Below are positions 1-28,563 of a stretch of DNA of 28,563 nt, one piece after another. Made by a program: the position numbers and the translations under genes. This DNA comes from a virus. Its lineage: Duplodnaviria; Caudoviricetes. The stretch lies in IMG/VR virus record IMGVR_UViG_3300030330_002590, positions 1-28,563 of that record, one strand, 5' to 3'. Position 1 is the first letter of the stretch, and each line of letters opens with the position of its first letter. Under the pieces are notes generated by a model. It was not told where the DNA came from and searched no databases. It saw only the letters and a program-made list of their open reading frames with translations.

Positions 1-28
1 CTCAGGCACGACGATCTCTCGGATCTCC

Positions 29-346
29 ATGAAGTCAGAGCGGTTTACAGCAGGTCAACTTTGGATTGAACGTAACCGCAGACGTGAAGGACCGCCTGTT
101 GTTTACACCGTATTGTGCGGCAACTCGGCCAGGCCATTTACAGATCCAAAAGCCATCCTCAAATGGGTGAAGTGGCCCAAAGGTACGCCTACAGGTGACG
201 CGCTACGCGATTGGCTTGCCTCGTTTGAGCAGAAACAAGATGCACCCGCGCCAGAACTGGATATGGCGCAGCTGCAACGTGAAGGCTTCGGGCCGGAATG
301 TCATGACCCAGAGGATCCGACTGCCAACACTAAAATGGTGACGTGA
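29..346 (+). CDS. Hypothetical phage protein, 105 aa; the only plausible plus-strand gene
   Basis: ATG-started ORF with protein-like composition; converges on 330..560 with a 17 nt overlap. Confidence 0.6.
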   Translation: MKSERFTAGQLWIERNRRREGPPVVYTVLCGNSARPFTDPKAILKWVKWPKGTPTGDALRDWLASFEQKQDAPAPELDMAQLQREGFGPECHDPEDPTANTKMVT

Positions 347-560
347 TCGCAGGGCCTGTCTCTGTTGGCAGTTTTGGCATCTCAGGCATCTCTGGGACAG
401 GCACCTGATCAAGAATCGTTTTTGTCAGCTCTAGTTTCAGCTCGCTGGCGTAGTTTTTGACCATCGATGGCACGCGCGTGTAAGCCATCACGCCCATGAC
501 GGCCATCGTCCCGGACATGACAAAGCCGAGAACGCCCAGCAGGTTGTAGACCTTTTGCAT
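330..560 (-). CDS. Small membrane-anchored protein, 76 aa (N-terminal TM helix, Pro-rich tail)
   Basis: Hydrophobic segment LLGVLGFVMSGTMAVMGVMAY; C-terminal PVPEMPEMPKLPTETGP. Confidence 0.7.
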   Translation of the reverse strand: MQKVYNLLGVLGFVMSGTMAVMGVMAYTRVPSMVKNYASELKLELTKTILDQVPVPEMPEMPKLPTETGPAITSPF

Positions 561-575
561 AATTGTTCAGCCAAC

Positions 576-610
576 AAAAAGCCCCCGCGCTCTGCACAAG
601 TACGGGGGCT
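576..610 (-). terminator. Intrinsic terminator downstream of the OMP gene
   Basis: Minus strand AGCCCCCG-N15-CGGGGGCT followed by TTTT; perfect 8-bp GC-rich stem. Confidence 0.75.
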
Positions 611-647
611 CCTTGCCGTCTGTGTGAGGAGACAGTTAGGTTCTAGC
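576..647 (-). ncRNA. Candidate Yfr1-like small RNA or structured 3' UTR element
   Basis: CTCCTCACAC (622..631) matches 10 of 11 nt of the cyanobacterial Yfr1 core ACUCCUCACAC and lies just upstream of an intrinsic terminator. Confidence 0.5.
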
Positions 648-652
648 AGCGA

Positions 653-991
653 TCAGAAACGAGCGCCAATCTTCACGTTGCCGGTGGTTTCAGTGTCGCC
701 AGTGGCGAATGAAAGCTCACCGTAAAGAGGGCCACCGCTGATGCCAGCTTTGCCAGAAAGCTCAACCTCAGAATCGCCAGTGTCAGGCGTCACGAGGCTA
801 GGGCCAGCTTGAACATAAGCACCGTTTGAAAACTCGTAACCAACATGCAGGTCGGTGACAGCACCACCCACGCCGGTCTCAGTTCCAACGCCGATGTTGA
901 TTTCGGGGTTAGCAAACCAATCTGCGCGGGCAGAGAGGGGAGCCAAGGCAAGTGCGCCAACGGCTGCACCAAAAACAAGACGCTTGATCAT
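653..991 (-). CDS. Small outer-membrane beta-barrel-like protein of the cyanophage/picocyanobacterial OMP type
   Basis: Signal peptide ending ARA-D; amphipathic strands TDLHVGYE, YVQAGP, LSGKAG, YGELSF; C-terminal Phe (BAM signature). Confidence 0.75.
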   Translation of the reverse strand: MIKRLVFGAAVGALALAPLSARADWFANPEINIGVGTETGVGGAVTDLHVGYEFSNGAYVQAGPSLVTPDTGDSEVELSGKAGISGGPLYGELSFATGDTETTGNVKIGARF

Positions 992-999
992 CGGAAGAA

Positions 1000-1125
1000 T
1001 TAGCGTTTTCCCTGGCCACGGTACTTCTTTCGTCCCTTTTTAGGGCGTGAGTGTTGACCATTTCCTTGTGTGGTCCGTTTGGGTTTACCGACAACAAATG
1101 TTTGCCCGTTCAGGGACTTAGCCAT
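1000..1125 (-). CDS. Small basic protein, 41 aa, MAKSLNGQTFVVGKPKRTTQGNGQHSRPKKGRKKYRGQGKR (absent from ORF track)
   Basis: Hand translation; ATG overlaps the upstream TGA (TGATG); ends in a KKYRGQG motif I recognise from small marine-phage proteins. Confidence 0.75.
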   Translation of the reverse strand: MAKSLNGQTFVVGKPKRTTQGNGQHSRPKKGRKKYRGQGKR

Positions 1126-1316
1126 CAGATGCCGTCAGTTGAAGTCAGGTTCTGATACTTCAGAGCCAAACCTGTAAACAGACCATGCTGAGGGTGGCTG
1201 ATCTGGTCACGGCCATCAAGGAAGTACAACTCTTCGAGCCACAGCGTTCTAGCCGCCATAGCCTGTACGTCCTCCGCTCCAGGCTTGGCGGCGATCATCG
1301 GGTCAGGGCGTTGCAT
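1125..1316 (-). CDS. Conserved hypothetical protein, 63 aa (MQRPDP...LEELYFLDGRD...HGLFTGL)
   Basis: Start moved to ATG 1316, just after the stop of 1321..1653; its stop is coupled to the next ATG. Confidence 0.7.
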   Translation of the reverse strand: MQRPDPMIAAKPGAEDVQAMAARTLWLEELYFLDGRDQISHPQHGLFTGLALKYQNLTSTDGI

Positions 1317-1320
1317 TAGA

Positions 1321-1653
1321 TCACCAGCTAGAAGGTTTGCCAGACGCCTGAGTCGGCGTAATCTGCTCAACGATGCGTGCAGCCAGTGCATCCTGAATCT
1401 CAGTGACCTTTTCAGCGCCACCGAGTTTGGCCTGCACTGCTGCCACGATGTCAGCCTCAGTCAGATCCTCGAAGTCAGCCAGCGTGTCAGGACGATCAAG
1501 GCCGATGCTGCCGTAAGCGCCTGAGTTGTAGGCGTTGCCCTTAGCGTCAACCTGATCGCTGATTGCGGTCACGGTGTAGTGAGCCGTGTGAGCAAAACCG
1601 TCACTGAGGTCACGGTTGAGATCAGCGATCTTCCAAACGTAGGTGTTAGCCAT
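1321..1653 (-). CDS. Tail-fibre-associated hypothetical protein, 110 aa
   Basis: Directly follows the tail fibre gene; N-terminal TYxWKI and C-terminal GKPSSW pattern typical of genes in this position. Confidence 0.7.
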   Translation of the reverse strand: MANTYVWKIADLNRDLSDGFAHTAHYTVTAISDQVDAKGNAYNSGAYGSIGLDRPDTLADFEDLTEADIVAAVQAKLGGAEKVTEIQDALAARIVEQITPTQASGKPSSW

Positions 1654-1680
1654 GCTGAGGTGAAGTCAAAGAGAGTTTAC

Positions 1681-3339
1681 TTAGCCAGCCTCAAGGGCTG
1701 CAACCTTGGTTTCCAGAGTTGTGATCTTGGCTTTAGCCTCTTGCAGTGCTTTTAACATTGGAACAATCAGCTTTTTGTAATGAATACCACGCAGCTCCAT
1801 CTCACCCTCAACTTCGTCATAGAAACAAAGCTCAGGGGCAACAGGTTCAACGTCCTCCGCAATTAAGCCATATTCAAGCTCAGGATTAACTTCACCAGTA
1901 TACGCACCCTCTTGATCAGTTAGCTTGTAGTTAAATGAACTAGGTTGAAGCTGATAAAGCCAGTCAACATTACTCAAAAGGTTGATATTTACTTTTGAGT
2001 TCCGAACAGAAGAGATGTAACCAAGCTGACCACCATCTTCAATGAAAACGTCTCTAGTCGTTCCACTGAGAGGCGTGCCATAAATTACTTGAGCAGTAAT
2101 TCGCCCGTTTCCGGCAATTCTAAATCGCTCGCTGCCAGCTGTCTTAAACCGCATGTAGTCGCCATTATGCGAATACTGAATCTCACCTCTATCTTGTGCT
2201 GAATCCTCAAATAAAATTGTTCCAGCAGAGCTAGTGCCGCTACGAATAGTAATACCAGCGTTAGCTGAATCTGCGATTGTTAGTTGCTCTCCAGCTGCAG
2301 GGCCAGGTGAAGTGGTCCCAACCATCAACCGCCCAGAGCTATCGATTCGCAGCCGCTCCGTCGGGCTGCTTGCACCGTTCGCTGTGGTGGAGAACACTAG
2401 GCGGCTTGGATGAGAACTTGAATGTGTCCAAGTTGCATCGGCTTCACCTTTAATTTCTGCGCCTTGAGTTTCGTCGGCACTGCCGCCAAATTGAATAGCA
2501 CCAATGCCATTGCCATTACCAATAGTGGAATCGTTTTTGCCTACAAAAATTTTGCCGATTGAATCACCTGCCGACTTACCAACAATCATTCCTACAGCAG
2601 AGGACGCGCTAGATATACCAACCAGCAACCGCCCCGAGCTATCGATGCGTGCTCGCTCACTGGCGTTCACGCCAAATTTCATCACATCACCGTTATTGTC
2701 GTAATAGATGTAACCAGCATCATCATTATCAGAATCCCCAAATTCAATTCTGGATTCTGATGAAGTTCCAGATTGAATGGTTAAAAGGCCAACGCCGCCT
2801 GAGTCAATTTTTACTATCTGAGCTGAAGAGCCACTGCCATCATGAATATGTAATTTCCTGCTTGGCGACGAATTTCCGATGCCAATGCAATCATTCCCTG
2901 CATCGACAAACAGCATGTGAGTTTCGCCGTTTGACTCCACGCGGAAGTCAACATCATTGCTGGGGTCGTTGAATACAACCTCAGAGCTGCCAATCTCAAG
3001 ACGCTCTGCACCGCCAGTAGCAAAACCAATCTGATCAGCGGCAGGGCTGAATATGCCTGTATTTGCGTCATCAGCAAACGCAAGGCCAGGCGTTGAGGCT
3101 GATCCGTCCTCAATCAGCATCGTGCCGTCAAGCTCACGCAGCGTGATCCAGCCGTCGTTAGAGCTGTTCCTGATCTTCAGGACGTTCTCATTAGTGTCTG
3201 CCCAGAATTGGTAGGCGTATCGCGTGCCAGGTTCTGTACTGCTGCTGTTGTTGCTGACGATTGCCGCAAGGGCGTTATTCAAGTCAGAACGGACCGCAGC
3301 CCCCGTTCCATTAGCAATCACATAATCGTGAGTAGCCAT
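1681..3339 (-). CDS. Tail fibre / receptor-binding protein with C-terminal peptidase S74 intramolecular chaperone
   Basis: N-terminal anchor (MATHDYVIANGTGAAVRSDLNNAL); repeated ERxRIDSSGRL modules; S..K-xNI, GLIAEDV, YKKLIVPMLKALQE and terminal coiled coil. Confidence 0.88.
   Translation of the reverse strand: MATHDYVIANGTGAAVRSDLNNALAAIVSNNSSSTEPGTRYAYQFWADTNENVLKIRNSSNDGWITLRELDGTMLIEDGSASTPGLAFADDANTGIFSPAADQIGFATGGAERLEIGSSEVVFNDPSNDVDFRVESNGETHMLFVDAGNDCIGIGNSSPSRKLHIHDGSGSSAQIVKIDSGGVGLLTIQSGTSSESRIEFGDSDNDDAGYIYYDNNGDVMKFGVNASERARIDSSGRLLVGISSASSAVGMIVGKSAGDSIGKIFVGKNDSTIGNGNGIGAIQFGGSADETQGAEIKGEADATWTHSSSHPSRLVFSTTANGASSPTERLRIDSSGRLMVGTTSPGPAAGEQLTIADSANAGITIRSGTSSAGTILFEDSAQDRGEIQYSHNGDYMRFKTAGSERFRIAGNGRITAQVIYGTPLSGTTRDVFIEDGGQLGYISSVRNSKVNINLLSNVDWLYQLQPSSFNYKLTDQEGAYTGEVNPELEYGLIAEDVEPVAPELCFYDEVEGEMELRGIHYKKLIVPMLKALQEAKAKITTLETKVAALEAG
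2318..2649. repeat. 32-nt imperfect direct repeat (2318..2349 and 2618..2649) inside the tail fibre gene
   Basis: ccaaccatcaaccgcccagagctatcgattcg vs ccaaccagcaaccgccccgagctatcgatgcg; 29/32 identical, 300 nt apart. Confidence 0.85.
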
Positions 3340-3373
3340 GCCTCAGCCCGTTTTCGACAACAGTACCTTTATG

Positions 3374-6300
3374 TTAAACCGCCTTGCCATAGCCCACAGC
3401 CGCATACGTGAAGTTGCGATTCACGTTGGCATCACTGCTGTTCAAGATGTCCACGTCAAAGCCAGTGGCGCTGACATTGCTGACGTTTAGCCGTTCACCG
3501 TTGCCAAGGTTCTGAACCGTTACCGCAACGCTCGGCAGATAAGCATTCGATCCACCAAGCGATGCTGTGCCCGTGAAGAACGCCTTGTCGAAGGTCACGC
3601 TTTTAGTGCTGGTGCCTGAAGCGATAGTGCCGTTGCTATTTTCTTGCCTGCGCTGGAACGTTGCCTCATAGCCCAGCTCATCAACCAAAATGTTCTGACC
3701 CGTGTCGGAGCTGGTTAGCTCTGCTTTGAACTGGAACGCCCTGGCCTCAAACGTTCCAGAGATAAATTCTTGCCATGCGCCGTAGGTTGGAGAGCCTGAT
3801 GGGTCGTCGTTTGTGCTTCTGAAATACAGCTTGGCATTCACTGCGTCAGCGTCATCACCATCGAAATCGCTCCAATCGTCAACATTTGCTGTGCGTGAGT
3901 CTATTAGATCACTTGGAAAGAAAGCCCTGGTGACAAACCTGCGCTGAATATCCAGCGAGAACCGTGCGCCTAGATCAAGAGCATTGACAAATTGATATTC
4001 CGCAGAGGTCAACACGTCACCCATGTTGTCGAAATCATCAATCTCATCAAAATCAGTCGCATCGTCCAAGTCTTCATCACCATCAATGACTAATGCGTCA
4101 AGATCTTCGATGTAAGTACAGTCAGTCCGTGTCCCTTGAAAAGGTGGGCTGTCGAGGTCTTCTCTGCGGGTTTGGATCGCAAGTCGTCCCAGGGTGTCTG
4201 GGAACTGCATGATCACGCTGGTTGCGTTCGTGCTTTTGTTACCTAAGTCGTCTTCAAACTTGGCGAATATCTCACCAGCAACCAGCGGAACAATAGCCTC
4301 AGTTGAGTTACCAGCGACCGCTTCAATCAGATCAACAGAATTAGGCCACGTTGCTGTTCCATCAGTCAGGTTACTGTGCTTGATGTGAACAAGGCCATTC
4401 ACCTTCACGTCAAGGTCAACAGTCTTATCCCAGCGCAGGCGAGCACTATTGGCGCTGATTGGTTCAATCGACAGATTCTGCACATCGCCAGGCACTGCCG
4501 TCTTGCCGAGCAGCGTGTACGTTGCTGATGCTGTGCCGCTCTGCTTGCCAAGGTAGTTTTTGGCACGGATCTGAACAGTCAGCGTGCCAGCTCTCAACGT
4601 CCGCAAAGTTACAGACGGATTTGAAGTGTTTATCTCAGTAAAGTTGTCATTATCCAGCCTGTACTTAACAAGAAACTCATTGACATTTACTCTGTCGTGC
4701 TGCCAGCTCAGGTCAAAACCAGTGTGAACGGTTTGGCCCTCCTCGTATAAAAACTCAGTGCCAGACAAACCTTCTGGCGCCGTTGGCGTGCCGTTCAAGT
4801 TGCTTATGTCTCGCGCTGTTAGCGCAATGTCTTGTTCAACAGCTGCATAGATTGATGCGTTGTAGGCAACAGCAGTGACGCCGACAGTGCCATCGCCACC
4901 TTCAGCAACAGACACCACCCGGTATTGCTGCGATTGAATGTCGCTGGTTTGGATCAGGTAAATCGCTTGCGCCTGTGGTGCCTGGCTGAAAGCCTCGCTG
5001 ACAGTGATTGCAGTGCCTGAGATGCTGCTGATTGTTTTTGTCTCAACCAAACCTGTTGGCAGCAGCACTGACAGCGTCGGACTATTTGACAGGTTCACAG
5101 ACAGATCCGTGTCGCTGTCAATCGTGACGACAGTTGTCGTTGCAGAGCTGACCCTGCCGCTGCGGCGTGTGCCAGCACGCAAGGGATCAGCAATGTCGAT
5201 GACAATGCCTGGAGTGACAGCAATGCCGGCATCAATAGACACAGCGAAGCTGACTGTTTCTGACAGCAGCCTTTCGCTAGTCAGCAACCACTTGCCCAGC
5301 CTGTGCGCTTGGCCTTGGCTGTAGCAGCCGATTGCTTTTACGTCCTTATTAACGATGCCGTACTTTGCAACGGCGTCATGATCTTCAACATATTCATATT
5401 CAACTTCACCGAGCGTGTCATAGCTTTGCCACGCCACCGTGGCGCAAGTGTGTCGTGCTTTTTCAGCTGTGCCGCTGTAGGTGAACAAGCCATCAACAAC
5501 GTTGCTAGGGCCAAGCAGATATTGCGAGTCAGCAGGCTTGTCCTGACGCAAAACAAGTGAGCCGGCGCCGTAGTAACTGATGCCCCTGAAAATGCTGGTT
5601 AGCTGCTGAATAACGTTGTAGACCTCGTTCCGCGTGTTGAGCAGCAGGTTGAGGCTGAAGCGCGGCTCTTGCCCTCCTTTGCCATCATCAACAAGCTCGT
5701 TGCAGTATCTGCTGATTTCATAAAAGTCGAACAGGTCCAGTGACGATTCAGGCACGGAGCAGCCGTACCTGGTGTCCGTAAGCAAATCGAATAAGCACCA
5801 GGAAGGATCTGAGGTCCACGTTGCCGCAGACAGCGTGCCATCAAACAACCCTGAGTAAGTAATGCGCCCCAGGTGTGTTGTGGTGTCAACAGTGCCGTTG
5901 CTAGGGATCCTGACCTTTGTGCCACGAATTAGATATTTCCGCCGTGGGATGTTTTGGAACTGCTTTGAGCTAAAGCGCAGGCCAACCAACGCAGAGTTTG
6001 GATAGGCAAGCTTCTCTGTTTGGATTTCAGTGAAGCTGGTGAAAAAAGTGCTGCTGACTTTCTTGCTCGATGTCTCGTCTGCACTGACTCTGACAACTCG
6101 CACATCAACAGGAAAACTGCCTGTAAGTGGGACTAAATAATCGCGTTGATAGCGGTTGCTGCTCTTGCCTGAAATAGTGTCAGATACAACGTCGTTGTAT
6201 CCGCCGCCGTCATACTGAATCTGAATTTTAATCTGAACCGAGTGGCCAAGGATGTCACCCTTGTCAGTTACCTCTTGCAGACTTGGGAGTGAAATGGTTA

Positions 6301-6682
6301 GACGGATCCTGTCAATCTCACTATTGGTGATTGTTCGGGTAACTGGCGCACCATTAGTTACCTCAACATTGACTGCACGCTCTGTCTGGATTCCACCTGT
6401 TGCATCAGGGATGTGAGACTGCCCCTGCGTGCCGTTAACCGCAGTAACCGCAAAATTGTCAAAGTTGAAACTGCCGTCAGCGTTTTGCAGCGGAGTGTCT
6501 TCTAAAAAAATGCTTTTTGCCCCGTCGTCGAAGCCTTGAATCTCACCCTCACAAAGCAGGTCGAGAACGTTTGCAAACTGCTCAGAAGAAAGCGAATCAT
6601 CTTGCTCAACAGGCGTGCGGCCACCACCGCCGCCACCTTTGCCGCCACCACCTGAGCCAAGAATTAGTTTCTCTTCGTGCAT
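3374..6682 (-). CDS. Tail tip host-specificity protein, lambda gpJ-like
   Basis: 1102 aa; GGGGKGGGG start; DLLCEGEIQG, WTSDPSWC, YCNELVDDGKGGQEPRF, GCYSQGQAHRLGKW; FN3-like segments; follows K and I. Confidence 0.93.
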   Translation of the reverse strand: MHEEKLILGSGGGGKGGGGGGRTPVEQDDSLSSEQFANVLDLLCEGEIQGFDDGAKSIFLEDTPLQNADGSFNFDNFAVTAVNGTQGQSHIPDATGGIQTERAVNVEVTNGAPVTRTITNSEIDRIRLTISLPSLQEVTDKGDILGHSVQIKIQIQYDGGGYNDVVSDTISGKSSNRYQRDYLVPLTGSFPVDVRVVRVSADETSSKKVSSTFFTSFTEIQTEKLAYPNSALVGLRFSSKQFQNIPRRKYLIRGTKVRIPSNGTVDTTTHLGRITYSGLFDGTLSAATWTSDPSWCLFDLLTDTRYGCSVPESSLDLFDFYEISRYCNELVDDGKGGQEPRFSLNLLLNTRNEVYNVIQQLTSIFRGISYYGAGSLVLRQDKPADSQYLLGPSNVVDGLFTYSGTAEKARHTCATVAWQSYDTLGEVEYEYVEDHDAVAKYGIVNKDVKAIGCYSQGQAHRLGKWLLTSERLLSETVSFAVSIDAGIAVTPGIVIDIADPLRAGTRRSGRVSSATTTVVTIDSDTDLSVNLSNSPTLSVLLPTGLVETKTISSISGTAITVSEAFSQAPQAQAIYLIQTSDIQSQQYRVVSVAEGGDGTVGVTAVAYNASIYAAVEQDIALTARDISNLNGTPTAPEGLSGTEFLYEEGQTVHTGFDLSWQHDRVNVNEFLVKYRLDNDNFTEINTSNPSVTLRTLRAGTLTVQIRAKNYLGKQSGTASATYTLLGKTAVPGDVQNLSIEPISANSARLRWDKTVDLDVKVNGLVHIKHSNLTDGTATWPNSVDLIEAVAGNSTEAIVPLVAGEIFAKFEDDLGNKSTNATSVIMQFPDTLGRLAIQTRREDLDSPPFQGTRTDCTYIEDLDALVIDGDEDLDDATDFDEIDDFDNMGDVLTSAEYQFVNALDLGARFSLDIQRRFVTRAFFPSDLIDSRTANVDDWSDFDGDDADAVNAKLYFRSTNDDPSGSPTYGAWQEFISGTFEARAFQFKAELTSSDTGQNILVDELGYEATFQRRQENSNGTIASGTSTKSVTFDKAFFTGTASLGGSNAYLPSVAVTVQNLGNGERLNVSNVSATGFDVDILNSSDANVNRNFTYAAVGYGKAV

Positions 6683-7383
6683 CAGCTTTTACGGCGGAGA
6701 AGGAAGTCCAGCACAAGAGATTCCTCAGTAGAGCTATCAGGAGAATGGTCAACGTCGAGCCCGCTGCTAATCACAGCTGACCCAACAAAAAGCCGCCCAT
6801 AGGCTATTGGCACCGCAAGACCCTGCTGGCTGGTGTTAGTGATTCCGCTGAAGCTGAAGTTCTGAATCCGGTTTGCCTCTTTTAGCTCAAGTCCTGAAGG
6901 TGGCGTCGGCGAAATAATCTGCGACACACCTGTAAGGACCAAGCCAGCACCAACAGCAGATAACGCCGTGCCGACTGTTGTCAGCGTTCCTGCCGCTGCG
7001 ATTGGTCCACCAAATGCGCCGAAAGCAGAGGCCCCAAACAAGCCAGCACCAGGGAACGCAAACGATGCGCCAATCAGCAGAGCCCCAAACAAAATGCGCC
7101 CAAAACCACCACCGGCACCAGCAACTACAGGTGTGATGCTGAAGACCTCACGCTCTGACCAAGGCAGTCCCAAGATGCTGATGTCATCGGGTGTCGCCTC
7201 TTCTTTGCCAACCCTCACCCGATAGCCAACGCCATCCTGCTCACTATCAATAAGCCACTTGTCCAAGCCAGGGAAGTTGACGCACAAAGCCTTGACCGCC
7301 TGCGCAGGTGTTGCCACGTTCAGCTCAAAGCGGCACTGCCCTAGCCGCTCCCTCAAAGCGCCGTAGACCTTAACGACTTTCAT
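6682..7383 (-). CDS. Tail assembly protein, lambda gpI-like
   Basis: VKVYGAL...PVVAGAGG, Gly/Ala-rich middle, FSFSGITNTSQQGLAVPIAYGRLFVGS. Confidence 0.92.
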   Translation of the reverse strand: MKVVKVYGALRERLGQCRFELNVATPAQAVKALCVNFPGLDKWLIDSEQDGVGYRVRVGKEEATPDDISILGLPWSEREVFSITPVVAGAGGGFGRILFGALLIGASFAFPGAGLFGASAFGAFGGPIAAAGTLTTVGTALSAVGAGLVLTGVSQIISPTPPSGLELKEANRIQNFSFSGITNTSQQGLAVPIAYGRLFVGSAVISSGLDVDHSPDSSTEESLVLDFLLRRKS

Positions 7384-8077
7384 GGCGTATCGCCCGGTCT
7401 GTGGCCTTCAAATAATAGCCACCCAGTAAATCCCTAGAACTCAAGCGCCCTTGGACGTGATGCAAAATCTGCTGATCGCCAAGATAGATCGCAGCATGGT
7501 TCGGCACTGGCGATTGCAAGTTCATCAGCAGCAGATCACCGCGCTGCAGCTCTTCAATCGGCACCCGTGAAAACCCCTCTTTAGCGAAGTTCTCCACATA
7601 CATGTTTTCCCCGTTGTGCCACCACTGATCACGGCGGTGATAGTCACTCAACGTGATGCCGTATTCACGCTGGAAAAAGTCACGCACCAACGTGTAGCAG
7701 TCCACAATGCCGTGGACAAACTCACGACCTACATACTGCAGCTCAAAACCTTCTGGCTCGCAGTAGCCCCAGCCCTCAGTTTTCGGGTTGACGATGAACC
7801 AAGGCAGGCCGGACTTTTCACAGGCCACACGATCGGCCTCTGATGGTGCAGGGTTAGTTTTTGGATGGCTGTGAACAATCGCAACCACCTCGCCTTTGTC
7901 CTCGACTTCATGCCAGCCATCGAGCACGAAATGCTCATCGGGTGTTTGGGCAATGTTGCGACAGGGAAAATAACGACGCCTGCCCTTCACAACAGCAACC
8001 AGCCCGCAGCACTCCTTTGGGAACTCATCCTTTGCATGCTGCAGGATGTCCGCCTGCATTGCGTCAGTCAGTTTCAT
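7370..8077 (-). CDS. Tail tip assembly protein, lambda gpK-like (JAB + NlpC/P60)
   Basis: ECCG, HSHP...PSEAD (JAB); DCYTLVRD and NHAAIYLG (NlpC/P60). Confidence 0.93.
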   Translation of the reverse strand: MKLTDAMQADILQHAKDEFPKECCGLVAVVKGRRRYFPCRNIAQTPDEHFVLDGWHEVEDKGEVVAIVHSHPKTNPAPSEADRVACEKSGLPWFIVNPKTEGWGYCEPEGFELQYVGREFVHGIVDCYTLVRDFFQREYGITLSDYHRRDQWWHNGENMYVENFAKEGFSRVPIEELQRGDLLLMNLQSPVPNHAAIYLGDQQILHHVQGRLSSRDLLGGYYLKATDRAIRHESR

Positions 8078-8970
8078 CGGGTCAAGCCAGCCCCAGGGAA
8101 AGATCCAAACGGAAGCGTTCCGTTTTCACCGAAACGCAACTTGCAGGATGAAAGGCGCTTGCCACACACATCCTGCGACAAGGAGGGAACACTGTTGCCG
8201 TTCACATCAAAGAAGTTGCTGCCGGTGTAGCTGCACTCACTGCTCCTGTAAATCCATTGGCAGGTGTTGGCGATGATCTGTCGCTTTGGCAGCTTCTGCC
8301 CTGCAAGGTCAAACTCACTGGCAAGTTCAAAGGTCACAACATCCCGGGTTTCTGTTGCCTTGCGGTTGATGCGCCAAATCTCTGTGGGGAACTTGGCGTT
8401 CGGATCTGCCGTTGATTCACCGTCTAGGTAACGCTTTAGGGTGCGGATACGTTTCACTGTTGCACCCGTCAGGTCATTGCCTGTTGTTGTGGCATTGACC
8501 AGCGCCAGAAGCGTGGTCATGGTCCCGTCAAGGTTGGCGATGCTTAGCGTCGGCTGCGGAAGCGTGCCGCCAGAGCGCATCTCAAAACCATCAGCCTGAA
8601 CAGGGAATCGCGTATAGGCATTGCCATCAAACACGATGTTGCCTGTCACGTTGGCGTTGCTGCCGGCATGAAAGCGATAAACGTCAGAGCTGCCGTGCAA
8701 CGTGCTATCTAGGTGCAGCTCGAACAGCTCAATGATTGCGCTGGGAGCAAGAACAGAAACGTCCTCATAAACGCTGCTAATCGCAGTCCAGACAACAGTG
8801 TTGTCAGTGACTGTGCTGCCAACATCCGTTGGCCAGCTCGGTTCACTGCTGGCAGAAGTGCCAGCTGTTGTGCAGCGAAACCACAGGCCACTGTCTTGGC
8901 TTGTGGTGGCCCTGCGTGTGTCACCAACAGAGAAAGCGGTGCTGGCTGCCCAGGCTGCAACTGCTGCCAT
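8074..8970 (-). CDS. Minor tail protein, lambda gpL-like, with N-terminal extension
   Basis: IIELFEL, LPQPTLSIAN, RIRTLKRYLD, C-terminal Cys cluster CQW...ECSY...CGKRLSSC, PFGSFPG. Confidence 0.92.
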   Translation of the reverse strand: MAAVAAWAASTAFSVGDTRRATTSQDSGLWFRCTTAGTSASSEPSWPTDVGSTVTDNTVVWTAISSVYEDVSVLAPSAIIELFELHLDSTLHGSSDVYRFHAGSNANVTGNIVFDGNAYTRFPVQADGFEMRSGGTLPQPTLSIANLDGTMTTLLALVNATTTGNDLTGATVKRIRTLKRYLDGESTADPNAKFPTEIWRINRKATETRDVVTFELASEFDLAGQKLPKRQIIANTCQWIYRSSECSYTGSNFFDVNGNSVPSLSQDVCGKRLSSCKLRFGENGTLPFGSFPGAGLTR

Positions 8971-9311
8971 TACGGTTCAAAAACTTGGCGGAACGTTGCG
9001 TTGATTGTGGCGCGGTTCAAGTATGGGATTGATTTGCTCCAGCTTTCACAAACAAACTTAGATGCGCTGCCCTCACCTGGCGGGGTGAAATCAAACGACG
9101 CTGAATCACCAGCACGGGCATCAAGGAAAGTTTCAATCGTGTCTGCGTCAGTTTCTGAAACCTCAAACGTCAACTGATAAACCTTTGGGTTTTGGTTCAG
9201 GCCGTACTTGAGCCTGAGTTCAAATCCATCACCAAAGCGCACAGTCCTCGTTGAAGGGCTGCTGCGCTTTTGGAGGCCATACGTCGGCGTTATAGACGGG
9301 AAAGTTGCCAT
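8970..9311 (-). CDS. Minor tail (distal tail) protein, lambda gpM-like
   Basis: VRFGDG...GLN...FL...SFDFTPP...ATFRQVFEP. Confidence 0.92.
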   Translation of the reverse strand: MATFPSITPTYGLQKRSSPSTRTVRFGDGFELRLKYGLNQNPKVYQLTFEVSETDADTIETFLDARAGDSASFDFTPPGEGSASKFVCESWSKSIPYLNRATINATFRQVFEP

Positions 9312-11776
9312 CAGACGGTTGCAAGAAGGCCGCCAGGCCGTTTCTGTTTAATCAGTTCCAGTTGTACTGCCAAGCCGATTGCCTTGCCAAGCGAAGCGCC
9401 TTGGCCATTGCTGGAGTCAGCAGAGGTTTCACCGGCGCTGACATTGACTGTGATTGTTGTGCTGCCCATGCCGACACCATTAGGCAAGATGGTTCCTGCG
9501 CTCCTAGGGACAAACAACTCAGGGCCTTTTTCACCAACAATCGACGGCTTGCCAACAGGCGGGCTACCGCCGTTCGCAAAACCAGGAAGAGCTGAGAACA
9601 GACTGCTGCCTGGGAACACTGCTTTAAGCAGAGTGTTAGTACCGATCTGTAAAAGCTGCCTAGCTGTATTTTGCAAAACGTTATTTAGGGCTTCACCTGC
9701 AGATTTAGCCTGCAATAAACCATCGACAATGCCATCACTAATTGTTTGCCCAATCCGCTGGAACAGCTTCTCCTGTTCGGTCAAAACTTTTTTGATGTCT
9801 TTCTCTTTGTCTTCTCTACCTCGAGCCGCTTCCTGTAAATTAAAAGTTTCTTGCAAAACCTTTCGCAAGGGCTCTAGTTCTTCCTTTGTTAAGGCAGGGA
9901 ATTGGTACTTTAGGTTTGCAAGATCGAAAGTATTTTGCAACCTTCTTGCTACAGCCTCGTCAGTTTCTTTTGCGACGTCTCGATCTTGCTTAGCAAGTTC
10001 AAGGGCTTTCGCCAATGCAGCTAGTTGGTTGGTCCTGTCGTCTCCAGGGTCTGCGCCTCCAGTTGCTGCATCCTGGAGCTGCTTTAATAAAGCATCTATG
10101 TCTGATTTAGTTTCTGCAGCAGTTTTACGTCGATCTGCGCTGAGCTTCATCAGCCTCATCGATATATCAACGATAGTCTGATTTGCGCCTGCTAGTTTCC
10201 TTTCGAGATCCGCGATCTCCCCGGCAAATTCATCTGCTCCGCTAATTAACTCAAACCCTGTTTCTCCTTCTGCTGCCTTTGCTGCTTTATTGCGCAGGGT
10301 TTCAAGCGTATTCTCAAGCAGAGCTCGCGTAGCTGTCTGCGTTGCTAGAGCCTGCTCGAGCTGCTTTTCTGTGCCAAATTCAAGCAGATTGTTTAGATCA
10401 CGCTGTGCCCCACTTGCTTCAATTAACTTACTAATAACAAGGTCAAGGCCGACGAGAAGAAAGCCAAACGGTATAGCGGTTTTTAACAACCGCATCGTCC
10501 CTGCGAGACTTGCTGTCGCGAGTTTTGCTGTAACTAGCTTGGCCTTAGTCGAGACGAGCAAAGGGATAATCCGCTTTGCGAAAGTGAATGTCGCAGTCTT
10601 TTGCAGAAGGATAAACGCCTTATTAGCAACGAAAATTTTTGCGGCAAATCCTGCCATCGAAACCGCAGCCTTAATTGCCTCTGGGTCGATCCCGCGGATA
10701 AAACGAGTGAACGCAGAGATTTGTGCATTCACCTCAGTTAAAAGGTCCTTTAGGCCAGGACCGAAAACCTTGTCAAAGACTCGAGCTAAGCCTCCGAGGT
10801 TATTAGCAAGAGCTTCAGTTTGTCCCGAAACCGTATCTGTCAGCTTATTAAATGCGCTTTCCGCAGCACCCGACGAGTTCTGCTGGTTCTCTAGGGCTTG
10901 ATTGAACTTGCCGAGGCGATCGTTGACTAGTGGCATGATCGCGGTCAATGCCTCAACGCTTCCAAATAACTGCGAGATCTCTGCCTCACTGCCGCCAGTT
11001 TTATCAATCACCTCCTTGAGGAAGCCCGCGAAGCCTTTCTGCTTAATCGCGGCTGTGCTGAACTCAATGCCTAGCTCTTTCGCTCTCTTAGAAGCTTCAG
11101 AGGTCGGCTTAATAACTCCTGCAATAACCTGACGGATACCGGCAAAAGTCGATTCAACCGGAACACCAGTTGCAGTAACAGCGGAGATTGCGGCGTTTAG
11201 CTCATCAATGCCTACGCCAGCAGCGGCAGCAGTCGGAGCAACACGACCAATCTGCGCGGCATACTGTGCAACGATAATTTTGCCGTCGTTCTGGGTTTGA
11301 ATAAATCCATCGACAAGTTTCGACGCTTTATCAGAACTCAACCCGTAAGCGTTCAGAACAGAGGTCGTCGCATTAGCAACCGTATTCAGATCTGACAGGC
11401 CGCCTTTAGCGCCTAGTGATGCTGCCTTAAGAATGTCAGACGCACTCGCTGCGTTATTAAATCCAGCAGAGGCAACGTCGTATGAAGCAGCAAGCAAAGT
11501 CGTCTCGCTGATCTGTCCTTTCAGCTGGGCACTTACGCCCTGCAACCGCTTCTTTAGTCTCTCGGAATTGACACCAAGAGTTTCTACAGCAGCCGCAGCG
11601 GTCTCAGCCTCCTGCATCCCTCTTAGGAACCCGCCAACAGCACCGACGCCCGCTAAGGCAGCAGTTACCTTTCCGACAGTTCCTTGCAGGATCTGGGCAG
11701 CTCTATTGACACGATTTAGTTCGCGCTCTGCGCCTCTGCCATCAACCCTTAGGCGTACAGAGGACTCAACTGCCAC
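9311..11776 (-). CDS. Tail tape measure protein, 821 aa
   Basis: Ala-rich helical protein with TP901-like TMP core; C-terminal FANGG...IVGEKGPELFVP...RPGGLL; lies between chaperones and gpM. Confidence 0.93.
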   Translation of the reverse strand: MAVESSVRLRVDGRGAERELNRVNRAAQILQGTVGKVTAALAGVGAVGGFLRGMQEAETAAAAVETLGVNSERLKKRLQGVSAQLKGQISETTLLAASYDVASAGFNNAASASDILKAASLGAKGGLSDLNTVANATTSVLNAYGLSSDKASKLVDGFIQTQNDGKIIVAQYAAQIGRVAPTAAAAGVGIDELNAAISAVTATGVPVESTFAGIRQVIAGVIKPTSEASKRAKELGIEFSTAAIKQKGFAGFLKEVIDKTGGSEAEISQLFGSVEALTAIMPLVNDRLGKFNQALENQQNSSGAAESAFNKLTDTVSGQTEALANNLGGLARVFDKVFGPGLKDLLTEVNAQISAFTRFIRGIDPEAIKAAVSMAGFAAKIFVANKAFILLQKTATFTFAKRIIPLLVSTKAKLVTAKLATASLAGTMRLLKTAIPFGFLLVGLDLVISKLIEASGAQRDLNNLLEFGTEKQLEQALATQTATRALLENTLETLRNKAAKAAEGETGFELISGADEFAGEIADLERKLAGANQTIVDISMRLMKLSADRRKTAAETKSDIDALLKQLQDAATGGADPGDDRTNQLAALAKALELAKQDRDVAKETDEAVARRLQNTFDLANLKYQFPALTKEELEPLRKVLQETFNLQEAARGREDKEKDIKKVLTEQEKLFQRIGQTISDGIVDGLLQAKSAGEALNNVLQNTARQLLQIGTNTLLKAVFPGSSLFSALPGFANGGSPPVGKPSIVGEKGPELFVPRSAGTILPNGVGMGSTTITVNVSAGETSADSSNGQGASLGKAIGLAVQLELIKQKRPGGLLATV

Positions 11777-11802
11777 AGATCCGCCTCAGCAATAGTTCAA
11801 TG

Positions 11803-11988
11803 CTACCGCCGACTGTGCTTTGCGCGATCCATTGCCTTTTCCTCTTCCTCTGCTTTTACCTGGTGATAGGCAGCAAAGTGGACAAGCTCCGCGTCGGTAA
11901 GTTCCGTGCGGAGCCTGCTGACAGTCATCCCTAGTTCGCAGGCCAGGTGGAACTCATAAAAAGCCCACTTGTCCTGCCTCAGTCGTTT
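11803..11988 (-). CDS. T portion of tail assembly chaperone GT, reached by -1 frameshift (absent from ORF track)
   Basis: The -1 frame reads KRLRQDKWAFYEFHLACELGMTVSRLRTELTDAELVHFAAYHQVKAEEEEKAMDRAKHSRR*, directly upstream of TMP. Confidence 0.85.
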   Translation of the reverse strand, partial: KRLRQDKWAFYEFHLACELGMTVSRLRTELTDAELVHFAAYHQVKAEEEEKAMDRAKHSRR

Positions 11989-12335
11989 TTTGCGTCTTCG
12001 AGGCTTGTCTCCTCACCGAGCCCGAAGAGGAACAGCTCGATCTCATTAAGGACCGTCTCTGGCAGTTGCCGATGAAGCTTTGCAGCATCTGCAGCAGCAA
12101 ACGCCTTCGTGCCGTCTTCAAGCTCAGCCATCTGGCACAGCATCTGCGTGCTGATGTCTAATGCCTCTTCAGTCCCAGCAAGGCTCTGAGCTTTTTTGCG
12201 GTCTGCCCGGGTGATCGGCTTAAAAAACAAATCGACGACTTTGTCGCCGTTAGCGTTTTTCAATTCGAACTTGCGACGCTGGTTGAGGTCGAACGCCCCA
12301 ACCAGCAGGTCAACAGTGCGATTTGCAGCAGGCAT
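11979..12335 (-). CDS. Tail assembly chaperone G
   Basis: Lies between tail tube and TMP; ends DAKND with slippery site. Confidence 0.85.
   Translation of the reverse strand: MPAANRTVDLLVGAFDLNQRRKFELKNANGDKVVDLFFKPITRADRKKAQSLAGTEEALDISTQMLCQMAELEDGTKAFAAADAAKLHRQLPETVLNEIELFLFGLGEETSLEDAKND
11985..11991 (-). other. Programmed -1 ribosomal frameshift slippery site A AAA AAC
   Basis: GCA AAA AAC GAC TGA at the end of G; X-XXY-YYZ heptamer in the correct phase. Confidence 0.85.
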
Positions 12336-12371
12336 TTAGACAACATTTCTGTCGTCCAAACTATAGCCTCA

Positions 12372-12794
12372 TCACTCAAGGTTGCCGGTGATAGTACCGC
12401 TAGTGATGAAATTGCAGGTCACGATGTCAATCTCACCAACAGTGGAAGTGATCTCCATGTCGGTGATAATTCCGGCAAAGCTCACAGAGTCGGTACCAGA
12501 AGTGGTGCCAGTCGTGAACAATTCAAACGTAGCGTCTGCAGGATCTGCAGTCGTCAGAACGTCTTCAAGAAAAGCAGCTTGGCCGGTAGCGTCAGGGTCA
12601 TAGACCAACTCGACGGTTCCAGATCCGCTAATCATGCTGCCAACGAAGCTCCGGAAGGTGTCTCCGTGCTTGGAAACATCCAGGGTTTCTTTGGTAGTTG
12701 AAAGGCTCCAGCTGCGAGTGCCAACGATTGTTGCGTTGCTAGAGCCAGCGGCGTCAAATTGGACTGCGCCTTGTTCTCCGCGAAGGACGGCCAT
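12372..12794 (-). CDS. Major tail tube protein
   Basis: 140 aa; RSWSLSTTKETLDVS...GSGTVELVYD...SFAGIIT beta-rich tube pattern; synteny. Confidence 0.85.
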   Translation of the reverse strand: MAVLRGEQGAVQFDAAGSSNATIVGTRSWSLSTTKETLDVSKHGDTFRSFVGSMISGSGTVELVYDPDATGQAAFLEDVLTTADPADATFELFTTGTTSGTDSVSFAGIITDMEITSTVGEIDIVTCNFITSGTITGNLE

Positions 12795-12796
12795 GG

Positions 12797-13222
12797 TCAG
12801 AGTTCCTCGATGAATTCAAAGGTCACACGGACCTGAGTTTGGAAATAGCCCTCGGGAGCTGGCACAGCCAAGGCCTCTGGACCGGTTGGTGCGTCGAAGA
12901 AAACCCCCGACACGTTGGCCCTATTGTACAAATCGCGAACACGTTTTCCAATAACGTAGTTCGCACCGGGGCCAACTCCTTTAGCACTAAAGATGTTAAT
13001 GAGAAGCAGGCCGACGATTCGGTTTTGGGAGTCTGTTGTCCCTCCGTGGCCTAGATACTCGCTAGCACCAAAGGTCGTAAGGCACTGGACCCAGGAAGAG
13101 CCCGGTGTCGGCTCGTAAGCCATGTTGTGGAAAACAACAGGGATCGCGGGGCTATCCGCAAGCTCCGTCGCTAATCGACCCTCGATCGTGGCCCTGATTG
13201 TGTTTAGATCAGCGGCAGCCAT
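12797..13222 (-). CDS. Tail terminator / tail completion protein
   Basis: 141 aa; FHNMAYEP...WV...GLLLINIF...G.G...FQTQV; directly upstream of tail tube. Confidence 0.72.
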   Translation of the reverse strand: MAAADLNTIRATIEGRLATELADSPAIPVVFHNMAYEPTPGSSWVQCLTTFGASEYLGHGGTTDSQNRIVGLLLINIFSAKGVGPGANYVIGKRVRDLYNRANVSGVFFDAPTGPEALAVPAPEGYFQTQVRVTFEFIEEL

Positions 13223-13608
13223 TAGCTCTCCCTAACGATCTTTCTGTACTGCCCCTGCGCCCAGGATTCAAGTTCTTTCCCGATGATGTCTGGAAAGCCA
13301 GGGACAGTTTTAGGGCTCTGCCTGCTTCTGTACACACCTCCCCAGGATTCAGGCAAGCTCGTGCCATAGCAAACCGGCTCGGCATAATCCTGACGGTTGT
13401 TGATCTCGCCGACGAACCGCTCGACCTTGCTCTCCCAGGCATTACGCAAATCACCACCGCCAGTCTCCTCACCTTCGTAAACAACTCGGACAGGAGTGGC
13501 CTTCTTAACTCGAGCTTCCCACTCGAGCGTTGTTACTCTCACGAGCTTCAACACCTCGCCTTCCATGTGCTTGCCGATCTGATCGAAGCGGATCTGACGA
13601 CGTGCCAT
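13222..13608 (-). CDS. Neck protein, HK97 gp10-like
   Basis: KATPV...GDLRNAW...NNRQDYAEPVCYG motif set; synteny. Confidence 0.72.
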   Translation of the reverse strand: MARRQIRFDQIGKHMEGEVLKLVRVTTLEWEARVKKATPVRVVYEGEETGGGDLRNAWESKVERFVGEINNRQDYAEPVCYGTSLPESWGGVYRSRQSPKTVPGFPDIIGKELESWAQGQYRKIVRES

Positions 13609-13610
13609 CG

Positions 13611-13967
13611 TTAGGCCCTCAGGATCAGTTCGTAGGTGATCGGATCGTTTGCCTGCTCGGTCGTATCGACTCGAATGATCTGGTGAACAACACTTGAGAT
13701 CACAACACGATCCTTTGTCTCCGGGGTCGTAGCAAGATCAGTCGCAGCCACGATTAGACGCTTGTCGCCTGCCTGGATAAGTTCGTTCACCTCCCGCAGG
13801 GAGACGTCCTCCACTACACCCTTAATGTCTGTGTCCGACTCCGTTTCAGTAACAGCGCCGGTCGTTGTGTCGTAAGTTCCCGCCGTCACATAACGGATTG
13901 TCACATCGCCACCAAACTTGTTGATGACCTTGCCTGCGACACTCTCTAGCGACTTAGCGAGGCTCAT
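13611..13967 (-). CDS. Head closure / head-tail joining protein
   Basis: 118 aa; GTYDTTTG...LIQAGDKRL...YELILRA; synteny. Confidence 0.72.
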   Translation of the reverse strand: MSLAKSLESVAGKVINKFGGDVTIRYVTAGTYDTTTGAVTETESDTDIKGVVEDVSLREVNELIQAGDKRLIVAATDLATTPETKDRVVISSVVHQIIRVDTTEQANDPITYELILRA

Positions 13968-14215
13968 TAGGCGATGTAACCGACAACAGTTCCAGAGGTC
14001 AGCTTCACAGAAGTGATAACAATCCCCTCGATGCAGGCTGATGTATTGAAGTTAATAGCGGTTGCGTCACCGCCAGCCAAGTTCTCATCAATCCCTTCGC
14101 CAGTAAGGGTATGGATCACGGAATCCTCAAGCGCCATCAGCTTTACAAACTTTGCTGTGTGCGTTGCGGTATCGGTGATGATCGTGGCCTTGGTCGGCTC
14201 GAATCCGTAGCCCAT
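13967..14215 (-). CDS. Hypothetical virion-region protein, 82 aa
   Basis: Tightly packed in the neck operon; ends SVKLTSGTVVGY. Confidence 0.65.
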   Translation of the reverse strand: MGYGFEPTKATIITDTATHTAKFVKLMALEDSVIHTLTGEGIDENLAGGDATAINFNTSACIEGIVITSVKLTSGTVVGYIA

Positions 14216-14217
14216 GA

Positions 14218-14778
14218 TCAGCTCCGTTTAATGGCGATGTTGCCTGGTCCGCTAATTCTAAGACCCGTCAAGTACCTTTCAAACATCGGCGGAACACGAT
14301 CAGCTCCGATCGCGCCAGTCTTATCAGGGGTTACGTCGAGGCTCCCGATCTTGACGTTCTTAAAATCCTCAAGGCCACCGAGGCTGATGCCATCCGCGTT
14401 GTTCTTGAGATAGACAGCTAGCTCGATCTGGGCGCGCTTAATTTGATCAGGGATCTCTTCGTCGGTGAAGTAATCCTCCGAGATCCGAAATGGAAAGCCA
14501 GTTGCGTAGGTGTTGACGTAGGTATCAGGCTTGCGCACGCCCGTACGAGGCCATTGCAGGGCCTGGGTATCTGTTGCCCTAGCTCCTAGAAAGCGTTCGC
14601 GGTCTAGGCGCTGTGCAGCGGCCGCTAGAGCCCGATTGCGGTTGTCGTCTGTGCCGGTGTCCCACTTGCTGACATCCGTGCTGTTAATCATCGCCTCGAC
14701 GTAGGCGTCAGCTTGGGCCAGCGTTATGTAGCTGTTGGCGTCTGCGCCGCCCGCTGTTGCGTCGATTGTTACTGCCAT
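14218..14778 (-). CDS. Head-tail adaptor (DnaT-like domain family)
   Basis: ANSYITLAQADAY...QALQWPRTG...IPDQIKRAQIELA. Confidence 0.8.
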   Translation of the reverse strand: MAVTIDATAGGADANSYITLAQADAYVEAMINSTDVSKWDTGTDDNRNRALAAAAQRLDRERFLGARATDTQALQWPRTGVRKPDTYVNTYATGFPFRISEDYFTDEEIPDQIKRAQIELAVYLKNNADGISLGGLEDFKNVKIGSLDVTPDKTGAIGADRVPPMFERYLTGLRISGPGNIAIKRS

Positions 14779-14884
14779 CGGGCTTCACAGTAGAAGTCTT
14801 TTTGGTCGGCTTTTCGGAAGCGGAGGCCGCCGCTTGCGCAGCAGCCTCACGTTCCTTCATCCGCCTAAAGGCGAAGAGACCCAT
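14708..14884 (-). CDS. Small basic protein, 58 aa, MGLFAFRRMKEREAAAQ... (absent from ORF track)
   Basis: Hand translation; TGATG coupling to 14884..15249; overlaps the adaptor 5' end by 71 nt. Confidence 0.6.
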   Translation of the reverse strand: MGLFAFRRMKEREAAAQAAASASEKPTKKTSTVKPDGSNNRRNSGRRRRQQLHNAGPS

Positions 14885-15249
14885 CAGGAGCTAGCGCCCT
14901 TCAGAGCTACGAAGTTGATCACGATCGCCTCGGAGAGGCTGCCGGTGCTCACGTTGCTAACGGTCACTTTGAAAGAGCCGGAAGCGAGAGAGTTGGCGTT
15001 GACCAGGTAAGACCCGGCGGTGCCTGCGGAACCGTGATTAACGACCACCACATCGGTTGCGGCGATCTTGTCGTTGTTCACCTGGAAAGTCACCTCAGCA
15101 GCGGCTGCGAGGGCAGCGCCGTTCATGGTGATCTGACCGGACTCTGCATTCAGAGTCACAGCGGTGGACTTGTTGGTGGACTGGGTGACGGTGCCACCAC
15201 CGGTAGGGCCGACAAGGTTGCCGGCGGTTGCCTCAAAGATAGATGCCAT
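14884..15249 (-). CDS. Capsid-associated (decoration-like) protein, 121 aa
   Basis: Small-residue beta-rich protein immediately after the capsid gene; function inferred from position. Confidence 0.6.
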   Translation of the reverse strand: MASIFEATAGNLVGPTGGGTVTQSTNKSTAVTLNAESGQITMNGAALAAAAEVTFQVNNDKIAATDVVVVNHGSAGTAGSYLVNANSLASGSFKVTVSNVSTGSLSEAIVINFVALKGASS

Positions 15250-15263
15250 TGTCAGGATCCCCC

Positions 15264-16286
15264 TCAGTCAAGGTTGCTGGTGTTGGTGATCCGCACAATG
15301 CCGATGTTGTTGGTCTCGTAGACCTTCGTCCAGTTGCCAACGGTCTCGAGCTGGGCGCGAGTCGGGTTGGAGACGGACGTCGAGAACTTCGAGCCGACAG
15401 GGTGGTACACGTAGTGCAGATCGATCGACATGGCATCACTCTTGGCGAGGATGTCGCGATCAGTTTCAGTCTGGAGACCGAGCTGCTCACCGGATGCAAC
15501 CGCACCCTGCGTGAACATATAGGTGGCATATTCGGTGGAAGCACCGGAGCCAGTCGTCTGCACATCGGCAGACACGATTACACGCATCCCCATGAAGGTC
15601 GGGACCTGCACACCGCCGAAGGCGTTTGCAGTTGAACCTTGGGTTGCGTCTGAATCGGCAGCACCGTTGTTGTCGTACACGAAGTCGAGTGCACGGCGCT
15701 CCATCAGGTCGTAATACACCTTGGGGTGTACGCAGATGGCGGTGAGCTTTTCGCCTTGGTCGCCGAGGATAGATTTGCCCTCGACGATCTGACGGGGGCC
15801 AAGAACGGTCGGGGTATCGCCAGTAGCGCCGTCAACAGTCAAAGCTGAATAACAAGCAGAGCTGTTGTCATCGACAGCGCCGAAGACGCCAGCCAAGCAG
15901 GACAGGAGATCCTTTTGACGCTGGTTTGCGATGTAGTCAGCGATCTTTGCGCCGATCGCAGCCATCGGGTCGGAACCTGCGGCCAGTGCGGCGAGGTCAC
16001 GGGACTCAAAAGCGCGACCACGATGCAGGACAGCAGCAACCTGCTTGTCTGCAGTGATCTTGCCAGGAGTCAGGGAAGAGCTATCAGTCAGACGCTCAAA
16101 ATCGCCCGACAGATTGGCTTTGTAAAATGGGACTTGAATAAAGTCGCCACCATCATCTGCGGCATTTAGCTCGGCCATTGGCTGAACCACACCGGAGGCC
16201 AGGAAGGCATCACGCTGAGTGGTTTGCTCAATGACATAAGGCGTAAATACCTCTGGGATGATGATGTCAGAGCGAAGAGTCGCCAT
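15264..16286 (-). CDS. Major capsid protein
   Basis: 340 aa; TLRSDIIIPEVFTPY, AGSDPMAAIG, ETDRDILA, YVYHPVG, NW.KVYE; follows scaffold. Confidence 0.92.
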   Translation of the reverse strand: MATLRSDIIIPEVFTPYVIEQTTQRDAFLASGVVQPMAELNAADDGGDFIQVPFYKANLSGDFERLTDSSSLTPGKITADKQVAAVLHRGRAFESRDLAALAAGSDPMAAIGAKIADYIANQRQKDLLSCLAGVFGAVDDNSSACYSALTVDGATGDTPTVLGPRQIVEGKSILGDQGEKLTAICVHPKVYYDLMERRALDFVYDNNGAADSDATQGSTANAFGGVQVPTFMGMRVIVSADVQTTGSGASTEYATYMFTQGAVASGEQLGLQTETDRDILAKSDAMSIDLHYVYHPVGSKFSTSVSNPTRAQLETVGNWTKVYETNNIGIVRITNTSNLD

Positions 16287-16317
16287 GACTGATCCTCAGA
16301 AATAAGATTTACGGTGT

Positions 16318-16349
16318 GGGCACAGCCCTTGGCTTGGCACAGCCTTGCC
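16318..16349 (-). promoter_or_regulatory. Two tandem GGC-TGT-GCC hairpins in the capsid gene leader
   Basis: Minus strand GGCAA-GGCTGTGCC-AAGCC then AA-GGGCTGTGCCC. Confidence 0.5.
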
Positions 16350-16360
16350 TTGCGTTGATG

Positions 16361-17038
16361 TTAGCGGTTAGCCGCTGCTTTCAACCTCTCATACATATCG
16401 CGGTCTGTGCGAAAAAGACGCGATTGTTCAGTGAGATTAAAGCTGTCCTTTGCAAAGGGATTCTTCGTGCCGGGTGGAATATCTCCTCCGGTACTGCGAC
16501 CTGAAGGTGCTCCGGTGCCCTGCGGCTTAGGTGCTTTCTGCACCCACTCCGGTGTATTTCGCTTCGCCCAATCAATAACAGGCGTCCGCTCGTAGCCGTC
16601 GACAACAACGACAGTGCCATCGTTTTCGCGCTGAATCTCCTTGCCGTTTAGGTACGACTTAAGGACGAGATCAGGATCGTGTACGACGTCAGCAAGAGCC
16701 GTTGCGGCGGGCGTTACGAGTTCGAGCTCTCGCACTCGCTCCTCGAGTTCAGCGATGCGCTTGTCCTTCTCCGCCGACGCCTCACGGAACTGCTGCTCCA
16801 AAGCTTGCCGCGCCTCGGTGTACTTTCCTTCTGACTCGAGCTTGCTTTGTTCGGCTTTGTGCTTGAAATCGATAAGTTCCTGAATATCCACCCCATCAGG
16901 AACGTTCTTGATTTGGGTCGAAATCTTTTTGTACTCGTCAAGCAGTTCGGCGTTTTTACGCCGCATTGCGTCTAGTTCTGCTTCGAGTTTTTTGGTGTCA
17001 ACAGTTTGCTCCACAGGAGCAGTTTGTTCATCAGACAT
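16361..17038 (-). CDS. Capsid scaffolding protein
   Basis: Charged coiled coil; GTGAPSG...KNPF...NLTEQ C-terminal pattern; directly upstream of capsid gene. Confidence 0.85.
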   Translation of the reverse strand: MSDEQTAPVEQTVDTKKLEAELDAMRRKNAELLDEYKKISTQIKNVPDGVDIQELIDFKHKAEQSKLESEGKYTEARQALEQQFREASAEKDKRIAELEERVRELELVTPAATALADVVHDPDLVLKSYLNGKEIQRENDGTVVVVDGYERTPVIDWAKRNTPEWVQKAPKPQGTGAPSGRSTGGDIPPGTKNPFAKDSFNLTEQSRLFRTDRDMYERLKAAANR

Positions 17039-17066
17039 TAGGCACAGCCTAAATTGCAGCCTAATG
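17036..17066 (-). promoter_or_regulatory. GGC-TGT-GCC hairpin and alternative stem over the scaffold start codon
   Basis: Minus strand CATTAGGC-TGCAAT-TTAGGCTGTGCCTA-ATG. Confidence 0.5.
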
Positions 17067-17077
17067 ATAACAAGGTT

Positions 17078-17356
17078 CTACCACTTCACCTTATCGGCCC
17101 AATATGCCGCCGATGTTTTGCCCTTCGCGATATTTTTCGCGTGCCGGGCCTTAAATGACTTTCTCTTAGCTTTGTCAGCAGCACTCTCCCCTTTGCGCGG
17201 AGGCTTCGTCTTAGCACCCTGCATACCGAACCGAATGAGCTTCGGTTTGCCGCCGTCTTTAACGACGACAGCGTGAGACTTACCGCTCGGATGGTTCGGC
17301 GTACGGATGGGCTTATCAAAGCCCGCAAACGTATGGCCACCGCGCTTGATGCTCAT
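17078..17356 (-). CDS. Basic conserved viral protein, 92 aa (IRFG...RKSFKARH...AAYWADKVKW)
   Basis: Motif pattern I recognise from an uncharacterised family found in phages and large DNA viruses; ATGA coupling. Confidence 0.8.
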   Translation of the reverse strand: MSIKRGGHTFAGFDKPIRTPNHPSGKSHAVVVKDGGKPKLIRFGMQGAKTKPPRKGESAADKAKRKSFKARHAKNIAKGKTSAAYWADKVKW

Positions 17357-17604
17357 CGTTTCTTGTTGTAGCGGGCGTAGATCGCAGCATCAGCCGTTCG
17401 GGCCTTGTCGCCTCGCATATAGCTGTTGACCCGACCCATCGCCCAAGCAGCCATCGGTACGTTGCGGGATCCGCTTGACAGGTAGGCACCCTGCCCCTTG
17501 CGGTAGACCGCAGCAAGCTCACCGTAGAAAAAGCGAGTGCCCTCAGCCTTTTCTTTTAGAGCCTTTACTGTTGCGGCGCTTAGTGGTTTTCTTTTTGGTG
17601 CCAC
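17353..17604 (-). CDS. Basic conserved viral protein, 83 aa (VYRKGQGAY...WAMGRVNSY); DUF5824-like C-terminal half
   Basis: Start moved to GTG 17604, preceded by a GAGGA SD; family call from motif memory. Confidence 0.72.
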   Translation of the reverse strand: MAPKRKPLSAATVKALKEKAEGTRFFYGELAAVYRKGQGAYLSSGSRNVPMAAWAMGRVNSYMRGDKARTADAAIYARYNKKR

Positions 17605-17782
17605 CTTGCTTAGTCCTCGAGGCTGAAACGGCTTTGATGTCGATGAACTCCCCAGCCTTGTAAGCCTCGGCAGTTCGCTTAATCTCACGCGCTTTTGCAG
17701 AGCGGTTCTTAGCACCTGACAGGTACTTCTTAGGAAGGCCAGTGGCCTTGTCCTTTGGAACTCGCCGCTGCTTGCGTGCCAT
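17543..17782 (-). CDS. Very basic protein, 79 aa (PKKYLSG)
   Basis: TGATG coupling to the upstream 25-aa gene; Lys/Arg-rich. Confidence 0.7.
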   Translation of the reverse strand: MARKQRRVPKDKATGLPKKYLSGAKNRSAKAREIKRTAEAYKAGEFIDIKAVSASRTKQGGTKKKTTKRRNSKGSKRKG

Positions 17783-17859
17783 CACTTCTTCTTTTTCTTG
17801 CCTCCCTTTTTCTTGCCCATCTTGGATTGAGGCTTTTTAGGTCCGTTGTAGCCCGGCAT
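17782..17859 (-). CDS. 25-aa Lys-rich peptide MPGYNGPKKPQSKMGKKKGGKKKKK (absent from ORF track)
   Basis: Hand translation; TGATG coupling at both ends; AAGGAGG SD upstream. Confidence 0.7.
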   Translation of the reverse strand: MPGYNGPKKPQSKMGKKKGGKKKKK

Positions 17860-17966
17860 CAGTCGGCCTCCTTAGATGCTTCCTTTTTAGCGGCTTTCTT
17901 CTTAGGTGGGGCCTTAGGAGCCTCCTTGCCTTCAGCTGTGAATTGGTACTTGCTATGCAGTTCCAT
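17859..17966 (-). CDS. 35-aa peptide MELHSKYQFTAEGKEAPKAPPKKKAAKKEASKEAD (absent from ORF track)
   Basis: Hand translation; stop coupled to the next ATG. Confidence 0.65.
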   Translation of the reverse strand: MELHSKYQFTAEGKEAPKAPPKKKAAKKEASKEAD

Positions 17967-17992
17967 AAGAAACCTGCAGGGACAAATACAAT

Positions 17993-18142
17993 CTACGCTT
18001 TCTCGGTCTCGTCAACAAACTTAAATCCGTCCTTCTTGGCGAGCTTCTCGATGTAGTCGAGCTCGCTGCGCTTTGCGCCTTTGACGTGCTGCTCCTTTGG
18101 GTCGCCGACACCGATCGGCTCAATGAATCGTTGATCAGCCAT
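17993..18142 (-). CDS. 49-aa protein, candidate immunity protein for the MuF-ART toxin (absent from ORF track)
   Basis: MADQRFIEPIGVGDPKEQHVKGAKRSELDYIEKLAKKDGFKFVDETEKA; TGATG coupling to the MuF-ART stop; immunity role inferred from position. Confidence 0.6.
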   Translation of the reverse strand: MADQRFIEPIGVGDPKEQHVKGAKRSELDYIEKLAKKDGFKFVDETEKA

Positions 18143-19995
18143 CAGTCGAGTTGCACAAGGAAGATTTCATAGGCAAACAGACGTTCCTTTGTCATCTGGG
18201 CGTTTACCTCCGAGCGTTTAACCATGTCTACTCGATAACGGACATTGGAGGGCATCAAGACCTCACGCTCTCCAGACATCTCAGACAGTTGCGTAATGTC
18301 TGCACCCTTTTTGTTTTTGACGCGGAACGTCAGATGGTTACCGGTGCCAATAGCAAACTCCTCAGCAATGACCCTGTCCTTAGACCAGCTCTCTAAAGCT
18401 CGTACCGACTTGCCCTCGGTTAGTGCCTCGAGGATTTTGTTCATGTCCTCCGTGCTTGCGTTAAGGCCCCGATAAACAACGCCGTCGAACTTAGGAGCTT
18501 TCGCGATATATCCCTCGAGCAGCTCGATGTTTTTGTCGACCTTCTTGCTTCCCTTGTAGAGACGGGTCTGGGCCTTTTCGTAACGAGTCAAAGTAATGCC
18601 ATCAGCCTCAGCCCGACGGAACTGCTCTGCCCTTACAGACCTGAAACCCTCGACAGACCAATCCTCGATCGCCCCTAGCTCTTCCTTGCTCGGTTTTAAG
18701 AAGCTAGAGGCAGCAGGTGTCGGCTTCGGCTTCGGCTTAGGAGCAGGCTTGGGTTTCGGCTTGGGCTTTGGCTTCGGTTTCGGCTTCGCGTTGATCTTCG
18801 ATACCGGCCCGTAGGCCCGCTTCAGATCGTCGATTGTCTTCTCGCTGCCGTCTTCGCGGACAAACCTGCGGATTGCCCCGTCGGGGCCGTATTTCTTCGA
18901 GAGGGCCGTGAAGTACCCAACCTGGCCCTTGTCGCCTAGAACCTCCTTCTGCACTTCTTTCGGCTGCCTCTTAAGCCAGGCCCCGTATGTCTCGCCGTCG
19001 GGGATGTTCTTCTTGCTGTTAGGTCGCCCGATCTCACTGTCCGGTGGCGGGTCGAACCCGAGGCGCTTGTAGTCGATGATCGGTACGGTCGTAGACCGGC
19101 AGTTGAAATGCTGCGGAGGTATCGGCCCCTTGCCGTAGGCGTGCTCTGTCCCGTCGAGAGCCCTGCAGATCGGAGAGGTTCGGCTATCAAGCGTCGAGGT
19201 GTACCGATACTTCGTTGTGATGTCTTGATTGGCCTCGTAGGCTTTCATGCTCGCCGCGTTAGCGACTTGATTGATGCTCGTCCTAACGACCGTTCGGATC
19301 TGGTTGTTCGCCTTTACCGTCGCCGACCCGCCCGCGCGTAAAAGCTGCGAGATCGAACCCGAGTCGCCTTCTTGCAACCTGCCGATAAGCCGTCGCGTGA
19401 TCGAGTCGGTCGACTCCCCGGTCAGGAACCCGTTGCGAACCGCCTGCCCGAACGCTGCGGCCTCACGCTCGGCCATATTCTCGAAAGAGCTCTTCAAGAC
19501 CTGCCCGTTAGGCAGCGTCAAAGTCACGCCGTCGGCAATCGTTACCCGCACGGCCTCGGCTGCGCCGGTAACTGCCGCCTGCAGGTCGTCACTTAAGGAG
19601 ACGATTCCGCGTTGCGTCGGGTCAAAGCTCGCAACGGCCTCCGCAAACCTAGGGCTAATCTCGACTGACTTAACTAAGTCTCGAGCTGACTCAGGCAAGG
19701 CGTCTTTTAGCTGCTCCTCTACAAAACCTGCCTGGACCCCCGCGAGTTCCTCAAGTTCCCCGATCGACAAGGCTGTGCTGTTGCTCGCCCATTGCGTCAA
19801 TCCAGTTTTTAGCTGCCCGAGGATCGCCGTAAGCCTTTGAGCCTTAACAGGAGCCGAAGCAGCGTCGAGCCCAGCAAGACGTTGGCAAGTATCCACAAGC
19901 AGATCGTTATATGACCGAATGATCCGCTTAGCAACGCTGTTGCTATATCGATTGAGGTCGATTGCATTGCGATACAGCTCGGAAGGTGTGCTCAT
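18142..19995 (-). CDS. MuF (SPP1 gp7-like) minor head protein with PK linker and C-terminal ADP-ribosyltransferase domain
   Basis: STLDSRTSPICRALDG...PPQHFNCRS (MuF); (PK)n linker; VYRG...ESWS...EREVL (R-S-E ART triad). Confidence 0.88.
   Translation of the reverse strand: MSTPSELYRNAIDLNRYSNSVAKRIIRSYNDLLVDTCQRLAGLDAASAPVKAQRLTAILGQLKTGLTQWASNSTALSIGELEELAGVQAGFVEEQLKDALPESARDLVKSVEISPRFAEAVASFDPTQRGIVSLSDDLQAAVTGAAEAVRVTIADGVTLTLPNGQVLKSSFENMAEREAAAFGQAVRNGFLTGESTDSITRRLIGRLQEGDSGSISQLLRAGGSATVKANNQIRTVVRTSINQVANAASMKAYEANQDITTKYRYTSTLDSRTSPICRALDGTEHAYGKGPIPPQHFNCRSTTVPIIDYKRLGFDPPPDSEIGRPNSKKNIPDGETYGAWLKRQPKEVQKEVLGDKGQVGYFTALSKKYGPDGAIRRFVREDGSEKTIDDLKRAYGPVSKINAKPKPKPKPKPKPKPAPKPKPKPTPAASSFLKPSKEELGAIEDWSVEGFRSVRAEQFRRAEADGITLTRYEKAQTRLYKGSKKVDKNIELLEGYIAKAPKFDGVVYRGLNASTEDMNKILEALTEGKSVRALESWSKDRVIAEEFAIGTGNHLTFRVKNKKGADITQLSEMSGEREVLMPSNVRYRVDMVKRSEVNAQMTKERLFAYEIFLVQLD
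18719..18786. repeat. Hexamer tandem repeat encoding the (Lys-Pro)n linker
   Basis: About 11 degenerate GGCTTC-type units; translates to KPKPKPKPKPKPKPAPKPKPKPT. Confidence 0.85.
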
Positions 19996-20252
19996 GTCGG
20001 CTCAATCCCTAACTCCTCTGCTGTCGCAATAGAAATCGCCGAAACATCGGCACCGCCCGCTAAAGCAGTGCCAACAATTTCAGTGAACGCTTCAACGACG
20101 TCTTCATCGTATGTGTGGATGTTTTCTTCCCATATACCACAGGGCCGACCATCAAAAAATTCAGTGATCCGGATCACAGCGAAGTATTGGTTTTGCAGCT
20201 CCTCCTGTGAATAGAAAAAAAACTGCTTGCGCGTATTACTCCGCCTGCTCAT
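19992..20252 (-). CDS. Hypothetical protein, 86 aa, between portal and MuF
   Basis: Overlaps the portal end; ATGA coupling to MuF. Confidence 0.65.
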   Translation of the reverse strand: MSRRSNTRKQFFFYSQEELQNQYFAVIRITEFFDGRPCGIWEENIHTYDEDVVEAFTEIVGTALAGGADVSAISIATAEELGIEPT

Positions 20253-21678
20253 CTTCCTCGGGCGCTGCTTCCGGCATTGTGGCCTCTTCTTGCGCCTTCG
20301 GCTCCGGCTGGGGCTGCGTCATCTCGATCAAACCGCCCGTCTGCGTGGCCTCGAGCTCCTCCTCGACGTCAAACTCGTCGCCAAGCACTTCGCCTTCGGC
20401 AAGCTGGTCGAGCAGGGTCTTCTGCGTAATCGAGCCCGCGCTATAGAGCTGCAGCAAGGCTTGAATCTCTTGAGGCTCAAGGCGAGACGCGAGGAAGTCG
20501 CGATTAACGAAGCTGCTCCCTGCGTTCCGCTCCTGCATGTACTCCGCGTGGAAGACAAGGCAGTTATCAATGAGATCCTGCATTTGCTGCGCGATCACCA
20601 TCATCGTCGAGTCGCCTTGGCTGCGATCGATCTTCTTTGCCTCTGCCGTCTCTGCTGATAGCTTCTGCCCGAGAACAGCGGCTAGACCGAGCTCATTAAT
20701 CTGCTGCGCAACCTGATCGAGACGCTTGAACTGCGCCTCGTAGCTTCTACCGCCGGGCTCGATGTATTCCGCCCTGCCGTCAGACGGGAACGCGATCGCC
20801 TCACCTGGCCCTGCGCTGATCTCTTCTGCGGCTTGCGGGAAGCCGTAGAACGCGAGCATCGGAACCGCACTGATGTGCAACTGGTTATCGAGGTCCGACT
20901 GGACTTGGTATTGCTTGAGGTTTAGCTCTGCAATATCAGCGAGCGGCGGCCGCGACTCGAGGAGGCCAAGGCGGTTCGAGTACGCGACGGAGAATGGAAT
21001 CTCTGAAAGGCTCGTCCGGCCCTCGTCCGTTACGACGAACTCGCCGCGTTGATTTTTCTGGTGGATCTCAAAAGCGCCGGGAGTAAGAACACGGACCTGC
21101 TCGACCTCTTTCTCGCCGTACAGACCATCAGGCACCAGGATCTTCTCGACGAGACGCAGCTGCGTTAAACGCTGCATCCCTTGGTCCATCTCGTAGCGCC
21201 ACCCAAGGATGTCCCGTGGGGTGTAGGTAACCCAGTAGGGCCGTCCGTTCTGCCCTGCTGCCGGGGCATCGACAAGGACGCCGACGTGCCCGTAGCGGAT
21301 GCACTTACGAGCCGTTTCGTAAGTCCAGACGTTCAGGTCGTTGCCCTGCAGATCGACGTCGAAGAGCTGCTCTGTAATTACATCGGCGACGTCCGAAAGC
21401 CGCACGGGCTTACGGGTCAGCATCCCAGCGAGCATCCGCTCGAGGCGCGCATAGAACGGCGCAAGCACCGATCGCATCAGCCTGTTGTCGTATGCCTCGT
21501 CGAGCTCGCGCGGCTCCTGTGGCAAGTACGTCCGATGTTTCTTGCGGATCCCGTAAGTGCCAGTCATCAGGGTCTCGATCAAGACCCAGTGCGGCTCCAT
21601 ATTGACCCACGCCGTGTTCGGGTCGTTGACATTCGTCGCCGTGCCTACTCGTTGGCGACCACTAAGACCGGAATACAC
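20236..21678 (-). CDS. Portal protein (DUF4055-like)
   Basis: 480 aa after TerL; YLPQEPRE...YDNRL, DVDLQGNDL, YGHVGVLVD, PPLADIAELN; GAGGAG SD before GTG. Confidence 0.88.
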   Translation of the reverse strand: MYSGLSGRQRVGTATNVNDPNTAWVNMEPHWVLIETLMTGTYGIRKKHRTYLPQEPRELDEAYDNRLMRSVLAPFYARLERMLAGMLTRKPVRLSDVADVITEQLFDVDLQGNDLNVWTYETARKCIRYGHVGVLVDAPAAGQNGRPYWVTYTPRDILGWRYEMDQGMQRLTQLRLVEKILVPDGLYGEKEVEQVRVLTPGAFEIHQKNQRGEFVVTDEGRTSLSEIPFSVAYSNRLGLLESRPPLADIAELNLKQYQVQSDLDNQLHISAVPMLAFYGFPQAAEEISAGPGEAIAFPSDGRAEYIEPGGRSYEAQFKRLDQVAQQINELGLAAVLGQKLSAETAEAKKIDRSQGDSTMMVIAQQMQDLIDNCLVFHAEYMQERNAGSSFVNRDFLASRLEPQEIQALLQLYSAGSITQKTLLDQLAEGEVLGDEFDVEEELEATQTGGLIEMTQPQPEPKAQEEATMPEAAPEEDEQAE

Positions 21679-21705
21679 GGCAACTCCTCGCCTGATCTAA
21701 TTAGT

Positions 21706-23031
21706 TTAGTAAAGGCGGATTCCTGTACCACGTCCAGCGCGTTCGTGGAGAGGATTAAACGCACCGAGGATTAAGTAGCCGAGACCGTCAGTCCAGTGCT
21801 CGATATTCGCCGACTTATCGATCACATAATCCTCAGCACCTTGCTTGTAGGTGACGTTTTTAAGCGCCTTGATTGTGTGCTTACAACGCGGGTGAACGAA
21901 TAAACGCAGGCTGCCTTTAGCCGTTCTGATCATCCAGTTCGTCGCGTTGATCTTGTCCTTAACAGACCAAGGAGCTTTCGGACTGATACAGCTAAACCCG
22001 AAGCGGCGGATGATGTCGTGGTCCGTGCGCCCGGCAGAGGACGTCTTACGAGCCGAGCCAGTTGGGTCGGGGTAGGCAACGATCTGCCGATCCGGGAACC
22101 GCTGCTTGAGCAGAGCGCACACCTCGTCGGTGTTCGACTGTTTGACAGCGAGCTCGTCCCAGATGTGCAGCGTGTCGCCCACCCTGCTCCCGAGAACGCC
22201 CGCCATAATGCTGACGTTGAAGTCGGTGCCCCAGTAGATCGGCCCGCCCGTGTCTTCGACGTCTTCGCTGATGTTCTCGTCGTCGAACCCGGGATAGACC
22301 CGGCCCGAGAGCGTCTCAAAGCTCGCTAGGTATTCTTGCCTAAAGGTGCGTTCGTCGAGAGTGTTCCGCGCTGCCTCGATCTCCTCCGCCGAAACGTTGC
22401 CGCCCTGGATCGTCGTAAACGAGAAGGTGTCCCAGTCCGCTTGCTCCTGGGCCTGCTCCCACAGGTCGTGGAACCAGTTAAGACCTGCCGGGGTGGTGAT
22501 GAACCAGGCAGGGCCGTTTTGGTCTGATAGGGCAGGACGGAGGACCATCTCCCACGCCGTCTGCTTGACGTAGGCGGCCTCATCGATCACAAGCGCCGAA
22601 AGACTTACGCCGCGCAAGCTGTCCTCGTTGTCCGCGCCGCGAAGAGCGATCAGGCTGCCGTTAGCGAACTCGATCGACAGGTCTGACTCGTTCCGCTTGA
22701 CGACGAGCTCCTCGGGGGCCATCGCCTTTAGCTGCCGCCATGCGATCTGCTTCGCCATCCGGTAGTTGGCGGTGACATACCAGCAGAGGCTGCCGGGCTT
22801 TTCCATCGCCCAGCAGATAAGGCGAGTAATGCAGAGGTAGGTCTTGCCGAAGCGACGACCCGAGCACAGCAGCTTGAAACGCTGATCCGCTTCCCATACC
22901 TCGCGCTGCGGACCCGTTAGCCCCTCCGCTAGCTGCTCGACGTAGTTGCTGCAATCGGCCTCGCTAAACGCGACTGCCGACTCGACTGCCGAGAGGATCG
23001 AACCGCCGGGAACCGCCGCAAGGATGCTCAT
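21706..23031 (-). CDS. terL: Terminase large subunit
   Basis: Walker A GRRFGKT, Walker B LVIDEAA, coupling motif ITTP, nuclease GTDFN and EHWTDGLGY. Confidence 0.95.
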   Translation of the reverse strand: MSILAAVPGGSILSAVESAVAFSEADCSNYVEQLAEGLTGPQREVWEADQRFKLLCSGRRFGKTYLCITRLICWAMEKPGSLCWYVTANYRMAKQIAWRQLKAMAPEELVVKRNESDLSIEFANGSLIALRGADNEDSLRGVSLSALVIDEAAYVKQTAWEMVLRPALSDQNGPAWFITTPAGLNWFHDLWEQAQEQADWDTFSFTTIQGGNVSAEEIEAARNTLDERTFRQEYLASFETLSGRVYPGFDDENISEDVEDTGGPIYWGTDFNVSIMAGVLGSRVGDTLHIWDELAVKQSNTDEVCALLKQRFPDRQIVAYPDPTGSARKTSSAGRTDHDIIRRFGFSCISPKAPWSVKDKINATNWMIRTAKGSLRLFVHPRCKHTIKALKNVTYKQGAEDYVIDKSANIEHWTDGLGYLILGAFNPLHERAGRGTGIRLY

Positions 23032-23345
23032 TCAAACAACCGCGCGACCTTCGCGGCCTGGTTTACGCAACCAAGGGCGACGCTGAGGTTTCCGGTCTTC
23101 CGAGCCTCTTTCTGGATGCTCGAGAGCTGGGCAAGGATCTCCGCAGTGAAGCTGCGCCGATCGATCTCCCAGTCGGCACGGATCAACTCTCTCGCCTTCG
23201 CGATGTAGTTGTCCGTCTGCCTATCTGAGACCCCCCACTCATTCGCAGAGTATTGAACGATCTCCGAGCGCACCGCCCCGTTAGCTAAAAGGCGAGCAAC
23301 TCGGTTCACTCGCATATCGACTTCGATCTTCGTTGACTTAGCCAT
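23028..23345 (-). CDS. terS: Putative terminase small subunit (HTH-like)
   Basis: 105 aa; helical WGVSDRQTDNYI motif; ATGA coupling to terL. Confidence 0.65.
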   Translation of the reverse strand: MAKSTKIEVDMRVNRVARLLANGAVRSEIVQYSANEWGVSDRQTDNYIAKARELIRADWEIDRRSFTAEILAQLSSIQKEARKTGNLSVALGCVNQAAKVARLFE

Positions 23346-24004
23346 CAGATTGGTTTCTCGAGGATGTAACCGGCGAAATCACCAAAACGGAACCACTGAT
23401 AGGGGGCGCCGGGGAGTTGTTCCAATGTTATGGGTCTTTGCACTCCAGCAAGAGAGAGTTCTTTCTCAATGATTTCCTTTGCATCAACACCAGCCTCGTA
23501 CTTACCCGCAAGGGTCAGACGAGTCATAACGGTGCCGAAGTAACCATGAGCGGTTTCAAGCTTGTCAAAAATGATGATCGCACCACCAGGGCGGCACTTG
23601 TTCAGCAGATCTAAAACAAAGTCCCTGCGCTTGCTGGGCTCTACAAACATCAGGGTCAGGAACGCGATGCCGAGATCAAAGGGCTCATATTCGTAGGACT
23701 CAGCTGTAGAGCAAACAAAGATGCCTGGGGCGTCGTAGATCTTCCGCATCTCGTCGGAGGGATCGATGCCGACGAGTCGAGCGTCTCGAGCTTTTAGCGT
23801 CGCCTCAAGACTGCGGCCGATGTTTCCAGTTGCGCAGCCGATGTCGTAGACCAGGCCCCCTTTCGGGATGTAATGCCGAGCGATGTGGGTGATTGCTGCG
23901 GTTGCTAAGTCGTACCAGGGGAGCTGCTCACGGACGTGGTTATCAAAGCCTTGGGCAACGTTTTGAGTTTCGAAGGTCCAGCTAGCGGGGATCTCTAATG
24001 TCAT
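23345..24004 (-). CDS. CmoA-like (carboxy-SAM synthase family) class I SAM-binding protein
   Basis: WTF...VAQGFDNHVREQLPWY, VYDIGCATGN, GIDPSDEM, LTLMFV, PGGAIIIFDK match the CmoA motif order; start set at ATG 24004. Confidence 0.8.
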   Translation of the reverse strand: MTLEIPASWTFETQNVAQGFDNHVREQLPWYDLATAAITHIARHYIPKGGLVYDIGCATGNIGRSLEATLKARDARLVGIDPSDEMRKIYDAPGIFVCSTAESYEYEPFDLGIAFLTLMFVEPSKRRDFVLDLLNKCRPGGAIIIFDKLETAHGYFGTVMTRLTLAGKYEAGVDAKEIIEKELSLAGVQRPITLEQLPGAPYQWFRFGDFAGYILEKPI

Positions 24005-25359
24005 CAATCCTTAGGCAGATAACCAAACTGCTTTCGCAGCTCATTGTTGTAAAAGATAGTTGGAGAAGCGATTTGGGCAGCGATTGCTGTACTTACGCCG
24101 CTTGCACCCTGGAAAGTTTCTTTCTGTCGCTTGATTATCCATTTGGGAAGGATCTCTTCTGTTGCCTGCTTAAGAAGCCCTTTTGCTAGCGGGGAGTCTT
24201 TCTTGTCGAGGTTTACAGCCATCTCAACGAGCTGCTGCTCCATGAAGGGCAGACGGCACTCGACCCCTGCTGCCATGAAGGCCTTGTTACAGCGAACGAA
24301 ATTGCCACGCGACATCTTTGCTAGCTGCTGACGACGCAACTCGAGGAGAGGTGCCCCAGACAGCTTTGAGGCTTTGATGCAGAAGTTGCCATACCCACCG
24401 AAGAGCTCATCAGCAGCCTCACCGGATAGGCAGGCCTTAAAGCCTTCTGCTGCGATGCGCTGGGCCAATGGAAGGCAAAGCATCGCAATCTCAATCTGTG
24501 CCTTGCTTGCGATCTCGATCGACTTGATGGCCTGATTTGTGAGATCAGTAGAGATCTCTACTGGCACCTCAATCAGATTCACCCCGAGGTCAGAACAAAG
24601 CCGACGTGCTGCAGCTAAGTCCGTTGAATCCTTGTCGAAGGTCGCAGTGAAGGCGGTTACGTCCTGCGAACGCTGCTTTGCCAAGGCAAGGATGATGCTG
24701 CTGTCTAAGCCGCCTGAAATCAAGCAGCAGACAGGCGCATCTGCCTCCAACCTCTTGTTAACGCCCTGTTCCAGCAGGCCTAACAGGCTCTTCGGTTCAG
24801 CTGGAGCCTGGCGAGGCAGCTTGTAGTAGGCAAACCACTCGCCTGTGTTGAGGTTGAACGCATGACCTGGCGGGACAGCAATGGGTTTTAGAGACCTAGG
24901 GAAGGCCTTTCGCTCTGATGCCCAGAGGTAGCCGGTCTTTGTTTTTGCGATGTAGAGCGGGATTTTGCCGAATGGATCTCGTGCTAGCCAGTGCTGCCCC
25001 TCGCAGCTCCAGGCAAAGGCAAACATCCCATCAAGCTCGTTAAGTCCTTTGATCCCCTTGCGATGTAGGAGATCAGCTAAGGCCTCTGTGTCGCCCTGGG
25101 TTTTGTAGGTAGTAGGGCTTGCCTGTCGGATCTCGCGATGGTTCCAGATCTCCCCGTTGAAGGTCAGAGTCGCGCCCTGGTGATGGAAAGGCTGAGCTGA
25201 TGCATCAGTGAGGTCTACAAGCGATAGGCGTACATGCCCGTGTAGAGCCTCATCGTGTTGAGATAGGCCTCGGCCATCAGGCCCTCGATGCTCAATCCGA
25301 TCCAGCATCGTGGCAACAGTGGCCTCTGTGCCGTTAAAGGCCCCTGCTATGCCGCACAT
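24004..25359 (-). CDS. Asparagine synthetase B-like glutamine amidotransferase / ATP-dependent amide ligase
   Basis: Start moved to MCGIAG (Ntn Cys); HRGPD, FNGEIWN, ARDPFG, SGGLDSS, SGEAADELFGGY, ECRLPF. Confidence 0.9.
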   Translation of the reverse strand: MCGIAGAFNGTEATVATMLDRIEHRGPDGRGLSQHDEALHGHVRLSLVDLTDASAQPFHHQGATLTFNGEIWNHREIRQASPTTYKTQGDTEALADLLHRKGIKGLNELDGMFAFAWSCEGQHWLARDPFGKIPLYIAKTKTGYLWASERKAFPRSLKPIAVPPGHAFNLNTGEWFAYYKLPRQAPAEPKSLLGLLEQGVNKRLEADAPVCCLISGGLDSSIILALAKQRSQDVTAFTATFDKDSTDLAAARRLCSDLGVNLIEVPVEISTDLTNQAIKSIEIASKAQIEIAMLCLPLAQRIAAEGFKACLSGEAADELFGGYGNFCIKASKLSGAPLLELRRQQLAKMSRGNFVRCNKAFMAAGVECRLPFMEQQLVEMAVNLDKKDSPLAKGLLKQATEEILPKWIIKRQKETFQGASGVSTAIAAQIASPTIFYNNELRKQFGYLPKD

Positions 25360-26411
25360 GACAAGATCTTCTCCTCGATAGTTTTCGCGACCTGCTTCAT
25401 CATTAAGGGAGGTACTGCCCGCCCACATCGCTCCCACCGCTGCAGGAACTCACCAGAAAGCACGAAGTCATCAGGGAAGCCACAGAGACGCTTTACTTCT
25501 GGGATCGTTAGCAGCCGAGGTTCAGCCCAGTGGAAATGTTGAGCTGTCGCGGTGATGGTCGGTGCGATCGCCTCAGGATCTAGCTTCGCGAAGTTGAAGA
25601 AGGTGCCCTTGCCTGTCATTGCTTTGCAGGCTTCTGCGAACGTCTTGCCAGGAATCGTTCGTTGCCACAGGGTCTCGGTTTTAGTTTCAGGAGTCAGGAA
25701 TTTGATTTCTTTTTCACCAGGCTCTGAAACACCAGCCAGTCCCTCTCGAGCTGTGTAGTAGTAGGAGAAGGGCGCAGGGTGCACAGGAGGCAGGTTTAGG
25801 TCGTTCCTGACGCCTACAAAGATGGTGCGCTGGCGGGCTTGAGGTACGCCTAACCAACGCCCGTCGAGGATTTTGCAACTGACCTGATAACCACAGGCCC
25901 GCAGCTCAGCAAGGATCCGCTTGAAGTAACCCTTCGCGGTGCCCTTTACCAGTCCGGTGACGTTTTCAGCAACGAAGACCTTGGGCTGAACCCCCTTCAG
26001 GATCCTCGCGTATTCGTAGAAAAGATCGTCAACACGCTGGGCACCGTCGGAATAGTTCTTGACCTTGCCCCATCCCTTCTCGCGAGAGCCAGCGGTTGAG
26101 AAGGCAGAGCAAGGAGGAGAGCCATCAAGGATGTCGAGCTCTCCCTGAACGACACCAGCACGCTGCATGAGCTTTTCAGGAGTCAGATCCCTGATGTCTG
26201 AGCCATCAAGAAAGCTGTTTGGATGGTTGGCTTTATAGGTCCGCTGTGCCTCTGGAATGAACTCGAGGGCATAAACGACCTTGTAACCGGCCATCCGGTA
26301 GCCAAGGCAAGAGCCTCCACATCCTGAGAACGTAGAAGCGACCTTGTAACCGTTCCATGGGAGGGCTTGAACCTCCTGCATGGAGGGGACGTGATAGGCC
26401 GGCTTGGTCAT
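25347..26411 (-). CDS. C5-cytosine DNA methyltransferase-family enzyme, predicted carboxymethyltransferase
   Basis: Motif I FSGCGG, IV GSPPC, VI ENV, VIII PQARQR, IX GFPDDF, atypical motif X GRAVPP; start set at ATG 26411. Confidence 0.9.
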   Translation of the reverse strand: MTKPAYHVPSMQEVQALPWNGYKVASTFSGCGGSCLGYRMAGYKVVYALEFIPEAQRTYKANHPNSFLDGSDIRDLTPEKLMQRAGVVQGELDILDGSPPCSAFSTAGSREKGWGKVKNYSDGAQRVDDLFYEYARILKGVQPKVFVAENVTGLVKGTAKGYFKRILAELRACGYQVSCKILDGRWLGVPQARQRTIFVGVRNDLNLPPVHPAPFSYYYTAREGLAGVSEPGEKEIKFLTPETKTETLWQRTIPGKTFAEACKAMTGKGTFFNFAKLDPEAIAPTITATAQHFHWAEPRLLTIPEVKRLCGFPDDFVLSGEFLQRWERCGRAVPPLMMKQVAKTIEEKILSCAA

Positions 26412-26911
26412 GAGGATTTGCCGCTCCACTCGTAGCCACAGGAGGGGCAGCGATGTTCGGTGGTGATGTCGTCGTCTACCTCAGCGAAGTCTTCTGGTGG
26501 CAAGACCTCTGCCTCTGTTTCGAGAATGCCGTCGAGATCGTCTTGCGAGAAGAACAGGGAGATGTCGTGCTGCTCGCCGAGACGGTTCAGCATCTCCTGA
26601 TCCCACTCGGAGAGGTCGGCGGTGCGGTTATCGGCGAGGGCAAGGCCAACCTTTTGCTCCTCGGTCAGGCCGGTGCGTCGGACAGCGATCACTTCGTCGC
26701 CGTCGGTCTCGATGACGCGGATCCGATCGATGCCGGCCTCCTTAGCGCCCTCGATAGTGCCGTTGCCAGCGAGGATGCGGTTGTCCTCGTCGATAACGAT
26801 TGAACGGGCGGCACCGTACCGCTGCAGGGACTCTTTAATTAGTTCTGCGGAACGATCGGTGCGCTTCCGTGCGTTTTTGTAATCAGACTTGAGGTCTTTG
26901 ATCGATGTCAC
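26408..26911 (-). CDS. ParB/Srx-like N-terminal domain protein with acidic linker and C-terminal CxxC ribbon
   Basis: NARK...SLQRYG...IVIDEDNRILAGNG...ALADNRTADLSEWD; HRCPSCGYEW. Confidence 0.82.
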   Translation of the reverse strand: MTSIKDLKSDYKNARKRTDRSAELIKESLQRYGAARSIVIDEDNRILAGNGTIEGAKEAGIDRIRVIETDGDEVIAVRRTGLTEEQKVGLALADNRTADLSEWDQEMLNRLGEQHDISLFFSQDDLDGILETEAEVLPPEDFAEVDDDITTEHRCPSCGYEWSGKSS

Positions 26912-27080
26912 TGGAGTTGTTTTTTATCGTCCAGTAAGACATTAGCTGCTTAATTTTCGGTTCCACAAGATGCATCGAGCTCACCGTCCCGACATATTCC
27001 CCAACTTGAATGCGGACGCAACCATCGTCGAGGGTGCGGATCTTTGCTGCGGGCGTAGGCGAGGTTGAGGCGTCGCTCAT
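26883..27080 (-). CDS. Hypothetical protein, about 65 aa (KIRTLDDGCVRIQVGEYVGTVSS); start uncertain
   Basis: Protein-like beta-rich sequence; overlaps both neighbours. Confidence 0.45.
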   Translation of the reverse strand: MSDASTSPTPAAKIRTLDDGCVRIQVGEYVGTVSSMHLVEPKIKQLMSYWTIKNNSSDIDQRPQV

Positions 27081-27144
27081 AGTCGAGGAAGGCGCGGAGC
27101 TCATTGTCATGCTGCGCGATGCGGAGGCGTTCGTCGAGGTTCAT
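26950..27144 (-). CDS. Hypothetical protein, 64 aa (MNLDERLRIAQHDNELRAFLDYERRLN)
   Basis: ATGA coupling to the 27141 stop; helical N-terminal half. Confidence 0.5.
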   Translation of the reverse strand: MNLDERLRIAQHDNELRAFLDYERRLNLAYARSKDPHPRRWLRPHSSWGICRDGELDASCGTEN

Positions 27145-27569
27145 TGTCGTGACGCTTGCCGTCGGAGTTCTTCTACCGTCACCTGAGCCCAAGCGATTGC
27201 TTGCTCTTTCATTGCTTGTCGAATCGAGGGAGTGATAGGCGCAGCAACGGCAAGTCGCGTCCTAAACCCAGATGCAGGACCACCACCCTTTAACACCCGA
27301 CCAACGTCGACGACGCAGGTCCAATCTTTCTTTGCCTCGATAACTTGACCGTCTTCGTCGAAAAAATCGATCGTCGGCGGAGAGTTACCCGTAGCAGTGT
27401 GCTGGTTCCATTCGCCTTCGATCTGCGGCCTAAAAAAGACAGGCTCGTCTGTGTTTTGGAACCATTCGGAGTCGACATCCATTTGATTGTCGAAGACTTC
27501 AGCCTGCTCGCCAGCGAGACGAATGTGCTTACTCTTCCGTTCTTGGCGACGCTTTGCGTTTTTACCCAT
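27141..27569 (-). CDS. Hypothetical protein, 142 aa
   Basis: ATG-started ORF in the operon direction; basic N-terminus. Confidence 0.7.
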   Translation of the reverse strand: MGKNAKRRQERKSKHIRLAGEQAEVFDNQMDVDSEWFQNTDEPVFFRPQIEGEWNQHTATGNSPPTIDFFDEDGQVIEAKKDWTCVVDVGRVLKGGGPASGFRTRLAVAAPITPSIRQAMKEQAIAWAQVTVEELRRQASRQ

Positions 27570-27598
27570 CGGGAGAAAATCGAGGATTACTGGTCAAG

Positions 27599-27775
27599 TC
27601 AGTCAATGGAACCTTCTTCTGTCTTAAAGGTCGAATCCATCGATTTCGCGATTGTTTCGAGCGCGTGCGCAATCCTGTAGAGAGGCGTCGAGCACAGAGC
27701 CAGCTCTTCAGGATTGAAAACCTCCTCGAGAGCATCTGCGATCTTCTTGAGATTCCTTGAGCGGTCGTATGTCAT
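27599..27775 (-). CDS. Hypothetical protein, 58 aa, with two [KR]IAxALE helical motifs (absent from ORF track)
   Basis: Hand translation MTYDRSRNLKKIADALEEVF...RIAHALETIAKS... Confidence 0.65.
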   Translation of the reverse strand: MTYDRSRNLKKIADALEEVFNPEELALCSTPLYRIAHALETIAKSMDSTFKTEEGSID

Positions 27776-27902
27776 GAGGAGGAAGAAGAGAATGGGGTGT
27801 CGGGGAGGGATCTAGCTCTCGCCCCCTAGAAGTCGAGAGTTGTCCGGCTTTTCCTGCGCAGCTCTGCAGGTGTTGTATGACCTGGAAGCCCCGACGGGAG
27901 GC

Positions 27903-28205
27903 TTAGTTCGTGCGGTTGAGGTACTCGAGCACCCAGAACCATATCTCTGTTGGGGCATACTGCCCGGCGACGTAGTAGGGGGTGCCGTCCTCGAGGATGC
28001 GGAGGCGTCCGTAGTTGCCTGGCACTAGAGGTTCCTCGCTCTGTATACGGACAGGATAGCGCCGGTGTACAGCGTCGCGCTGTCGACGCATCTCGTTGCC
28101 GTCCTGTCGCCATAGGCGTTGCGCTTCGGGGCCGTGCCCGTAGTCGCGCCAGTCCCGTCGGGCTTGGCTGCGGACGTAGGAGCGAAGGTCAGAGATCGTT
28201 TTCAT
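27903..28205 (-). CDS. Hypothetical protein, 100 aa
   Basis: ATG-started ORF; YYVAGQYAPTEI motif; followed by a GC hairpin. Confidence 0.7.
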   Translation of the reverse strand: MKTISDLRSYVRSQARRDWRDYGHGPEAQRLWRQDGNEMRRQRDAVHRRYPVRIQSEEPLVPGNYGRLRILEDGTPYYVAGQYAPTEIWFWVLEYLNRTN

Positions 28206-28470
28206 CGAATCCCTCCTCGAGCTCGAAACGGCGTTGGTCGCAGGGCTCTTCGCCTTCGTCGTCCTTTGTGTGGAAGGTTACGGTGAGGCCCTTGCGGTAG
28301 TAGGTCTTGAGGATCGCGATCTCCTCGCCGTCGCTGCGGCAGACGCCGGAGGTGAACAGGGTGTCGGTTTCGGGGTCGCGGATCTCGTAGCGGCAGACCT
28401 CGTAGGTCCGCTCGGCGGTTTCTTCGAGCCACTCCTGGAGGGCTAGAGACTGGTGGAAGGCGTCAGGCAT
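28189..28470 (-). CDS. Hypothetical acidic protein, 93 aa
   Basis: ATG-started ORF tiled with both neighbours. Confidence 0.65.
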   Translation of the reverse strand: MPDAFHQSLALQEWLEETAERTYEVCRYEIRDPETDTLFTSGVCRSDGEEIAILKTYYRKGLTVTFHTKDDEGEEPCDQRRFELEEGFDENDL

Positions 28471-28561
28471 TGAGCTGTAAGGCGAGACCCCGAAGGGAGG
28501 ACATTGAGAGGGTGACGTCTGCGCCGCCTTCGAGCTTGAAGACGTAGTAACGGCACTGGTC
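28463..28561 (-). CDS. 3' end of a gene truncated by the window edge
   Basis: Open frame DQCRYYVFKLEGGADVTLSMSSLRGLALQLNA*; stop overlaps the next start. Confidence 0.5.
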   Translation of the reverse strand, partial: DQCRYYVFKLEGGADVTLSMSSLRGLALQLNA

Positions 28562-28563
28562 GG

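Follow-up and report, generated by a model that had tools for sequence, protein, structure and literature searches.

The window, by which we mean the whole 28,563-nucleotide stretch of DNA that was analyzed (IMG/VR record IMGVR_UViG_3300030330_002590), is a linear virus contig estimated to be 73% complete, and it contains one C5-cytosine methyltransferase (C5-MTase) gene. The gene lies on the minus strand in the order ParB-like, cmoX, fused ligase and cmoA-like, four translationally coupled genes with overlapping ends, and the terminase genes follow directly downstream (Table 1). Its major capsid protein shares 75% identity with the corresponding protein of Synechococcus phage KBS-S-2A; this suggests a cyanosiphovirus and, by extension, its presumptive host. 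Elsewhere in the window, positions 18142-19995 (minus strand) encode a MuF-like head protein with a (KP)n linker and an ADP-ribosyltransferase-like domain (PF04233 and PF01129), and a small acidic ORF (19992-20252) adjoins this fusion gene.

Table 1. Features of the cmoX cassette and of the motif X arginine within it
Feature	Position	Strand	Basis
ParB-like protein, C-terminal CxxC	26408..26911	minus	phrog_620, E 2.8e-31; stop overlaps cmoX start
cmoX-type C5-cytosine transferase, 353 aa from ATG	25347..26408	minus	PF00145, E 2.4e-56; whole Pfam C5-MTase model matched
Cys100, predicted nucleophile, in SPPC 97-100	codon 26109-26111	minus	residue map
Motif X GRAVPP, residues 329-334	25407..25424	minus	reverse complement translated; phmmer alignment
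Arg330 codon CGG	25419-25421	minus	equivalent to SpCmoX Arg350
AsnB-like ligase, 451 aa, glutamine-using CmoY-like	24004..25359	minus	Pfam GATase_6/7 and Asn_synthase; TIGR01536 above cut-off; best PDB match AsnB 1ct9
cmoA-like carboxy-SAM synthase homologue, 219 aa from ATG overlapping ligase stop	23345..24004	minus	best PDB matches 4GEK/4IWN, 1IM8
105-aa gene (presumed small terminase, by position) and terminase large subunit	21706..23345	minus	Terminase_6N/3/6C; phrog_34910 (unknown function); overlapping ORF ends

The sequence-only reading had singled out the C5-MTase for an arginine at the motif X position normally held by asparagine, in a protein with intact PC, ENV and QxRxR motifs. Translation of the minus strand bore out both the GRAVPP word with its CGG codon and the catalytic motifs, which read SPPC (residues 97-100), ENV (148-150) and QARQR (190-194); the motif X Asn of canonical SAM-dependent C5-MTases (GN[AS]V) was absent and replaced by Arg. 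In phmmer alignments, the window GRAVP lay gap-free over the GNAVP of M.HaeIII (1dct, 3ubt) and DNMT1 (5guv, 9ped), and GRAVPP lay gap-free over the GRMVPP of PDB entry 8YF3. M.MpeI was not returned by phmmer with either the whole window protein (E ≤ 0.001) or its last 72 residues (E ≤ 10). The proposed equivalence to M.MpeI residue 374, which follows Gly in a C-terminal G-x-S-I-P word that is motif X, was instead drawn from a hand count of the published sequence table (Table S1 of PMC12015181) together with the M.HhaI overlay of PMC12783734.

The arginine is fixed among relatives. Of 74 related viral loci, 73 have it and the remaining one is cut before motif X; so do all of the 120 best matches listed among 7,979 protein homologues (the window's own included, and one row read by hand). 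The 73 loci are redundant, with 63 distinct C-terminal sequences among them, and they use all six Arg codons (CGT 24, CGG 14, AGG 11, CGC 10, AGA 8, CGA 6). As the residue is fixed across viral loci, protein homologues and six codons, chance or sequencing error is ruled out, and we conclude that Arg330 in motif X is a real and well-supported feature. We note that one 579-aa homologue (P0110) carries an extra copy of motifs IX-X, including GRAVPP, ahead of a complete enzyme and is a partial duplication or permutation intermediate.

The best PDB match of the window C5-MTase was 8YF3 (E 5.8e-74), separated by 46 orders of magnitude from the next best (8e-28). 8YF3 is CmoX of Synechococcus phage S-B43, here SpCmoX (Yang et al., Nat Commun 2025;17:281, PMC12783734), and 143 of 330 aligned residues (43%) are identical between the two. 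According to that paper, SpCmoX uses Cx-SAM to form 5-carboxymethylcytosine in GC motifs of double-stranded DNA, and the product was found in S-B43 virion DNA. SpCmoX has Arg350 where M.HhaI has Asn304; this Arg touches the Cx-SAM carboxymethyl group in a 1.9 Å structure, and the authors liken it to M.MpeI N374K. Residue mapping placed SpCmoX F25, E47, F48, D69, S95-C98 and R350 at F27, E49, F50, D71, S97-C100 and R330 of the window protein, the same cofactor-pocket residues. Consistent with these correspondences, the window enzyme and SpCmoX fell in one 100%-supported clade (FastTree only, 52 of 216 rows kept after redundancy filtering). The window protein also has both the SPPC and the Arg by which PMC12783734 (December 2025) identified 5,615 phage sequences as candidate CmoX. 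We conclude from the motif X Arg and the presence of every cofactor-pocket residue named for phage CmoX that the window gene very likely encodes a CmoX-family DNA cytosine C5-carboxymethyltransferase, in which Arg330 would bind the Cx-SAM carboxylate.

That carboxylate-binding role had been proposed from sequence alone, and it agrees with the contact that Arg350, at the aligned position, makes in the crystal structure of CmoX with Cx-SAM. The proposal is not new, as PMC12783734 already describes the residue, what it does and its likeness to N374K, and the window enzyme is an ordinary further member of the published CmoX family. For the S-B43 homologues, the same source reports Cx-SAM synthesis, Cx-SAM-only transfer, the Arg contact, resistance to HhaI and glycine ligation. 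The two systems share the C5-MTase fold, SPPC, the motif X Arg, adjoining cmoA-like and asparagine synthetase-like genes, and a cyanophage setting. They differ in gene order and phage type, as S-B43 is a T4-like myovirus with the order cmoA-cmoY-cmoX whereas the window has its cassette beside the terminase genes of a siphovirus-like genome, and in the target-recognition region, which is divergent in the window enzyme.

The same reading had cast the arginine as an Asn-to-Arg switch, a natural counterpart of an engineered enzyme. Canonical C5-MTases such as M.HhaI, M.HaeIII, Dcm and DNMT1 share motifs I, IV, VI, VIII, IX and X and the covalent Cys mechanism with the window enzyme but use SAM, and the residue corresponding to Arg330 is Asn in these enzymes (M.HaeIII and DNMT1, GNAVP; M.HhaI, Asn304, PMC12783734). 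Carboxymethyl transfer has been engineered into M.MpeI (N374K, the motif X Asn), M.MedI (N377K) and M.CviPI (Y205K/R), and, as in CmoX, it is conferred by a cationic residue near the cofactor carboxylate (PMC12015181, PMC13288465). The engineered M.MpeI, however, carries Lys as a single change and, like the other N374K-type mutants, keeps its SAM activity (PMC12015181). In contrast, wild-type SpCmoX accepted only Cx-SAM, and reversion to Asn (R350N) gave a dead enzyme that took neither SAM nor Cx-SAM rather than a SAM-using one (PMC12783734). Because R350N is dead with both cofactors and engineered cationic variants keep SAM activity, we conclude that the motif X Arg is the signature of a specialized family and is needed for activity, not a one-residue two-way switch, and that the rejection of SAM by CmoX is not accounted for by the Arg alone. 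SPPC with a motif X Arg is a sound annotation rule for "not an ordinary methylase," a rule already published (PMC12783734).

Neighboring genes were sought with small local HMMs (E ≤ 1e-5) in the flanks of each locus. A cmoA-like gene was present in the flanks of 70 of the 74 Arg-clade loci and in 54 of the 56 whose downstream flank reached at least 2.5 kb. Of the four loci without one, two were truncated and the others were L077 and L078; the match at L076 was weak (1e-21) and may be another methyltransferase. A ParB-like gene lay beside 63 of the 74. The control set was a sister clade, found via Flavobacterium and Bacteroides phages, that keeps SPPC and has GMSVPP at motif X (L079:4001-5002, L080:3929-4996, L158-L237). 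This clade matched 446 viral loci, its named members infect Bacteroidota, and the best 80 of the 446 had Met in every case. The co-occurrence of GRAV-type MTases with cmoA-like genes, which the sequence-only reading had put up for testing, was observed, at 70/74 Arg loci versus 0/80 Met loci (best 80 of 446; 0/55 with at least 2.5 kb downstream). Searches anchored on the partner genes gave the same association: 39 of 49 cmoA-anchored loci had an Arg-type C5 enzyme and none had a C5 enzyme bearing another residue, and among 42 loci anchored on the fused ligase, 40 had an Arg-type C5 enzyme and 40 had a cmoA-like gene. At L122:4602-6771, neither a C5 enzyme nor a cmoA-like gene was found within 5 kb of a fused GATase-ligase homologue that is apparently in two frames.

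The Arg and Met types form two 100%-supported clades (FastTree), and the contrast between them is therefore one evolutionary contrast, not 150 independent ones. Moreover, as the Arg and cmoA descend together within a single MTase clade, they are not independent observations, so the arginine lends support independent of gene neighborhood, as had been claimed for it, in a weak sense only. Arg-type enzymes also occur apart from cmoA. Erwinia phage pEa_SNUABM_5 has no cmoA-like gene within 5 kb of its Arg-type enzyme, and for L077 and L078, the Arg-type loci closest to SpCmoX in the tree, the flanks examined contained neither a cmoA-like nor a ParB-like gene, nor a ligase. Host CmoA can supply Cx-SAM in E. 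coli (PMC12783734), which may explain such enzymes. The pEa_SNUABM_5 gene (L081:4986-7091) also contains an intein-like insertion of about 350 aa, with HN before Cys, at the catalytic SPPC.

The window ligase combines an N-terminal class II glutamine amidotransferase (GATase) domain (MCG start, Cys2) with an ATP-dependent amide-ligase domain (SGGLDSS, SGEAADE). It is 38.5% identical to gp124 of Streptomyces phage TurkishDelight, a cultured phage with the same cassette in the same gene order, and 17% identical to SpCmoY. Unlike SpCmoY, a glycine-using ligase of the stand-alone type that lacks a GATase domain, the window protein has an Ntn-cysteine glutamine-hydrolyzing domain fused to the ligase and lies beside cmoX, as expected of glutamine-type CmoY-like proteins. 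PMC12783734 describes a glutamine-type cluster (representative A0A7T0Q3R0) with the same fused domain and a predicted ammonia amine; the window ligase was placed in it by domain architecture. The nucleophilic Ntn Cys2 and the GATase motifs were kept in 40 of 40 distinct fused-ligase homologues. The ligase of Pseudomonas phage PaBG is short, and in Moraxella phage Mcat8 none was present in the stretch examined. A distant AsnB-like homologue occurs in a 7-deazaguanine cluster (queC, tgt-like, queE, GTP cyclohydrolase) of Achromobacter phage Motura (L082:4395-10164), where the same ligase fold is recruited to another modification pathway.

The window CmoA had E. coli CmoA (4GEK/4IWN) and YecO (1IM8) as its best PDB matches and is divergent: it is only 25% identical to SpCmoA, and its best NCBIfam match, TIGR00740, scored 60 bits, below the cut-off of 193. 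It also has Glu at the position of Arg199, a functional residue of E. coli CmoA. The idea that this Glu marks a dead synthase was rejected, as the active SpCmoA has Glu there too. SpCmoA likewise scores below the TIGR00740 cut-off, and the objection from divergence is weakened on both counts. The window CmoA is 91-92% identical to those of L014 and L015, where the ligase is short or missing, and 63-68% identical to those of fused-ligase loci (L007, L013), whereas the window CmoX is closer to L007 (77%) than to L014 and L015 (70%). These opposite patterns, together with two quick trees (the CmoA tree being a quick IQ-TREE search with long-branch warnings), suggest recombination inside the cassette (23345-26408), with cmoA from a glycine-type or ligase-less lineage and cmoX and the ligase from a glutamine-type lineage.

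What the analysis shows directly is residue identity, alignment, gene order, conservation and co-occurrence; the chemistry of the window proteins, their amide end product, their target sequence and their biological role are things that we infer. Judging from the S-B43 homologues, host SAM and prephenate would be converted to Cx-SAM by the CmoA-like enzyme. Cys100 would then attack cytosine C6, as in SpCmoX, the carboxymethyl group would pass to C5 with its carboxylate held by Arg330, and beta-elimination would release 5-carboxymethylcytosine (5cxmC) in DNA. We consider Cx-SAM-dependent 5cxmC formation by the window CmoA and CmoX, with Arg330 in that role, highly probable. The fused ligase would activate the carboxylate by adenylation and then form the amide with ammonia taken from glutamine, the likeliest amine given the Ntn Cys2 kept throughout the fused homologues, to yield 5-carbamoylmethylcytosine. 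The modified base would probably protect against host restriction, as was reported for SpCmoX against HhaI (PMC12783734).

If the enzyme is a CmoX, we consider 5-carbamoylmethylcytosine the likeliest final base, at somewhat better than even chances. A less probable outcome, though one with a substantial share of the remaining weight, is that CmoX acts as proposed but the primary amide is not the final base. The ligase might use a different amine, such as glycine or some other amino acid, might not act on DNA, or might have an unrelated function, and the DNA would then carry 5cxmC or an amide of another kind. SpCmoY ligates glycine, and the glutamine-type ligase was insoluble in the hands of the authors of PMC12783734, who predict ammonia as its amine. 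Moreover, ligase content varies around near-identical cassettes (fused in 9, short in 37 and none seen in 28 of 74, some of them truncated), and 20 loci have ParB-like, cmoX and cmoA genes without any ligase. Against this, the fused homologues keep Cys2 and the GATase motifs without exception, as expected if glutamine is actively hydrolyzed, and the window ligase gene sits between cmoX and cmoA with overlapping ends. In the literature outside subscription journals, we found no measurement of 5-carbamoylmethylcytosine in phage DNA, the matches listed concerning tRNA or unrelated chemistry, and no published activity for the glutamine-type ligase cluster.

Two further explanations depart from Cx-SAM-dependent DNA modification. 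The window enzyme could make 5mC from SAM like any common methyltransferase, or could accept both SAM and Cx-SAM and act in vivo mainly as a methylase, with Arg as a tolerated clade-specific substitution. Motif X does accept other residues, as the uniform Met of the SPPC sister clade indicates (80/80, best 80 of 446 loci), engineered Lys and Arg variants keep SAM activity (PMC12015181, PMC13288465), and in E. coli the SAM pool exceeds that of Cx-SAM about 400-fold (PMC13288465). We nonetheless regard this explanation as improbable, in that the 43%-identical natural homologue is Cx-SAM only (PMC12783734), the MTase gene is coupled to genes for an amide ligase and for a CmoA-like protein of the phage's own, and the Arg is fixed across six codons. 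That the cassette modifies RNA or a free nucleotide instead of DNA is more improbable still. CmoA belongs to a tRNA pathway in bacteria (PMC12783734), and DNMT2/Trm-type tRNA enzymes share the fold and gave weak matches, but the window MTase matched DNMT2 (E 4e-6) far more weakly than DNA enzymes, its neighbors encode ParB-like and terminase proteins, and SpCmoX modifies double-stranded DNA with a product carried by virion DNA.

The GC specificity of SpCmoX is not transferable to the window enzyme, given 43% identity and the divergent target-recognition region. GC dinucleotides were not depleted in the window (rho 1.20; 0.70 in a 13-kb stretch of S-B43), and the most depleted 4-mers were the palindromes TGCA, CATG, GGCC and CCGG. 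Among 598 C/T differences to close relatives, the rate was 46.9 per 1000 after G versus 52-68 after other bases. Thus, neither k-mer bias in the window nor the C/T differences gave a GC-specific signal.

Outside the window, cmoA also occurs in a second cassette. Five cmoA-anchored loci (L147-L151; for example, L151:140-3430) had no C5 enzyme, and in those long enough, the slot before terminase held a HAD-like gene and a gene for a single protein with two ParB domains and a class I methyltransferase domain (phrog_5475). The order ParB-like, phrog_5475 protein, HAD-like, cmoA-like and then terminase was shared by L147-L151, L245-L321 and L241-L243. The phrog_5475-type family gave 347 viral loci; of the best 80, 79 had cmoA-like and HAD-like genes, the 80th being cut off, and none had a C5-MTase within 4 kb. 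The pair of phrog_5475-type and cmoA-like genes is also present in the cultured phages Evaa, HJ05 and SM1, and phage 613R2 has a distant homologue without it. The CmoAs of this cassette interleave with those of CmoX cassettes (quick IQ-TREE, long-branch warnings). The phrog_5475-type protein gave a confident model (pLDDT 90.7) that weakly matched small-molecule class I N-/O-methyltransferases (E about 4e-5, 12% identity); the matches listed did not include a DNA enzyme. It is a candidate non-C5 user of Cx-SAM. PMC12783734 reports that no N6/N4 candidates were found, and in literature outside subscription journals we came across no account of phage CmoA working with a partner other than a C5 enzyme.

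The target sequences of CmoX variants are of use to sequencing tools built on carboxymethylation, a field in which enzymes specific for CpG and GpC had to be engineered. TurkishDelight is in culture and has the same gene set, and the modified base is therefore directly testable. We consider it only slightly more likely than not that this cyanosiphovirus-like phage writes 5-carbamoylmethylcytosine into its DNA, possibly at a non-GC motif, by means of an apparently freshly reassembled cassette.
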